64,000 nucleotides of DNA, taken from Sphingomonadaceae bacterium. Lineage in GTDB: Bacteria; Pseudomonadota; Alphaproteobacteria; Sphingomonadales; Sphingomonadaceae. A model generated the notes under the pieces. The model had not been told where the DNA came from. It did no database searches and was given only the letters and a program-made list of their open reading frames with translations. Positions within the stretch are counted from its first letter, which is position 1; every line of letters begins with the position of its first letter. Shown piece by piece: positions 1-64,000 of this stretch. The stretch spans positions 82,176 to 146,175 of the forward strand of contig JBDHSK010000009.1 in the NCBI GenBank assembly GCA_039808025.1, written 5' to 3'. The position numbers and the translations under genes were made by a program.

Positions 1-720
1 CGCCCGCACCTGACCGTTGACACCCCCCAGGCAGCGCCGCTGGGCGAGGTTTTCCGTTACATGTGGCTGCACCGGCGCACCTTCGTTGCCATTCACCTAA
101 GTTCGGCGGTGTTCGGGCTTTATGGCTACAGCCTGCTGGGATGGTACCCGACACTTCTGATCCGCAGTTTCGGGCTCAGCGTCGGCGAGGCGGGGTTGGC
201 GCTGGGGCTGAACCAGCTGGTGCTGGGCAGCCTTGGTTCCATCACCTTTGGCCTGGTGGCCGACCGGCTGGCCGCGCGGGGACGAAGCGATTCCAACCTG
301 CTGGTGGTGGCGGCAATCGGGCTGGCGGTGGTGGTTCCGGCCACCCTTACGCCGCTGATGCCCAACCTTGTGCTGTTTCTGGTGATGCTGGCGCCGGCGG
401 TGTTCCTCTACAATGGGTATTTCGGCTGCTCGGTTGCGGCCATCCAGCTGGCTTCGCCACCGTCGATGCGCGGCATCGGTTCGGCACTGTTCCTGCTCAG
501 CAACAGCCTGGTGGGGTTGTCGCTGGGCATGGTGGCGGTTCCCGTCATCGACAAATGGCTGTTCGGCGGCACCGGGGCGCTTGGCCCGGCGCTGGCAGTG
601 ATTGCTGCCGTTGCCTGCAGTGTCGCGGCCCTGATCGCGTTTTCAGGGATAGCGCATTTCGGGGCACTGGCCCGCCAGCAGGCCAGCGCCCTGCAGGAAG
701 AGGCAGCGCCGATCAGCTGA
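1..720 (+). CDS. MFS-type transporter, C-terminal part (5' end outside window)
   Basis: Frame 1 has no stop from nt 1 to the TGA at 718-720. The product is a series of hydrophobic, G/A-rich helices typical of the second half of an MFS permease. Confidence 0.6.
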   Translation, partial: RPHLTVDTPQAAPLGEVFRYMWLHRRTFVAIHLSSAVFGLYGYSLLGWYPTLLIRSFGLSVGEAGLALGLNQLVLGSLGSITFGLVADRLAARGRSDSNLLVVAAIGLAVVVPATLTPLMPNLVLFLVMLAPAVFLYNGYFGCSVAAIQLASPPSMRGIGSALFLLSNSLVGLSLGMVAVPVIDKWLFGGTGALGPALAVIAAVACSVAALIAFSGIAHFGALARQQASALQEEAAPIS

Positions 721-1483
721 TGGTGGCGCCTCCGTCGACGACGAACGCCTGTCCGGTGGCAAAGGCTCCGGCGGGGCTTGCCAGATAGACTGCCATTCCG
801 GCGATTTCGTCAGGCTCGCCGATGCGCTTCAGGCACGACCCGGCGGTAGATTGCCTGAGAATCCCGGGGTCTTCCCAGAGGGCGCGGGCGAAATCCGTGC
901 GGATTAGGCCGGGGCAGATGCAGTTCACCCGCACGCCCTGAGGCCCCAGTTCAGCCGCGAGGTTGCGTGCCAGCTGCATGTCGGCTGCTTTTGATACATT
1001 GTAGGCGCCGATCAGCGGCATGGCCCTTAGCCCGCCGATCGACGAGATGATGGTGATGCTGCCGCTACCGCGCGCGGCCATCTGCGGGGCCAGCATCTGG
1101 ATCAGCCAGTGGTTGGAGAGGATGTTGTTTGCAAGAATCTTCTGGAACTGATCGTCGCTGATGCCCTGCAACGGCCCGAAATAGGGGTTGGTGGCGGCGT
1201 TGCACACCAGTGTCGTTACCTTGCCATGGGTGCGAAGGGCATGGTCGGCCAGCGCCTGCAGGGCCTCTTTCGAACTGATGTTGGCGGCAAAGGCCGAACA
1301 GGCGTTGCGGCCGATGGCCGCGTTGATCTCAGCGGCGGCCGCCTCGCAGGCATCCTGCTTGCGGCTTGAGACGATGACATCAGCGCCATGTTCGGCGAGG
1401 CGGTGGGCAATGGCCCTCCCGATCCCCCGCGAGGACCCGGTAACGACAGCCGCTTGTCCGTTCAGGTCGAACAGGCTTCCCAT
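713..1483 (-). CDS. Short-chain dehydrogenase/reductase (SDR)
   Basis: Track ORF 713..1810 trimmed to Met110 (ATG at 1483-1481). The upstream part is the antisense of tRNA-Thr. Contains Rossmann motif TGSSRGIG, NAAT, and catalytic YNVSK (Y-x3-K). Confidence 0.9.
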   Translation of the reverse strand: MGSLFDLNGQAAVVTGSSRGIGRAIAHRLAEHGADVIVSSRKQDACEAAAAEINAAIGRNACSAFAANISSKEALQALADHALRTHGKVTTLVCNAATNPYFGPLQGISDDQFQKILANNILSNHWLIQMLAPQMAARGSGSITIISSIGGLRAMPLIGAYNVSKAADMQLARNLAAELGPQGVRVNCICPGLIRTDFARALWEDPGILRQSTAGSCLKRIGEPDEIAGMAVYLASPAGAFATGQAFVVDGGATIS

Positions 1484-1653
1484 GCAACAATCCTTTCGCT
1501 GGCAAGATGATATGGCTTGTTGTGCCCGGTTGCCGCGCCTTGGCCAAGCGATTGTTGGCAAGGCCAATGGTGGCCGAAAACCGGGCTGGCGACAGCCAGG
1601 TGACGGATTTGACGGATTGCAGCAGCGTCTGGCTTCCTGTAGGCGGACAGCGC

Positions 1654-1729
<76 letters not shown>

Positions 1730-2108
1730 CTCCTCCCGCACTTCATTCGTGTTTTCAACTGGTTGGCTTGTTATTTGATTGGCCGAACCTCCGATGCAGA
1801 TCTTGTGCATCGCGTTCGCACCGGCGGGTTTGTGCCGCCGTCATAACCTGTTGCGGTTGGGAAAGGTGCGTCAACGGTTCGGGTAATGCCAGATGAAAGG
1901 GATGTCGACCTGCCCGCACCTGAGTGATGGGGCGGAGTCTCTTCTGATGTCAGGCAGGGGGGAATCTTGTTCTCATATCTGTCAGGTCTGCAACAAATCA
2001 TGCTTTTGCTGATCAGCCATGCAGAATTTCGATGCCATGATGTTTCTGTGGTGCCAACGGATTGGAACTGATGTATATTCCATGCTCGGCTGACTGGCCC
2101 GGGCAGGG

Positions 2109-3140
2109 GTGCGCGCGATGGAGCCAACTGTTTATCCCGTTACGACGGCAGACGGTGTGGCGTTGCGCCTTCGTCGATATTCTCCAACGGAACGTCGCCA
2201 CTCAGAGCCAGTAATCCTTGTTCATGGCGCAGGCGTTCGCAGCCGCATCTTCGAGCCGCCAACAGCTACGACTTTGCCTGCCATGCTGGCCGACGCCGGG
2301 CATGACGTCTGGCTGCTGGACTGGCGGGCGTCCATCGACATTCCACCAAACCACTGGACGCTCGATAAGGCAGCCGTGTTCGATTATCCGGCCGCTATTG
2401 CCATGGTTCGTGATGTGACGGGCGCCAGTACGGTAAAAGCGGTGATCCACTGCCAGGGATCGACCAGCTTCATGATGTCACTTTGTGCCGGTTTGCTTCC
2501 CGACGTGTCGAGCGTGGTGTCCAATGCCGTCGCGTTGCATACGGTCGTGCCGTTTCTGGCGCGGGTGAAGGCTGCTGTCGCCACCGATACCGTGGGCAGG
2601 CTGTTCGACTATCTCAATCCGCAATGGGGGCTGCATGTCAGCGGTTTTGCGCCCCGTCTCATCGACTGGTGGGTGCGTGCCACACATCACGAATGCCGCA
2701 ATCCGGTCTGCAAACATTCCAGCTTCACCTATGGCTCGGGCTTTCCGACGCTCTGGCTGCACGAGAACTTGGATGACACGACGCATGAATGGCTAAAGGG
2801 AGAATTCGCCGCCGTTCCGATGACCTTCTTCCACCAGATGAAGCGCTGCATTGCTGCGGGGCACCTGGTATCGACCGGCGCCTTCGATCAGCTTCCGGCT
2901 GATTTTGTCGCTCAGGCGCCGCGAACCGACGCGCGCATCCTGTTTCTTTGCGGCGAACGCAACGCCTGTTTTCTGGCCGAAGGAATGGCGCGCACCTGCG
3001 ATTTCTTCGAGCGCCACGCGCCTGGCCGTCATGATTTCCAGCAAGTCGCCAGGTACGGTCACCTCGATGTCTTTATCGGCAGGAATGCGGCGAACGACGT
3101 TCTGCCGATGATCGTCGATCATCTGGGGAGGCCGTCATGA
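2109..3140 (+). CDS. Alpha/beta-hydrolase fold protein (first gene of the 8-gene operon)
   Basis: VILVHGAGV oxyanion-type motif and VIHCQGSTSF nucleophile-elbow-like motif. The stop overlaps the next ATG (ATGA at 3137-3140). The start could instead be Met4 at 2118. Confidence 0.55.
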   Translation: MRAMEPTVYPVTTADGVALRLRRYSPTERRHSEPVILVHGAGVRSRIFEPPTATTLPAMLADAGHDVWLLDWRASIDIPPNHWTLDKAAVFDYPAAIAMVRDVTGASTVKAVIHCQGSTSFMMSLCAGLLPDVSSVVSNAVALHTVVPFLARVKAAVATDTVGRLFDYLNPQWGLHVSGFAPRLIDWWVRATHHECRNPVCKHSSFTYGSGFPTLWLHENLDDTTHEWLKGEFAAVPMTFFHQMKRCIAAGHLVSTGAFDQLPADFVAQAPRTDARILFLCGERNACFLAEGMARTCDFFERHAPGRHDFQQVARYGHLDVFIGRNAANDVLPMIVDHLGRPS

Positions 3141-4027
3141 CGATCCCCGCGCGACAGAAGCGGCTTGCCGGCACCCATGCCATGGTCGATGGTATCCGTT
3201 ACGAGATGCCGATCGACAGCTGGGAAGCCTCGTCGATCATCGCCGCCTTCCCCTGTGATTATGAGGCAGCCAAGGCGCTGCTTCCACCAGGCGACATCCA
3301 TCCGTTCCGCTTGTGGAAGCGCGCGCTTCTGGTCGTCACGGTGATCGACTATCGCCAGACCGACATCGGCAGCTACATCGAATATTCGATGGCTATCGCC
3401 TGCACCAAGGGGGCAAGGCCGGCACCTCGGCTGCTGCCGGCGATCTTTATGAAGTGGTTCGGCACGGGGCAATTTGTGATCGATCTGCCTGTCTCCACCG
3501 AGGTTTCGACCAAGGGCGGCAAGGGTATCTGGGGTATGCCCAAGCACCAGGAATCGCTGGACTATGTTGAGGGTCAGGCCTGGATCAGCGCCCAGTACGA
3601 CAAGGACGGCCAGATGGCGACACGCTTCGATGTGCGCCGCCCGCGCAAAACCGGGTTTCCACTGGCGATGGCGGCGATCAACTACTGCATGTTTCGCGGC
3701 ATGATCTATCGCTCGTATATCTATTTCAGGGGAAAGGCGGGGCTCTGGCTGCGCAGACGTGGGGCGGCCAGGTTCCTGATCGGCGACCATGAGAGCGTTG
3801 CGCACCTGAAGGCCCTGAATGCCGACACCAACCCGCTGTTCGCGGCGTATATGCCGGCGATCACCGGCGTGCTCGACGATTATCTGGAAAGCTGGTTCGT
3901 CACCTGGCCAAAGATGCCTGCAGCACAGATCGGCGAAGGGCTGGAGGCCACCTATCCGCTGGGATACGGGCAGGATCGCCCACCGCCGCCGGTGCGCGAC
4001 CCGGCCTTCGACCCCGACAAGGAGTAA
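3137..4027 (+). CDS. Acetoacetate decarboxylase (ADC)-family protein
   Basis: SYIEYSMAIA and GGKGIWGMPKHQ resemble the ADC-family G-x-x-IWG-x-PK signature. Length of 296 aa fits the family. Confidence 0.65.
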   Translation: MTIPARQKRLAGTHAMVDGIRYEMPIDSWEASSIIAAFPCDYEAAKALLPPGDIHPFRLWKRALLVVTVIDYRQTDIGSYIEYSMAIACTKGARPAPRLLPAIFMKWFGTGQFVIDLPVSTEVSTKGGKGIWGMPKHQESLDYVEGQAWISAQYDKDGQMATRFDVRRPRKTGFPLAMAAINYCMFRGMIYRSYIYFRGKAGLWLRRRGAARFLIGDHESVAHLKALNADTNPLFAAYMPAITGVLDDYLESWFVTWPKMPAAQIGEGLEATYPLGYGQDRPPPPVRDPAFDPDKE

Positions 4028-4031
4028 GTCC

Positions 4032-4511
4032 ATGCCGCGCAGCCTGTTGCTGAACCATGCGATCCTGTTCCTCTGCTGCTCCATCTATCTAGGCACCGGG
4101 GTATCGCTGGTCTTCTTCCAGTTTCCGGTCGAGCCTCAGCTCACGCCAGACAATTACGCCCTGATTTTTGTCGGGCCGGTGATCCGTGCGACGCAGTTCT
4201 TCACCTGGATGACCATCGTGATGCTGATCACTGCACTGATCATGCTTCTGAGCGAATGGTTCACCGGTATCCGCTGGGTTCCGGTCGTCGTTCTGCTGGC
4301 TATCATCGCAGCCACCTTGCTGACCGTCTACGCGATCATCCCTTATAATGAGCGGCTCTATGCCGGAATTCCTGACGCCCGGGAACTTAAGCATGTGTTT
4401 CACGAATGGGCGCGGCTGAACCGCATCCGCGTGGCGTTGTGGGCGGTGCAGTGGCTGGCGATGATGTACTGGTTCTATCGCCAGGCCTGGACTGCGCGGA
4501 GCGACGTATGA
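4032..4511 (+). CDS. DUF1772-like (anthrone-oxygenase-like) integral membrane protein
   Basis: Track ORF 3819..4511 trimmed to ATG 4032 (MPRSLLLNHAILF...), 4 nt after the preceding stop. Four predicted TM helices, with C-terminal W-rich LNRIRVALWAVQW. Confidence 0.5.
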   Translation: MPRSLLLNHAILFLCCSIYLGTGVSLVFFQFPVEPQLTPDNYALIFVGPVIRATQFFTWMTIVMLITALIMLLSEWFTGIRWVPVVVLLAIIAATLLTVYAIIPYNERLYAGIPDARELKHVFHEWARLNRIRVALWAVQWLAMMYWFYRQAWTARSDV

Positions 4512-4885
4512 ACGACGCGCTGCTTCGCCTGGTACTGCTGGTGATTTCGTGCATCACGGTCGTCACCGGCCTTTGTCAGCTCGTCTTGCCTGGCTGGATT
4601 CTGGCGATGGCAGGCGGTGTGTCGTCTCCGGGGGCAGACCATTTCTTCGCCACCGTGGGGATGTTCATGGTCATCACCGGCGCCATGTTCGCCCAGGCGC
4701 TGTGGCAGCGCACGGGCGAGCGTGTCGTGGCGTTGTGGATCGGTGTCCAGAAGCTGGCGGCGGCCGGCCTTGTCGTCTGGGGTATCCAGAAAGGTCTGCT
4801 GGGGCAGATCGCCTATGGAGTCGCCGTGTTCGATCTGGCGACGGGTATGCTGGCCTGGATCTTCACTGCCAGGCGGGCGCAATGA
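4508..4885 (+). CDS. Small integral membrane protein (about 4 TM), unknown function
   Basis: ATG 4508 overlaps the preceding TGA (ATGA). The product MNDALLRLVLLVISCITVV... is hydrophobic throughout. Confidence 0.5.
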   Translation: MNDALLRLVLLVISCITVVTGLCQLVLPGWILAMAGGVSSPGADHFFATVGMFMVITGAMFAQALWQRTGERVVALWIGVQKLAAAGLVVWGIQKGLLGQIAYGVAVFDLATGMLAWIFTARRAQ

Positions 4886-5292
4886 TGGCGCGGATCTCGG
4901 CGGTTCTGGTGCTGGCATATGCGGCCATGCTCTGTGTGGTGGGGGCGGCGGGAATCGTCTCGGCGCACTGGGAGCTGACGCAGCTGTTTCATCTGCCGCT
5001 CGACCAGCAGATGCCGGAGGTGCGCGCGACCTTTCTCAACCAGTACCGTTTCCTGAAAGCCATCGAACTCGCCGCCGGTATCGCCTGCCTCGCCTCGCGT
5101 CAGGCCATCCTTGAGGGTGGCCTGGCCGGCACGCTGTTCCTCATTCTGGTGGCGAGCGGGGTGGTGGCACGGAGCATCGCATGGATTGTCGATGGCACAC
5201 CGGCTCCGGTCTTCCTGGTTTTTCTGGCGCTCGAGCTGCTGGTCTTTGTTGTCACTCTGCTTCACCTGCGCACGAGGCCGGCCCATGGCTGA
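4882..5292 (+). CDS. Small integral membrane protein (DUF4345-like)
   Basis: ATG 4882 overlaps the preceding TGA (ATGA). 136 aa with 4 predicted TM helices. The family assignment is tentative. Confidence 0.45.
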   Translation: MMARISAVLVLAYAAMLCVVGAAGIVSAHWELTQLFHLPLDQQMPEVRATFLNQYRFLKAIELAAGIACLASRQAILEGGLAGTLFLILVASGVVARSIAWIVDGTPAPVFLVFLALELLVFVVTLLHLRTRPAHG

Positions 5293-6805
5293 CCAGCCGC
5301 CGATCGCTCCGGAAACGCCCAATCGCAATGCGCTGATCCTGCCGGGTGGCGGCATGCGGGTCGCCTATCAGGCGGGGGTGGTGAAAGCGCTGTTTGATGC
5401 GGGGCTGCGCTTTTCCTATGCCGATGGCGCCTCGGGCGGGACGATGAATCTGGCAGCTCTGCTGAGCGGGGTTTCACCCGATGACCTGTGCCGGCGCTGG
5501 CGGACTCTGCCGACGCGCCGCTTCGTCTCGTTGCGCAACCCTGGTGCCTACCTGCGGTTTCCGCGAACCGGGGCGCTTGGTGACTTTGACGGGATCGAGC
5601 AGGTCATTTTCCCGCATCTGGGCATAGACCTGCCGCACCTGCGACGGGCGCAGGGCGTGATTGCCACCTTCAACGTCTGCGACTTCGGCGGGAAGTGCGT
5701 CGTGCCGGTGCCGCAGGGCGAGATGTCGCGTGAGCTGCTGCTTGCAGCCATTTCTCTGCCGCTGGTCACGCCTCCGCTCAGCTACAGGGGCCGGATCTGG
5801 ACCGATGCGGTCTGGATCCGCGACTGCAACCTGCTGGCGGCTGTGCGCGCCGGAGCCAACCGGCTGTGGGTGGCCTGGTGTATCGGCAATACCGACCGGT
5901 TCGGCGACGGCCTGCTGGAAAAATATGTGCATATGATCGAGATGGCGGCGATCGGCCGTCTGAATGAAGACCTGGCCGCGATCGCCGAGTTGAACGCACG
6001 CATCGCCATGGGAGAGCGGCCCTTCGGTCATTCCGAGCCGATCGAGGTGATGATGATCGGTCCGGAAAAGCCGATCCCGCTCGATCCCGATTTTCTCGCT
6101 GGTCGCATCGATGCGACTTCACTCGTCGCTTATGGCTACCGCGACGCGCAGCGGGTGCTTGCGAAAGGCACGCCCGCGGCGCTTGACAACAGTGCAACAA
6201 AGATGACGGAGCACGGCGAGGGCCTGCATTTCCGCGAAGTCATGTCCGGACGAATCTGCTTTGGAGAGACTGACCCGGAGCGGGGCTATCAAAGCGTAGC
6301 CGCGATGCCGGTTGCCATCCACGCAACGATCGATATCGACGATACTGCCGCCTTCGTGCGCGACCCTGATCACATAGGCGGGCTTTCCGGACACATCGAG
6401 CTGCACCGGCGCGGCGGCTGGCTGCCCTCGGCAAGGGGGCGTTTCGGCCTGTTTACGCCGGGTCCCGAGCCCGATCTGTGCTACATGATCTATGGCATGC
6501 AGATCCTGATCGACGGCCGCCCCTACTATTTCGACGGGCGTAAGCACGTGCGCATTGCGGCGCCCTGGAAACTGTGGCCGGCGACGACGACGCTCTATGT
6601 CCGGTTGCGAGAGCAAGACGAGCAGGGCGCGGTGGTGGCGGCCGGGAAGCTCAATCTGGGCGTCTCAGACCTGTTTGACCTGTTCGCCACACTGCACGCC
6701 GTCGGCTGTCGATCAAGGCTTGGAGCCATCCGCTCGGTCGGCCGCTTTCTGCGATTTTTCACCAGCGAGCTGGTTCGCATCTATCTCTTGCGGAGACGGT
6801 CATGA
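5285..6805 (+). CDS. Patatin-like phospholipase with about 190-aa C-terminal extension
   Basis: Track ORF trimmed to ATG 5285 (MADQPP...). Contains patatin oxyanion motif LPGGGMR and nucleophile motif GASGG. Overlaps the previous gene by 8 nt and the next gene by 4 nt. Confidence 0.8.
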   Translation: MADQPPIAPETPNRNALILPGGGMRVAYQAGVVKALFDAGLRFSYADGASGGTMNLAALLSGVSPDDLCRRWRTLPTRRFVSLRNPGAYLRFPRTGALGDFDGIEQVIFPHLGIDLPHLRRAQGVIATFNVCDFGGKCVVPVPQGEMSRELLLAAISLPLVTPPLSYRGRIWTDAVWIRDCNLLAAVRAGANRLWVAWCIGNTDRFGDGLLEKYVHMIEMAAIGRLNEDLAAIAELNARIAMGERPFGHSEPIEVMMIGPEKPIPLDPDFLAGRIDATSLVAYGYRDAQRVLAKGTPAALDNSATKMTEHGEGLHFREVMSGRICFGETDPERGYQSVAAMPVAIHATIDIDDTAAFVRDPDHIGGLSGHIELHRRGGWLPSARGRFGLFTPGPEPDLCYMIYGMQILIDGRPYYFDGRKHVRIAAPWKLWPATTTLYVRLREQDEQGAVVAAGKLNLGVSDLFDLFATLHAVGCRSRLGAIRSVGRFLRFFTSELVRIYLLRRRS

Positions 6806-8769
6806 GCTACCGCGCCCCACCGAAGGCCTTCACCATCCGCCGTCAGGCGCCGGTCAGCTGGTTCAATATCAACCAGCTTGCGGCTACGGCAGCCAAGACG
6901 ATAGCAGCGACGATCGTCGGGCCGATGAGCGGTCGGCGCGAGCTGATGTCGGCGCTCGATCCACCCGACGACAAGCGCAACGGCTACATCGACCTTGGCG
7001 GCTACGGCGGCAAAGCCGGGTCGCCGCTGTGGCTAGATTATCTGGCCGATACCGGCGACGGCTGGAACGCGACGACCTCGGTCGCCTGGCTTGTGGGGCG
7101 CGATTCCCTGCTGATCAATCGGTCGGGCAAGCCGACGCCGCAACCAGTGCCAACAGGGCAGGGTGAGCTTGATCTCGAGGAGTCCGACGACAACTTCGTG
7201 CTGCCGCGCGGTTTCATGATGATCGCGGGCGGCGACGAGGTCTATCCCACGGCCTCCACTGAAAATTATCAGCTGCGACTGGTTCAGCCGTTCATGTGCG
7301 CGCGGTATTCGCAGGCGTCGCCAAGGCAGATTCTCGCAATTCCGGGAAACCACGACTGGTACGACGGGCTGACCGCCTTCATCCGGTTGTTCTGCCAGCG
7401 TTGGGACGCGCGACGCTGGATCGGCGCCTGGCGTGCGCAGCAATGGCGGTCGTATTTTGCGGTAAAGCTGCCCTACGGGTGGTGGATGTGGGGCATCGAC
7501 GCTGCGCTTGGCGATGATCTCGATCCGCCACAGATCGACTATTTCCGCGACGTTGCCAAGTCGCTTGCCAAGGGTGATCGTGTTATTCTCTGCGTCCCGG
7601 CGCCGCACTGGCCGATGGGGCGCTCAGACGGCAGGAATACGGCCGCCACGACACGAGAGATGGACGACAAGCTGGCCATCTTCCAGAGGCTGACGACTGC
7701 GAATGACGCCGACGGCATCAAGCTGATCCTGACCGGCGATCTGCATTATTATGCGCATTTTCAAAGTATCTCTGCGCCCGGACCAACAGACGATCACGAA
7801 GACCGCAATCACTATGTCATCTGCGGTGGTGGCGGCGCTTTCGGGCTGGGCACGATTTGCACACCAGGCCAACCGGTGCACGTCGGTTCAGACCGGGCCG
7901 AGCCGGTGCCGGGCGGTCTGTTCCCCTCCCGCCAGGACTCGGTGCGGCTGCGTCGCGGCCTATGGCGCTTTCCGTTGCGCAATCCGGGTTTCTGCGGCCT
8001 GCTGATGGCGTTGCAGTTTATTGCTCTGTGGCTGATCAGTTCGCTGCGGCCGCCACAGGGCGCCCAGAGTAGCTGGATCGATTACGCGATGAGCCATTCT
8101 CTGGGTGCTTTCCTGTGGGAAGTGTTGAAAGTTCTTCCCTATCCTTCTCTGCTGCTGGGGACTGCGGCCTTCTGCGCCGGGTTCATCGGCTTTGCGATAA
8201 GCGGCTGTCGACAGGAAGGGTCGCGGCTCATGGCGGGCCTTGCCGGGGCGGCCCATGCCTTTGCCCAGATTGCGGGCTCGATCAGTCTGGTCTGGCTCAC
8301 CTCGCAGGTCGTGCAGGCAGCCTTGGGGCAGTCAATCAATGGTTTTATGCTGACCATGATCACCGTGATCGCGTCTGCACCGGTTTTATTCGTCTGGTGC
8401 GGGCTGCTGTTCGGTCTTTATCTGTTTGCCGGGCACAAGTTCCTGAAGCTTCATGACCAGGAGGTCTTTTCGGCGCAGGGCATCGAGGACTTCAAGAGCT
8501 TCCTGAAACTCAGGGTCGACCCCGAAGGCATCACCATCTTCCCGATCGGCCTTACCCGGGTGGCACGGGCCTGGCGGCCGGCCCCCACGGTGAAGGTGCA
8601 GCCGGGCGGCCTGACCCGTTCCGGCCTGCTGGCGAGGACGGCCGCGGTTGAGACGCCCGAAGGATGCGTGCGCGTCGTCGATCCGGTCGAGGAGCTGGCG
8701 CCGCATCTGATCGAGGCTCCGTTCAGGATCGCTGGCCGTTCGCAATCGTCGGGAGATCAGCAGGCATGA
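6802..8769 (+). CDS. Calcineurin-like metallophosphoesterase fused to a polytopic membrane domain
   Basis: Metallophosphoesterase motifs GDEVYP, IPGNHDWYDGL, LTGDLHYYAHF and ICGGGGAF. Followed by about 5-6 hydrophobic helices (roughly nt 7980-8440) and a soluble tail. Confidence 0.7.
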   Translation: MSYRAPPKAFTIRRQAPVSWFNINQLAATAAKTIAATIVGPMSGRRELMSALDPPDDKRNGYIDLGGYGGKAGSPLWLDYLADTGDGWNATTSVAWLVGRDSLLINRSGKPTPQPVPTGQGELDLEESDDNFVLPRGFMMIAGGDEVYPTASTENYQLRLVQPFMCARYSQASPRQILAIPGNHDWYDGLTAFIRLFCQRWDARRWIGAWRAQQWRSYFAVKLPYGWWMWGIDAALGDDLDPPQIDYFRDVAKSLAKGDRVILCVPAPHWPMGRSDGRNTAATTREMDDKLAIFQRLTTANDADGIKLILTGDLHYYAHFQSISAPGPTDDHEDRNHYVICGGGGAFGLGTICTPGQPVHVGSDRAEPVPGGLFPSRQDSVRLRRGLWRFPLRNPGFCGLLMALQFIALWLISSLRPPQGAQSSWIDYAMSHSLGAFLWEVLKVLPYPSLLLGTAAFCAGFIGFAISGCRQEGSRLMAGLAGAAHAFAQIAGSISLVWLTSQVVQAALGQSINGFMLTMITVIASAPVLFVWCGLLFGLYLFAGHKFLKLHDQEVFSAQGIEDFKSFLKLRVDPEGITIFPIGLTRVARAWRPAPTVKVQPGGLTRSGLLARTAAVETPEGCVRVVDPVEELAPHLIEAPFRIAGRSQSSGDQQA

Positions 8770-10343
8770 GCTATGATTGCGTCATCATCGGTAGTGGTTT
8801 TGGTGGATCGGTCAGCGCCTGCCGTCTCGCTACGGCCGGGCGCAAGGTACTGGTGCTCGAACGCGGACGCCGCTGGGCTCCGGAGGACTACCCACGCGAC
8901 GTCGGTGATGCCTGGATCTGGGACGCGGATGAACCGGAAGAGCAGAATGGCTGGATCGACCTACGCATCATGGACCAGATGTGGGTGGCGCAAGGGGCTG
9001 GCGTTGGCGGTGGATCGCTTATTTATGCCAATATCTCGATTGATGCGCCCCGCGCCGTGCTTGCCAACGGCTGGCCCGCCGAGATCAATGCCGACAGCCT
9101 GGCTTGCTATTATGATCGCGTTGCAAGGATGCTGGGCTCGGCGCCCTTGCCAGACACCCAGCTGACCCCGCGCTTCAGGCTGATGCGCGACGCGGCCGAG
9201 AGCATCGGCGCAGGCGACCGGTTCCGCAAGGTTGATCTGGCCGTGACCTTCGGCAAGGCCTGGCGCCCTGATCTGCCCGACGCCACCAACGCGCGCCATT
9301 CGCAGTACTGGACCAATCCGCAGGGGCGAACCCAGGGCACCTGCATCCACTGCGGCAACTGCGATATCGGCTGCGAGGTACAGGCGAAGAACACGCTTGA
9401 CCTCAACTACCTGGCAGCGGCCGAGTCGTCTGGCGCCGTCATCCAGCCGCTGTCGCTTGTCACGCACCTGTCCGACCTTGGTGACCGCTGGCGTGTGCAC
9501 TATGACCTGCTGGTCGATCGCCGACGCGAGTCGCGTGCGATCGATGCCAGGCAGGTGATCCTGGCGGCCGGCTCGCTGGGCTCGACCGAGATTTTGCTGC
9601 GCTCCCGTGATGAATATCGTTCGATCGGCAATCTGCCCCATGCACTTGGCTTTGGCTGGAGTTCGAACGGTGATTTCCTGACTCCTGCTTTCTACGAGGA
9701 TCGCGCCATTGATCCCACAGTGGGGCCGACGATCACCTGCGCCATCGATTTCCTGGACGGTGTCGAGCGGGGGCGGTTTTTTGTCGAGGATGGCGGCTTT
9801 CCCAATGTCATCGCCAATTTCGTCAGGGAGCGGCTGCATCACAAGAGTGTGGGGTGGGGAGAGCGCCGGTTGCTGAAAGCGCTGGGACAGACCCTGGGCA
9901 GACGTCCGCTGGCCAACATGATGCTGTGGTTCGGCCAGGCGATCGATGGTGGCGACGGGCAGCTTTACCTTGGCCGCAGCCTGATCAGGCCCTGGCGCCG
10001 CAAGCTGCGGCTCGACTGGAACCCGCGCCGGTCGGAACCAGGTGTGGGTGGGCTGGCCGCTATGCATGAGAAACTGTCCCGCGCGACCGGTGGCACGCCG
10101 ATGGTGCCAGCCAGCTGGAAGGTTTTCCGCAATCTGGTGACCCCGCATCCGCTGGGCGGCTGCAACATGTCTACCGCACCGGCCACCGGCGTGGTTGACC
10201 ACACCGGCGCCGTATTCGGGCATCGCGGGCTTTACGTGCTCGACGGCTCAATCGTGCCGCGGCCCATCGGGCTAAACCCCTCGAAGACGATCGCCGCCCT
10301 GGCGGAACGCGCAACCGATATCATGCTGTCCCGCGTTAGCTGA
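8766..10343 (+). CDS. GMC-family FAD oxidoreductase (cholesterol-oxidase-like)
   Basis: ATG 8766 overlaps the preceding TGA. Contains N-terminal FAD Rossmann motif DCVIIGSGFGGSVSACRLA and C-terminal HPLGGCNM typical of GMC enzymes. Confidence 0.8.
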   Translation: MSYDCVIIGSGFGGSVSACRLATAGRKVLVLERGRRWAPEDYPRDVGDAWIWDADEPEEQNGWIDLRIMDQMWVAQGAGVGGGSLIYANISIDAPRAVLANGWPAEINADSLACYYDRVARMLGSAPLPDTQLTPRFRLMRDAAESIGAGDRFRKVDLAVTFGKAWRPDLPDATNARHSQYWTNPQGRTQGTCIHCGNCDIGCEVQAKNTLDLNYLAAAESSGAVIQPLSLVTHLSDLGDRWRVHYDLLVDRRRESRAIDARQVILAAGSLGSTEILLRSRDEYRSIGNLPHALGFGWSSNGDFLTPAFYEDRAIDPTVGPTITCAIDFLDGVERGRFFVEDGGFPNVIANFVRERLHHKSVGWGERRLLKALGQTLGRRPLANMMLWFGQAIDGGDGQLYLGRSLIRPWRRKLRLDWNPRRSEPGVGGLAAMHEKLSRATGGTPMVPASWKVFRNLVTPHPLGGCNMSTAPATGVVDHTGAVFGHRGLYVLDGSIVPRPIGLNPSKTIAALAERATDIMLSRVS

Positions 10344-10513
10344 AGGGGCCGCTGATTGTCTGGTATCCTGTTACCGGGCAATCACCAGATCATTGCCGAT
10401 TGTGTGCGCAATTCCGAGAAGCCGGGCGCGGGCAGTATGCGGGACACGCTTGCCCATTGGGTGTCGACGGTGGAAGGTCTGGACGCCGGGGAAGCGCTGA
10501 TGAAGGGTAACAG

Positions 10514-11458
10514 ATGAAGGGTATCGGTGCGCAAGCGGAGGATATCAGGACCGCCGGGATGCGACAGATCACCGGTGGCGTGTTCTGGATGGGCGCTGAT
10601 GACGGTTATCCAGAGGAAGCGCCGGTGCGGCGTGTTTCCATCAACCCCTTCTGGCTTGATGAAGCGCCTGTCACCAACCGCGAGTTCGCGGCATTCGTGA
10701 TGGCGACCGGCCATGTGACGCTGGCCGAAACCGCCCCAACGGCAAGTGATTTTCCGCACGCGGACCCCGCGATGTTGCGCGCCGGTTCGTTGGTGTTCAT
10801 CCAGCCGCGCCAGCCAGTGTCGCTGGATGACGCTGGGCGGTGGTGGCAGTTCGTCTTCGGTGCCGATTGGCGGCATCCCGAAGGACCGGAAAGCACAATA
10901 GAAGGCCTGATGGACCATCCTGTGGTTCACGTCGCCTGGGCTGATGCCGAAGCCTATGCGCGATGGGCAGGCAAACGGCTGCCCACGGAAGCAGAATGGG
11001 AATTCGCCGCGCGAGGCAACCTTGATCGCGCCACTTATGCCTGGGGAGACGCGCTGGCCCCGGCTGGGCGCTATCTTGCCAACTATTGGCGCGGAGAGTT
11101 TCCATGGCGCCGACAGCAGGGAGATTTCCGCAGGACTAGCCCCGTGCGCAGCTTCGCGGCCAATTCCTTCGGCCTGTTCGACATGATCGGCAATGTGTGG
11201 GAGTGGACAGCAGACTGGTATGCAGATGGCCGGGTGCTGGCAGCGGGACGAAGTTGCTGCATTCCGGCAAATCCGCGTGGCGGAAGCCGACAGGCGAGCC
11301 TTGATCCGGAATCGGGCTTTGAGCGGCGCGTTCTGAAAGGGGGATCACACCTGTGCGCTGAAAACTACTGTCGGCGTTATCGACCGGCAGCCCGCTATGC
11401 GCAGACGGTCGATACCTCGACCAGCCACATCGGTTTCCGCTGTGCGCGGGATGGCTAG
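10514..11458 (+). CDS. Formylglycine-generating enzyme (SUMF1/FGE) family protein
   Basis: Contains FWMG, PVTNREFAAFV, HPVVHVAWADAEAYARWAGKRLPTEAEWEFAARG, GNVWEWTADWY and GGSHLC. The start may instead be Met16 (10559). Confidence 0.85.
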   Translation: MKGIGAQAEDIRTAGMRQITGGVFWMGADDGYPEEAPVRRVSINPFWLDEAPVTNREFAAFVMATGHVTLAETAPTASDFPHADPAMLRAGSLVFIQPRQPVSLDDAGRWWQFVFGADWRHPEGPESTIEGLMDHPVVHVAWADAEAYARWAGKRLPTEAEWEFAARGNLDRATYAWGDALAPAGRYLANYWRGEFPWRRQQGDFRRTSPVRSFAANSFGLFDMIGNVWEWTADWYADGRVLAAGRSCCIPANPRGGSRQASLDPESGFERRVLKGGSHLCAENYCRRYRPAARYAQTVDTSTSHIGFRCARDG

Positions 11459-11619
11459 GGTTATAACCCATGTGTTTGCAGTGACGACTGCCATTCCGAC
11501 TCGTGGTGAGGAACACCTGTTTAATTTGGCTTTTACTCGCGCGCGATAGGTTGCATTTTACCAGAATCTAACCGGTTTCCGACTTACTTGACGATATCCG
11601 TGGTTTGCAGGAATATCAG

Positions 11620-11838
11620 ATGGCGAAGCGCAGCATCAAAGATGAGGAGATGGGCGGCGTAACCAAGGCTGACCAGATCTGCCATCTCGCCGCCGAAGGA
11701 CTGTCCGTTTCGGACATCGCGGCGCAGGTCGGCATTCGATACCAGCACGCATACAATGTGTTGAAGCGAAGCGGGACGGTTGCCGCGCCACGTCCAGCGA
11801 AGGCCCCAATCGCCAGCAAGCCGTCGCTTGACGTGTAG
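11620..11838 (+). CDS. Small helix-turn-helix protein
   Basis: MAKRSIKDEE...LSVSDIAAQVGIRYQHAYNVLKRSG is an HTH-like segment. Ends at TAG 11836-11838, in the same frame as the next ORF. Confidence 0.5.
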   Translation: MAKRSIKDEEMGGVTKADQICHLAAEGLSVSDIAAQVGIRYQHAYNVLKRSGTVAAPRPAKAPIASKPSLDV

Positions 11839-11841
11839 ACG

Positions 11842-12222
11842 TTGCTCGACGCGGGATTTTATCGCGCATCGGAATGGAGCCTAGCCGACGCTGGGTTGCT
11901 GGTTCTCACCGAGGCGCTGCCCAAGGGCGTAGGGGTCTATGCGTTCGCAAGGGACGGGACCGTTCTGTATGTGGGCGTGGCGACGATGGGGCTGGCAAAG
12001 CGGGTATCCTTCTACGCCAAGCCGGGCGTGTCTCAGCGGACAAGCCTTCGGCTCAACGACACCATCCGCCGCGAGCTTCAAGCCGCCGCGCGGATTGAGG
12101 TGTTGATCGCCCAGCCAGACGACATGGAGTGGAACGGCCTCCCTGTGCATGGGGCGGCGGGCTTGGAGCTGGGGCTGATAAAAGCCTACGCGCTGCCGTG
12201 GAACAAGAGGAGCGCCGGATAG
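11842..12222 (+). CDS. GIY-YIG nuclease-domain protein
   Basis: GVYAFARDGTVLYVG (GIY..YIG-type motif) followed by the R...E core. The only start is TTG 11842, 3 nt after the in-frame TAG of the HTH ORF. Confidence 0.55.
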   Translation: MLDAGFYRASEWSLADAGLLVLTEALPKGVGVYAFARDGTVLYVGVATMGLAKRVSFYAKPGVSQRTSLRLNDTIRRELQAAARIEVLIAQPDDMEWNGLPVHGAAGLELGLIKAYALPWNKRSAG

Positions 12223-12227
12223 TGCCG

Positions 12228-12260
12228 CACCGTCTTAATTCCCGTCTTTCTAAGACGGTG
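12228..12260. terminator. 10-bp stem-loop between the GIY-YIG gene and tRNA-Lys (possible bidirectional terminator)
   Basis: caccgtctta (12228-12237) pairs perfectly with taagacggtg (12251-12260), leaving a 13-nt loop. No U-tract on either strand. Confidence 0.35.
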
Positions 12261-12295
12261 GCCCCGGAGGGAGTGGGCTAACCTATTGGAAAGTT

Positions 12296-12371
<76 letters not shown>

Positions 12372-12452
12372 ATACCGGGTATCGGGGGAAGCCCCCGCTG
12401 GAAGGCGCGGCGTTAGCAGGCGTCTGGCGGCTTGTCTACCCCCTAACGGCAA

Positions 12453-13574
12453 TCATCCACGATTTGGCTGCCCGGTTTCGCGGTGCACGCCCATCAACAT
12501 GCCAAAGGCGATCATCACCGTCAGCATCGCGCTGCCACCATAGCTCATCAACGGGAAGGGTATGCCCACCACCGGCGCCAGGCCCATCACCATCATGGAG
12601 TTGATCAGCACATAGAAAAACATCGTCATCGACAGACCGGCCGCCAGCAGGCGGTTGAATTCCGTCTCGGCGCGCATCGCCAGGCGAATCCCCCACACCA
12701 GCACCGTGATATAAAGCCCCAGCAGCACGATGCCGCCGGCCAGCCCCCATTCTTCGGCCATGGTGGCGAAAATGAAATCGGTCTGTGGTTCGGGCAGATA
12801 ATCGAGATGGCTTTGCGAACCCTGCCCGAACCCCTTGCCGAACAACCCGCCCGAGCCAATGGCGATCTTCGACTGGGTGATGTGATAGCCGGCGCCCAGC
12901 GGGTCGGCCTCGGGGTCGAGGAAGATCAGCACCCGCTTTTTCTGGTAATCGTGCAGCAGGTTGAACAGGAAAGGCAGCGCCGCCAGGCCCGAAAGGCCGG
13001 GGATCAGCAGCCACTTCAGCGGCAAACCACCCAGAAACATCAGGGTGAGGCCGCCGGCGACGATCATGGTGGCGGTGCCCAGATCGGGTTGCAGCAGCAC
13101 CAATGCGGCAGGCACGAAAATTAGGGCAAGTGGCGGCCAGATTCCGGCCAGCCGTTCCGAATAGCCGCGTGGCAGATAATGATAAAAATGCGCCAGAACC
13201 AATATGATGGCGATCTTCATGAACTCAGATGGCTGCAGGCGCGTGAACCCGAGGTCGAGCCAGCGCTGAGACCCCCCCGAAATCGCCCCCAGCGCCTCGA
13301 CGCTGATAAGTGCCACCAGCACGATCAGGTAGAAAGGCCAGGCAATCTTGCGCCAGAACCGGGTGGGCACCTGTGAAAGCGCCAGCGCCATGCCCAGAAA
13401 GACCAGAAAGCGGATAAGGTGGTTGGTGGCCCATGGCTGCATATGCCGCCCGGCAGCGGAATACAGAACCACAACCCCGAACCCGCCGATTGCCATGATG
13501 GCAAGGATGATGAGCCAGGGCAGCCGCACCAGCCGTTGCGGCCAATGGGCATTGAGGAGACCGGCAAAGTTCAT
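12453..13574 (-). CDS. rodA: Rod-shape-determining protein RodA (SEDS family)
   Basis: About 10 TM helices and an FtsW/RodA/SpoVE-like sequence (SQRWLDLG, QPSEFMK, GSGGLFGKG). Last gene of the mre operon. Overlaps mrdA by 4 nt. Confidence 0.9.
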   Translation of the reverse strand: MNFAGLLNAHWPQRLVRLPWLIILAIMAIGGFGVVVLYSAAGRHMQPWATNHLIRFLVFLGMALALSQVPTRFWRKIAWPFYLIVLVALISVEALGAISGGSQRWLDLGFTRLQPSEFMKIAIILVLAHFYHYLPRGYSERLAGIWPPLALIFVPAALVLLQPDLGTATMIVAGGLTLMFLGGLPLKWLLIPGLSGLAALPFLFNLLHDYQKKRVLIFLDPEADPLGAGYHITQSKIAIGSGGLFGKGFGQGSQSHLDYLPEPQTDFIFATMAEEWGLAGGIVLLGLYITVLVWGIRLAMRAETEFNRLLAAGLSMTMFFYVLINSMMVMGLAPVVGIPFPLMSYGGSAMLTVMIAFGMLMGVHRETGQPNRG

Positions 13575-15526
13575 GGGGCAGGCGTCGTGGCCGTGGTGGA
13601 TGCAGGTGCCGGTGTGGCCGGGGTGGCGCCGGCGGCGGTTGTGGCAGAGGCAGCGGCTGCTGCTGCCGCCGCCTCGGCGGCGCGTCGGGCTTCCTCGGCG
13701 GCGCGGGCGCGGCTTTCAAGGATGGCGTCCAGGCGTTTTTCCGCCTGCTCGCGGTCGTAGATCCAGGTCATCACGTCTTTGGCGATGGGTGCTGCGGCTT
13801 TCGAACCTCCGATGCCGTGTTCGACGATGACGCTGATGGCATAGCGCGGGTTGTCGACCGGTGCGAAGGCGATGAACAGCGCATGGTCGCGGAATTTCCA
13901 TGGCACTCCGGCGCCGCCGCGAAAGCCGGCCGAAATGCGCCGCACCTGGGCGGTTCCGGTTTTGCCGCCCATGCGGATGCCGGGAACCCGCAGTGCCGAA
14001 GCGCGCGCCGTTCCACCGGGGCCATTAACCACATCATCCATGCCTTGACGCACCACCTCGAGAAAGTCGGGCGGGATATCGAGCGGGGCAAAGGGTTTCT
14101 GCGGGGTGTCGGCCAGCATGCGCGGCTGCACGATGCGCCCGGTGGCGATCCGCGCTGTCATGACGGCAAGTTGCAACGGGTTGACGATGACATAGCCCTG
14201 ACCGATCGCCATGTTGAGGGTGTCGGCCTCCAGCCAGTTCTGGTCGTAGCGTTTCTTCTTCCAGGCCGGATCGGGGATGATACCGGCGCGCTGGACCGGC
14301 ATGGGAATGTCGAACTTGTGCTCAAGCCCCAGTTTCCGGGCCATGTCGGCCACTTCCTGGGCGCCGACCCGCCGCGCCATGGTGTAGAAATAAACGTTGC
14401 AGCTTTTGGCGATCCCTGAGCGCATGGCCACGGTGCCGTGGCCCGACCGCTTGTGACAATGCCAGACATTACGACCCAGCCGATAGGCGCCTGAACAATG
14501 CACCTGATCGGTGGGTAGCACACCGCCATGCAGGGCAGCGAGGGCCGTGACCGGCTTGAAGGTAGATCCGGGGACGTATAGACCCTGCAGGGATTTGTTG
14601 AGCAGCGGCTTGCGCTCATCGGCCTGCAGCTCTTTCCACAAGGCCGAAGGGATGCGGTTGGAAAAGACATTGGGGTCGAATGCCGGCATCGAAAGCAGGC
14701 ACTTGACGTCGCCGGTCACCACGTCGATCACCACTACCGAGCAGCTCTCGTTTCCCACTCTTGCGGCCGTGAACGCCTGAAGCCCGCGATCGATGGTGAG
14801 CCGAACGGTCTGCCCCTGTACATCGGGGCGGGTGTCGAGCTCTCGGATGATGCGGCCGCGGGCATTGACTTCGACGCGACGGGCGCCGGGCTGGCCGCGC
14901 AGCGTTTCCTCCTTGGATTTTTCCACACCGTCCTTGCCCAGCCGGAAGCCAGCCAGCATGTACAAGGGGTTGCGGGTTTCTTTATATTGTTCAGCAGTTG
15001 GCGGGCCGACATAGCCGGCGAGATGAGCGAAGGCTTCGCCATCGGGATAGTGGCGGACATAGGTTTTCAGCGGCTGCAACCCGGCCATGTCCGACAGTTC
15101 GAGATTAAGGGCAGCATAAGCATCCCAGCCGATATCGTCGGCGATGGCAAGGGTGCCGGCATGGGGCAGGGTGGCGGCGGCTTCGATGATGCGGGCGCGT
15201 TCGGCCGGGTCAATCTCGATGATGCGGCCCACCTTGTCGAGCGCTTCCTCGAGGTCGCCAGCCAGCGATGGGGTGATCTCTACGGAATAGGCGGGGCGGT
15301 TGGTGGCAATGGGTTCGCCCTTGATGTCGGCAATCAGGCCCCGGCGGGGGGGGATGAGGTGCAGCGATATGCGGTTGCTTTCCGCCTTGGAGGCATATCG
15401 ATCTCCCTGGGCGATGGCCAGCCAGCCCATGCGCCCGGCCAGAGCCAGCCCGGCCCCGACCTGCACGGCGCCCAGAAAGAACGCCCGGCGGGCGAACTGG
15501 GGGCGGGTGTGGCCATCGTCGGCCAT
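13571..15526 (-). CDS. mrdA: Penicillin-binding protein 2 (transpeptidase)
   Basis: PBP dimerisation and transpeptidase domains with STFK, SGH(=SxN-like) and KTGT motifs. Has an Ala-rich C-terminal tail. Confidence 0.9.
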   Translation of the reverse strand: MADDGHTRPQFARRAFFLGAVQVGAGLALAGRMGWLAIAQGDRYASKAESNRISLHLIPPRRGLIADIKGEPIATNRPAYSVEITPSLAGDLEEALDKVGRIIEIDPAERARIIEAAATLPHAGTLAIADDIGWDAYAALNLELSDMAGLQPLKTYVRHYPDGEAFAHLAGYVGPPTAEQYKETRNPLYMLAGFRLGKDGVEKSKEETLRGQPGARRVEVNARGRIIRELDTRPDVQGQTVRLTIDRGLQAFTAARVGNESCSVVVIDVVTGDVKCLLSMPAFDPNVFSNRIPSALWKELQADERKPLLNKSLQGLYVPGSTFKPVTALAALHGGVLPTDQVHCSGAYRLGRNVWHCHKRSGHGTVAMRSGIAKSCNVYFYTMARRVGAQEVADMARKLGLEHKFDIPMPVQRAGIIPDPAWKKKRYDQNWLEADTLNMAIGQGYVIVNPLQLAVMTARIATGRIVQPRMLADTPQKPFAPLDIPPDFLEVVRQGMDDVVNGPGGTARASALRVPGIRMGGKTGTAQVRRISAGFRGGAGVPWKFRDHALFIAFAPVDNPRYAISVIVEHGIGGSKAAAPIAKDVMTWIYDREQAEKRLDAILESRARAAEEARRAAEAAAAAAAASATTAAGATPATPAPASTTATTPAP

Positions 15527-15527
15527 G

Positions 15528-16040
15528 TCAGACCTCGAGGAACCGGCGGCGCAGGCGAACGGCGAGGCGCACGACCAGCGGCCATGCGAGGATGGTTAGC
15601 GCGGCCTGCGCCATGATTGGGCCAAGCGGCGCCGGCTGACCGGTGAAGGCCAGCATCTGCCAGCCCAGCAGGTTGGCGACTGCAACGATACTGGCTGCGA
15701 ACGCCCAGTCGGTTGCCAGATGGCGGGCCTCGGTGCGGGATTCTGCCATGCGCACGGCCACCACAGCGGCGGGCAGCAGAAAGGCGTTGATTCCCAGTGG
15801 CACGCCAGTGACGAGATCGGCGATGATGCCCAACAGCAGCGCTGCATAGGCGGGAAGCAGTCGCGGAGCGAGGCTTGCCCAGACCAGACAGAGCAGCAGG
15901 GGAATCTGTGGGATCACCCCCCATGCCAGTGGCATCGGCGCCATCAGCAACAGGATGGCCAGCAGCACTGACAGCGCCGGGATGGCCGGAGCGATCCGTT
16001 CGCCGAGTGTTGGCTGAGAGCTGAGCGGGGAGGAGGTCAT
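15528..16040 (-). CDS. mreD: Rod-shape-determining protein MreD
   Basis: 170-aa polytopic membrane protein between mreC and mrdA. ATGA overlap with mreC. Confidence 0.8.
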   Translation of the reverse strand: MTSSPLSSQPTLGERIAPAIPALSVLLAILLLMAPMPLAWGVIPQIPLLLCLVWASLAPRLLPAYAALLLGIIADLVTGVPLGINAFLLPAAVVAVRMAESRTEARHLATDWAFAASIVAVANLLGWQMLAFTGQPAPLGPIMAQAALTILAWPLVVRLAVRLRRRFLEV

Positions 16041-17110
16041 GTTCTGGGGGGTGCGGTACGTGTTGTGGCAGGTGCTGCAGTCCTGGCTGCCGGGGATGGT
16101 GTGGGTGGTGCAGCAGTGGTGGTTGGCGCAGCAATGGAGGATGGGGCTGTGGCGGGAGGTGCAGCGGCGGATGGAGCCGGCGACACTGCTGACACGTCAG
16201 CCTCTGATGGAGCCGGAGGCGCTGGGACGAAGGCGGGTGGTGGCAGCCAGGGCGCTTCCACCATCACCACCCCAAGCCCGGTGGGGTTGGCAAGAGGTCG
16301 CGCACGAGGCGGCTCGTGGCCAACGTCGGTGACAACCGCAACCGGCACATTGGGCGGAAACAGGCCGCCGTCGCCACTGGTCACCAGCCGGTCACCGACG
16401 CGGATACGATCAATTCCCGAAGCGATATCGAAGGCAAATTCCAGCGTTGTGCTTCCGGTGCCGACAAGCATGCCCGTCCAGCCGGTGCGCAGCACCTTTA
16501 CCGGAACCCGGCTGTTGGCATCGGTCAGAAGCATGATCCGCGACGCATGTTGCCCGACATCGGTTACGCGCCCGGCCAGCCCTTGTGCTGCGATCACCGG
16601 CATGCGTGGCTTCACCCCATCAGACAGTCCGGCGTTGATGATGGCGCTGCGCACCCCGGCATTGCCGGCCGAGGCAGAGACCACGGCGCTGGCGACCAGT
16701 CGCCGCTCCGGGCGTCGCAGTTTCAGCAGATCTTCCAGCCGCCTGACTTCGACGGCCAGCGCTTCGGCCTTGTTGGCACGCTGGGTAGCGAGCTTCAGAT
16801 TGGCTTCCAGCGCGCGGTTCTTTTCGACGACCTGCCAGTGATCGCCGATCGCCGAACCCAGCCGCCGGATGGCTTCGAGCGGTGCATGGGTAACAGCCAG
16901 CAGCGGAGAAACAGCGTCGAGCATGGCGCCGCGCAGGCGCTCTCCCTGATCGGGGTTGATGCGGCTGAACAGCAGCAGGAACAGCGCCACCGCCAGAACC
17001 ACACCCGACAAAACGGCACCCAGCAGCGCGAGGTTGGAATCGCGGCGCGCAAAACTGGTGCGGCGGGGCTCACGTCCCCTCGAAGCGGGCGGGCGGCTCA
17101 TCTGGAGCAC
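16037..17110 (-). CDS. mreC: Rod-shape-determining protein MreC
   Basis: N-terminal TM helix, a coiled-coil segment, MreC beta-barrel region (GLAGRVTDVG..., LVTSGDGGLFP) and a Pro/Ala-rich tail. Confidence 0.85.
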   Translation of the reverse strand: MLQMSRPPASRGREPRRTSFARRDSNLALLGAVLSGVVLAVALFLLLFSRINPDQGERLRGAMLDAVSPLLAVTHAPLEAIRRLGSAIGDHWQVVEKNRALEANLKLATQRANKAEALAVEVRRLEDLLKLRRPERRLVASAVVSASAGNAGVRSAIINAGLSDGVKPRMPVIAAQGLAGRVTDVGQHASRIMLLTDANSRVPVKVLRTGWTGMLVGTGSTTLEFAFDIASGIDRIRVGDRLVTSGDGGLFPPNVPVAVVTDVGHEPPRARPLANPTGLGVVMVEAPWLPPPAFVPAPPAPSEADVSAVSPAPSAAAPPATAPSSIAAPTTTAAPPTPSPAARTAAPATTRTAPPRT

Positions 17111-17180
17111 AATGCTATGGTTTCCATGAGGTGCAAGGACTGTGATGCCCCGTCACGCCCCGTCACCAGAGTGAGCGACA

Positions 17181-18248
<1,068 letters not shown>

Positions 18249-18393
18249 TCAGGAGGAAACGATGGCTGTTGTTAGCCTCTGTTTGCCGGGCGGCATAGGG
18301 GCATGGTTACTGGCGCGCAAGCGGCATTTCCTCCGGAATGGGGTGTGGCCCCCCTTGTCGTTGCCGCCACCCCGGTGCAAGAGCCATGGCATC

Positions 18394-20211
18394 ATGCCGA
18401 TCCGCCGACTGCCCTCGCATCTCGTTGACCGGATCGCCGCCGGCGAGGTGGTGGAACGGCCGGCGAGTGTGGTGAAAGAGCTGGTGGAAAACAGCCTTGA
18501 TGCCGGTGCCCGCCGTATCGAGGTGACGATCATCGGTGACGGCCAGCAGCGCATCCAAGTGGTAGATGACGGGCTGGGGATGACTCCGGCCGAGATGCGC
18601 CTCGCCGTTGAGCGCCACGCCACCTCAAAGCTGCCGGGCGACGATCTGCTGGCCATTAGCAGTTTCGGGTTTCGCGGCGAAGCATTGCCGGCGATTGCGT
18701 CGGTTGCCGATTTCGCGCTGGAATCACGTCCGCCCGGCGCTGACCAGGGGTGGCGGCTGCAACTGGCGGGCGGTGCGGTGCTTTTTGATGGCCCCGCCGG
18801 GTTGCCGGGTGGTACCCGCATCACTGTCGACCATCTGTTCGCCCGGGTGCCGGCCCGCGCCAAATTCCTGAAGTCTGAGCGCACCGAGGTTCAGGCGGTG
18901 GTCGATGTCGTGCGGCGGCTGGCGATGGCTCACCCCGAGGTGGCGTTCCGGCTGGTGGCCGATGGCAACCTGTTGATGGAGGCCAATAAGGCCGACGGTT
19001 CCGGTGTGGCGGGGCTGGCGCAGCGGGTGCTGGCATTGCTTCCGGCCGGTGCCGATATGGTGCCGGTGGATTTCCGCCGCGATGATCTCGAGATCGGCGG
19101 TCTGGCTGGTCTGCCCTCGGCCAGTCGCGCGACTTCCGAGCGGCAGTATCTGTTCGTCAATGGCCGGCCGGTGAAAGACCGGCTGCTGGTAGGGGCCTTG
19201 CGTGGCGCCTATACTGACCGGCTTCCTGCCGGCCGTCATGCCATGGCGGCGTTGTTTCTCACCCTGTCGCCAGCGATGGTTGATGTGAATGTGCACCCGG
19301 CCAAGGCCGAAGTGCGGTTTGCCGAACCGGCCCGCATTCGCGCCAGCCTGATCGTGGCCATCCGCGAGGCGCTGGAAGCAGGTGGAATCCGCCCATCTGC
19401 TGCATCGAGCGCGGCGTTGGCAAAGGCGCTGGATCCGGCACGGACGCAGCTGCATCTGGCCATGCCGGCCCGGCCCTTACCGCCGGTTGCCAGCGCCCCG
19501 ACAGCAGCGGCCAGCCCCGGCGTTGCCGAACCGGCCGCGGCCTTTGTGTCAACCATTCCGTTGCAGATGGCGGCAACGTCTGCGGAACCGCCTGCAGCTG
19601 TCGCTCTTGGGGGCGGCCCGCTGGGGGTGGCGCGCGGGCAGATCGCCAACACGTACATCATTGCCGAAAGCGCCGACGCACTGGTGCTGGTTGATCAGCA
19701 TGCCGCCCACGAACGGCTGGTGCTTGAGGCGATGCGTGGCCGCGCCGGGCCTCTGGCCGTGCAGCCTCTGCTGATTGCCGAGACGGTGACCCTTGACAGG
19801 GCTTCCTGTGCCCGACTGGAGGCAGCGGCGCCGCATTTGCTGGCCATGGGTGTGGAGATCGAGCGGTTCGGTGACGACAGCATGGTGGTGCGGTCACTTC
19901 CGGCACTTCTCGGGCACCCGGATTGCCGCCGGTTGTTGTCCGATATCGTCGATGAACTCGATGCGGCACTGACACCCGACAATGATGGCGCGCCCGCCGC
20001 CGAGGCAGTGGCCCGGCGCCTCGATCAGCTTGCCGCCACCATCGCCTGCCATGGCAGCGTGCGTGCCGGACGCGCCCTTGGCCTTGCCGAGATGAACGCG
20101 CTGTTGCGGCAGATGGAAGCCGTACCCGCTAGTGGCACCTGCAACCATGGCCGCCCCACGTTCCTGCGACTGGATAAAGCCGATCTCGAACGGCTGTTCC
20201 ACCGGCGCTAA
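18394..20211 (+). CDS. mutL: DNA mismatch repair protein MutL
   Basis: Track ORF trimmed to ATG 18394 (MPIRRLPSHLVDRIAAGEVVERPASVVKELVENSLDAG, GHKL ATPase). C-terminal CNHGRPT motif. Confidence 0.92.
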   Translation: MPIRRLPSHLVDRIAAGEVVERPASVVKELVENSLDAGARRIEVTIIGDGQQRIQVVDDGLGMTPAEMRLAVERHATSKLPGDDLLAISSFGFRGEALPAIASVADFALESRPPGADQGWRLQLAGGAVLFDGPAGLPGGTRITVDHLFARVPARAKFLKSERTEVQAVVDVVRRLAMAHPEVAFRLVADGNLLMEANKADGSGVAGLAQRVLALLPAGADMVPVDFRRDDLEIGGLAGLPSASRATSERQYLFVNGRPVKDRLLVGALRGAYTDRLPAGRHAMAALFLTLSPAMVDVNVHPAKAEVRFAEPARIRASLIVAIREALEAGGIRPSAASSAALAKALDPARTQLHLAMPARPLPPVASAPTAAASPGVAEPAAAFVSTIPLQMAATSAEPPAAVALGGGPLGVARGQIANTYIIAESADALVLVDQHAAHERLVLEAMRGRAGPLAVQPLLIAETVTLDRASCARLEAAAPHLLAMGVEIERFGDDSMVVRSLPALLGHPDCRRLLSDIVDELDAALTPDNDGAPAAEAVARRLDQLAATIACHGSVRAGRALGLAEMNALLRQMEAVPASGTCNHGRPTFLRLDKADLERLFHRR

Positions 20212-20313
20212 CGGCTCGTCGCAAAGGGGCGGAGGCATCCCGGCAATGGCTTGACAGCGGCGAAACCCTGCAGTTCTCATCAACTGCCGCAGTGCAGTAA
20301 CGGGGGGATACAG

Positions 20314-20919
20314 ATGAAATATGCGATCCTGATGCTGGGAGCAGCCGCCACTCTGGCCGCCTGTGCCAGTTCGCCACAGATGCCGCGCCCGCGTCCGGTT
20401 CCCGGAGTCATGCAGAGTTACCAGTGCTCCACCGGAGAGCGTGTCGATGTCAATTTCCTCATTCCGCAGGGCATTGCCCAGCTGCGGCGTGGTGGCGTCA
20501 CCACGGACCTCCACCGCACGTCGCATACACCGCCTACCTATCGGGGTGGGCCAACAACCATGGTGACCGATGCTGATCGGGGAAATATTACCCTGACGGT
20601 CGGCAGGATGGCACCGATGAACTGCTCCAACGTGCTTCGCCCCACCAACCCCATTGTGCCCCGGCCGCAACCCCCGGCTGGCCCCTCTGAAATTCGCACG
20701 AATTTTGCTTGCAACAATGGCGAGCGCATTGTTCTTCGCCGTATTCCCCATCAGGGAACCGCGGTGCTGGAGCGTGGTGGACAATCGGTAGAGCTGAACC
20801 GTCAGCGCACCCACAAGGGCTTCCTTTATTCAAACGGCCAGACCGAGGTGCGGGGCAATGGCCACACCATCACCATGACGGTCGGCAGGATGACGCCTGC
20901 CAGGTGCCGGGCGTTTTGA
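20314..20919 (+). CDS. Lipoprotein with two tandem MliC-like domains
   Basis: ATG 20314 preceded by gggggga. Lipobox LAAC. Two homologous Cys-bracketed modules of about 75 aa: YQCSTGERVDV...GRMAPMNC and FACNNGERIVL...GRMTPARC. Confidence 0.65.
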   Translation: MKYAILMLGAAATLAACASSPQMPRPRPVPGVMQSYQCSTGERVDVNFLIPQGIAQLRRGGVTTDLHRTSHTPPTYRGGPTTMVTDADRGNITLTVGRMAPMNCSNVLRPTNPIVPRPQPPAGPSEIRTNFACNNGERIVLRRIPHQGTAVLERGGQSVELNRQRTHKGFLYSNGQTEVRGNGHTITMTVGRMTPARCRAF

Positions 20920-20944
20920 TCACTGCTAAGGCAACAGTCTGATC

Positions 20945-21139
20945 ATGCAGAAGGCGGCATTGATCTCGGGTGCTGCCTTGCTGTTGCTTGGCGCCTGCAA
21001 CAAGCCGCCAGAAACGACGGTATCGGCAGACCCCCAGCCGGGCCAGACAGCGGTTGATGCCAATACCGCGACGCCGCCTGAGGGCATGACCCCGCCGACA
21101 GTTCCGGAGGATATCACTGCGCCAGCCCCTGGTACCTGA
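20945..21139 (+). CDS. Small Pro/Thr-rich lipoprotein
   Basis: Signal peptide plus lipobox LLGAC in an otherwise empty intergenic gap. No recognisable domain. Confidence 0.45.
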   Translation: MQKAALISGAALLLLGACNKPPETTVSADPQPGQTAVDANTATPPEGMTPPTVPEDITAPAPGT

Positions 21140-21257
21140 AACCGCAGCGTCAGCGGCCCCGTCCGCTGGCCCCGTCACCAAGTGATCTTGCCCTGGCGGC
21201 AAGGTATCCGAATGCCGCAGGCAAAGGCCAGAACAGGTATGCGACTTTACGGGGCGG

Positions 21258-21776
21258 TCACCCTTCGTCCTGCCGGTATTGCCGCCCCCGTTCAACATAG
21301 CTGGCCGCCCCCATGCGGTTGAAGGCGACTTCCTCGTCGCTCAGCAGCCGCACCTTGCGGGCCGGGCGGCCCAGCCACAGCTCGCGCGATCCGATGCGCT
21401 TGCCGGGCGACAACAACGACCCGGCCCCCAGCATGCCGTCGGGTTCCACCACGCAGCCATCCATGACGATGGCGCCAAGCCCCACGAAGGCATGATCCAT
21501 CAGCGTGCAGCCGTGAAGAAGCGCCATGTGGCCGACCAGCACGTCGTTGCCGATGGTGGTTGCCGCCAGCGTATGGGTGACGTGCACCACCGAGCCGTCC
21601 TGGATGTTCGAGCGTTCGCCGATACGAATGGGCATGTCGTCGCCGCGGATCACCACATTGTACCAGACAGACGAATCGGCGCCGATCTCGACATCGCCGA
21701 TTACATGGGCGCCGGGGGCAATCCAGACATCCCGGTGGATCTTCGGCAATCTGCCGGCCTGACGGTGTACGGGCAT
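21258..21776 (-). CDS. Gamma-class carbonic anhydrase-like hexapeptide-repeat protein
   Basis: Left-handed beta-helix repeats (IAPGAHVIGDVEIGADSSVWYNVVIRGD...IGERSNIQDGSVVHV). 1-nt TGATG overlap with the upstream GNAT gene. Confidence 0.85.
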   Translation of the reverse strand: MPVHRQAGRLPKIHRDVWIAPGAHVIGDVEIGADSSVWYNVVIRGDDMPIRIGERSNIQDGSVVHVTHTLAATTIGNDVLVGHMALLHGCTLMDHAFVGLGAIVMDGCVVEPDGMLGAGSLLSPGKRIGSRELWLGRPARKVRLLSDEEVAFNRMGAASYVERGRQYRQDEG

Positions 21777-22297
21777 CAGTTGGCCTCTTTCACATAGACG
21801 ATATGACGTTCGAGCGGGCTTCCGGGGAGGTCGGGATGGTTGAAATCAAGGTGTGGCGTCCGTTCCATACCCAGCCGGATCATCAGCCCCCAGGATTCGC
21901 GGTTGGCGGGCACGGTCATGGCGATCACCCGGGGGGCAAGCGTAAGGCCGTGGGCGAGAACGGCTTCTGCGGCTTCGCGGGCATAGCCCCGGCCATGAAA
22001 CGGGGTGCGAAAGGCCCAGCCGATCTCGATATCGCTTGGCTCGGGCCACGGCACGGTCAGCGGTTTCAGCCCGCAGTTCCCGATAACCTCGTGGTCGGAT
22101 TTGCGTTCAACGGCCCAGAAGGTGAAGCCGTGGTCGCGTTCATAGCCGGCCATGCGTTCAAGCTTGGCGTCGCACTCTTCGGCGCTCATCAGCTTGGGGA
22201 ACCAGCGCATCACCAGCGGGTCGGCGTTCATGGCGTGGAAGATGGGGCGGTCACGCGGCTCCCAGCGACGCAGAACAAGGCGTTCGGTTTCGATCAT
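21776..22297 (-). CDS. GNAT family N-acetyltransferase (RimJ/RimL-like)
   Basis: TERLVLRRWEPRD N-terminus and the GRGYAREAAEAV acetyl-CoA binding motif. ATGA overlap with argC. Confidence 0.85.
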   Translation of the reverse strand: MIETERLVLRRWEPRDRPIFHAMNADPLVMRWFPKLMSAEECDAKLERMAGYERDHGFTFWAVERKSDHEVIGNCGLKPLTVPWPEPSDIEIGWAFRTPFHGRGYAREAAEAVLAHGLTLAPRVIAMTVPANRESWGLMIRLGMERTPHLDFNHPDLPGSPLERHIVYVKEAN

Positions 22298-23334
22298 GGG
22301 AATAACGGGGCTGCTTCGAGCCCGGCGTTTTCCGGCAACCCGAACATCAGGTTCATGTTCTGGATGGCCTGCCCCGACGAACCTTTGACGAGATTGTCGA
22401 TGGCGGCAATCACCAGCGCCCGGCCGGGGATGCGGTCAGCAAACACGTTCACGACCATGTGGTTCGAGCCGCGCACCATGCGGGTGGCAGGCGCCACACC
22501 TTCGGGCAGAAGGTGCACGAACGGTTCATCGGCATAGCGACGTTCAAGGCACGCCCGCAGGTCGTCAGGGGTGTGGCCATCGGCCAGTTCCACAGTGATG
22601 GTTTCCAGTTCGCCACGGTTCATCGGCAGCAGATGCGGCGTGAAGCTGATGGTGACGGCCCCGCCGAACGCCTTGCCCAGTTCCTGTTCGATTTCGGGCA
22701 TGTGGCGGTGACGGCCGATGGCATAGGGGGCGACGGCTTCCGCCACTTCCGCATAGAGGTTGGTTTCCTTCAGGCTGCGCCCGGCGCCAGACACCCCTGA
22801 AAGCGCGTTGATAGTGATGTTGGCAGGGCGGATGAGCCGCGCGGCGGCCAGAGGCAGCAATGCCAGCAGCGCTGCCGTCGGGTAGCAGCCGGGGCATGCC
22901 ACCAGCCGGGCGGCAGGCAGGCGGTCGCGCGCCACTTCACTTAGCCCGTAAACAGTCTGCGACAACAGATGCGGTGCCGGATGGGTGTTGCCGTAATAGT
23001 CGTGATAGGTCGCCGGGTCGTTCAGGCGGAAATCAGCTGACAGGTCGATGATGCGGTGATCGGTCAGCGTGGAAAGAAGCTCTGCCGAGGCCCCGTGTGG
23101 CAGACACCCGAACACCACATCGATACTTGTCCAGTCGATGTCTTGTGCCTTCACCAGTGCCGGAAGGCGCGGGTAGGGGGCAAAATGCGGCCAGATATCC
23201 GTCATCGCCTGCCCGGCCTTCTGGTTGGCGGCCAGTGCGGCGATCTCGATATGGGGGTGGGTAAGTGCGAGGCGCACCAGATCGGCCCCCGTATAGCCCG
23301 AAGCCCCCAGAATGGCGATGCGTAACCTGTTCAT
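22294..23334 (-). CDS. argC: N-acetyl-gamma-glutamyl-phosphate reductase
   Basis: IAILGASGYTGADLVRL NAD-binding N-terminus and the active-site region ACPGCYPTA. Confidence 0.9.
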   Translation of the reverse strand: MNRLRIAILGASGYTGADLVRLALTHPHIEIAALAANQKAGQAMTDIWPHFAPYPRLPALVKAQDIDWTSIDVVFGCLPHGASAELLSTLTDHRIIDLSADFRLNDPATYHDYYGNTHPAPHLLSQTVYGLSEVARDRLPAARLVACPGCYPTAALLALLPLAAARLIRPANITINALSGVSGAGRSLKETNLYAEVAEAVAPYAIGRHRHMPEIEQELGKAFGGAVTISFTPHLLPMNRGELETITVELADGHTPDDLRACLERRYADEPFVHLLPEGVAPATRMVRGSNHMVVNVFADRIPGRALVIAAIDNLVKGSSGQAIQNMNLMFGLPENAGLEAAPLFP

Positions 23335-23377
23335 GCAATGGCCTTAGGCGTTTGTAGCGCTTGTCTCAATCCTGTGC

Positions 23378-25672
23378 TCACTCTTTCCAGAAGGGCTTGA
23401 GGACCGGGATGATCGATGCGAACTCGTCGGTCCATCCGGGCACGTCAGCCTGTGTGCGCAGCGGCAGCCACTGGCTGCTGTCTCCGGTTGCTTCGGTAAA
23501 ATTGGTCATGTCGTCTTCGGTTCGCGACAGGGCGATCCAGATGGATGCATTGTAACCGAGGCTGACGTCGCTGTCTTTGGGGGCATAAACCAGTTGCCGG
23601 GCGGTCAGCCCCAGATCGCGGGCAATGGCGGCCACCACAGGTTCGAGATCGAGAAAGCGGTTCGAGATGTGCACCATCAGTATCCCGTGACGGGACAGGG
23701 TGCGGAAATAGGTTTCAAAAGCTTCGCGCGTCAGCAGATGCAGCGGGATGGCATCCGAGGAAAAGGCGTCGATCGCCAGCAGGTCGAAACGATTGGCGGG
23801 CTGTTCGGCCAGCTTGAGACGGGCGTCACCCACAATGATCCGCAGATCAGGCCGGCATTGCGACACGAACGAAAATACTGCCGGGTTGGTGGCCAGCCTG
23901 ACAACCATCGGGTCGATTTCAAAGACCGTCCAGTCTTCCAGAGGGCTGGCGTAGCAGACGAGACTGCCGGTTCCCAGCCCGACCACGGCGATACGTGCAC
24001 GGGCGCCAAACAGGGTCGATGCCGACCGCATGGCCTGACCAATGCCCGAATCGGGGGCGTAATAAGTCATGGGCTGGCGCGAGAACCCTGGGTCAAGCGA
24101 CTGCGCACCGTGAAGGGTCGTTCCGTGCAACAGACGCCGGGTTTTCAGCATATTGCTGTTTTCAATGGTATAGATGCCGAAAAAGCTGCGTTGACGCGCG
24201 CCCTTGATGGTCGAGATGTCGATCTGTTGCCAGCCGCCGAAAGCCAGCATCAGCATCATCAATCCCCAGGTGAACTGCAGCGGACGGCCGATTGCCAGAA
24301 TGGTGATCGTCACCATGACCAGCAGGGCGATAGCCTGCGCCGGTGGCGGATCAAGCAGATCGAGGCTGGCCCCCAGCCACCAGCTGAGAACCAGCAGCAG
24401 CGGCGGTGACAGGATGCGCAGCGCCCGGGCCGGCAGCCGGTTGCCAACCCACAGATTGCCAATGGCTGCCGTCAGCGGCCGTGCCGGGACGAGGAGCGCC
24501 GCCGCCAACAGCAGGATCGGGTGCTCGTAGACCCAATCGAACAGCTCGGGCGCCACCAGAGCCGCGAACACCCCGCCCACCACCCCGCCCACCGACATCA
24601 GCAGATAATAGCCGGTAAGCTGGGCAGCGGGCGGACGGTCAAGCGCCAGTGTGCCATGCAGTGCCACTGCCACCACGAACAGCAGCGCGATCGAGAACAT
24701 GCCGAACACAGTGGCTGCCATTCCGGCCAGCAGCACGTTGGCAACGCCGAACACCAGCAGGGCTGCCGGTGCCGCAAGCACCGCCAGCCGGGTGGCCATC
24801 GGGCCGGCGCCAGAGAAAGCCAGAATGAAGCTGAGGAGGTAAGCCGTAAGCGGCAGCACCCACAACAGCGGCATGGCCATGATATCGGTGGTGATGTGGG
24901 TGGTGGTAGACAGCATCAGCCCGGATGGCACGGCGGCCAGCGCCACCCAGTACAGCCGCCGCGGCCAGGTAACCGGGCGGGCGCCCCGCGCCGTGACAGT
25001 ATCGGGAACGGTGGCAGGTGGATGGTCGCCGGTACGGACGATGGCGAAGGCGCAGCCCACCGTAAGCGCGAGCAGAACGACATAGCCTGCAGACCACAGG
25101 TGTTGCTGAAAACCGAGGGTGGTGAACGGCTCGAGCAGGAAAGGGTAAGCGAGCAGGCCAGCCAGAGACCCGAAGTTCGAAGCAGCATACAGGAAGAAGG
25201 GGCTGGCGGCCGACTTGTCGGCCGATCGGGCGAACCAGGCCTGCATCAGCGGCGCCTGGGCAGCGACCATCACGAATACCGGACCGATCGACACCATCAG
25301 CAGTTTCAGAAGCCACCAGACGGCAGTGTCGCCGGTAGCCGGATCGGCAAAGCGGGCGATTCCGATCGGCAGGGTGAGGGCTGCCAGTGTGAACAACGGC
25401 ACATGCACCATGGCCTGGGTGCGAAACGGCAGCCGTTGCAGACCATGGGCATAGGTATACCCCAGCAGCAGGGCCGACTGGTAGAACAGCATGGCCGTGT
25501 TCCAGACGCTGGGCGAGCCGCCCAGCACCGGCAGGACCAGACGGGCGAACAGCGGCTGGATGAGGAACAGCAGGAAACTGCCGGTAACAAGGGTGGCAAT
25601 GAAGAGCGACCGCAGGCTGCGCCCGGCAGTTCGGGTATCTCCCATGGCGGCCACAGGGGTGGTTGCCGGCAT
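23378..25672 (-). CDS. Polytopic membrane protein fused to a spermidine-synthase-like methyltransferase-fold domain
   Basis: About 500 aa of TM helices, then VVGLGTGSL...FEIDP...IVGDARL...FDLLAIDAFSSD. Start chosen at Met18 (ATG 25672, TGATG overlap with the ogt stop). Met1 at 25723 is also possible. Confidence 0.7.
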   Translation of the reverse strand: MPATTPVAAMGDTRTAGRSLRSLFIATLVTGSFLLFLIQPLFARLVLPVLGGSPSVWNTAMLFYQSALLLGYTYAHGLQRLPFRTQAMVHVPLFTLAALTLPIGIARFADPATGDTAVWWLLKLLMVSIGPVFVMVAAQAPLMQAWFARSADKSAASPFFLYAASNFGSLAGLLAYPFLLEPFTTLGFQQHLWSAGYVVLLALTVGCAFAIVRTGDHPPATVPDTVTARGARPVTWPRRLYWVALAAVPSGLMLSTTTHITTDIMAMPLLWVLPLTAYLLSFILAFSGAGPMATRLAVLAAPAALLVFGVANVLLAGMAATVFGMFSIALLFVVAVALHGTLALDRPPAAQLTGYYLLMSVGGVVGGVFAALVAPELFDWVYEHPILLLAAALLVPARPLTAAIGNLWVGNRLPARALRILSPPLLLVLSWWLGASLDLLDPPPAQAIALLVMVTITILAIGRPLQFTWGLMMLMLAFGGWQQIDISTIKGARQRSFFGIYTIENSNMLKTRRLLHGTTLHGAQSLDPGFSRQPMTYYAPDSGIGQAMRSASTLFGARARIAVVGLGTGSLVCYASPLEDWTVFEIDPMVVRLATNPAVFSFVSQCRPDLRIIVGDARLKLAEQPANRFDLLAIDAFSSDAIPLHLLTREAFETYFRTLSRHGILMVHISNRFLDLEPVVAAIARDLGLTARQLVYAPKDSDVSLGYNASIWIALSRTEDDMTNFTEATGDSSQWLPLRTQADVPGWTDEFASIIPVLKPFWKE

Positions 25673-26199
25673 CACAGCATCCTTTCCTGGCGGGGTGCCC
25701 AGCCTTCGTGACGCAGCAGCCATTCCTTGCGGTGCAGACCGCCGGCATAGCCGGTGAGGCTGCCATCGGCACCAATCACCCGATGGCAGGGTACGACGAT
25801 GGCAAGAGGGTTGCGGCTGTTGGCGACCCCCACCGCGCGGCTCGCCCCCGGCTCACCGAGTTGTCTGGCAATTTCTGCGTAGCTGCGGGTGGAGCCAGCC
25901 GGAATGGTGCGCAGTTCCCGCCATACCCGGCGCTCGAACGCTGACCCGACCGCGCCGGTTTCAATGGCGGCAAGTGCCTGCAGATCACCGCCGAAATATG
26001 CGTTGAACGCCTGTTGCAGGGGCGCAGGCAGCGGAGCGTAAGTGACGGGTGCGGGAAAATAGCGGTGGAGGGTGGTTTGCAGGCGATCAGGGGTTTCGGA
26101 AAATTCAGCCGCCCACAACAGGCCGTTGCCGTCGTGCAGCAGCGTCATGACGCCGATAGGCGTATCCAGTGTCGAAGCGCCCAGCATCTGATCCAGCAT
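25672..26199 (-). CDS. ogt: Methylated-DNA--protein-cysteine methyltransferase
   Basis: Active-site motif PCHRV within IVVPCHRVIGADGSLTGYAGG. Confidence 0.9.
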   Translation of the reverse strand: MLDQMLGASTLDTPIGVMTLLHDGNGLLWAAEFSETPDRLQTTLHRYFPAPVTYAPLPAPLQQAFNAYFGGDLQALAAIETGAVGSAFERRVWRELRTIPAGSTRSYAEIARQLGEPGASRAVGVANSRNPLAIVVPCHRVIGADGSLTGYAGGLHRKEWLLRHEGWAPRQERML

Positions 26200-26404
26200 C
26201 TGATGTGGTATAGCCTATCTGTACGGGCCGACCAGTGGGAGATTATGTGCAAGCAACCGAGAGAGGGAGCGCCTGCCTGACTATGGTTCTGCCTTTTTCA
26301 GACGATATGGCGACCGCCTGATGGGGACCCTTGGCCGGACCTTCTGTGTGGGGAACTCCAGCCGCGATCCAGCAACACACATTGTGCCAGAACGCAGTGC
26401 CCTG

Positions 26405-26440
26405 TGGGGAGCCGGGTGGGGAGCCGGATGGGGAGCCGGG
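26405..26440. repeat. 12-bp tandem repeat x3 (tggggagccggg / tggggagccgga / tggggagccggg)
   Basis: Read directly in the 424-bp intergenic region between ogt and the PEP-CTERM gene. Confidence 0.9.
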
Positions 26441-26623
26441 CACGCAGTTTGCGCACAACAGGGGAGGCCCAAGAACTGGGGAGTCGCGAAAAGCGGAACA
26501 GGTATCGATCCGTTACCCGGGCCGGTTATCCGGAACCCGTGCTTCGTACTTTGGGTAACATGACCCATGCTCGGGCGGCTGATCAGCAGGTCAGCGCCCG
26601 TCAGGCGGCCCGTTTGTAAGGCG

Positions 26624-26899
26624 TCAGTCGAGTTTGTGGGTCAGACCGCGCCGCTGACGGCGGACAATCGCGCCCACCAGCCCGAAACCGGTGATCAGCA
26701 GCGCCCAGGTTGCAGGCTCCGGCACGACGGCATTCGGCCCAGGTCCGTTAATGAGGATGATGGGATGTTCGGCAATGAAAGTGTTTAGCCCAGGTCTGGA
26801 AGACGTGCTGTCACTGTCTGGCGAGGGGGTGGAAATGGCCGCCATCGCCGGCGATGTCAGCAGCACGGCGCAGGCGGCAAGAGCAAGAGTCCTGATCAT
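26624..26899 (-). CDS. Mini PEP-CTERM sorting-domain protein
   Basis: Trimmed to ATG 26899 (signal peptide MIRTLALAACAVLLTSPAMA). C-terminal VPEPATWALLITGFGLVGAIVRRQRR gives the PEP motif, a TM helix and a basic cluster. Confidence 0.7.
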   Translation of the reverse strand: MIRTLALAACAVLLTSPAMAAISTPSPDSDSTSSRPGLNTFIAEHPIILINGPGPNAVVPEPATWALLITGFGLVGAIVRRQRRGLTHKLD

Positions 26900-27045
26900 A
26901 ATGGCTCCCCTGAAAGAAAAGAATCCCTTCCCGAAGGATGCCACATAACAGATTATGGTTAATCAACACAAGCGCAAAGTTATAAATTAACTGACATTTC
27001 TGATATGTAACAGAGGTCTGGTCTTTGGTATCCACGCGCCTGATG

Positions 27046-28395
27046 TTACGCCTGCCCGCCAGAGACCGTCAGCGGCACGCCGAACAGGTCGTGTTCGTCG
27101 GCGTCTTCGACCAGAACGGCGACGATGTCGCCGGGCTTGCAGCCAGTGGAATCCCGCAGCAGCACATTGCCGTCAATCTCAGGGGCGTCGGCCGTGGAAC
27201 GTCCGGTCGCACCACCCTCGTCATCCACCTCGTCGATGATCACGTCGATGGTCTGGCCGATTTTCTTCTGCAACCGAGCAGCAGATATGGCCGCGGCCTT
27301 TTCCATGAAGCGTTGCTGGCGTTCGGCCCGCACTTCGGCGGGCGGCAACCCGGGCAGGGCATTGGCAGCGGCGCCAGCAACCGGTTCATAGGCAAAGCAG
27401 CCGGCACGATCGATCTGTGCCTCGTCCATCCAGTTGAGCAGATAGTTGAAATCCGCCTCGGTCTCTCCGGGGAAACCGGCAATGAAGGTGGACCGGATGG
27501 TAAGGTTGGGGACTTCGCGCCGCCACCGCTCCAGCCGTTCCAGCACTCTGGCCTCGTTGGCGGGCCGCCGCATCGCTTTCAGCACCGATGGCGCGGCATG
27601 CTGGAAGGGGATGTCGAGATAGGGGAGGATCAGACCCTCGGCCATCAGCGGAATCAGCTCGTCGACGTGTGCGTAGGGGTAGACGTAGTGCAGCCTCACC
27701 CAGGCCCCCAGCCGGCCGAGTTCGCGCGCCAGATCGGTGATATGGGCGCGCAGCTCGGATTTGCCGAACCGTGCATGTGATAGGTCACGCCCGTAAGCCG
27801 AGGTGTCCTGGCTGATGACCAGCAGTTCGCGGGTGCCCGCGGCCACCAGTTTCTCTGCCTCGCGCACGATCGCGTCGGGCCGCCTCGATGCCAGCCGGCC
27901 ACGGATGGAGGGGATGATGCAGAAGGCGCAGGCATGATTGCAGCCTTCCGAAATCTTGACATAACTGTAATGGCGCGGAGTCAGCTTGAGGCCGATATCG
28001 GGCAGCAGGTCGAGATAGGGCTGTGGCGGCATCGGCGCCGCCTCGCGCACCGCGCCCACAACCTCTTCGTATTGCTGCGGTCCGGTGATCGCCAGCACAT
28101 CGGGGAAGCGTTCGCGGATGCTGTCGGCCTCGGGGCCGAGGCATCCGGTCACCACGACCCGGCCGTTTTCAGCGATTGCCTCGCCGATGGCTTCGAGGCT
28201 TTCCTCCTTGGCACTGTCGAGAAAGCCGCAGGTGTTCACCACCACGACGTCGGCGCCGGCATAATCGGCCGACAGTTGATAGCCTTCGCTGCGCAGCGAG
28301 GTAAGAATTCGTTCGGAATCGACGAGCGCCTTGGGGCAGCCCAGCGATACCATGCCCACCTTGCGCGGCGGTTCCAGAGTGCGCTCCGTGCCCAT
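27046..28395 (-). CDS. rimO: Ribosomal protein S12 methylthiotransferase RimO
   Basis: Trimmed to ATG 28395. MTTase N-domain [16 protein letters not shown], radical-SAM CNHACAFC and a C-terminal TRAM domain. Confidence 0.88.
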
Positions 28396-29000
28396 CAGTC
28401 GGAAATACCGAGCTTCATCAATGCCAGCACTTCCTTGCGGCTGCGCTGGTCGTGGCGGAACACCCCCATCATGCGGCTGGTGGTCATGGTAACGCCCGGC
28501 GTGTGCACACCGCGCGCCGTCATGCACGAGTGCGACGCCTCGATAACCACTGCCACGCCTCGCGGGTCGAGGCCTTCCTGGATGGCATCGGCGATTTCAG
28601 CGGTCAGGCGCTCTTGCACCTGCATGCGTTTTGCAAACCCGCGCGCCACCCGCGCCAGCTTGGAAATGCCGACGACGCGATCCTTGGGCAGATAGGCGAT
28701 ATGAACCCGGCCGATGATCGGGGCGAGATGATGTTCACAGTGGGAATGGAAGGGGATGTCGCGCAGCAGCACGATTTCGTCATAGCCGCCCACTTCCTCG
28801 AATACCCGCGACAGATGCTGCTTGGGGTCTTCCTTGTAGCCGGCGAAATATTCCTGCCAGGCGCGCGCCACCCGGCCGGGGGTATCGCGCAGACCTTCGC
28901 GGCCCGGATCTTCGCCCGCCCAGCGGATCAGCGTGCGCACGGCCTCAAGCACATCGGCAGGAATGGCGGCGTCACGGTCGGGCGGGGTCTGGGTATTCAT
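28395..29000 (-). CDS. folE: GTP cyclohydrolase I
   Basis: Trimmed to ATG 29000. Contains [24 protein letters not shown] and [10 protein letters not shown]. Confidence 0.92.
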
Positions 29001-29208
29001 GGCAGGGTGGTTCCTGTGGATGGAAGCGGGAGAGGGCAAGGCTCTTGCCGCATGCATGGGTAGGTGGGCAAGGGCAGGGTTCGTCCTCTGCATCACCAGT
29101 GTGTTTACGTCCATTGCCTGATAGCCGGACCTGATGTGATTTCAAAGACGCGCGACAAAGGTTTTCTTTTTCAGGGCAGCCAGTATCGTCGACCCCAGGA
29201 GGGAAACG

Positions 29209-30840
29209 ATGTTCGGAACCATGCAGAAGGCCCCGATGAACGTGTGGCAGATGATCGATCATGCGGCTTTCCATCATGGCCACCGCGAGATCGTCAGCCT
29301 GACCGCCGATCAGGAGGAAGTGCGCACCAACTGGATGCAGGTGCACCGCCGGGCGCGCCAGGTTGCAGCCCTGCTCAGGCGGCTCAACATCGGCATAGGC
29401 GACCGGGTGGCCACTCTGGCGTGGAACACCCACCGCCATGTCGAGGCCTGGTATGGCATTTCGGGCATGGGGGCGGTGGCCCACACCATCAACCCGCGCC
29501 TGTTTGAAGACCAGATCGTCTATATCGCCAACCATGCCGAAGACCGGGTGCTGTTCCTTGATACCAGCTTCATCCCGCTGATCGAGAAGCTGGCGCCGAG
29601 GCTTGCGACGATCGAGCACTTCATAGTGATGACCAGTCGCGCCCACATGCCTTCCGGCACAGCTGTTCATTTCCAGTGTTACGAAGACCTGATCGCGGCC
29701 GAACCCGAAGACCAGCCATGGACGCCGCTACCCGAAGAAGCGCCATCAGGGCTCTGCTATACCTCGGGCACCACGGGTAACCCCAAGGGCGTACAATATT
29801 CCCATCGCTCCAACGTTCTGCATGCCATGGCCGGGGTGGCGGCCGATGTTCTGGCCCTGCAATCGCGCAGCTGTGTTCTGCCGATCGTGCCGATGTATCA
29901 CGCCAATGCCTGGGGGGTGCCTTATGCGGCGGCCATTGCTGGTGCCAAGCTGGTTCTGGCCGGGCCGCGGTTCGATGCCGCCACGCTGGCCGGACTCATC
30001 AGAAGCGAGGGGGTGACGCTCACTCTGGCGGTGCCGACGGTATGGCTTGGCATGCTGCAGTATCTCGAGGTCGAGGGCGGTGATCTGAAGCCGCTCGAAA
30101 CTGTAGTGATCGGTGGGTCGGCAGCGCCGCGATCGATGATCGAGACCTTTGAAATGCGCTATGGCGTCAATGTGTGCCATGCCTGGGGCATGACCGAGAT
30201 GTCGCCTTTGGGAACCCTGGGAGCCCTGTCGGCCGAAGCGTTGCAGTTGTCGCGCAGCAAGCAGATCGATTTGAAGTGCAAGCAGGGGCGGGCGATCTTC
30301 GGTGTCGAGCTGAAGCTGGTGGATGATGACGGGCGGGCGCTGCCGAACGATGGCAAGGCCTTTGGCCGGCTGATGGTGCGTGGCCCGTGGATCGTCGAGA
30401 GCTATTTCAAGGGGGATGGCGGACGCATCCTCGATGATGAAGGCTGGTTCGATACCGGCGATGTCGCCACCATCGACCCCATGGGCTACATGCAGATCAC
30501 CGATCGATCGAAGGATGTGATAAAATCGGGAGGAGAATGGATTTCCTCGATAGAAATTGAGAATATCGCCACGGGCTGCGCGGGTGTTGCTGAAGCTGCC
30601 GTCATAGGCGTGAGCCACCCCAAGTGGACTGAGCGTCCGCTGCTGGTAGTCGTCCGCAAACCGGGCTCTCAGGTCTCGGCCGCCGATCTGAAAGCCTATC
30701 TGGAGGGACGGATTGCCAGCTGGTGGATGCCCGATGCTGTCGAGTTCGTGGATGCCATTCCCCACACCGCCACCGGCAAGATCCTGAAAGTCGCCTTGCG
30801 CGAACAGTTTGCCGGCTATCAGCTGCCCGACCAGACCTGA
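29209..30840 (+). CDS. AMP-dependent acyl-CoA synthetase (long-chain fatty-acid--CoA ligase-like)
   Basis: AMP-binding signature [19 protein letters not shown] and KSGGEWIS. Confidence 0.88.
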
Positions 30841-31177
30841 TCCCGGCCGCCCGTCAGCAGGGGCTGGAATGATGCGCAATATTCTGATATAAGCAGGCCC
30901 GTTCCGGACTGGAATTGATCGTTGGATTGCCAGCCTGGCCTCAAGGCCAGAACAGGGGCAGTTGACCGTTCTTCTGGTCAGGGCGATTCAATCAGGCAAT
31001 ACCCTGTTTCTCAGGATTTGCCAAAAATGGAAAAGAGGTCGCGCGGACCGCAACCCGGGTTTGCTTTCATTCGTGTGCCACTAGTGGAACCAGATGGTAT
31101 TTCTGTCTGGCACATGAGGAAGGTGTTGTTTTCCGGGCTGTTTTCCGACGCGACACAGTGAAAGGACCGGATCGGCC

Positions 31178-31678
31178 ATGGCAGCTAAGCCCCTCAGCTT
31201 CGAAGTTGGTGACAATGTCGTTTATCCCAAGCACGGTGTCGGCCGGGTGATCGAGATCCAGTCGAGCGAAATTGCCGGGACGAGGCTGGAGCTTTATGTT
31301 CTGCGCTTTGACAAGGAGCGCATGATTCTGAAGGTGCCGACCAACAAGGCCGAATCGGTGGGGATGCGCAAGCTTTCAAGCGAGGCGACTCTGAAGGACG
31401 CGTTGCTGACCTTGAAGGGGCGGCCGCGGATCAAGCGGATCATGTGGTCGCGTCGTGCCCAGGAATACGAAGCCAAGATCAATTCCGGAGACCTTGTTTC
31501 CATCGCTGAAGTGGTGCGCGACCTGCATCGTGCGGAGGATCAGCCTGAACAGAGCTATTCCGAGCGGCAGATCTTCGAAGCGGCGATCAGCCGGCTGGCC
31601 CGCGAGGTTGCAGCGATGAAGAATATCGACGAACCGGCGGCCCAGCGTGAAATCGAACAGGTGCTGAAAGCCGCCTGA
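31178..31678 (+). CDS. carD: CarD/CdnL-family RNA-polymerase-binding transcription factor
   Basis: FEVGDNVVYPKHGVGRVIEI Tudor-like N-domain plus a helical C-domain. 166 aa. Confidence 0.9.
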   Translation: MAAKPLSFEVGDNVVYPKHGVGRVIEIQSSEIAGTRLELYVLRFDKERMILKVPTNKAESVGMRKLSSEATLKDALLTLKGRPRIKRIMWSRRAQEYEAKINSGDLVSIAEVVRDLHRAEDQPEQSYSERQIFEAAISRLAREVAAMKNIDEPAAQREIEQVLKAA

Positions 31679-31704
31679 GCCCGACCGCAGGCGACACCGG
31701 GGAG

Positions 31705-31738
31705 GGGGTCTGACCACCCCCGTGGGGGATCAGACCCC
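31705..31738. terminator. Strong GC-rich stem-loop between convergent carD and ptsP
   Basis: ggggtctga (31705-31713) pairs with tcagacccc (31730-31738). There is an inner ccccc/ggggg helix. No clear U-tract. Confidence 0.4.
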
Positions 31739-31844
31739 GGATCAGACGGTCCAGACCTCGGCAGATTGGCCCCGAACCGGCAAGGGCTGGCGCGGGGTCA
31801 ATCTTTTTGTGCCCGATCACCAGGCTCGATGCCCGACTGTCAGG

Positions 31845-34115
31845 TCAATCGATGGCGATGGCGTTGGCTCTGGCAAAACCGGCAAGCTCGTGGCGGATGT
31901 TGATGTGCGGCGTATCGAGCCATCCCGCCATCAGTTGCTGAACGGCGCCGATGTCTGCTGACCGGATCATCGCCTTTACCGGTCCGATGGCAGCGGGCGT
32001 GATCGACAGGCGCCTGATCCCCAGTGACAGCAGGGCGAGCGCTTCCAGCGGCCGGCCACCCATTTCACCGCAGACGCTCAGCGTAACGTCGTGGCCCGCG
32101 CATTCGTTGACGATGCCGCGAATGAACCGCAGCACACCACGCGACAGCCAGTCGTAGCGGTTGGCAAGGTGAGGGTTGCCGCGGTCAGCCGCCAGCAGGA
32201 ACTGGGTGAGATCGTTGGTGCCGATCGACAGAAAATCGAGCTGCGGAAGCAGTTCGTCGAGTGTCATCGCCAGTGCCGGCACCTCGAGCATGGCGCCGAA
32301 ACGCACATCGGTGGCGTGCGGAATACCGGCAGCCGCCAGCTTCGCCTTGCGGTCCTCGACGATGGCGCGGGCCTGCTCGTATTCCCACGGTTCGGCAACC
32401 ATCGGGAACATCAGGTGCAGCGTGCGGCCCGCTGCTGCCTGCAGCAGAGCGCGCGCCTGTGCTGCCATCAGGCCACTGCGCGAGAGTGCCAGCCGCAGCG
32501 CCCGCCAGCCCATGGCCGGGTTCTCCTCGCGGCCTTCCATGCGATCGACATAGGGGACGATCTTGTCGCCGCCGATATCGACGGTGCGGAACACCACCGG
32601 CCGGTCGGCGGCTGCCGCCAGCACATCACGGTAGAGGGCAATCTGGCGGCCGATGCGGGGCAGGGTGGCAGAGACCAGGAACTGGAACTCGGTGCGGAAC
32701 AGGCCGATCCCGTCGGCGTTGGTGAGGTCAAGTGCAGGCAGGTCGGATGTCAGCGCCGCATTCATCATAAGGGTGATGCGGGTTCCGTCCAGGCTCTGGG
32801 CCGGCAGGTCTCGCAGCTTGTCATACTCGGCCTGCCGTCTGGCCCGCAGGTTCATCTGCGCCTGATAGCCCGCCAGCACAGCTGGCGCCGGACGCACGAA
32901 CAAGGCGCCCGCACCCCCGTCGAGCAACAGCGGATCGCCCTCGCTGACCTGCTGGCGCAGGTTGCGCAACCGCCCCAGCAGCGGCACGCCCATGGCACGC
33001 GCCAATATGGTGACGTGCGACGTCAGCGATCCTTCCTCCAGCGCCACCCCCTTCAGGTACCGGCGGTCATACTCCAGCAGTTCGGCTGGCCCGAGATTGC
33101 GGGCGATCAGGATCGAATCTTCGGCAAGGCCTTGTTTGGCCGCCGTTTCGCCGGCGCCTGCCACCACCCGGATCAGCCGGTTGGACAGATCTTCGAGGTC
33201 GTGGAGGCGTTCGCGCAGATAGGGGTCGGCGGCCGAACCGAGCTTGATGCGCTGGGCCTGGGCGACGGCCTCGATGGCAGCTTCAGCGGTCAGGCCGCCG
33301 TCGATCCCGTCGTGAATCCTTTGCGCCCACCCGGCATCGAGGGCGAACATCTTGTAGGTTTCCAGGATTTCATGATGGTCGCCCGGGCCGGCGAACTCAG
33401 CGCGCGACACCATCTGGTCGATCTCGTCGCGCATCCGCTGGAACGCACTGTTGAGACGCTCGTGCTCGGCCTCGGGATTCTCGGCGACCGAACGGGTGAT
33501 TACCACCCGCGGCTCGTGAAATACTGCCACCCCGCGCGCCAGCCCGTCGACGATGCGCATGCCGCCAAGGCGCAACGGTGTGGTGTCACGCGGGGGTTTC
33601 GGGGCGTTTTCTGCGGCGTCGACCAGCCCGGCAGCAGCAATCAGCTCGGCCAGCACCATGGCGACCGTTTGCAGGGCCTCGATCTCGATGTCGGCATATT
33701 CGCGGGGCTGGCGATGCTGTACTGCCAGCACCCCGATCACCCGTTCGCGGCGAATAATGGGGACGCCGGCAAAGCTGTGAAAATGTTCTTCGCCGGTTTC
33801 CGGGCGATAGGCAAAGCGCGGATGCCTGCTGGCTTCGGCCAGAGTCAGCGGGGCGCGCGTTTCGGCAATGGTTCCCACCAGCCCCTGGCCGATGGCCAGA
33901 CGGGTGACATGAACCGCTTGCTGCTTCAGCCCGCGGGTGGCGAACAGCTCGAGCATGCCATCGCGCAACAGATAGATCGACGCAACTTCCGACCCCAGCG
34001 CATCGGCAATCAGGTTGGCGACCAGCCCCAGCTTGGTCTGGGTAGGGGTGCGGGCCGCCATGATGTCGTGCAGGCGACGCAGCAGTTCGCGGGCCCCGCC
34101 AGTCCGTGTTGACAT
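31845..34115 (-). CDS. ptsP: Phosphoenolpyruvate--protein phosphotransferase EI-Ntr (GAF-PtsI)
   Basis: N-terminal GAF domain, PEP-utilising enzyme domains (GSLTSHVTILARAMGVP with phospho-His, SIGTNDLTQF). Confidence 0.92.
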   Translation of the reverse strand: MSTRTGGARELLRRLHDIMAARTPTQTKLGLVANLIADALGSEVASIYLLRDGMLELFATRGLKQQAVHVTRLAIGQGLVGTIAETRAPLTLAEASRHPRFAYRPETGEEHFHSFAGVPIIRRERVIGVLAVQHRQPREYADIEIEALQTVAMVLAELIAAAGLVDAAENAPKPPRDTTPLRLGGMRIVDGLARGVAVFHEPRVVITRSVAENPEAEHERLNSAFQRMRDEIDQMVSRAEFAGPGDHHEILETYKMFALDAGWAQRIHDGIDGGLTAEAAIEAVAQAQRIKLGSAADPYLRERLHDLEDLSNRLIRVVAGAGETAAKQGLAEDSILIARNLGPAELLEYDRRYLKGVALEEGSLTSHVTILARAMGVPLLGRLRNLRQQVSEGDPLLLDGGAGALFVRPAPAVLAGYQAQMNLRARRQAEYDKLRDLPAQSLDGTRITLMMNAALTSDLPALDLTNADGIGLFRTEFQFLVSATLPRIGRQIALYRDVLAAAADRPVVFRTVDIGGDKIVPYVDRMEGREENPAMGWRALRLALSRSGLMAAQARALLQAAAGRTLHLMFPMVAEPWEYEQARAIVEDRKAKLAAAGIPHATDVRFGAMLEVPALAMTLDELLPQLDFLSIGTNDLTQFLLAADRGNPHLANRYDWLSRGVLRFIRGIVNECAGHDVTLSVCGEMGGRPLEALALLSLGIRRLSITPAAIGPVKAMIRSADIGAVQQLMAGWLDTPHINIRHELAGFARANAIAID

Positions 34116-35146
34116 CAGCGACTGCTCCGATGCGCCAGAACCATTTCCGCCTCGGCGATCAACCCGCCGATGATGGCGCTGACCGGTTCCTCGGCCGTTA
34201 CCATGCCCACCGATTGCCCGGCCATGACCGAGCCATTCTCGACATCACCGTCGATCACGGCCCGGCGCAGCGCCCCCGCCCAGTAGTGCTCGATCTCGAG
34301 CTGGGCATCGGCAAGCGCAACCGTGCCCGCCTCCAGACGGGCGACCATCTCGCGCTGTTTGGCTGCAAAGGCCTCGGAGGCGGCGTTCCTGAGGGCGCGC
34401 ACCGGGATCACCGGCAGGCGCGGGTCGATCTGCACTGAAGGTTGTGCTTCGCGGGCGGCGGCCCGCAGAAAGGCCTTCTTGAAGTTGGGGTGGGCAATCG
34501 ATTCGGTGGCGGCAGCAAAGCGGGTACCCAGCTGAACGCCGGCGGCCCCCATTTCGACAAAGGCGGCAATCGCCGCCCCCCGCCCGATGCCGCCGGCCGC
34601 AAAAATGGTGGCGTCGGGCAGGTTGGGAAGCACTTCCTGCGCCAGCACGTTAAGGCTGACGGGACCGATGTGCCCGCCGGCTTCCGACCCTTCGATGACC
34701 AGCGCATCGACGCCCGAGCGCAGCAGCTTGCGGGCAAAGGCAAGGTTGGGGGCAAAGGCCATCACCTTGGCGAAGTCGCGGATGGCGGCGATCGCCGGGG
34801 CGGGTGGCAGGCCGCCCGCCAGAGCCACATGGCTGACACCGGCGCCCTTGCATACCGCGATCAGCTCCATCAGCTGCGGGTGCATGGTGATGAGGTTGAC
34901 TCCGAAAGGCTTGCCGGTCAGCGCCTGGGTGCCGGCGATCTCGGCCTCAAGGAGGGCAAGAGTCATGGCGCCGCAGGCCAGCACTCCGAAGCCGCCGGCC
35001 TCAGAAATGGCCGATACCAGGTGGCGTTCGGAAACCCAGCTCATGGCACCTGCCATTATGGCATGGCGGGTGCCGAGGAAGGCGCGACCCTTGGCCGTAA
35101 GAGCGTCGAGGCGCGGCGTATCACTCATAGGGGGCATCCAGACCAT
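34115..35146 (-). CDS. Nitronate monooxygenase / FabK-like FMN oxidoreductase
   Basis: IMAGAMSWVSERHLVSAISEAGGFGVL and AAGGIGRGAAIAAF motifs. The start is ambiguous (Met1, Met4 or Met7). Overlaps the lysC 3' end. Confidence 0.75.
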   Translation of the reverse strand: MVWMPPMSDTPRLDALTAKGRAFLGTRHAIMAGAMSWVSERHLVSAISEAGGFGVLACGAMTLALLEAEIAGTQALTGKPFGVNLITMHPQLMELIAVCKGAGVSHVALAGGLPPAPAIAAIRDFAKVMAFAPNLAFARKLLRSGVDALVIEGSEAGGHIGPVSLNVLAQEVLPNLPDATIFAAGGIGRGAAIAAFVEMGAAGVQLGTRFAAATESIAHPNFKKAFLRAAAREAQPSVQIDPRLPVIPVRALRNAASEAFAAKQREMVARLEAGTVALADAQLEIEHYWAGALRRAVIDGDVENGSVMAGQSVGMVTAEEPVSAIIGGLIAEAEMVLAHRSSR

Positions 35147-36347
35147 AGGCGGTGTGCAGAACCCGCACCGCCAGTTCGAGATACTCTTCGGCGATCAGCA
35201 CCGATACCTTGATCTCGGAGGTGGTGATGGCGAGGATGTTGATGCCGCGTCCGGCCAGCGCCCGGAACATGGTGGCGGCAACGCCTGCGTGGCTGCGCAT
35301 GCCCACCCCAACCACCGAGATTTTCACCACCTGATCGTTGGTATCGACCCGGGCGTAGCCGATCTTCTCGCGCAGTTCTTCAAGGGTGGCGCGGGCGCGG
35401 GCGAGATCGGGGCGGGGCACGGTGAAGGTGACGTCGGTCGACAGTCCGTCAGAGGCGATGTTCTGCACGATCATGTCGACGTTGATGTTGGCATCGGCCA
35501 GCGGGCCAAAGATGGTGGCGACGACACCGGGCTGGTCGGGGACCCCCACGACCGTCAGCTTGGCCTCGTTGCGATCATAGGCAACGCCGGCGATCAGTTC
35601 CTGTTCCATGACTTCATCCTCATCGACGACCAGTGTGCCGGGGGCGTCGGAAAAACTCGACAGCACCTGCAGGCGGACTTTTTCCTTCATCGCAAGCTCG
35701 ACCGAGCGGGTCTGCAGCACCTTGGCGCCCACCGAGGCGAGCTCAAGCATTTCCTCGTAGGTGATGAGGCCGAGCTTGCGGGCGCGCGGCACGATGCGCG
35801 GATCGGTGGTGAATACGCCTTCGACATCGGTATAGATGTCGCAGCGGTCGGCGCCGACGGCGGCCGCTACGGCCACGGCCGAAGTATCCGAGCCGCCACG
35901 CCCCAGTGTCGAGATGCGCTGGTCGGGGCTGACACCCTGAAAACCGGGGATCACGGCCACTTCGCCCGATTCCAGCGCGGCCACCAACCGGTCGGTTGCG
36001 ATATGCTCGATCCGGGCCTTCGCATGGCCTTCCGACGTGGTGATCGGGATCTGCCAGCCCAGCCACGACCGCGCCCTGAGGCCCAGGGCCTGCAAGGCAA
36101 TGGCGAGCAGGCCGGAGGTCACCTGCTCTCCCGAGGCGACGACCGAATCATATTCGGCCGGGTCGGCAAGTGGTGAGGCTTCGCGGCAGAAGTTGACGAG
36201 CCGGTCGGTTTCACCGGCCATGGCTGAGACGACTACCGCAACACGGTTGCCTGCGTCGACCTCGCGTTTGACGCGGTTGGCGACTTCGCGGATTCGCTCG
36301 ATGCCTGCCATCGAGGTGCCGCCAAACTTCATTACAATGCGTGCCAT
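35121..36347 (-). CDS. lysC: Aspartate kinase
   Basis: Trimmed to ATG 36347 (MARIVMKFGGTSMAG). Two C-terminal ACT domains. Confidence 0.92.
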   Translation of the reverse strand: MARIVMKFGGTSMAGIERIREVANRVKREVDAGNRVAVVVSAMAGETDRLVNFCREASPLADPAEYDSVVASGEQVTSGLLAIALQALGLRARSWLGWQIPITTSEGHAKARIEHIATDRLVAALESGEVAVIPGFQGVSPDQRISTLGRGGSDTSAVAVAAAVGADRCDIYTDVEGVFTTDPRIVPRARKLGLITYEEMLELASVGAKVLQTRSVELAMKEKVRLQVLSSFSDAPGTLVVDEDEVMEQELIAGVAYDRNEAKLTVVGVPDQPGVVATIFGPLADANINVDMIVQNIASDGLSTDVTFTVPRPDLARARATLEELREKIGYARVDTNDQVVKISVVGVGMRSHAGVAATMFRALAGRGINILAITTSEIKVSVLIAEEYLELAVRVLHTAYGLDAPYE

Positions 36348-36641
36348 GTGATTCCGGTGTTGCGGATGCAGGAATATGTGTGCGCGCCCTTTACGGACGG
36401 GGGGCGGTGCTGGCAACCACCGCCTGCCTTTACAGCGGCGATTTGTTTCAGTATCGCTGGAACAGATGGAGACCCGTTCGCCTCTTGCCCTGCTGCGACT
36501 TACGCGCCCTTAGGCGCGTGGTGCTTGCCGTGGGCCGAGGACCCCGGCAGGATTTGAACAGCGTCTGAGGGGTAGCGACCACTTCCTTGCCAGCATATAC
36601 TGTGGCGGTACTTCTCCGCCCTTCATCCAGGCAGATCAACC

Positions 36642-38174
36642 ATGTCCGACCGTATCCTGATCTTTGACACCACCTTGCGCGATGGCGAACAGTCCCCCGG
36701 CTGCTCGATGAACCTCGAAGAGAAACTGCGGGTGGCAGCCCAGCTGGAGGCGCTGGGTGTCGACATCATCGAGGCCGGCTTTGCCATTGCCTCTGAGGGT
36801 GATTTCGAGGCGGTGCAGGCCGTTTCCAGGCAGGCAGAGAAGGCGATCATCGCCAGCCTCGCCCGGGCGGCGCGCGCCGACATCGAGCGGGCGGCTGCCG
36901 CCCTCAAGGGTGCGAAACGGCCGCGCATTCACACCTTTATCGCCACTTCACCGCTGCACATGCGGGTGAAGCTGAACAAATCTCCCGAACAGGTGCTGGA
37001 ATCAATCCGTGAAAGCGTGTCGCTGGCTCGCAGCCTGGTCGATGATGTCGAATGGTCGGCAGAAGACGCCACCCGTTCCGAGCCCGACTTTCTCGCCCGC
37101 GCCATTGAAACGGCGATCACGGCCGGAGCCACCACCATCAACCTGCCCGATACCGTCGGCTATGCCACGCCTGAAACCTATGGCGCCATGTTCCGCGACA
37201 TGATCGGCAGGGTGCCCAATGCCGACAAGGCTGTGTTTTCAACCCACTGCCACAATGACCTGGGGCTGGCAGTCGCCAACAGTCTGGCGGCAGTGATGGC
37301 AGGCGCCCGGCAGGTGGAATCGACGATCAACGGCATCGGCGAACGCGCCGGCAATGCCGCTGTTGAAGAACTGGCAATGGCGCTCAGGGTGCGCCGCGAC
37401 GTGCTGCCCTATGAAACCGCGATCGTCTCGACCGAGATCACCCGGTCCAGCCGGCTGGTGTCGGCGGTAACCGGCATGCAGGTGCAGGCCAACAAGGCGA
37501 TCGTCGGTGCCAACGCCTTTGCCCACGAAAGCGGCATTCACCAGGACGGCATGCTGAAAGACAGCTCGACCTACGAGATCATGACGCCGGAATCGGTGGG
37601 GCAGGGCCATTCGGCACTGGTGCTGGGCAAACACTCCGGCCGCGCCGCTTTCCGCGACAAGCTGGAACAACTGGGCTACACCCTCTCTGAGAACGAGTTT
37701 CTTGATGCCTTCCATCGGTTCAAGGCGCTGGCCGATGCCAAGAAGCAGGTGTTCGACGAGGACGTGATCGCCCTTGTCGATGATGAGGTGATCCGGGGCC
37801 ATGATCGCATTCAGGTGCGCGAAGTCGAGGTATATTGCGGATCGACCGGGCCACAGCGCGCCATCGTCACGCTGGAAGTCGATGGTGAGGAAGTGACAGC
37901 GGCGACACGCGGGAACGGGCCGGTCGATGCGTTGTTCAACGCCATCCGCAAGCTGGTGCCTCACGAAGAGGCGGTGTTGCAGCTGTATCAGGTTTCGGCG
38001 GTGACGATGGGCACCGATGCGCAGGGCGATGTGATGGTGATTCTGGCGGAAAACGGGCGAACGGCGCGCGGCGTCGGCACCCATAACGACACGCTGGTTG
38101 CCTCGGCCAAGGCCTATGTGAATGCCCTTAACAAGCTGATCATGAAGCGCGGCCGATCAGCTCTTGCCGCCTGA
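36642..38174 (+). CDS. leuA: 2-isopropylmalate synthase
   Basis: [30 protein letters not shown] and a C-terminal LeuA dimerisation/regulatory domain. Confidence 0.93.
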
Positions 38175-38246
38175 CAAGCGCTGGGGCATGCAGGGAATAT
38201 GCCCTGCGGCAATGGTGGCCGCAGGGTGGTTCCTGAAGGGGTGACA

Positions 38247-38768
38247 ATGGCTTTTTCGCTGTACGATGCAACGGTTCCGACATTCATCCAGATGCTGGGC
38301 GGCCTCGCCACGGTGCTCGACAAGGGCCGCGCGTTCGCCGCGGAAAAAGGGCTTGCCGAGGCAGACGTCATGAAGGCCTGCCTGGCACCCGACATGTTCC
38401 CCCTCAATGTGCAGGTGGGGCAGGCGGTGCATCACGCACTGGGGAGTCTCGAAGGGGTCGCCGCCGGCCAGTTTTCCCCGAGCATGGAACCGGTACCTGC
38501 CGATTTTGCCGGCCTCAGGGCGCTGATCGATGACGCGATCGAGCGGTTGAAGGTAGTGGCGCCTGCCGAAGTGAACCTGCTGGAAGGCAAGGAGTGCGCC
38601 TTTGTATTCCGGGAATACCGGCTGCCTTATAAGGGGGCCGATTTCTTCACTTCGTTCACACTGCCCAATTTTTATTTCCACGTGACAACGGCTTACGATA
38701 TTTTGCGCCACATTGGCGTGAACATTGGCAAGCGGGAATATCTGGGGGCAACCCGAACCAGCGCCTGA
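38247..38768 (+). CDS. DUF1993 family protein
   Basis: Trimmed to ATG 38247. MAFSLYDATVPTFIQMLGGLATVLDKG and DMFPLNVQV resemble DUF1993 N-terminal signatures as I recall them. Confidence 0.7.
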   Translation: MAFSLYDATVPTFIQMLGGLATVLDKGRAFAAEKGLAEADVMKACLAPDMFPLNVQVGQAVHHALGSLEGVAAGQFSPSMEPVPADFAGLRALIDDAIERLKVVAPAEVNLLEGKECAFVFREYRLPYKGADFFTSFTLPNFYFHVTTAYDILRHIGVNIGKREYLGATRTSA

Positions 38769-38780
38769 GCGCGCCCGGCG

Positions 38781-39104
38781 TCAGGGCGCGTCCTGCCAGT
38801 GAAAGCCCAGTGGAGCCTCGCGGAAGGCAAAACGGTCGAGGTGGTTGGCAAGCGCTGTCTTCAGCGCTGCCAGCTGGCCGTCCTCGCTGGCTTCGATCCG
38901 TGCCAGCAGCGCGTCGGTGCCGACAGTCAGCGTGATGATGGCATCACCCGCCCAGTTGGCGCCGCGTGCATCATAGGGGAAGCGGATGGTGGCGTGGTCG
39001 GCGTTATAGCTGACATAAAGATTGTGGCTCCAGTGTTTGCATAACTGCTGAAGATAGCGGCTGCCGTTGGCGGTTGCGACGCGGGCCTCTGAGATTACCG
39101 GCAC
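38781..39104 (-). CDS. DUF2218 family protein
   Basis: ARVATANGSRYLQQLCKHWSH matches the DUF2218 N-terminal pattern as I recall it. 107 aa. Confidence 0.65.
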   Translation of the reverse strand: MPVISEARVATANGSRYLQQLCKHWSHNLYVSYNADHATIRFPYDARGANWAGDAIITLTVGTDALLARIEASEDGQLAALKTALANHLDRFAFREAPLGFHWQDAP

Positions 39105-39267
39105 GAAAATGTTCCTGTGTTGGGGTGGTTCGTATCGGTGGGCAGGTAGGGTGGTTGTGCCATAGGTTCAAGATTCACGCTTCGGCGGCATCCAGACTGT
39201 TCTTTCGTCTTGTCAATTTCCCCTACAGACGCTTGCATGCACAAAATCAAAAGCTTGGGGAGCAATC

Positions 39268-40797
39268 ATGCCCGAATCACTGAAGATGGAACGTCGCCAA
39301 CTGATGACGGGGGCAGCTGCCCTGACAGCTGCCCTGTCGGTATCCGTGGCAAAGCCGGCTTTGGCGGCCGGTGTCGACAAGGCGCTGGAGAAGGCGGTTG
39401 CCGCCAATCATGATCAGGCGGTGCAGCGACTGAAAGACTGGATCGCCCTGCCATCGATCGCAGCCGAAGGGCGCAACATGCCCGAGGGGGCCGCCTATAT
39501 GGAGCAATTGCTGCGCGACGCCGGATTCCAGATGGTGAAGCAGGTGCCGACCAGCGGCTACCCGGTGGTGTTTGGCACCCTCGATGCCGGAGCAAGGAAA
39601 ACCCTGGCCATCTATTTCATGTATGATGTCAAGCAGTTCGATCCGGCTGAATGGCAGTATCCGCCGCTGGAAGGGCGACTGGTCGACAAGCCGGGTGTCG
39701 GCAAGGTGATGTATGGCCGGGGCGCCACCAATCAGAAGGGCCCCGAGGCGGCGTTTCTGGCGGCGCTGCATGCTTTCAAGACGGCGGGGAAGAAGCTGCC
39801 GGTCAACCTGGTGCTGGTGGCCGAAGGCGAGGAGGAAATCGCCTCGCCCCACTTCCACGAGGCCATCGCCCAGCCGGACGTATTCAATGCCCTGAAGAGA
39901 TCGGTTGGGATCATCATTCCGGCTGGTTGGCAATCGCTGTCGGATGGGGGCGTATCGATCAACCTCGGTGCCAAAGGATCGGTGGAGTTCGAGCTGACCT
40001 CTTCAGGCGAGACATGGGGTCGCGGGCCCAAGCACGACATCCATTCCAGCCAGTATGCACGGGTCGACAGCCCGGCGTGGCGGCTGGTGAAGGCGCTGGA
40101 TACGCTGGTGGCCGATGATGGCGTCACGCCCGCGATCGACGGGTTCATGGAGAATGTGCGGCCGCTGACACCGCGTGAGCGGGAATTGATCGCCCAGTCA
40201 GCCAGGGCGATGAGCGAAGCGGAAGCCAAGCGGGCGCTGGGGGTGGAGCACTGGATCAACGACATGACGTGGGAACAGTCGCTGGAGCGGCTGGCGGCGA
40301 TGCCAACCGTCAATATCCAGGGGCTGGTGGGCGGTTATACCGGGCCGGGGGGCAAAACCATTCTGCCCGCGAAGGCCACCGCCAAGCTTGAGTTCCGGCT
40401 GGTGCCTGACCAGACGCGGGCTGAAGCAGAAAAAAAGCTGCGGGATCATCTGGATGCCCATGGTTTCAAAGATATCGAGGTAAAGGTGACGGGTGGCTAT
40501 GGCCCCACCGAAACCGCCGAAAACAGCGCCCTCATCAAGGCCGAACGGGCAGTTTATGAACGTGCGGGCGTTCCGGTAACCGTCTATCCGCGCCTTGCCG
40601 GTTCGTGGCCGGGGGTGGTGTTCACGGCGCCGCCGCTCAGCCTTCCGGCCGGGCAGTTCGGGCTGGGCCATGGTGATGGTGCCCATGCGCCCAATGAATA
40701 TTTCCTGATCGACAGCACCAACCCCAAGGTGCGCGGAATCGATGGCGCCACCCTTGGCTATATCGATTTCCTCTACCAGATCGCCGCCACTGGCTGA
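39268..40797 (+). CDS. Secreted M20-family metallopeptidase (dipeptidase-like), Tat signal
   Basis: Twin-arginine signal MERRQLMTGAAALTAAL...ALAAG. M20 features YGRGATNQKG and VAEGEEEIASPH. Confidence 0.8.
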   Translation: MPESLKMERRQLMTGAAALTAALSVSVAKPALAAGVDKALEKAVAANHDQAVQRLKDWIALPSIAAEGRNMPEGAAYMEQLLRDAGFQMVKQVPTSGYPVVFGTLDAGARKTLAIYFMYDVKQFDPAEWQYPPLEGRLVDKPGVGKVMYGRGATNQKGPEAAFLAALHAFKTAGKKLPVNLVLVAEGEEEIASPHFHEAIAQPDVFNALKRSVGIIIPAGWQSLSDGGVSINLGAKGSVEFELTSSGETWGRGPKHDIHSSQYARVDSPAWRLVKALDTLVADDGVTPAIDGFMENVRPLTPRERELIAQSARAMSEAEAKRALGVEHWINDMTWEQSLERLAAMPTVNIQGLVGGYTGPGGKTILPAKATAKLEFRLVPDQTRAEAEKKLRDHLDAHGFKDIEVKVTGGYGPTETAENSALIKAERAVYERAGVPVTVYPRLAGSWPGVVFTAPPLSLPAGQFGLGHGDGAHAPNEYFLIDSTNPKVRGIDGATLGYIDFLYQIAATG

Positions 40798-40826
40798 TTG
40801 CGGCCAACATCGCTAAGGAAGCTGCG

Positions 40827-42908
40827 ATGCCACGGTTCCTGATGCTGTTGGCGCTGTTGCTGGCAGCGCCGGTGTTTGCGCAATCCTATGCGCAACTGCC
40901 GCACACACGCATTGAACTGATTTCCGAAACAACAGCGCCAAAGCCCGGAGATCGCTTTACAATCGGCCTGGTGCTTGAGCCGCAGGCGGGCTGGCACACC
41001 TATTGGCAGAATCCCGGAGACGCCGGGATGCCGCCCACGATCGCCTGGACCTTGCCCAAGGATGTTGTGGCCGGCCCGCTGCGCTTCCCGGTGCCGGAAA
41101 CCTTCGTTGTGAAAGGCATCATGAACCATGTGTACAGCCAGCGGAACATCTTGCTGGCCGATGTGCAGGTGCCCGCTGGCTTTTCCGGTTCCCTGCCATT
41201 GGTGGCCCGGGTTAGCTGGCTGGTATGCGATGATCGACTGTGCGTTCCCGAAAATGCAACGTTGCGGCTTGACCTTGCCACTGGCAGTGGCGCCCCTGAC
41301 CCGTTGCGTCGGGCTGATTTCGATTCCGCCCGTGCTGCCATGCCCCGCAAGCTGGCAGAAAACGGCGGATTTGCCGTGGACAATGGCCGGATCAGGCTGT
41401 CTGTGCCCTTTGCCGGCACCGACCGGGTGACGGCTGCCCATTTTTTCTCGGCCGGAGACAGTGACTTTGTCTTTGCCAGCCCGCAAACGGTGACGCGCAC
41501 GGATAATGCCCTGATCATCGAGGCCGATGCCGCAGGACCGCCGCCCGCCACCCTCGCTGGCGTGCTGCGGGTGGAGCAGGGCAAGCAGGTGCTGGGGCTG
41601 CAACTGAAGGCGGTTCCGGAAGCTGTCACTTCGGGCCGGCCACTTTCCGGCGCTGGTGCTAGGGCTGGTGCATCGGCGGCGCTTCTGCCAGCGCTGGGGC
41701 TGGCGATTCTGGGCGGGGTGTTGCTGAACCTGATGCCCTGTGTGTTCCCCATCCTCAGCCTGAAGGCCATGAGCCTGGCGCGCGCCGGGGAAACGCCGGC
41801 GCGGGCGCGCACCGAGGGCCTTGCCTATGCGGCCGGGGTGGTGCTGGTGACGACTCTGCTGGGGCTGGCGGTGATCCTGATTGCCCGGGCCGGGGCGGGG
41901 GCGGGTTGGGCCTTCCAGTTGCAGGAACCGCGGGTCATCGTGCTGCTGCTGCTTCTGACACTGGCGATCGGGCTCAATTTTGCCGGGTTGTTTGCCGTGA
42001 ACGCCGGCACATTGCAGGCAGGGCAGGGGCTGGCCAGCCGCCCGGGGGCCAGCGGGGCATTTTTCACCGGGGCGCTGGCGGCTTTCGTGGCGACGCCGTG
42101 CACCGGGCCGTTCATGGCAGGCGCCCTCGGGGCGGCGCTGGTGCTGCCACCGCGCGCCGGGTTGCTGGTTTTCGTAGGGCTGGGTTTCGGTCTGGCACTG
42201 CCGTTTCTGGCCATTGGGTTCATTCCGGCGTTGCGCCGCCACCTTCCCAAACCGGGGGCGTGGATGGAAACCTTCCGGCGGATTCTTGCCATTCCCATGT
42301 TGCTGACATCGCTGGCGCTGGCCTGGGTGCTGGGGCGGCAGACCGGGGTGCCGGGGTTGATGCTGGGGCTGCTGTCGGCCCTGTTGCTGGGGCTTGGCCT
42401 GTGGTGGCTGGGGTTGCGGCAGGCCCGGCGGGTTTCCGGCTGGCCGGGGCTGGTGGTGGCTGGCCTGGCAGTTCTGGCTGCCCCATTCGGGCTGTCGTGC
42501 CTGCCGGCTGCTACCGCTGCTGCTGCCGAAGCAGCGCCGGAAGCCCCCGAGGCGCTGGGTGCGGTTTCTTGGTCGCCCGAGAAGCTGGCGGCGGCACAGG
42601 CAGCGGGCAAGCCCGTTTTCCTGTATTTCACTGCCGACTGGTGCCTTACCTGCAAGGTGAACGAGCGTGGGGCGCTGGCGTCGGACGCCGTTGCCGACCA
42701 TTTCCGCAAACAGGGCATTTCCGTGATGGTGGGAGACTGGACCAGGCCCGACGCTGCCATCGCCCGCTTCCTGGAAGAGCGGGGGCGCGCGGGCATACCG
42801 CTCTATCTGTTTTATGCCGCTGATGGCAGCGTCACCGAGCTTCCGCAATTGCTGACGGTGAACATGCTGACAGCGCTCGCAAGCTCTGGTTCAGCCACCA
42901 AACCCTAG
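40827..42908 (+). CDS. DsbD/ScsB-type thiol:disulfide interchange membrane protein
   Basis: Signal peptide and N-terminal periplasmic domain. TM core with the conserved Cys motifs NLMPCVFPIL and TPCTGPF. C-terminal thioredoxin fold with WCLTC. Confidence 0.85.
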   Translation: MPRFLMLLALLLAAPVFAQSYAQLPHTRIELISETTAPKPGDRFTIGLVLEPQAGWHTYWQNPGDAGMPPTIAWTLPKDVVAGPLRFPVPETFVVKGIMNHVYSQRNILLADVQVPAGFSGSLPLVARVSWLVCDDRLCVPENATLRLDLATGSGAPDPLRRADFDSARAAMPRKLAENGGFAVDNGRIRLSVPFAGTDRVTAAHFFSAGDSDFVFASPQTVTRTDNALIIEADAAGPPPATLAGVLRVEQGKQVLGLQLKAVPEAVTSGRPLSGAGARAGASAALLPALGLAILGGVLLNLMPCVFPILSLKAMSLARAGETPARARTEGLAYAAGVVLVTTLLGLAVILIARAGAGAGWAFQLQEPRVIVLLLLLTLAIGLNFAGLFAVNAGTLQAGQGLASRPGASGAFFTGALAAFVATPCTGPFMAGALGAALVLPPRAGLLVFVGLGFGLALPFLAIGFIPALRRHLPKPGAWMETFRRILAIPMLLTSLALAWVLGRQTGVPGLMLGLLSALLLGLGLWWLGLRQARRVSGWPGLVVAGLAVLAAPFGLSCLPAATAAAAEAAPEAPEALGAVSWSPEKLAAAQAAGKPVFLYFTADWCLTCKVNERGALASDAVADHFRKQGISVMVGDWTRPDAAIARFLEERGRAGIPLYLFYAADGSVTELPQLLTVNMLTALASSGSATKP

Positions 42909-42918
42909 AGATTCCCGC

Positions 42919-43515
42919 ATGATGAAACATCTGTTGATCGCATCTTCGTTCCTGCTGGCTGCTGCACCGTCGCTGGCAGCAGCTGTGGTTGGGCAGCCGG
43001 CGCCGGCCTTTTCGGTGGCAGACAGTAACGGGCGCACCGTTTCGCTTGCTGATTTCAAGGGAAAAACCGTGGTTCTGGAATGGACCGACCCTGAGTGCCC
43101 GTTCGTTCAGAAGCATTACAATGGCGCCATGCAGAAGCTGCAGGCCGATGCCCGCCGCGATGGCGTTGTGTGGCTGACAGTCAATTCCGAAGGCGCGGGC
43201 AAGCAGGGGGCTGTTTCGGCGGCACAGGCCAATCGCTATGTGCGCAGCAATGGCCTGATGCCGGCAGCCTATCTGCTGGATACCAGTGGCGCCATGGCCA
43301 GGGCTTATGGTGCCCGCACCACCCCGCACATGTTCGTCATCAACAAGGAAGGCGTTGTGGCGTACGCCGGCGGGATCGACTCCATCCCATCGGCCGATCC
43401 GGCGGATACCGGGCGGGCACAGAATTTCGTGCAGTTGGCACTTTCCGACCTGAAGGCTGGCAAGGCGGTTGCCACACCATCGACCCGACCATACGGCTGT
43501 TCCATCAAGTTCTGA
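42919..43515 (+). CDS. Periplasmic redoxin/thioredoxin-fold protein
   Basis: Signal peptide, DFKGKTVVLEWTDPECPFV and TPHMFVINKEG, typical of AhpC/TSA-redoxin-like proteins. Confidence 0.75.
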   Translation: MMKHLLIASSFLLAAAPSLAAAVVGQPAPAFSVADSNGRTVSLADFKGKTVVLEWTDPECPFVQKHYNGAMQKLQADARRDGVVWLTVNSEGAGKQGAVSAAQANRYVRSNGLMPAAYLLDTSGAMARAYGARTTPHMFVINKEGVVAYAGGIDSIPSADPADTGRAQNFVQLALSDLKAGKAVATPSTRPYGCSIKF

Positions 43516-43599
43516 TCCGGCTCTGCCGGTTGTCTGGCGCAGATGATTGGCAACGACAGCGGCGCTGATCATCGCTATGGTGACGTCAGGAGATCTGCT

Positions 43600-45924
43600 A
43601 TGACCATCGCTGCAAAGCGGCCCTCGCGGGTGGCCCCTGAATTGCTCGATCTGCTCGACACCCGATTGCGGTGGCTGTCGTCGTGGATGGTGCACAATGC
43701 CAACCATCTGCGCGAAAACCGCGACGGTCTGAAAGTGGGCGGGCACCAGGCCAGCTGCGCCTCGATGTCGACAATCATGGCGGTTCTGTATGCGACTGCG
43801 CTGCGTGCCAACGACAAGGTGGCAGTGAAGCCGCACGCCGGGCCGTTGCTGCATGCGCTGCATTATCTGCTGGGCAACCAGACCCTTGAGCGCATGCAGG
43901 CCTTTCGCGGCCTTGGCGGCGTGCAGAGCTACCCAAGCCGCACCAAGGATCGCATCCCTGTTGATTTCTCCACTGGCTCGGTGGGACTGGGGGTGGCCAT
44001 CACCGCCTTCGCCAGCCTCGCTCAGGATTTTCTGATCGCCCACGGGCACATGCGGCCTGAAGATGCCGGGCGGATGATTGCGCTGATGGGCGATGCCGAG
44101 CTTGACGAAGGCAATATCTATGAGTGCCTGATAGAGGCCTACAAGCACGATATCCGCAACTGCTGGTGGATCGTCGACTATAACCGTCAGTCGCTCGATT
44201 CGACGACGGCTGACCGCATGTTCCGCCGTTTCGACGATATTTTCGAGACCTGCGGCTGGCGTGTCGTCACTCTGAAGCACGGGGTGCGGCAGCGCGAGAT
44301 CTTTGCCCGCCCGGGCGGCGCCCGGCTGGAGGCATGGATCGACCATTGCCCCAATGCCGATTATGCGGCCCTCACCTATCAGGGCGGGGCGGCCTGGCGT
44401 GCCCGTCTTCGGCAGGATCTGGCCGGTCACGAAGATACCCTGCACCTGGTTGAGGGGCTGGATGACGATTCGCTTGCCCATCTGATGACCAATCTTGGCG
44501 GCCACTGCGCCCAGACGCTCGCGGAAGCGTTTGCCGCTGCCGACGATGACCGGCCGACCCTGTTCATCGCCTATACCGTGAAGGGCTATGGCCTGCCGCT
44601 GGCCGGCCACAAGGATAATCATGCCGGGCAGATGACCACGGCCCAGATCGAGGGGCTTAGATCGAGTCTTGGCATCAGGGAAGGCGAGGAGTGGGAGAAA
44701 TGGGCCGGCGTTGGCGGAAATGCCCGCGCCGAGCTGGAGGCGCTGCTTGCCACCATGAAGCTGTCGGTTTCCTGGCCTGCCGAACCGCCGCTGCCGGTGC
44801 CGGCCATCGTGGCGCCAGACGGACGGGAACAGGCGACGCAGATGGCGTTCGGCAAGATCCTGCTCGACCTCTCACGCGGGGAATCACAGCTTGCGAAACG
44901 TATTGTCACCACCTCGCCCGATGTCACGGTTTCCACCAATCTTGGTCCGTGGGTGAACCAGCGCGGGCTGTTCCGCCGCAACCGGCTGGCTGATGTGTTC
45001 CGGCAGGCGCGGATACCCTCGGCGCAGAAATGGTCGGGGGATTCCGCTGGCCAGCATGTCGAGCTGGGGATTGCCGAGAGCAACCTGTTCCTGGTGCTGG
45101 CGGCGTTCGGCCTTGCCATGCCGTTGTTCGGCAGCCGCCTGCTACCCATCGGTACCGTCTATGACCCGTTCATTGCCCGCGGTCTCGATCAGCTGAATTA
45201 TGCCTGTTACCAGGATGCCCGCTTCATGCTTGTTGCCACGCCTTCAGGCCTCACTCTGGGGCCGGAAGGGGGCGCCCACCAGTCGATCAACACCCCGCTC
45301 ATCACCATGTCGCAGCCGGGGCTTACCAGCTTCGAGCCGGCCTTTGCCGACGAACTGGCACTGATGATGGAGTGGGCCTTTGCCCACATGCAAAAGCCCG
45401 AAGGCGGCTCGGTGGCCTTCCGGCTTTCTACCCGCCAGATTGCTCAGGCGCATCGCAACGACGACGGCTGGCGTGCCGGGGCACTGGCAGGCGGCTACTG
45501 GCTGCATCGCCCCAAGGGCAATTGCGCCATTGCCTATATGGGGGCGCTGGCGCCTGAGGCGATGGCCGCATGGGCCGAGCTTGCCGCTGACGAGATGCCG
45601 GGGGTTGGCCTGCTGGCCATTACCTCGCCGGGACGCCTGCACTCCGGATGGTCGGCCGCGGTTGCCGCGCGCGATGGCGGAGAGCGAGCGGCTGCCTCGC
45701 ATGTCGAGGAGCTTCTGGCGCCGCTGGGGCGCGATGGCCGGCTGGTCACCATTCTTGACGGGGCGCCATCGGCACTGTCGTGGCTGGGGGCGGTGCATGG
45801 GCAGCAGGTGCGGCCTTTGGGGGTTGATCGCTTTGGACAGACCGGCGACCTGCCAGACCTCTATCACGCCTATGGGCTGGATAGCGCGGCGATCGTGCGG
45901 GCGGCCCACCGGATGTTTGCCTGA
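43600..45924 (+). CDS. Pyruvate-dehydrogenase-E1-like (homodimeric type) thiamine-diphosphate enzyme
   Basis: GGHQASCASM, the ThDP motif GDAELDEGN...NRQSLD, and C-terminal transketolase-like domains. Start chosen at ATG 43600 (the track ORF begins at 43543). No E2/E3 genes nearby. Confidence 0.6.
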   Translation: MTIAAKRPSRVAPELLDLLDTRLRWLSSWMVHNANHLRENRDGLKVGGHQASCASMSTIMAVLYATALRANDKVAVKPHAGPLLHALHYLLGNQTLERMQAFRGLGGVQSYPSRTKDRIPVDFSTGSVGLGVAITAFASLAQDFLIAHGHMRPEDAGRMIALMGDAELDEGNIYECLIEAYKHDIRNCWWIVDYNRQSLDSTTADRMFRRFDDIFETCGWRVVTLKHGVRQREIFARPGGARLEAWIDHCPNADYAALTYQGGAAWRARLRQDLAGHEDTLHLVEGLDDDSLAHLMTNLGGHCAQTLAEAFAAADDDRPTLFIAYTVKGYGLPLAGHKDNHAGQMTTAQIEGLRSSLGIREGEEWEKWAGVGGNARAELEALLATMKLSVSWPAEPPLPVPAIVAPDGREQATQMAFGKILLDLSRGESQLAKRIVTTSPDVTVSTNLGPWVNQRGLFRRNRLADVFRQARIPSAQKWSGDSAGQHVELGIAESNLFLVLAAFGLAMPLFGSRLLPIGTVYDPFIARGLDQLNYACYQDARFMLVATPSGLTLGPEGGAHQSINTPLITMSQPGLTSFEPAFADELALMMEWAFAHMQKPEGGSVAFRLSTRQIAQAHRNDDGWRAGALAGGYWLHRPKGNCAIAYMGALAPEAMAAWAELAADEMPGVGLLAITSPGRLHSGWSAAVAARDGGERAAASHVEELLAPLGRDGRLVTILDGAPSALSWLGAVHGQQVRPLGVDRFGQTGDLPDLYHAYGLDSAAIVRAAHRMFA

Positions 45925-45982
45925 ACAGCGCCTGGGCTGCTAATTACGGGGTGACGCAACCGGGCGCAGGCCCTATCTGGCG

Positions 45983-46783
45983 ATGATGGCCTCTGAACCA
46001 CTTCGTATTGCCAGCTGGAACATCAACAGCATCCGCGCCCGTCCGCACCTCGTGGAGCAGCTGCTGGCCACCACCCGCGTCGATATTCTGTGTCTGCAGG
46101 AAACCAAGTGCGAAAACAGCCAGTTTCCCCGCGCTGTGGCGCAGGGCTGGGGGTTTGCCCACCAGTATCTGGCCGGGCAGCGCATGCACCATGGCGTGGC
46201 AATCCTGTCGCGCTTTCCGCTCGAGCCGCTGCCCAGCCTCGACTGGCAGGGCAATGGCGAAGCGCGGCACATAGCCGTGCGGCTGCCTTCGGGGGTGGCG
46301 GTGCATAATGTCTATGTACCGGCGGGTGGCGATGTGCCCGATCGGGAAGTCAACCCCAAGTTCGGGCAGAAGCTCGATTTTCTGGAACGGATGACCAAGT
46401 GGTCGTCGCGCGTTTCCGAGCCAACGATCGTGCTGGGGGATTTCAATATCGCTCCCTACGAACAGGACGTGTGGAACCACAAGGCCCTCCTGGATGTGGT
46501 GAGCCACACCCCCGTCGAGGTGGAAGCGCTTGCCAGGCTGCAGCAAAGCCATGGCTGGGTTGATCTGGGGCGCCATTTCGTTCCGCTGCCCGAGAAGCTT
46601 TATACCTGGTGGAGCTATCGGGCGCGCGACTGGCAACTGGCCAACCGCGGGCGACGCCTCGATCATATCTGGTGCTCGCCGGCCCTGTTGGCCTCTGTGC
46701 GAGCCATCGACACGCTCACCCAGGCGCGCAACTGGGATCGCCCGTCGGACCATGTGCCGCTGGTTGGGGAATTTGCGCTGTGA
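45983..46783 (+). CDS. xthA: Exodeoxyribonuclease III
   Basis: LRIASWNINSIRAR, ILCLQETK, VLGDFNIAP and RPSDHVPL. Confidence 0.9.
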   Translation: MMASEPLRIASWNINSIRARPHLVEQLLATTRVDILCLQETKCENSQFPRAVAQGWGFAHQYLAGQRMHHGVAILSRFPLEPLPSLDWQGNGEARHIAVRLPSGVAVHNVYVPAGGDVPDREVNPKFGQKLDFLERMTKWSSRVSEPTIVLGDFNIAPYEQDVWNHKALLDVVSHTPVEVEALARLQQSHGWVDLGRHFVPLPEKLYTWWSYRARDWQLANRGRRLDHIWCSPALLASVRAIDTLTQARNWDRPSDHVPLVGEFAL

Positions 46784-47886
46784 GCGACCTGTGGCTGGCG
46801 CGTGGCGCTGACGACCTGCGGCGCGGCGAGATTGTCCGCATTAGCGATGGCGCCGTGACCCTTGATATCGTCGCCACGGAACTGGCCACGCCGGAAAGCC
46901 TGTCGCAGCTGGAGCAGGGGGGAGCACCTGCCGACCTGCTGATCACGGCCGAGCGTGCGGCGACACTCAAGATCATGAACCAGCTGGCGGCTGCAGATGC
47001 TGCTGCAAGCGGCGAGCCGGTGGCCATCACCCGGGCGCCGTGGCTCGATCTGGCGAAATCGATGGCGACCGCCGATCCGCAGGATGATCTGGCCGACCCG
47101 GTGAAAGGGCCATTTCCTACCCGCCCGCTTGGCCGCCAGCATCGGGCAGCCAGTGCGGCGCTGGCTCTTGCCAAACGCGCGGCCCTGTTGCCGGCGGTGT
47201 TTGCAGTGGAACCCCGCGACTCGGCCGCGCCCGATGGTGCTGCCGAGCGAATCACCCTGGCGGCAGACGAGGTGCTGGCATGGCGGCGGGCGCCGCGTCT
47301 ACGGGTGGTGGCGCGCGCGCGCCTGCCGCTGGCCGGGGCGCCGGATACTCAGGTGGTTGCCTTTCGCCCTGCCGATGGCGGCCCCGAACATCTGGCGCTG
47401 ATGATCGGCAATGCCGGTGGGAGCAGCGGGCGGCCGCCGCTGGTGCGCCTGCACAGCGCCTGCCTGACCGGCGATGCACTTGGCAGCCTGAAATGTGATT
47501 GCGGGCCGCAGTTGCGGGCAGCGGTGGCGCGGATTGCCGAGGAAGGCGGCGGCATTCTGCTTTATCTGCAACAGGAGGGCAGGGGGATCGGCCTTCTGAA
47601 CAAGCTGCGGGCCTATGCCCTTCAGGATCAGGGCTTTGATACCGTCGACGCCAATCTGCGGTTGGGATACGCCGAGGACGAACGAGACTTCGACCTGGCA
47701 GCCGCCATGTTGCGGCTGCTGCATATCGACAGGATACGTCTTTTGTCCAACAATCCGGCCAAGGCTCAGGCGCTGGAGACCGGCGGCGTGGCGGTTGCGG
47801 ACCTGGTGCCGCATCGCTTTGGCGCCAACCCGCACAATGCCCATTACCTGGCCACCAAGCGTGATCGGCAGGGCCACCGGTTGTGA
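46780..47886 (+). CDS. ribA: GTP cyclohydrolase II with about 170-aa N-terminal extension
   Basis: GTG 46780 overlaps the xthA stop (GTGA). The C-terminal half carries RLHSACLTGDALGSLKCDCG, QEGRGIGLLNKLRAY and RLLSNNP. Confidence 0.8.
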   Translation: MSDLWLARGADDLRRGEIVRISDGAVTLDIVATELATPESLSQLEQGGAPADLLITAERAATLKIMNQLAAADAAASGEPVAITRAPWLDLAKSMATADPQDDLADPVKGPFPTRPLGRQHRAASAALALAKRAALLPAVFAVEPRDSAAPDGAAERITLAADEVLAWRRAPRLRVVARARLPLAGAPDTQVVAFRPADGGPEHLALMIGNAGGSSGRPPLVRLHSACLTGDALGSLKCDCGPQLRAAVARIAEEGGGILLYLQQEGRGIGLLNKLRAYALQDQGFDTVDANLRLGYAEDERDFDLAAAMLRLLHIDRIRLLSNNPAKAQALETGGVAVADLVPHRFGANPHNAHYLATKRDRQGHRL

Positions 47887-48389
47887 TCATTTCTGTCGAT
47901 GGCATCAGCCAGACAGTGCATGCTGCTGACTCCGTTTTCCGCTGCGCCATTGGCCGCAACGGGGTGATCGCAGCCGATGCAAAGCGGGAGGGAGATGGTG
48001 CAACCCCGATCGGGCGCTGGCGGTTGCGTGGCGTGCTGCTGCGCCCCGACCGGGTGCCGCTGCCGCCATTACGCCTGCCGTGGCGATGGTTGCGCCCCCA
48101 TGATGGCTGGAGCGATGACCCGCGCGATCCCGCCTATAACCAGCCGGTCTGCCATCCGCACCCGTTCGGCGCCGAACGGCTGTGGCGCGACGACCATGCC
48201 TATGACATCATCGTCGTGATCGATCACAACAGCCAGCCGGTGGTTCCGGGGCAGGGAAGCGCCGTATTCTGGCATCTGGCCCAGCCCGATTGGCAGCCGA
48301 CGGCAGGGTGCATCGCCATGGAAAGATCGGCGATGCTTGACCTGCTGCCCCGGCTCGATCGCCGAAGCATCCTGTCGGTGGAAGGCTGA
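47883..48389 (+). CDS. YkuD-like L,D-transpeptidase-fold protein (no signal peptide)
   Basis: GTG 47883 overlaps the ribA stop (GTGA). GQGSAVFWHLA...PTAGCIAM matches the H-x(n)-GC catalytic signature. Confidence 0.65.
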   Translation: MIISVDGISQTVHAADSVFRCAIGRNGVIAADAKREGDGATPIGRWRLRGVLLRPDRVPLPPLRLPWRWLRPHDGWSDDPRDPAYNQPVCHPHPFGAERLWRDDHAYDIIVVIDHNSQPVVPGQGSAVFWHLAQPDWQPTAGCIAMERSAMLDLLPRLDRRSILSVEG

Positions 48390-48396
48390 CGTCAGC

Positions 48397-48978
48397 CTAT
48401 CGGCAGCGTCTTTTGCCGCAGAACTGGTTGACGTCGGGCAGGATTACCCATTCGAGTTTCAGGTCGCGCAAAGGTTCGGTCTGGTGAATGCCAAGGCTGC
48501 TGCGGAACTCTGGCAGTTCGCTGGTGGCGAATGGCCCCAACTGGCCCTTGGGAACTGCCAGCGCCCGCTTGCCGATGCGCGATGCGGCATTACAGAACGC
48601 GATCTGGGCATCGAAGGTTGACCAGCTCTGGTTGGCGCGGGTTGCATACGTGTCGAAGGCGCGTTCCCCGGCGCGGCCTTTCTGCATGCGCCGGAAATAG
48701 CCGGTCATTTGCGCAAAGGCGGTGGCCAGTTCGTCGGAGTGTTGACGCAGCAGGGCATTGTAGGTGGGCACCGTTTGCAGGAACGGTGAGAACTGGCACT
48801 GCAGCGCTGCGACATTGAGGCCGGCGCGCAGAATCCAGATATCGTTGGCCACCGATTCTTTGGGGGTAAGCCCCGGAAGTGCCGGGGCTGGCGACATTGC
48901 GCTTGCTGTCTGAAACGGCAGGAACACTGCCAGTATCGGCAGTAACGCCACAAATACCTTGCGTTTCATGCTGGGCAT
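48397..48978 (-). CDS. Secreted hypothetical protein
   Basis: Signal peptide MKRKVFVALLPILAVFLPFQTASA. No recognisable motif. Confidence 0.5.
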   Translation of the reverse strand: MPSMKRKVFVALLPILAVFLPFQTASAMSPAPALPGLTPKESVANDIWILRAGLNVAALQCQFSPFLQTVPTYNALLRQHSDELATAFAQMTGYFRRMQKGRAGERAFDTYATRANQSWSTFDAQIAFCNAASRIGKRALAVPKGQLGPFATSELPEFRSSLGIHQTEPLRDLKLEWVILPDVNQFCGKRRCR

Positions 48979-48991
48979 TTTCAGAGAATTT

Positions 48992-49294
48992 TCAGCCTAG
49001 CAGCTTGCTGAGCTGCAGGGCAATGCTCATATCGCCCTCAACCTTCAGTTTACCCATCATGAAAGCCATTTGCGGGTTTTGCTTGCCAGTGGCAATATCC
49101 TCGAAATCGGCCATCGATACCTTAATGCGACAATCGGCATTGCCATCGTTATTGTGAACCGTGGGCGGCGTGACGCTGCTGTCGATTGCGACGAGGCCAT
49201 CGCTGCCAAAATCAAAAATCACCACTTTGCCGGGAATCCCGCCGCCGGAGGTTACTTTCTCCGATAATTTTTCAGTGATGGTTTCAAGGCTCAT
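48992..49294 (-). CDS. SCP2 sterol-carrier-like domain protein
   Basis: Trimmed to ATG 49294. ADFEDIATGKQNPQMAFMMGKLKVEGDMSIALQL is the SCP2 C-terminal signature. Confidence 0.75.
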   Translation of the reverse strand: MSLETITEKLSEKVTSGGGIPGKVVIFDFGSDGLVAIDSSVTPPTVHNNDGNADCRIKVSMADFEDIATGKQNPQMAFMMGKLKVEGDMSIALQLSKLLG

Positions 49295-49455
49295 GAAGGT
49301 CCACTCCCGTATGTGATATTGTGTGGGCCCCAATAGCCACGAAAGAGGCGGGAGGGGAAGCCGCCGTGCGAAAAAATGAGCAGCGGGGAAAAAAGAAGGG
49401 CCGCCCCCGGTGGGGAGCGACCCTTACAGGTCAGAAAGTGGTTAATCCTGCCGGA

Positions 49456-49737
49456 TTATTGTGCCGGGGCAGCAGCGTCAGCCGGGGCAACGGCAGCATC
49501 GGCCGCAGCCGTGGCAGCATCAGCCGGAGCGGCAGCAACGTCAGCCGGAGCGGCAGCCGCATCAGCCGGAACGGCGGCGGCAGCATCGACAGCAGCGGTA
49601 TCAGCCGGAGCAGTTTCAACGGCAGTGGTATCGGTCGTCGCAGCGGTTTCAGCCGGCTTCGATCCGCAGGCAACAACGAACAGTGCTGCACCCGCAACGA
49701 GGGCGCCAATCTTCAGCTTCCGGGCAATGTCAGCCAT
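49456..49737 (-). CDS. Ala/Pro/Asp-repeat lipoprotein
   Basis: Trimmed to ATG 49737. Lipobox FVVAC. Contains AAAPADVAAAPADAATAAADAAVAPADAAAPA, encoded by roughly 21-nt periodic DNA repeats around 49517-49580. Confidence 0.55.
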   Translation of the reverse strand: MADIARKLKIGALVAGAALFVVACGSKPAETAATTDTTAVETAPADTAAVDAAAAVPADAAAAPADVAAAPADAATAAADAAVAPADAAAPAQ

Positions 49738-49830
49738 GTAAAAACTCCTGTAAGGTATCATCACCGAGCAAAATCCCATAAGCCCGGAGCGGCGGCAATC
49801 TAGTCGAGATGGTTTGACAACACAAGCAGA

Positions 49831-50532
49831 TTAATGCGGTGTGAATGACTCCGGGCTGGCCGGGGGCCTGCCAAGCCTCTCCAGAAAGGCCGGAAGTCCG
49901 GAAAATAGGGCGTCATCGAGATCGCGCATCCCGACACCGGGCACCAAGTCGGCAAGCCGCGTTACGCCCAGCGCCGAAATTCCGCAGGGGACGATGGCGT
50001 CATAATGCCCCAGATCGGTCGCGACATTGATCGCAACCCCATGGAAACTGACCCAGCGACGGATGCGAACACCAATGGCCGCGATCTTGGCAAGCCCGCG
50101 AGCAGTCTCAGTCCAGACGCCGACCCCGGCATCGTCGATCCGTGCTGTTACCCCCAAAGTGGCAAGTGCATCGATCACCCACCATTCCAGAGCGCTGACA
50201 TAGGCCCGCACGTCACGGCCGCGTATGTTCAGATCGAGCATCGGGTATACCACCCGCTGGCCGGGTCCATGGTAGGTGAACTGGCCACCCCGTCCGGCTT
50301 CCACCACCGGGAAACGGTCGGGCAGCAAGAGGTCAGCGGAGCGGGCGCTGGTGCCGGCCGTGATGACGGGTGGATGCTCGACCAGCCAGATCCGTTCGCC
50401 AGTCGTGCCGGCGGCAATGGCGGCAGCGTGCGCTTCCATGGCGTCCAGCGCCTGGACATAGGGAGTGAGCCCCGGCTCGACCAGCCATTGCGGTAGTGGA
50501 GGTGTGGCCCCTGAGGCAGCGGAAGGGCTCAT
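49831..50532 (-). CDS. lipB: Octanoyltransferase LipB
   Basis: [26 protein letters not shown] and [21 protein letters not shown] overlap with glk. Confidence 0.9.
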
Positions 50533-51503
50533 GTCGCCACCTGGGCGGCAAGGGCCGCTGCCGCCCCCAGCAGGCCCGGCTCGGCATGGGTGATCCGGCT
50601 GACCGGGATGCCAGCCATGCGCTGTTGAAACCGCCCTTTGGCAGTAAAACCGCTGGCGAACGACGATGAACGCAGCCGGTCGCCAAGGCGTTCGGTGATC
50701 CCGCCCGCCAGAACCAGGGCCGAGGCGCCATGGGCCAGCACGAAATCGCCGCAGACGCTTCCAAAGCAGTGGCAGAAGATGTCGAGCGCCCGCACTGCCA
50801 ACGCATCGCTACCGGCGAGTGCGGCGCTCCAGCATTCCCGGTCGTCGATGGTGGGAACAGGCTGACCTTCAACAGCCGCCAGACCGCAGGCTATGGCCAG
50901 AAGCCCCGGTCCCGACACGATCCGTTCCACCGAGACACGCTTGTGACGGGTGTGCAACCAGGCCAGCACCGCGTCCTGCAGCGGATCGGTCGAGGCGAAA
51001 CCGACATGGCCGCCTTCGGTTTCAATGACCTGTGGGTGGCGACCATTCAGCAAGATGGCAACCCCCAGTCCGGTTCCTGGTCCGACGATGCTGACCACCC
51101 CATTGGCGGGCAACGGCACCTGTGGCCCGATGACGTGGCGCAGCCCGGCTTGTTCGCCCTGAGCGGTAGCATAGCCTACTGCCCCGAAATCATTCAGGAA
51201 ATACGTGTGTTCCAACCCCAGATGTGTGGCCAGCCCGGCCTTGTCGATGCGCCAGTGATTGTTGGTGACGGAAATGACAGGTGAATCGACAGGGCCGGCG
51301 ATGGCGATGGCGGCATAGAGGGGCAGATCGCGGGCCAGCGAACGGCCATAGGCCGCCCAGGCATCTTCGAGGCTCTCGTGCGCACTGGTTAGCAGCTTTT
51401 GAATATCGCCGAGGGATTCAACCTGGTTGTCACGGATGCGGGCGATGGCGAACCGGGCGTGGGTGCCGCCAATATCGACTGATACTGCTTCGAATTCTGT
51501 CAT
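50529..51503 (-). CDS. glk: Glucokinase
   Basis: [15 protein letters not shown]-binding N-terminus and GPGTGLGV. 324 aa. Confidence 0.85.
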
Positions 51504-51633
51504 TACGCTGTGATCCTGGGCTACGCCAGGGTGGGGTGGTTCTGATCAGCGCCCGTTGTCAAGGCCCGGGCCCGCAACGGGGGCCTCACGCTCAGGTCGC
51601 GCAGATCATCCACGCAACAACGATGGCAGAAAC

Positions 51634-51675
51634 CGCCAATCCGTGAAACGCCAATCCGTGAAACGCCAATCCGTG
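51634..51675. repeat. 15-bp tandem repeat, 2.8 copies (cgccaatccgtgaaa)
   Basis: Read directly. Lies in the 265-bp gap upstream of glk and downstream of the S41 peptidase gene. Confidence 0.9.
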
Positions 51676-51768
51676 CCTTCCCTGTCTGGTTTTCCTGCCC
51701 GAAGCTGATCATCCCCGTGGTTTGATTGCTTGCCGGGCGTTGGCATGCCTGCTTCCCCGGAAGGCTGT

Positions 51769-52953
51769 TCAGCCCATGCATTTTTGTCGTCGGGCAGAAT
51801 TCGCAACAGCCTGCGCAGTGACCGCAGGCGGCGAGGACCGGACAGTATTACCTGGTGCCGGATGGTTCACTGATAAGGAATTGTCCTGAGATGGTGTGGT
51901 CTTGGCAAGCTCCAGCGCTGTAGCCAGCGCATCGACGGCCTTCACCGGGACATCGGGAATGATGCCCACCTTTTCCCAGCCCTTGCCGGTATCAGCAAGA
52001 TAACTGCGGCCAACGGGGATGAAGGCCGCGAAACCGTCGGGAAGCCTGACCAGTGGACCAAAATGATCAGCACCGCCGGTCGTCTCGCCGATCACAACCG
52101 CCCGCCCGGCATGTTGCAGGGCCAGCGCCATATGTTCAGCGGCCGACAAAGTGGAAGCCGATGTCAGCACATAAAGGTTGGCGTCTGCAAGCTTTGCAGG
52201 AGGCTGATGGGGCTGAACCCAATGATCATAGCGCCGCAAACCTGCCGGTGCCGGAACGGCCAGAATTGAATTTGGCGATGAGGGTGGCGAGGCATTTGGG
52301 CGTGGTCCCGCCGTTGCCCTGGAATCCATGCGCATCAGCAGCCGTGACGAGCTGAAGAACCAGGGCAGGATGACATCCATCGGCGCCAGTGTTCCGCCGG
52401 CATTGCCACGCAAGTCTAGAATGAAGCCGCGCGCGTTTTCATGGGCGGCCATGAAGTCTTCGAGGCGGGCGATGTCGGGCTGGCTGCACAGCATGTTGCC
52501 AAGTCTAAGGTAGGCGATGTGCGGGGCCACCCAGCCGTTGGCGGGTGTTGGCGGGTTGGCCGGGGCGCTGTCTTCGGAAAGGGCGCGCAGTGGCGTTGTG
52601 GCGCCACCTGCCAATACCCGCAGGTGCCTGTCGGGGGCGAGTGCTTGCAGATCGTCGGTCAGCAGGCGGGCGAGATCGGCCCGGCTGGTAACATGATCAT
52701 AGGCGCCACTGTTGGCACGACGACGAAGCATGGCGGCGTAACCACTGGCATTCTCACGAGAAAAGTACAGCCTTTCGATGACCTTTGCCAGTTCTGTGGC
52801 AATGGCGCGCGGATCAAAGTTCCGGTTTACCGTCTGCTCGGCGGCGCCAGCCCGATCACTCTGGGCGGGGGACACCAGCCCGGCTAGCAGCGCCAAGGCC
52901 GGCATGACCGTACGGAACGCTGTAGCTGCCCTAGAAGTCAGAGCAGATACCAT
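51769..52953 (-). CDS. Secreted S41-family (tail-specific-protease-like) peptidase
   Basis: [11 protein letters not shown] and [18 protein letters not shown]...VVIGETTGG. Start set at Met34 (52953) to give a signal peptide and to accommodate the upstream DUF1674 gene. Confidence 0.7.
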
Positions 52954-53122
52954 TCTTCTCCCAGTCGCCATAGCGGGTGGGCTCCGGGCCCTTTGGCCCG
53001 CCGGTTTCCCTGGCGGGGGAATGGGAGTTGTCCGCTGGCGCCGGTATCTCAAGGCCTGTGGTCGGCGAAGATGATGGATCGGCTGACGGTTCTTTCGTTG
53101 CAGTGGTTGCTGGCGACGGCAT
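52931..53122 (-). CDS. DUF1674 / SDHAF4-like miniprotein
   Basis: 63 aa. The C-terminus [19 protein letters not shown] matches the DUF1674 (succinate dehydrogenase assembly factor 4-like) signature as I recall it. Confidence 0.7.
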
Positions 53123-53255
53123 AAATCACTCCGGAATATGCAGCCATTGTGTTACAGCTGCAGGTGAAACACAACGCCATTGCGCCTGTTCCCGGCATGA
53201 TGCCCGGCCAGAGGCCTTTCCGGCGTCAGGCAGGGCAAGGAAAGCAGACAAAACC

Positions 53256-54524
53256 ATGAATGCAGGCAGGGCCGCAGCGGTCAATCAACCGCCGGGTGTG
53301 GCGCCACGGCGCGCTGCAATGACACTTGTGCACAATGTCACGGTGCTGGGGCGGCCACTTGATTCGATGCTTGACCGGGTTTTGCAGGGTTTGTCGCCCA
53401 GCGACCGCGGGCTCGCGCGGGCACTGGCCAGCGGCGCCCTGCGACACCTGCCGGGGCTTGACCGGTTGATCGACAGCGCCACCCGCAACCCTCTGGCGAC
53501 CGATGCGCGTGCCCGGCAGGTGTTGCGGATTGCCCTTGCCGGGCGGTTGCTTCTCGATACGCCCGAACATGCCGTGGTTGCCACCATATTGCCATTGGTG
53601 GAAGGAGGGCCGCGCCGGCTGGTGCATGGGGTCTTGTCGACCCTGCTTCGCAAGCAGGCTGTTCTGCCAACGCCGGAACTTCCTGCGTTCTGGGGGCAGC
53701 GGTGGCGAGAAACCTGGGGCGACTCTGTCGTCGCAGCGGCGGCCAGGCGTTTGGCCACGGTTCCGCAAACCGATCTCACTCTGAAAGACCCGGCGCAAAC
53801 CGCGGAATGGATGGACCGGCTGGGGGCCACATCGCTGATGCCCGGCCACCTGCGGCTGCCGGATGCGCCGCCGATCGAACAACTGCCAGGCTATGCGGAA
53901 GGCCAGTGGTGGGTTCAGGATATTGCCGCTGCCATTCCCGCCCGCCTGCTGAGCGACCTTGCTGGCCTGCGGGTTCTCGATCTCTGTGCGGCACCCGGCG
54001 GCAAGACCATGCAATTGGCCGCCGCAGGCGCACAGGTAACGGCACTCGACCTGTCGGCCGCCCGGCTGAAGCGGTTGCAGGCGAACCTCGAACGCGTGCA
54101 CCTGTCGGCCGGGATCGTCGCTGCCGACGCCCGGGATTGGGAGCCGGCAGAACCGTTCGATGCCATTCTGCTGGATGCCCCCTGTTCGGCGACCGGAACC
54201 TTTGGCCGCCACCCCGACCTGTTATACATCAAGCAGAACCTCGACTTGGACAGGCCGGTTGCCTTGCAGCGTCTGCTGCTGGAACGCGCTGCCCGCTGGC
54301 TGAAACCGGAGGGCCGACTGGTTTTTGCCGTCTGCTCGATGGAGCCTGCCGAGGGAGAGATTCAGGTGGCGCCCCAGGGCCTGGTTCCTGACCCGATCGA
54401 TGGAACCGAACTGCCTTCGGGGCTGGTCGCCGATGCAAAAGGTGCCGTCCGCATCCTTCCTTCGACATGGGGGTCCGAAGGAGGAGCGGACGGCTTTTAT
54501 ATCGCGCGGTTCAGGAAGGGGTAG
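53256..54524 (+). CDS. rsmB: 16S rRNA (cytosine-C5) methyltransferase RsmB/Sun
   Basis: Trimmed to ATG 53256. NusB-like N-domain, SAM motif LDLCAAPGGKT and catalytic DAPCSATG. Confidence 0.85.
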   Translation: MNAGRAAAVNQPPGVAPRRAAMTLVHNVTVLGRPLDSMLDRVLQGLSPSDRGLARALASGALRHLPGLDRLIDSATRNPLATDARARQVLRIALAGRLLLDTPEHAVVATILPLVEGGPRRLVHGVLSTLLRKQAVLPTPELPAFWGQRWRETWGDSVVAAAARRLATVPQTDLTLKDPAQTAEWMDRLGATSLMPGHLRLPDAPPIEQLPGYAEGQWWVQDIAAAIPARLLSDLAGLRVLDLCAAPGGKTMQLAAAGAQVTALDLSAARLKRLQANLERVHLSAGIVAADARDWEPAEPFDAILLDAPCSATGTFGRHPDLLYIKQNLDLDRPVALQRLLLERAARWLKPEGRLVFAVCSMEPAEGEIQVAPQGLVPDPIDGTELPSGLVADAKGAVRILPSTWGSEGGADGFYIARFRKG

Positions 54525-54554
54525 CTGGGCCGCGCGATATTCCGGCCGGGGCCG

Positions 54555-55142
54555 CTAGCGGCAGCGAACGTCACCCTTGGCGATCTGGTTCCCCAGAACC
54601 GCGCCCAGCGTGCCACCAATAATGCTGCCGACGGTTTTTTCTCCATGCCCGGCGATCAGGTTACCCAGGGTACCACCGGCAATCGCACCGATGATGGTGC
54701 CGGTGGTTCCATCAGAGCGGCGGCAGTAGACCTGCCCGTTCGGGCCCCACCAATAGGGGTTCGACGAACGATAGGCGGCATTGTTGTAAACCGGCCCGGA
54801 ATATACGGGGTAGCCACCACTGCCATAATAATAGCCGTTATTATAGCGGTTGTTATAATATCTATCGTAGTAACGCCGGTTATCAATCCTGCGGCCATCC
54901 TGATAGCCATTGGCATAAGCCCGGGCCCGCATCTGCTGCCGCTTCTGGTTCAGCCAGCGCAGATCCTGCTGGCGTTCGTTACGGTAATTGTCGCGCATGT
55001 TGCGCTGATACCGATACTGACCGCCGCGCCAGTCGTTACTGTAGCTGGCGCGCCGATCATGATCTTGCGGGTGTGCCGTGGCCGGAACGGCCAGCATCGC
55101 CATTGCCAGCCCCGTTGCGACCGTACCAATCCATCCGTTCAT
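54555..55142 (-). CDS. Secreted Tyr/Asn/Arg-rich protein with C-terminal glycine-zipper (17-kDa-antigen-like) domain
   Basis: Trimmed to ATG 55142. Signal peptide, a long R/Y/N/Q low-complexity region, then GTIIGAIAGGTLGNLIAG...GSIIGGTLGAVLG. Confidence 0.65.
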   Translation of the reverse strand: MNGWIGTVATGLAMAMLAVPATAHPQDHDRRASYSNDWRGGQYRYQRNMRDNYRNERQQDLRWLNQKRQQMRARAYANGYQDGRRIDNRRYYDRYYNNRYNNGYYYGSGGYPVYSGPVYNNAAYRSSNPYWWGPNGQVYCRRSDGTTGTIIGAIAGGTLGNLIAGHGEKTVGSIIGGTLGAVLGNQIAKGDVRCR

Positions 55143-55248
55143 CGACCATCCTCCGTTGAACATGGGAAATGTATGACATGGAACGGCTGTCGTGAAACTG
55201 AAGCATCAGTTAATAGGCCGGACATCTGGCGCCACGGCAAGGAATGCA

Positions 55249-56325
55249 ATGATACGTATCAGGATGGATCGGCGGCTGGCCCCTGTTGCGCTGGTGCTGG
55301 GCGTTGCGGTGATAGCTGCCTATGCTGCGGCAGCACCAGCGCCGAAGGGGCGTGACCAACAGGTAAGGCCGCTCGCCGTCACGGCGCGCGCAGTACCGCT
55401 GAACCCGCACGATAACGGACAGGAACGCATCGGCAGGCTGCGCTATCTGGGCGGGCTGGTGCTGACTTCGTCTGATCCGCGCTTTGGCGGCATCTCGGGC
55501 CTGTTGTGGGAGCCGGGTTGCCGACGGCTGCTGGCCGCCAGCGACGATGGATACTGGTTCATTCTGGAACCGGCCGAGCAGGGCGAGAAGCTGACCGGGA
55601 TCAGCAGCGGCTGGATCTCGACCTTTCATCGCGCCGGCGATCAGCCGATCACAAGCAAAAGTGAGGTGGATGCCGAGGCACTGGCCCGCGACGGCGACGG
55701 TGCAGTCTGGGCATTCTTCGAGCAGGAGCATCGCGCGGAACGCTTCGCGGGTCTGACGGCCTGTCAGCCGGAAACGCTGACAAGAGCAGCAGACCGCAGG
55801 TGGCCGCTTCCGGAAACCCGTGGGTGGGCGATGAACGGCGGCGCCGAAGCCGCTTCCGGCATGGGCGATGCGCTGGCCTATCTGTCGGAATCGTCGACGA
55901 CGGTTGCGGGCGCCCGTGATCGGCGTGGCGTGATTGCCTCGCCGGATGCCCCCAACCCGGAGCCACGGGTTTTTGCCTATGCAGTGCCTGCCGGCTTCTC
56001 TCCGACCGACATGGATGCCCTGAACGGCGATGGCAGCGATGGGCAAATGGTGATTCTGCATCGCCGTCTCTCAGGGCTTGGTGGATTTTCAGCCCTGATT
56101 TCATTGGCTGAGCTGCCCCGGAGCGCGGCGGCTGCCGAAGCCGTCCCGCACGACATTGCCCGAATTGCGGCACCCCTGACAGTTGACAATATGGAAGCGC
56201 TCGCCGTCCGTGCGGAGGGCGAGCGCCGATATCTCTATCTGATGTCAGACGATAACTACCGGGGGTTTCAGCGCACCCTGTTGCTCAAGTTCGAGCTGCT
56301 TCCCGAAGAACCGCCGGTAAAATGA
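55249..56325 (+). CDS. Phytase-like esterase domain protein (secreted)
   Basis: RFGGISGLLWEP...LLAASDDGYWF pattern. The start is uncertain: GTG 55192, ATG 55249 or ATG 55264. Confidence 0.5.
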   Translation: MIRIRMDRRLAPVALVLGVAVIAAYAAAAPAPKGRDQQVRPLAVTARAVPLNPHDNGQERIGRLRYLGGLVLTSSDPRFGGISGLLWEPGCRRLLAASDDGYWFILEPAEQGEKLTGISSGWISTFHRAGDQPITSKSEVDAEALARDGDGAVWAFFEQEHRAERFAGLTACQPETLTRAADRRWPLPETRGWAMNGGAEAASGMGDALAYLSESSTTVAGARDRRGVIASPDAPNPEPRVFAYAVPAGFSPTDMDALNGDGSDGQMVILHRRLSGLGGFSALISLAELPRSAAAAEAVPHDIARIAAPLTVDNMEALAVRAEGERRYLYLMSDDNYRGFQRTLLLKFELLPEEPPVK

Positions 56326-56355
56326 GCGTGGCCTGCTGGCCAACCTCATGAACGC

Positions 56356-56649
56356 TCAGGCGGCGTGTTCAGCTGATTTCTTGGCGATTTCGCGCTTCAG
56401 GCGGCGGGCCCGCAGGCTCAGTTTCTCAGCGCGGGTCTTCTTCAGCCAGTTGTCGAGGCCGCCCACATGCTCGACCGAGCGCAGACCATGAGTCGACACC
56501 TTGAGGCGCACCGAGCGGCCAAGCGTGTCAGACATCAGTGTCACCTGCTGCAGGTTGGGCAGGAAGGTGCGCTTGGTCTTGTTGTTGGCGTGGCTGACGT
56601 TGTGGCCGATCTGACGGCCCTTGCCGGTGAGTTCGCAGACGCGCGACAT
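56356..56649 (-). CDS. rpmB: 50S ribosomal protein L28
   Basis: Trimmed to ATG 56649. [34 protein letters not shown]. Confidence 0.93.
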
Positions 56650-56812
56650 GGGGTTGATCCTTGAAATGAACTGTCCTGCAGGCAAACCCGCAGGCCGCCT
56701 GAAATGAAGGCGCGCCATAGCGGTCAGTGCCGGCGGCGTCAAGGTCACAGATAGTGCCATCAAGGACATATCCCGGCTGGACCACCACGCCGCAACATGC
56801 CAAAGCGTTGGT

Positions 56813-57103
56813 GTGCCGACATTTGCAATTCATTGTATCGACAAGCCGCTCCAGCAGGAGTTGCGTGCTGCCACCCGGGCAGAACACCTTGCCTATCTTG
56901 AGAACATGCTGGACAGCATCGTCGTTGCCGGGCCGCTACTCGACGAAGAAGGTAATGCGATCGGCACCATGCTGCTGATGGAGTTTCCCGACCGTCGCGC
57001 TGCCGTGGCGTTCGCAGCCGATGATCCCTACGCCCGCGCCGGCCTTTTCGCGAGTGTGGCAGTCACGGCCTGGCGGCAGACTTTCCCCCGTCAGCCGTCC
57101 TGA
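56813..57103 (+). CDS. YciI-family protein
   Basis: 96 aa. R..HL.YL...[11 protein letters not shown]...DPY pattern. Confidence 0.7.
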
Positions 57104-57210
57104 CCGTAACTGTTGGCCGGGTCTGGCCGGGTCTGGCCAGTTGGCGGCGATGTGGGCGGAAAGCCTTTTTGCGATCAGGATCTGGCGCAAAGGGTGACCC
57201 CTACTCCGGG

Positions 57211-57735
57211 TCAGCCCAACCGTTTCAAGGCCGAATCCATGGTTCGTTGTGCCGCAGCCACCGCGGTGGCAACCTCTTCCGCCAGCTTTGCTACGGCGAT
57301 CCGGTCTGGATCGGTGGCAGCAAGGTCTTCTGTCAGCCTTAGAAGGGAGACGAGGCGGACATCGATGCTGCCGAGCGGTGTTCTGGCGAGATCGAATCGC
57401 GACAGGGCCATCTGCGCTGCACTCCACGCCTGGCTGCCCTGCCGGGAGACATCTGGCGCCTGAAGCAGCTTGCCGAGGGCGGCTCTGGTGACTGCCACCT
57501 CTTGCATGGTGGCAGCAAACGTCTGTTGTTCGCGGGCGAGGTCGGCCTTGAGGGCGGATCGCTCCTCGTCAGACAGTGAGGGGGGCACTGATTCGGAGGG
57601 TGAGGCAATGATGCGTGGCGTTTCCGCCGGGCGCGGCGCCAGCGAGGGAAAATCGCCACCGGTCAGGCCGCAGCCACACAGAAGCAGGGTGGGCAGCGTG
57701 GCCAGCAAAGCTGGGGGCAGGGGGCGGACAATCAT
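57211..57735 (-). CDS. Lipoprotein, unknown function
   Basis: Trimmed to ATG 57735. Signal peptide plus lipobox LLLCGC. Confidence 0.55.
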   Translation of the reverse strand: MIVRPLPPALLATLPTLLLCGCGLTGGDFPSLAPRPAETPRIIASPSESVPPSLSDEERSALKADLAREQQTFAATMQEVAVTRAALGKLLQAPDVSRQGSQAWSAAQMALSRFDLARTPLGSIDVRLVSLLRLTEDLAATDPDRIAVAKLAEEVATAVAAAQRTMDSALKRLG

Positions 57736-57810
57736 TGAAACTTCCTCAAGCAGGAGATGAAGGCGCTTGCAATCCCCGGAACGCTCCCCTATTGCGGCGG
57801 CCCGCAAGAC

Positions 57811-57887
57811 GCGCCCGTAGCTCAGCTGGATAGAGCATCAGACTACGAATCTGAGGGTCGGACGTTCGAATCGTTCCGGGCGCGCCA
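57811..57887 (+). tRNA. tRNA-Arg (anticodon ACG); integration target
   Basis: 77 nt. Acceptor gcgcccg/cgggcgc, anticodon arm tcaga-ctacgaa-tctga, T arm ggacgttcgaatcgttc, encoded CCA. Confidence 0.9.
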
Positions 57888-59543
57888 TTTCGGTTCAAAG
57901 GCACGAACGCCTAGCACCGCCGCCTCTACGCCAGAGGCGGCGGTTAGCGTTCGGAGCAGTTCGCTCCGCAGACCACGGATGCGGACCTCCTTCCGGCTCA
58001 CCACTTCGACCCGCTGCGCGACCGCACGAACCTGATCTCGGGCGAACGTTCCATCGCCGTTCCGCAGCTTCTTGCGCAGCGCGGTCGCAAAGGCGCGCAG
58101 GCTCTCCGGCGTGATCGCCGGACCGATCTTCACGATATGCGCCAGCGCGCGTTCGGCATCGCCCTTGGCCTGATCGCGCGTCGCGGTCAGCTCGGCGATG
58201 CGATCCTTAAGCGAAGAATCGTTCACGTCGATGACGCCGTTCTCGATCGCATCATAGAGTCGCTTGAGCTTCGCTTCGGCCTCGGTCGCACGCCGCTCAA
58301 GATCGGCGACATGCTCGCGGCGCTGGTTCACCCATTCGTCGCGGCGTTCGAGGATCTGATCCATCAGAACTTCGAGCCGCGCCGGGTCGAGCAGCCGCGC
58401 TTCGAGATGATCGACCACGGCCTCATTGAGCCGGTCCATCGGCACGGTGATGCCCGGACAGCCGGTCGCACCCTGCCGCGCCTTCGTCGAGCAGGTGTAA
58501 TAGCGATACTCTCGGCCGACGCTGCTGGTGCCGGTGCGCAGCGTCATCGCGCCGCCGCAGCACGCGCAGAAGCAGATGCCGGTGAGCAGCGTGGGTCCGC
58601 CCACCGCCATTGGCGCCATCATCTTGGGGCTGCGCGCCTTGAGCGAGCGTTGCACGGCCTCGAACTCGGCTTCCGACACGATCGCCGGCACTTCCATGAC
58701 GGCGTGCTCGCTCTCCGGCTTCGGCGTCTTCGTCTTGTGATCGCGGGTGTTGAAACGATGCTGGCCGATATAGGTCGTGCGGGTGAGAACCTGATGCACC
58801 GCGCCCAAGCCCCAGCGCCCGCCATCGCGAGTGCGGATGTTGTTCTCGTTGAGCCAGGTGGCGATCGACTTGAGGCCCATCGGCCCTTTGTTATCAACGC
58901 CGTTGAGCGCCATGCGGTAGATGCGCCGCACTGTCTCGGCCTGGATCGGGTCGATCTCCAGCTTCTTCTTGATCTTCGCGCCACGCTCGCCTGCCGCAAC
59001 CACGCGATAGCCGATCGGCGCCCGCGCGCCGTTCCAGAAGCCTTGCCGGGCATTCTCCTTCATCGCACGCAACGTGTGCTTGCCGTTCTCCTTCGACTGA
59101 TACTCATCGAACAGCGTCATGATCTGACGCATCATCACGCTCATCGGATCGTCGCCCAAATCCTGCGTGATGGAGATCAGCCGAACGCCGTTCTTCGCCA
59201 GCTTGCGAACGTAGAACTCAAACTGGAACTGGTCGCGAAAGAACCGCGAGAAGCTGTGGACGAGGATGACGTTGAATGCCGGCGGCTTGACCATCGCCGC
59301 GTCGATCATCGCCTGAAACGCCGGCCGGCGATCGTCGGTGGCGGTGTTGCCCGGCTCGACGAACTCAGCCGCGACCTCCCAGCCGCGCGACAGGCAATAG
59401 CCTTCGATTTGGCGGCGCTGGTCGGGAATCGACAGGTCGCTCTCGGCCTGGCGGCCGGTGGAAACCCGCAGGTAGAGCGCGGCGCGGGCGGTCGCCACGA
59501 CCGGCGCCTCATCCTCATCTCGTCGCAGGGCGGCGCTGGTCAT
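57843..59543 (-). CDS. Large serine recombinase (resolvase/invertase catalytic domain + recombinase + zinc-ribbon + coiled coil)
   Basis: ALYLRVSTGRQ, with the catalytic Ser codon at 59460-59462. Cys cluster CFCACCGG...YYTCSTKARQGATGC. Long helical C-terminal region. The stop TAG (57845-57843) lies in the tRNA-Arg anticodon loop. Confidence 0.88.
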   Translation of the reverse strand: MTSAALRRDEDEAPVVATARAALYLRVSTGRQAESDLSIPDQRRQIEGYCLSRGWEVAAEFVEPGNTATDDRRPAFQAMIDAAMVKPPAFNVILVHSFSRFFRDQFQFEFYVRKLAKNGVRLISITQDLGDDPMSVMMRQIMTLFDEYQSKENGKHTLRAMKENARQGFWNGARAPIGYRVVAAGERGAKIKKKLEIDPIQAETVRRIYRMALNGVDNKGPMGLKSIATWLNENNIRTRDGGRWGLGAVHQVLTRTTYIGQHRFNTRDHKTKTPKPESEHAVMEVPAIVSEAEFEAVQRSLKARSPKMMAPMAVGGPTLLTGICFCACCGGAMTLRTGTSSVGREYRYYTCSTKARQGATGCPGITVPMDRLNEAVVDHLEARLLDPARLEVLMDQILERRDEWVNQRREHVADLERRATEAEAKLKRLYDAIENGVIDVNDSSLKDRIAELTATRDQAKGDAERALAHIVKIGPAITPESLRAFATALRKKLRNGDGTFARDQVRAVAQRVEVVSRKEVRIRGLRSELLRTLTAASGVEAAVLGVRAFEPKWRARNDSNVRPSDS

Positions 59544-59561
59544 GACGCTTCACTCCTCACT

Positions 59562-59807
59562 TCACGGCAACGGTTCGAACAGCTTGTCCAGCTCGTGTCG
59601 CATATGGCCTTCGATCGCGCGCAGCTCGGCGTCGCCGATCGGAACCTGCTCCGGCCAGTCGTCGGTGACGACAATCGGCCCGTCATCCTCGCGCGGCCGG
59701 CGCGAAGCCCGGCGCGGCGCGACGCGGTTGATGTAGTCATGCAGGTCATCCGGGCATTCGGCCCAGCGACGAGGCGTGCGGCGACGGACTTTGCGAGGAA
59801 GGGCCAT
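59562..59807 (-). CDS. Small basic hypothetical protein upstream of the recombinase
   Basis: Trimmed to ATG 59807 (MALPRKVRRR...). Ends 18 nt before the recombinase ATG. No recognisable domain, and the frame choice is uncertain. Confidence 0.35.
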   Translation of the reverse strand: MALPRKVRRRTPRRWAECPDDLHDYINRVAPRRASRRPREDDGPIVVTDDWPEQVPIGDAELRAIEGHMRHELDKLFEPLP

Positions 59808-60116
59808 CTCGGCACGCTGCCGCGTGTCCACACCTCGCACAAATGCTTCATCGCGGCGTAGCGCAGATAGAGACGTGGGGCGGCGGGCGTCATGCTTCGC
59901 CCCACGGATCGACCACCGTGGTCCGCCAATCGACGAAATCGCGGGCATGGCGAGTCGCCCGCCGCGCTCCACACGATCGCAACGATTTGTTTGTCGACCA
60001 AGCATCGATCGGTCGCACGATCCCCCGGTGTTCTGCCTGCACCATATCTCATCCTTCTTGCAACGGCCGGTTGGCGCCATGCACCACTACGCCTCAAATT
60101 CGCACCATACACCTAT

Positions 60117-60171
60117 TGATATGCAACGCAAAGCCATATACATGCATCATACTGGCGTGATCATGCAACGC
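60117..60171. promoter_or_regulatory. Pair of direct repeats TGAT(C)ATGCAACGC upstream of the AAA+ gene (candidate operator/promoter element)
   Basis: tgatatgcaacgc at 60117-60129 and tgatcatgcaacgc at 60158-60171. They lie in a locally AT-richer stretch 18-72 nt upstream of ATG 60189. Confidence 0.3.
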
Positions 60172-60188
60172 GCCACTGGGAATCGCTT

Positions 60189-61394
60189 ATGGACCATTTC
60201 TCGATCATCCAAGCCCTTTGTCGCGCGGCAATGGCCGACGCTTCACCCGCTCTGCGCAAGCAGGTCGAGCGACTTCGTGACGCGCTGGCTAAGGATGGGG
60301 AATCCAAGCAGTCCGCCGCTCTGACCAGCATCCTCACGACCGCCGAGCGGACGAAGGAGCTTTCGCCGAGCCGGATCGAGCGCTCCAAAGCGCAGCTCTC
60401 TGGTGAGACGCTGACACGGAACACGCCTGTTCCGGTCGACCGAGAGACAGCCGCGCCGTTGGCGGAGATTCTCTTTCCGGCGGACATTCAACCGACCGCG
60501 CCGCTCTTCAACACGACCGTCAGTCACGCCATCGAGACCATTATCGAAGAATGGGCCAACTTCGACGCACTGTCGGAAATCGACATTCGGCCTTCCAAGA
60601 CCTGTCTTATTTACGGTGCTCCGGGGACGGGAAAGACCAGGCTTGCGCTTTGGATCGCGCAACAGCTCGATCTTCCCGTCGTGCTGGTGAAGCTGGACGG
60701 GCTCGTATCGTCGTTCCTCGGCACGACCGCCCGCAATATCGGGAACCTGTTCGCCTTCGCGAACCGCCACCGCTGCATCCTTCTGCTCGACGAGTTCGAT
60801 GCGATCGCGAAAGTTCGGGACGATCCGCAGGAAGTTGGCGAGATCAAGCGCGTCGTGAACGCGCTTCTGCAGAATCTCGATACGCGCCGCGATGTCGGCT
60901 TCACGATCGGCATCACCAATCACCCGAAACTCTTGGACACGGCCGTCTGGCGGCGTTTCGAGGTTCAGCTTGAGATTCCCAAGCCCGACTTCGAGATGCG
61001 AAAGGCGATCGCCGCGCATTTCATGCCGCCGGTAAAAGCCCCGGACATCCATTTGCGCCTAATCGCATGGTTCACCGAGGGCTCGACCGGCGCTGAGATC
61101 GAGTCTCTCGTGCGCACCTATAAGAAGGCCACCACCGTTCGCGAGGAGGACAAGCGCGGGCTACTCGATACGCTCCGCCAATTCGCTACGCTGAACGCGG
61201 CTCGGGTGCAAAGTGAACGCCGCGCGCTGCTGTTCGACGATTCCAGCAATCTATTTCGGGCCATGCGAGATGATCCGATCCTCGGCTTCTCGATGGCCGA
61301 CATCGGCGAGATTGCCGGCAAAGATAAATCGACGGTCAGCCGTCAACTCGGCCGAGCGGCCAAGTCTGGTGATGGGGAGACGCTAAATGGCTAG
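60189..61394 (+). CDS. Classic-clade AAA+ ATPase with novel N-terminus and C-terminal HTH-like tail (IetA-like by architecture)
   Basis: Walker A GAPGTGKT (60615-60638), Walker B ILLLDEFD (60777-60800), GITN sensor-1-like motif and VWRRF arginines. C-terminal MADIGEIAGKDKSTVSRQL. Confidence 0.85.
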   Translation: MDHFSIIQALCRAAMADASPALRKQVERLRDALAKDGESKQSAALTSILTTAERTKELSPSRIERSKAQLSGETLTRNTPVPVDRETAAPLAEILFPADIQPTAPLFNTTVSHAIETIIEEWANFDALSEIDIRPSKTCLIYGAPGTGKTRLALWIAQQLDLPVVLVKLDGLVSSFLGTTARNIGNLFAFANRHRCILLLDEFDAIAKVRDDPQEVGEIKRVVNALLQNLDTRRDVGFTIGITNHPKLLDTAVWRRFEVQLEIPKPDFEMRKAIAAHFMPPVKAPDIHLRLIAWFTEGSTGAEIESLVRTYKKATTVREEDKRGLLDTLRQFATLNAARVQSERRALLFDDSSNLFRAMRDDPILGFSMADIGEIAGKDKSTVSRQLGRAAKSGDGETLNG

Positions 61395-63888
61395 TCCCAT
61401 TCAGATCGTCCTCAATCCTGAAAACTATGAGGAGGCGCGCGACGCTGGTGGCGGAGGCGGCCGGAAGGACTTTTTCGCTCACCGCGATGCCGAGTTCACC
61501 GCCCATCGCGCCGCGCTGTTGAGCCAGATCGACACGATTGCTGGCGTTCTCAGCGCCCAAGCACAAGGCGATGTCGGCTTCGTGAAGGTCATCCTTCGTC
61601 GCGAGGCTTGGGCCAAGAGCCATCGCCCGATCGCCAGCCTGTTTCGGCACGATCGCACTCCTGTCGTTGGCGGCGGAGATCTCGGGGTTATGCTCGTCGA
61701 AGCCCGACCCGGCACGCTCCGCCAGGTGGCCGCGGAGATCGCAAAGGCCGAAACCCACACAGAAATGCGCTTCAACGAGCAGAAGCAGAAGGACGAACCT
61801 TATCCGTCTGCCCGAAAGAGCGAGACCGGCGCCATCGACCGGATCGAACTCTATGGGCCGAGCGATCGGCGCAACTTCTCGGTCGATGAGGCTGTGGCGT
61901 GGCTCTCCAATCCGATGACCGGCAGCAGCTATCAGGTCGAACTGTTCGACAGCCCGCCGCCGCGCTCTGAGTGGGACCGCCTCGACCCGAGCCATCGGCG
62001 CCTTGTCGAGAGCTTTGTTGCCGGCTTCGCCGCGCTGGATCGCGGCCTCGCCGTCGAACGCTTGCCGAACCGTCGCCACAAACAGCCGATCCTCTCTGTC
62101 CGACTGGATCAGTCTGGAGATCAGCCGGTTCTACGGCTGAATGATGCCCCGGTCAGCGAGCGGCGGCGAGAGCTTGCCGCATTCAATCCAGACATGAGTC
62201 GCCACGCCCGGCTGCTCGCCTTCCTTGACAGCCATCCGCTTGTGCGCCGGATCGAACTGCCAGGCATTGTCGTGCGGGCCGTCAGCACGCCTATCGTGCG
62301 CGCGCGGCCTGCCGATGTCACCATTCCCGCCCGCGACAGCCGCCGCAGTCATCCTCGGCTCGGGATCATCGACGGCGGAATCGGCGAAGCGCTGTCAGAC
62401 TGGGTCATCGATCGGTGGGACGTTCTTGCGGAAGAAGATACCGACCTTGCGCATGGGACGTTCATCGGCGGATTGGCTGCGGTGGGAGGTGCGCTTAACG
62501 GCGCGGAAATTTGCCCTGAGCCCGACGGCGCGGAGCTGGTCGACGTCGCAGTCTTCCCGAACGAACGCAAAGCCGGAGCCTTCGCCTCCTATTATCCTGA
62601 TGGCTTGCCGCAATTCTTCGATGAAATGGAGACAGCCATTTCGGACGCCCGCGCTCGACATGGGGTGCGCGTGTTCAACATGAGCCTGAATATTCTTCAG
62701 CCGGCGGCGCCAGATCGTTACAGTCCCCACGCAGCGCGGCTCGATCAGATCGCTGAGAGCAACAACGCGATCGTTTTCATTTCGGCGGGCAACATACAGC
62801 AGCAAGACCTTCGCCCCGAATGGCCTGCCGATGCCACGGCCGCGCTCGCCAACCTCGCCACCGCCCGCAACGATGGCCTGCTTACGCCGGCCGAGAGCGC
62901 GCGCAATGTCGCTGTGGCGGCTCTAAACCCGCCCGGCCATGACGGGTGCCTTCCATTCGCACCGACGCGCTACAGCCGACGTGGCCCGGGACTTCGCGCT
63001 GGCGTCAAGCCCGACTTGGCGCACATCGGTGGCGCGGGTTCCCAGCACCCTGAACTCGGCCACGGGCTTTTCTCGATCTTGCCGGATGGGACCATCGTCG
63101 ATGGCTGCGGGACTAGCTATGCCGCGCCCCTTGCAGCGAAGACGGCCGCTGTCCTGGATCACGCCATTGAGGGTGAGGTCTCGCGTGAAACCCTGATCGG
63201 CCTGCTCGTTCATCATGCCGAAATGCCGACTCCTTTGCAGGTCAAGGCACTCGCGCCGATCGCCAAGCATATGGCGGGGTTCGGAATGCCGCCTTCGGCC
63301 GACCGCATCCTAGAAACGGGTGACCACACAATCACTCTCGTCTTCGCGTCGCGCATCCAACGCGACCAGCAAATCAACTTCCGTTTCCAGTGGCCGGCGT
63401 CGCTGGTCGGTCCCGGAGGCAAGTGCCGTGGCCGCGCGAAGATTACGCTCGTCTCCACGCCCCCGCTCGATGCCCGGTTCGGATCGGAGTTCGTGCGCGT
63501 CAACATTAACGCTGTCTTGCAGCAGGAACAGGCCAATGGCGGGTGGAAGGGGCGGCTTGAGCCGCTCTATCTCCCGTCACGGCGGGAGGCTCCTCCGATC
63601 GAGGCGGAGCGCATCGAGCACGATCTCAAATGGAGCCCGGTGAAGGTCTTGGCGAAAACCTTCCCGCAGGGAGCGGGTCCATCCTCGAACTGGCGTCTCT
63701 TCGTCGAATATCTGACGCGGGCGGGCGAGATCATGCCCGAAGAAGGCGTGCCGTTTACGGTGATCGTGACCATCAGTGATCCCGACGCCGAACAGCCGGT
63801 GTTCAACGATATGCGTCAAAACCTTCAGGCCCTCGGCACCCAGATCGCCGACATCCGAACCGCAGCACGCATTACGCCGCGCGTGTAG
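61387..63888 (+). CDS. Cytoplasmic S8 (subtilisin-like) serine peptidase with large unassigned N- and C-terminal regions (IetS-like by architecture)
   Basis: Catalytic residues in subtilase order: GIIDGG (Asp codon 62371-62373), AHGTFIGG (His 62452-62454), SAGN, and GTSYAAP (Ser 63115-63117). No signal peptide. ATG 61387 lies 8 nt inside the ATPase gene. Confidence 0.85.
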   Translation: MASPIQIVLNPENYEEARDAGGGGGRKDFFAHRDAEFTAHRAALLSQIDTIAGVLSAQAQGDVGFVKVILRREAWAKSHRPIASLFRHDRTPVVGGGDLGVMLVEARPGTLRQVAAEIAKAETHTEMRFNEQKQKDEPYPSARKSETGAIDRIELYGPSDRRNFSVDEAVAWLSNPMTGSSYQVELFDSPPPRSEWDRLDPSHRRLVESFVAGFAALDRGLAVERLPNRRHKQPILSVRLDQSGDQPVLRLNDAPVSERRRELAAFNPDMSRHARLLAFLDSHPLVRRIELPGIVVRAVSTPIVRARPADVTIPARDSRRSHPRLGIIDGGIGEALSDWVIDRWDVLAEEDTDLAHGTFIGGLAAVGGALNGAEICPEPDGAELVDVAVFPNERKAGAFASYYPDGLPQFFDEMETAISDARARHGVRVFNMSLNILQPAAPDRYSPHAARLDQIAESNNAIVFISAGNIQQQDLRPEWPADATAALANLATARNDGLLTPAESARNVAVAALNPPGHDGCLPFAPTRYSRRGPGLRAGVKPDLAHIGGAGSQHPELGHGLFSILPDGTIVDGCGTSYAAPLAAKTAAVLDHAIEGEVSRETLIGLLVHHAEMPTPLQVKALAPIAKHMAGFGMPPSADRILETGDHTITLVFASRIQRDQQINFRFQWPASLVGPGGKCRGRAKITLVSTPPLDARFGSEFVRVNINAVLQQEQANGGWKGRLEPLYLPSRREAPPIEAERIEHDLKWSPVKVLAKTFPQGAGPSSNWRLFVEYLTRAGEIMPEEGVPFTVIVTISDPDAEQPVFNDMRQNLQALGTQIADIRTAARITPRV

Positions 63889-63939
63889 TCGCCAGTAGAA
63901 GGGTCAGGCTCGCTTGCAGAGGCACTACAGGAGATTGTG

Positions 63940-64000
63940 ATGGCAAAATCAGTGACGCTCAGCACCGGAAGGACGTTCCCGACCGTCACCGCCGCAAAGG
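63940..64000 (+). CDS. Hypothetical protein, 5' end only (runs off window)
   Basis: ATG 63940 preceded by aggag (63928-63932). MAKSVTLSTGRTFPTVTAAK... is too short to assign. Confidence 0.4.
   Translation, partial: MAKSVTLSTGRTFPTVTAAK

Follow-up and report, generated by a model that had tools for sequence, protein, structure and literature searches.

Gene content of the locus

The window (the whole 64,000-nt stretch that was analyzed) contained two adjacent, co-oriented genes, ietA and ietS (Table 1). The ATPase gene came first, which is the order of IetAS systems, and the two genes overlapped by 8 nt: the ietS ATG at 61387 lay inside ietA, whose TAG was at 61392-61394 (junction letters ...ACG CTA AAT GGC TAG). 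These positions, the overlap and the gene sizes had been given in the first-pass annotation and were confirmed by the ORF listing and the junction letters. The AAA motifs (GAPGTGKT, ILLLDEFD, GITN and RRF) and subtilase motifs (GIIDGG, AHGTFIGG, SAGN and GTSYAAP) that it had quoted were all found in the IetA and IetS translations, respectively.

Table 1 Features of the ietAS locus in window coordinates
Feature	Position	Strand	Remarks
tRNA-Arg(ACG)	57811..57887	+	ARAGORN, Rfam; left element junction (attL side) at its 3′ end (..GCGCCA)
Large serine recombinase	57843..59543	-	Pfam Resolvase, Recombinase, Zn_ribbon_recom
Small ORF (orf172), recombinase-ietA interval	59562..60080	-	172 aa listed; 89 aa called on some contigs
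Seven direct YGCA[ACT]C (YGCAHC) repeats, putative operator	60038..60170	+	Spacing exactly 21 nt
ietA	60189..61394	+	401 aa, ATG start, ORF listing
IetA helical N-domain	aa 1-~130		AF2 model
IetA Walker A	60615-60638	+	
IetA pore loop-1 F176-L177-G178	60714-60722	+	Aligned to VAT pore loops
IetA Walker B D201/E202	60789-60794	+	
IetA C-terminal tri-helical HTH (aa 352-395)	61242-61373	+	AF2 model, weak Pfam HTH matches
Shine-Dalgarno-like GGGGAG for ietS	61375..61380	+	Inside ietA 3′ end; read from sequence
ietS	61387..63888	+	833 aa, ATG start, ORF listing
IetS N-domain, subfamily-specific	aa 1-~310		
IetS catalytic D329	62371-62373	+	
IetS catalytic H356	62452-62454	+	
IetS N469 (oxyanion Asn)	62791-62793	+	
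IetS catalytic S577	63115-63117	+	
IetS C-terminal domain, mainly beta-stranded	aa ~645-833		
DUF3223-domain gene (HamC-like), 104 aa	63940..64000	+	First 20 codons, cut by window end

Pfam AAA (PF00004) matched IetA residues 140-264, and K149 (Walker A), D201/E202 (Walker B), the sensor N244 and R255/R256 were invariant in the IetA alignments. The stretch S-S-F-L-G aligned to the VAT pore loops KYYG and KWVG, and the folds nearest to the IetA model in Foldseek were the unfoldases Rpt, p97, FtsH, PAN, Vps4 and Msp1. By sequence and modeled fold, IetA belongs to the classic clade of AAA+ proteins and has a pore loop of the unfoldase type. It shares the fold, Walker A/B, sensor-1, arginine fingers and an aromatic-hydrophobic-Gly pore loop with VAT/p97 D2, PAN/Rpt, FtsH, Vps4 and Msp1, but differs from these classic-clade unfoldases in having only one AAA module, a unique N-domain and a C-terminal HTH. 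The N-domain (~130 aa), which had been called unassignable, had no match in the Pfam search. In the AF2 model the tail formed helices at 352-361, 369-376 and 380-395; block-mean pLDDT was 83-90 for residues 341-390 and 48 for 391-400, being low beyond 395. Pfam HTH matches on the tail were weak but co-located with these helices, which supports the HTH-like tail first noticed; a C-terminal helix-turn-helix is thus predicted for IetA of this subfamily.

In IetS, Pfam Peptidase_S8 (PF00082) covered residues 349-632, and D329, H356, N469 and S577 were invariant among 58 IetS homologs (33-90% identity). No signal peptide or membrane segment was apparent (maximum Kyte-Doolittle 19-residue mean 1.24), in agreement with the first reading, and the polar N-terminus was part of a folded N-domain in the AF2 model (pLDDT 90.6, pTM 0.92). 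The best Foldseek match of this model was the pro-form subtilase Tk-SP, followed by KP-43 and Kex2/furin. IetS is predicted to be a cytoplasmic subtilase with a full catalytic set.

Carrier element and conservation of the gene pair

In alignments of the junction with those of six further element copies, sequence identity began at GCGCCA/TTTCGG. Approximately 552 codons of the recombinase are encoded by the element (from 57888), and the last 14 codons are the complement of the tRNA gene; the length of this ORF depends on the insertion site (566 aa in the ORF listing of the window, and 565 and 561 aa as called elsewhere). An identical cassette abuts tRNA-Arg genes of five different anticodons in other genomes. 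The element is mobile, and ietAS is cargo of an integrative element with serine recombinase, ParB_N, DUF736 and DUF932 genes at the 3′ end of tRNA-Arg(ACG). The context of serine recombinase and tRNA-Arg described at first reading was borne out by the Pfam domains, the ARAGORN/Rfam tRNA call and the element junction.

The product of orf172 had no family match in Pfam and PADLOC searches. This ORF was found only in the four recombinase-bearing loci, being a companion of the recombinase and not of ietAS. Downstream of ietS were the DUF3223 gene and a ParB_N gene. The DUF3223 gene has its own AGGAG ribosome-binding site, and its product matched PADLOC HamC2/HamC (E = 7.4e-11) and, weakly, Pfam DUF3223. 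It is an accessory gene after ietS in the clade of the window.

When related loci were compared, 70 of 71 had ietA immediately before ietS on the same strand, and 63 of these 70 kept the 8-nt overlap. Because they recur in 63/70 independent loci, the gene pair and its overlap exceed chance. The flanks were hypervariable (371 clusters from 493 neighboring proteins) and included T4SS coupling proteins, integrases, transposases, Gabija, Shedu, SoFic and AbiEii-like genes. Small defense-associated genes, either DUF3223/HamC-like or DUF2188/PDC-S16, followed the pair. Both checks proposed in the first-pass annotation, co-occurrence and neighborhood, were therefore in its favor: the genes were linked, and they lay in variable islands with mobile-element and defense genes rather than in a housekeeping pathway.

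These comparisons also bear on the reading that the pair is degenerating or no longer active, or that it is a protease and chaperone with a housekeeping function outside genetic conflict. Frameshifted or truncated copies did occur in a few related loci (L014, L057, L074 and L077), as expected of a remnant; however, the ORFs of the window are full length with every catalytic residue intact, the identical IetS sequence was present on at least 23 contigs, and the mobile-element-rich flanks are unlike a conserved pathway. Such a reading is highly improbable.

Family assignment and comparison with known systems

IetA residues 1-390 matched positions 1-391 of the 395-position PADLOC IetA profile PDLC02195 (E = 6.8e-158), and IetS residues 2-833 matched positions 3-826 of the 826-position PADLOC IetS profile PDLC02199 (E = 4.3e-297). 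PDLC02199 alone covered the N-terminal ~270 residues of IetS; matches to the other IetS models began at residues 276-319. Because both proteins have full-length PADLOC matches, the pair is assigned to IetAS, the identity suggested at first reading. These profiles place it clearly within a family of toxin-antitoxin and anti-phage systems that is already known, the IetAS ATPase/protease pairs; the sole new lead is the 21-bp-phased array 5′ of ietA.

The pair resembles the IetAS of Gao et al. 2020 (PADLOC IetAS, NCBI IteA/IteS) in having an AAA+ ATPase gene ahead of a co-oriented gene for a large S8 subtilase that lacks a signal peptide, in its mobile or defense-island location and in its intact ATPase and protease sites. 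The NCBIfam scores were 269.4 bits for IteA (equivalog cutoff 510) and 307.9 for IteS (cutoff 900). Because these are below the curated cutoffs, the pair is a relative, and no equivalog, of the NCBIfam model proteins. Plasmid genes annotated iteA/iteS had 25-34% identity to the window pair, and in NCBI-annotated iteAS pairs an HTH-like C-terminal tail was also found in two IetA proteins.

The toxin-antitoxin IetA/IetS of Agrobacterium pTiC58 was reportedly described by Yamamoto et al. 2009. It and SgiAT of Salmonella Genomic Island 1 (SGI1) have, as in the window, an AAA-ATPase antitoxin followed by a subtilisin-like toxin, and both are borne by plasmids or integrative islands, as the window pair is borne by a mobile element. 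The pTiC58 pair falls in the same PADLOC family, but its best sub-models are PDLC02196 and PDLC02198. Its IetA (328 aa) has a shorter, different N-terminus, lacks the C-terminal HTH tail and is 33% identical to the window IetA over 200 aa, in the AAA core only; its IetS can hardly be aligned to that of the window (E = 5e-5 over 127 aa), and its genes are separated by a 3-nt gap whereas those of the window overlap. The subfamily of the window, which is large and found in Alphaproteobacteria and Bacteroidota, is only distantly related to this founding pair and to the NCBI IteA/IteS models. This distance and the missed NCBI cutoffs bear out the earlier idea that the pair might be a diverged or distinct variant. 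IetA-like and IetS-like core genes are also common to ietHAS (PMC13069673). No SNF2 helicase gene, by which ietHAS is recognized, was found beside the window pair, the neighbors being orf172/recombinase and DUF3223/ParB_N.

Phased repeats upstream of ietA

The G positions of the GCA in the seven repeats were 60039, 60060, 60081, 60102, 60123, 60144 and 60165, which places them between -150 and -24 relative to the ietA ATG. No other chain of three or more YGCAHC sites at such phasing was found on either strand of the window. No chain in 20,000 shuffles was longer than three sites, a length seen once, and the seven-site array was never reached. Among 60 alphaproteobacterial ietAS loci, 56 had a chain of at least three sites, and the inter-repeat spacing across loci was 21 nt in 190 cases and 20 nt in 43. 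Bacteroidota ietAS loci had TGGAAAT repeats instead, with the same 20-21-nt phasing. The number of repeats was 3-7 in Alphaproteobacteria and 3-4 in Bacteroidota; because it varies, a strict one-site-per-subunit model is unsupported.

The array is probably the own operator of IetA, with IetA as its putative binding protein. Alternatively, a different factor could bind the repeats, either a nucleoid or regulatory protein of the host or a protein that mobile elements use for partition or replication, or the repeats could be structural, for example by phased DNA bending. Direct repeats at two-turn spacing resemble iterons and centromere-like sites, which speaks for such a factor, as does the frequency of ParB_N genes among the neighbors of ietAS. 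We nevertheless regard this alternative as doubtful. The array accompanied ietA in dozens of unrelated contexts, being retained in unrelated flanks without the upstream gene of the window and also where the examined flanks had no ParB_N, orf172 or recombinase match. In locus L080, in which ietA is inverted, the array was inverted along with it. The motif changed with the IetA lineage (YGCAHC vs. TGGAAAT) while the phasing stayed constant, and the recognition helix of the Bacteroidota IetA differs from the alphaproteobacterial one, as does the repeat motif. Phased repeats were absent upstream of pTiC58 ietA, whose product has no HTH tail. Against an operator of IetA, no exact phased repeats were found upstream of the two NCBI-annotated iteA-type genes, although both proteins have an HTH-like tail, and a simple sigma-70 scan of the window copy found no promoter.

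A predicted HTH tail on IetA, together with conserved repeats that co-vary with the IetA lineage, is reminiscent of type II toxin-antitoxin operons. The HTH antitoxin, the repeated sites in the promoter region and the translational coupling of these operons would all have counterparts in the window, where DNA binding would be by IetA. Type II antitoxins, however, are small labile binders, whereas the antitoxin of the window would be an ATP-driven AAA+ machine. Type II operators consist of one or two palindromes, in contrast to the 5-7 direct repeats with 21-bp phasing here; direct, nonpalindromic repeats are unusual for antitoxin operators and count against an operator of IetA.

Proposed mechanism and biological role

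This analysis establishes that the pair belongs to the IetAS family, that its active sites are intact and its genes linked, that the repeat array exists and is conserved, and that the element is mobile. The best explanation, which we consider likely, is that the pair is an element-borne, toxin-antitoxin-like IetAS module in which IetS is toxic and IetA restrains it. The distance of the window pair from the experimentally studied relatives, and its NCBIfam scores, count against this explanation. We infer the following biochemical steps and role. IetS would be the toxic effector, a large cytoplasmic subtilase, and IetA, probably a hexamer because of its clade, would keep it harmless in an ATP-dependent manner. 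The two genes would be co-transcribed and coupled in translation through the 8-nt overlap, tying the amount of protease to that of ATPase. Through its pore loop, IetA probably acts continuously on IetS, possibly at the N-domain or at the stretch just before the S8 domain, and so prevents proteolysis. If IetA were disabled, titrated or not resupplied, IetS would cleave cellular proteins. The trigger could be a phage protein, as for the Bacillus homolog, or loss of the element, and the resulting growth arrest or death would amount to abortive infection or to post-segregational killing that stabilizes the element. IetA oligomers may also bind the array, which is spaced at exactly two helical turns and would overlap promoter-like -35/-10 elements, and thereby autoregulate ietAS.

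The opposite relation between the two proteins, in which the AAA+ ring unfolds a trigger or substrates and feeds them to the subtilase as in ClpXP or HslUV, would make the ATPase an activator. The intact pore loop and unfoldase clade of IetA are compatible with this, and the gene order and translational coupling fit a stoichiometric complex. To our knowledge, however, subtilases are monomeric enzymes with an open active site and not self-compartmentalized chambers that depend on a feeder. In characterized systems the toxin is IetS or SgiT and the antitoxin IetA or SgiA (PMC5006074). In three relatives the protease alone was toxic and was neutralized by the ATPase (PMC5006074; PMC13069673), which contradicts the initial proposal that the ATPase licenses the protease. 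IetAS protection required protease activity, and cloning of ietA mutants failed, plasmids with mutated ietA being unobtainable (PMC13069673). An activating ATPase is improbable on these grounds.

A further alternative differs from the best explanation in the biological role alone and assumes the same toxin-antitoxin mechanism: the module could serve mainly for addiction, stabilizing the element by post-segregational killing, with no significant anti-phage role in the host. The founding IetAS and SgiAT of SGI1 were characterized as systems that stabilize a plasmid or island (PMC5006074). The window module is next to the recombinase, at one end of an integrative element, and at other loci genes for a T4SS coupling protein, ParB_N, DUF736 and DUF932 are often nearby. 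In addition, phage protection by an E. coli ietAS on its own was limited (bioRxiv 10.1101/2022.08.21.504612). We consider an exclusive stability role somewhat unlikely, because homologous pairs also neighbor Gabija, Shedu, SoFic and AbiEii-like genes and are followed by the small defense-associated genes described above. Moreover, addiction and anti-phage roles can coexist, and other IetAS systems protect against phages by abortive infection, the trigger for a Bacillus homolog being SPbeta yosG (bioRxiv 10.1101/2022.08.27.505566).

Identity of the gene pair

The two co-oriented genes described in the first-pass annotation, ietA and ietS, overlapped by 8 nt. At their junction, which reads ACG CTA AAT GGC TAG, the ATG of ietS (61387) was located inside ietA, whose TAG occupies positions 61392-61394. 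All of the ATPase and subtilase motifs quoted in that annotation were found in the translations. The annotation had also likened the architecture of the pair to that of IetAS, correctly: the searches that it had proposed matched PADLOC sub-model PDLC02195 in IetA (E = 6.8e-158, residues 1-390) and PDLC02199 in IetS (E = 4.3e-297, residues 2-833), as well as Pfam AAA (PF00004; IetA residues 140-264) and Peptidase_S8 (PF00082; IetS residues 349-632). Because the PADLOC IetA and IetS models matched gene 1 and gene 2, respectively, the pair was assigned to IetAS. The system is already known, and PADLOC would annotate this pair automatically. Weak PADLOC matches of IetA to TRIP13, mad8, and PDC-S53 were set aside as generic P-loop/AAA similarity.

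The IetAS family is heterogeneous. IetA of the founding pair, on the Agrobacterium plasmid pTiC58, has 328 aa and was 33% identical to the window IetA over the AAA core only, whereas IetS from the same plasmid could be aligned over just 127 residues (E = 5e-5). The best PADLOC sub-models of the pTiC58 pair were PDLC02196 and PDLC02198, unlike those of the window pair. The NCBI equivalog models, which name the family IteA and IteS, scored 269 bits on the window IetA (curated cutoff, 510) and 308 bits on the window IetS (curated cutoff, 900), and plasmid genes annotated as iteA and iteS were 25-34% identical to the window genes. From these distances, the window pair therefore represents a separate, very large subfamily. 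Searching 1.84 billion cluster representatives (clustering at 50% identity, so that counts are of representative clusters) recovered 1193 relatives of IetS at E ≤ 1e-3, of which 346 reached E ≤ 1e-30. The closest homologues (IetS, at least 71% identity; IetA, at least 81%) belonged mainly to alphaproteobacterial genera where the organism was named, and IetA relatives of approximately 48% identity were common in Bacteroidota. The locus is no new kind of system; its subfamily spans Alphaproteobacteria and Bacteroidota and is distinct from the pairs studied. No experimental test of any member of this subfamily was found in the literature searched, and searches for IteA, IteS, and Gao_Iet returned nothing relevant.

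Coordinates of features in the window, in related ietAS loci of other genomes (L handles), and on pTiC58.
Feature	Location	Strand	Comment
tRNA-Arg(ACG)	window 57811-57887
Large serine recombinase gene	window 57843-59543	-
orf172	window 59562-60080	-	172-aa ORF; 89 aa in the gene calls of some contigs
Repeat array, G positions	window 60039, 60060, 60081, 60102, 60123, 60144, 60165		-150 to -24 from ietA ATG
ietA	window 60189..61394	+	401 aa; ORF list
Ribosome-binding site of ietS, GGGGAG	window 61375-61380	+	read at junction
ietS	window 61387..63888	+	833 aa; ORF list
DUF3223-domain gene	window 63940-64000; L001:8196-8510		104 aa; cut by window end, full gene in L001
Left end at tRNA-Arg, anticodon ACG	window 57811-59543
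Left end at tRNA-Arg, anticodon CCT	L001:2067-3799
Left end at tRNA-Arg, anticodon CCG	L002:1527-3259; L003; L005; L013:4425-6157; L079:4470-6202
Left end at tRNA-Arg, anticodon TCG	L014:4431-6161
Left end at tRNA-Arg, anticodon TCT	L020:4424-6156
Break in element sequence	L001:11300-11750
Inverted ietA	L080:6679-8001		local inversion
DUF2188 gene	L090:7693-7938; L091:7683-7913		Bacteroidota
pTiC58 founding pair	NC_003065 97873-98859 and 98863-101373		located on plasmid record

Conservation of the pair and variability of its surroundings

Sampling one genome per species resulted in 77 related loci, mostly from Alphaproteobacteria; Acidithiobacillus, Pseudoxanthomonas, and Chitinophaga contributed a single locus each. 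Wherever upstream sequence was available, ietA lay directly upstream of ietS; the genes were linked and co-oriented in 70 of 71 loci, the sole exception being L080, where ietA has undergone a local inversion. The 8-nt overlap was preserved in 63 of the 70. The flanks were hypervariable: the 493 nearest neighbour proteins formed 371 clusters, of which the most frequent, a T4SS coupling protein, was present in just 10 loci. Neighbour families included integrases, resolvases, and transposases, together with the defence genes of Gabija (GajA, GajB), Shedu, and SoFic, AbiEii-like AAA_21, AriA, and mad3/mad8. The neighbourhood comparison suggested in the first-pass annotation found neither unlinked homologues nor a housekeeping-pathway setting, either of which would have counted against its candidate defence module. 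Frameshifted or truncated copies of ietA or ietS were observed in four loci (L014, L057, L074, and L077), suggesting that the module decays occasionally.

Predicted features of IetA and IetS

Alignments of IetA showed invariant Walker A (K149), Walker B (D201/E202), sensor (N244), and R255/R256 residues. An S-S-F-L-G segment, whose F176-L177-G178 is also invariant, aligned with KYYG and KWVG, the pore loops of VAT, an archaeal unfoldase. The folds nearest to the AF2 model (mean pLDDT, 81) were proteasomal Rpt subunits, p97, FtsH, PAN, Vps4, and Msp1. The helical N-terminal domain (approximately 130 residues; aa 1-134 searched) had no Pfam match. The HTH-like tail noticed earlier was recovered as three predicted helices (352-361, 369-376, and 380-395) with weak, co-located matches to HTH_38, an Xre-like antitoxin HTH, Sigma70_r4_2, and MarR_2; block-mean pLDDT was 83-90 over residues 341-390 and dropped to 48 over residues 391-400. 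This tail was kept throughout the subfamily, and an analogous one was present in two IetA proteins of NCBI-annotated iteAS loci, whereas IetA of pTiC58 is without it. IetA of the window subfamily combines an unfoldase pore loop with a predicted DNA-binding tail.

IetS was modeled with high confidence (AF2 pLDDT, 90.6; pTM, 0.92). Among 58 homologues of 33-90% identity, the catalytic residues D329, H356, N469, and S577 were invariant, as were H40, K77, and P81 in the N-terminal domain and E739, K748, W749, and K753 in the C-terminal domain. The C-terminal region of the model (aa ~645-833) consisted mostly of beta strands. The nearest Foldseek neighbours of IetS were Tk-SP subtilase in its pro-form, KP-43, and Kex2/furin, all subtilases with an extra beta-rich C-terminal domain. 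The first ~270 residues were matched by PDLC02199 alone, other IetS models starting at residues 276-319. Pfam gave no match in the N-terminal (aa 1-310) or C-terminal (aa 640-833) domain; among solved structures, a single-sequence search found no match to IetS, and a profile search matched the S8 core only. IetS had been described as having no signal peptide; its maximum 19-residue Kyte-Doolittle mean was 1.24, and no hydrophobic segment fit for a signal peptide or membrane helix was found in IetA or IetS.

Phased repeats upstream of ietA

Upstream of ietA, a GCA[ACT]C pentamer, usually preceded by a pyrimidine, occurred in seven copies at exact 21-nt intervals. No other chain of at least three such sites was found on either strand of the 64-kb window, and 20,000 shuffles of the 170-nt region gave a longest chain of three sites, once. 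Chains of at least three sites were present in 56 of 60 distinct alphaproteobacterial loci, typically with 5-7 sites, and neighbouring sites were spaced by 21 nt in 190 cases and by 20 nt in 43. When 15 loci were aligned, the only conserved sequences were the repeat cores and promoter-like TTGACA and TATAT elements, with the repeats overlapping both these elements and the leader. The promoter-like elements were visible only in the 15-locus consensus; a sigma-70 consensus scan upstream of the window ietA found no promoter.

The array was kept whichever gene lay upstream of ietA. In L080 the GCAHC repeats had travelled with the inverted ietA, so that the array sits between the now-divergent ietA and ietS. 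The recognition helix of IetA is different in four Bacteroidota loci (PSTLSKQLSK versus KSTVSRQLGR), and there the corresponding upstream position held TGGAAAT or TGGAATT in 3-4 copies spaced by 20-21 nt. No phased array was found upstream of the pair in pTiC58, whose IetA is without the tail, and no exact phased repeats were found upstream of two NCBI-annotated iteA-type loci. The data thus describe conserved direct repeats phased two helical turns apart, with a motif that co-varies with the IetA lineage. The simplest reading, drawn from sequence comparison, is that the array would be the operator of IetA's own HTH. Binding by the product of orf172 or by a ParB-like protein was also considered but not retained as the main reading, since loci that lack those genes still have the array. 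The combination of HTH tail and phased array and the serine recombinase at tRNA-Arg are the parts of the locus worth following up.

Proposed mechanism and role

In the pTiC58 pair and that of Salmonella Genomic Island 1 (SGI1), the protease acts as toxin and is paired with the ATPase as antitoxin (PMC5006074). Protease activity is needed for defence and plasmids with mutated ietA were unobtainable, and the mechanism of IetAS was stated in 2026 to be unknown (PMC13069673). Abortive infection is the mode of action of a Bacillus cereus system, for which the SPbeta protein YosG is the trigger (bioRxiv 10.1101/2022.08.27.505566). The earlier hypothesis that the ATPase licenses the protease is contrary to the available genetics of these relatives. 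We propose instead that IetA and IetS would be produced in coupled amounts and that an ATP-driven IetA ring would restrain IetS, probably via the pore loop engaging part of IetS. Loss or overload of IetA would leave a free cytoplasmic subtilase, leading to cell arrest or death. IetA would autoregulate the ietAS operon through the phased repeats. In this host, the role of IetAS may be phage defence, element maintenance, or both.

An array of 6 × 21 = 126 bp is, by a rough estimate, close to the circumference of an AAA+ hexamer; therefore, promoter DNA could wrap round the IetA ring or line up along it. On this basis we also considered, as an improbable extension of the proposal, a DNA-scaffolded AAA+/protease switch, in which an IetA oligomer, probably an AAA+ ring, would place its HTH domains on the 21-bp-phased repeats, with DNA occupancy coupled to the restraint of IetS. 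If such a switch were true, a phage trigger, element loss, or another event that displaced IetA from DNA or overloaded its pore would lift repression of the operon and free the protease at the same time. In the literature searched, no defence or toxin-antitoxin system was described as regulated in this way. As a defence and toxin-antitoxin system IetAS is widespread, and the pore loop, tail, and array offer entry points to ATPase regulation and to the restraint of a cytoplasmic subtilase.

The carrier element at tRNA-Arg genes

The setting beside a serine recombinase at tRNA-Arg, as first annotated, was found in the window and in other genomes. The recombinase contained the Pfam domains Resolvase, Recombinase, and Zn_ribbon_recom. 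An identical IetS sequence was present on at least 23 contigs, which shared, where long enough, a cassette of recombinase gene, small ORF, ietA, ietS, a 104-aa gene, and a gene for a 684-aa ParB_N protein. Three loci (L002-L004) had DUF736 and DUF932 genes after the ParB_N gene; L001 had other genes there.

The left end of the element adjoined the 3′ end (..GCGCCA) of tRNA-Arg genes with five anticodons in different genomes. The tRNA bodies differed between copies, co-varying acceptor stems included, and identity of the element started at the GCGCCA/TTTCGG junction. The recombinase ORF crosses this junction onto the strand complementary to the tRNA gene; therefore, the sequence of its last 9-14 codons varies with the insertion site. 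To our knowledge, tRNA genes, and a whole isoacceptor family, are unusual targets for large serine recombinases, and no paper matching a serine recombinase at tRNA-Arg was found in the literature searched. An element of this kind is relevant to mobile-element research and to genome-engineering recombinases.

The right end of the element lies beyond the window and was sought by comparing L001, L002, and L013 downstream of the ParB_N gene. In L001, the element sequence stopped approximately 260 nt past that gene and entered a truncated outer-membrane efflux gene; this break was rejected as the element end or attachment site and was taken as a rearrangement.

Small genes of the cassette

Searches of orf172 against Pfam and PADLOC gave no match. 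Its longest reading begins inside the repeat array, and its occurrence solely alongside the recombinase makes it a possible excision or directionality factor.

The 104-aa DUF3223 gene follows ietS after a 51-nt gap and has its own AGGAG ribosome-binding site. Its product matched PADLOC HamC2|HamC, a Hachiman accessory protein (E = 7e-11). It was present downstream of ietS in approximately 30 of the 77 loci (56-96% identity), all in the clade whose IetS proteins are closest, and might act as a third component or be a mini-system that travels along. In two Bacteroidota loci (L090 and L091), a small DUF2188 gene, whose product is the PADLOC candidate defence gene PDC-S16, lay directly after ietS, so that different small genes occupied the same position in Bacteroidota and in the alphaproteobacterial clade.
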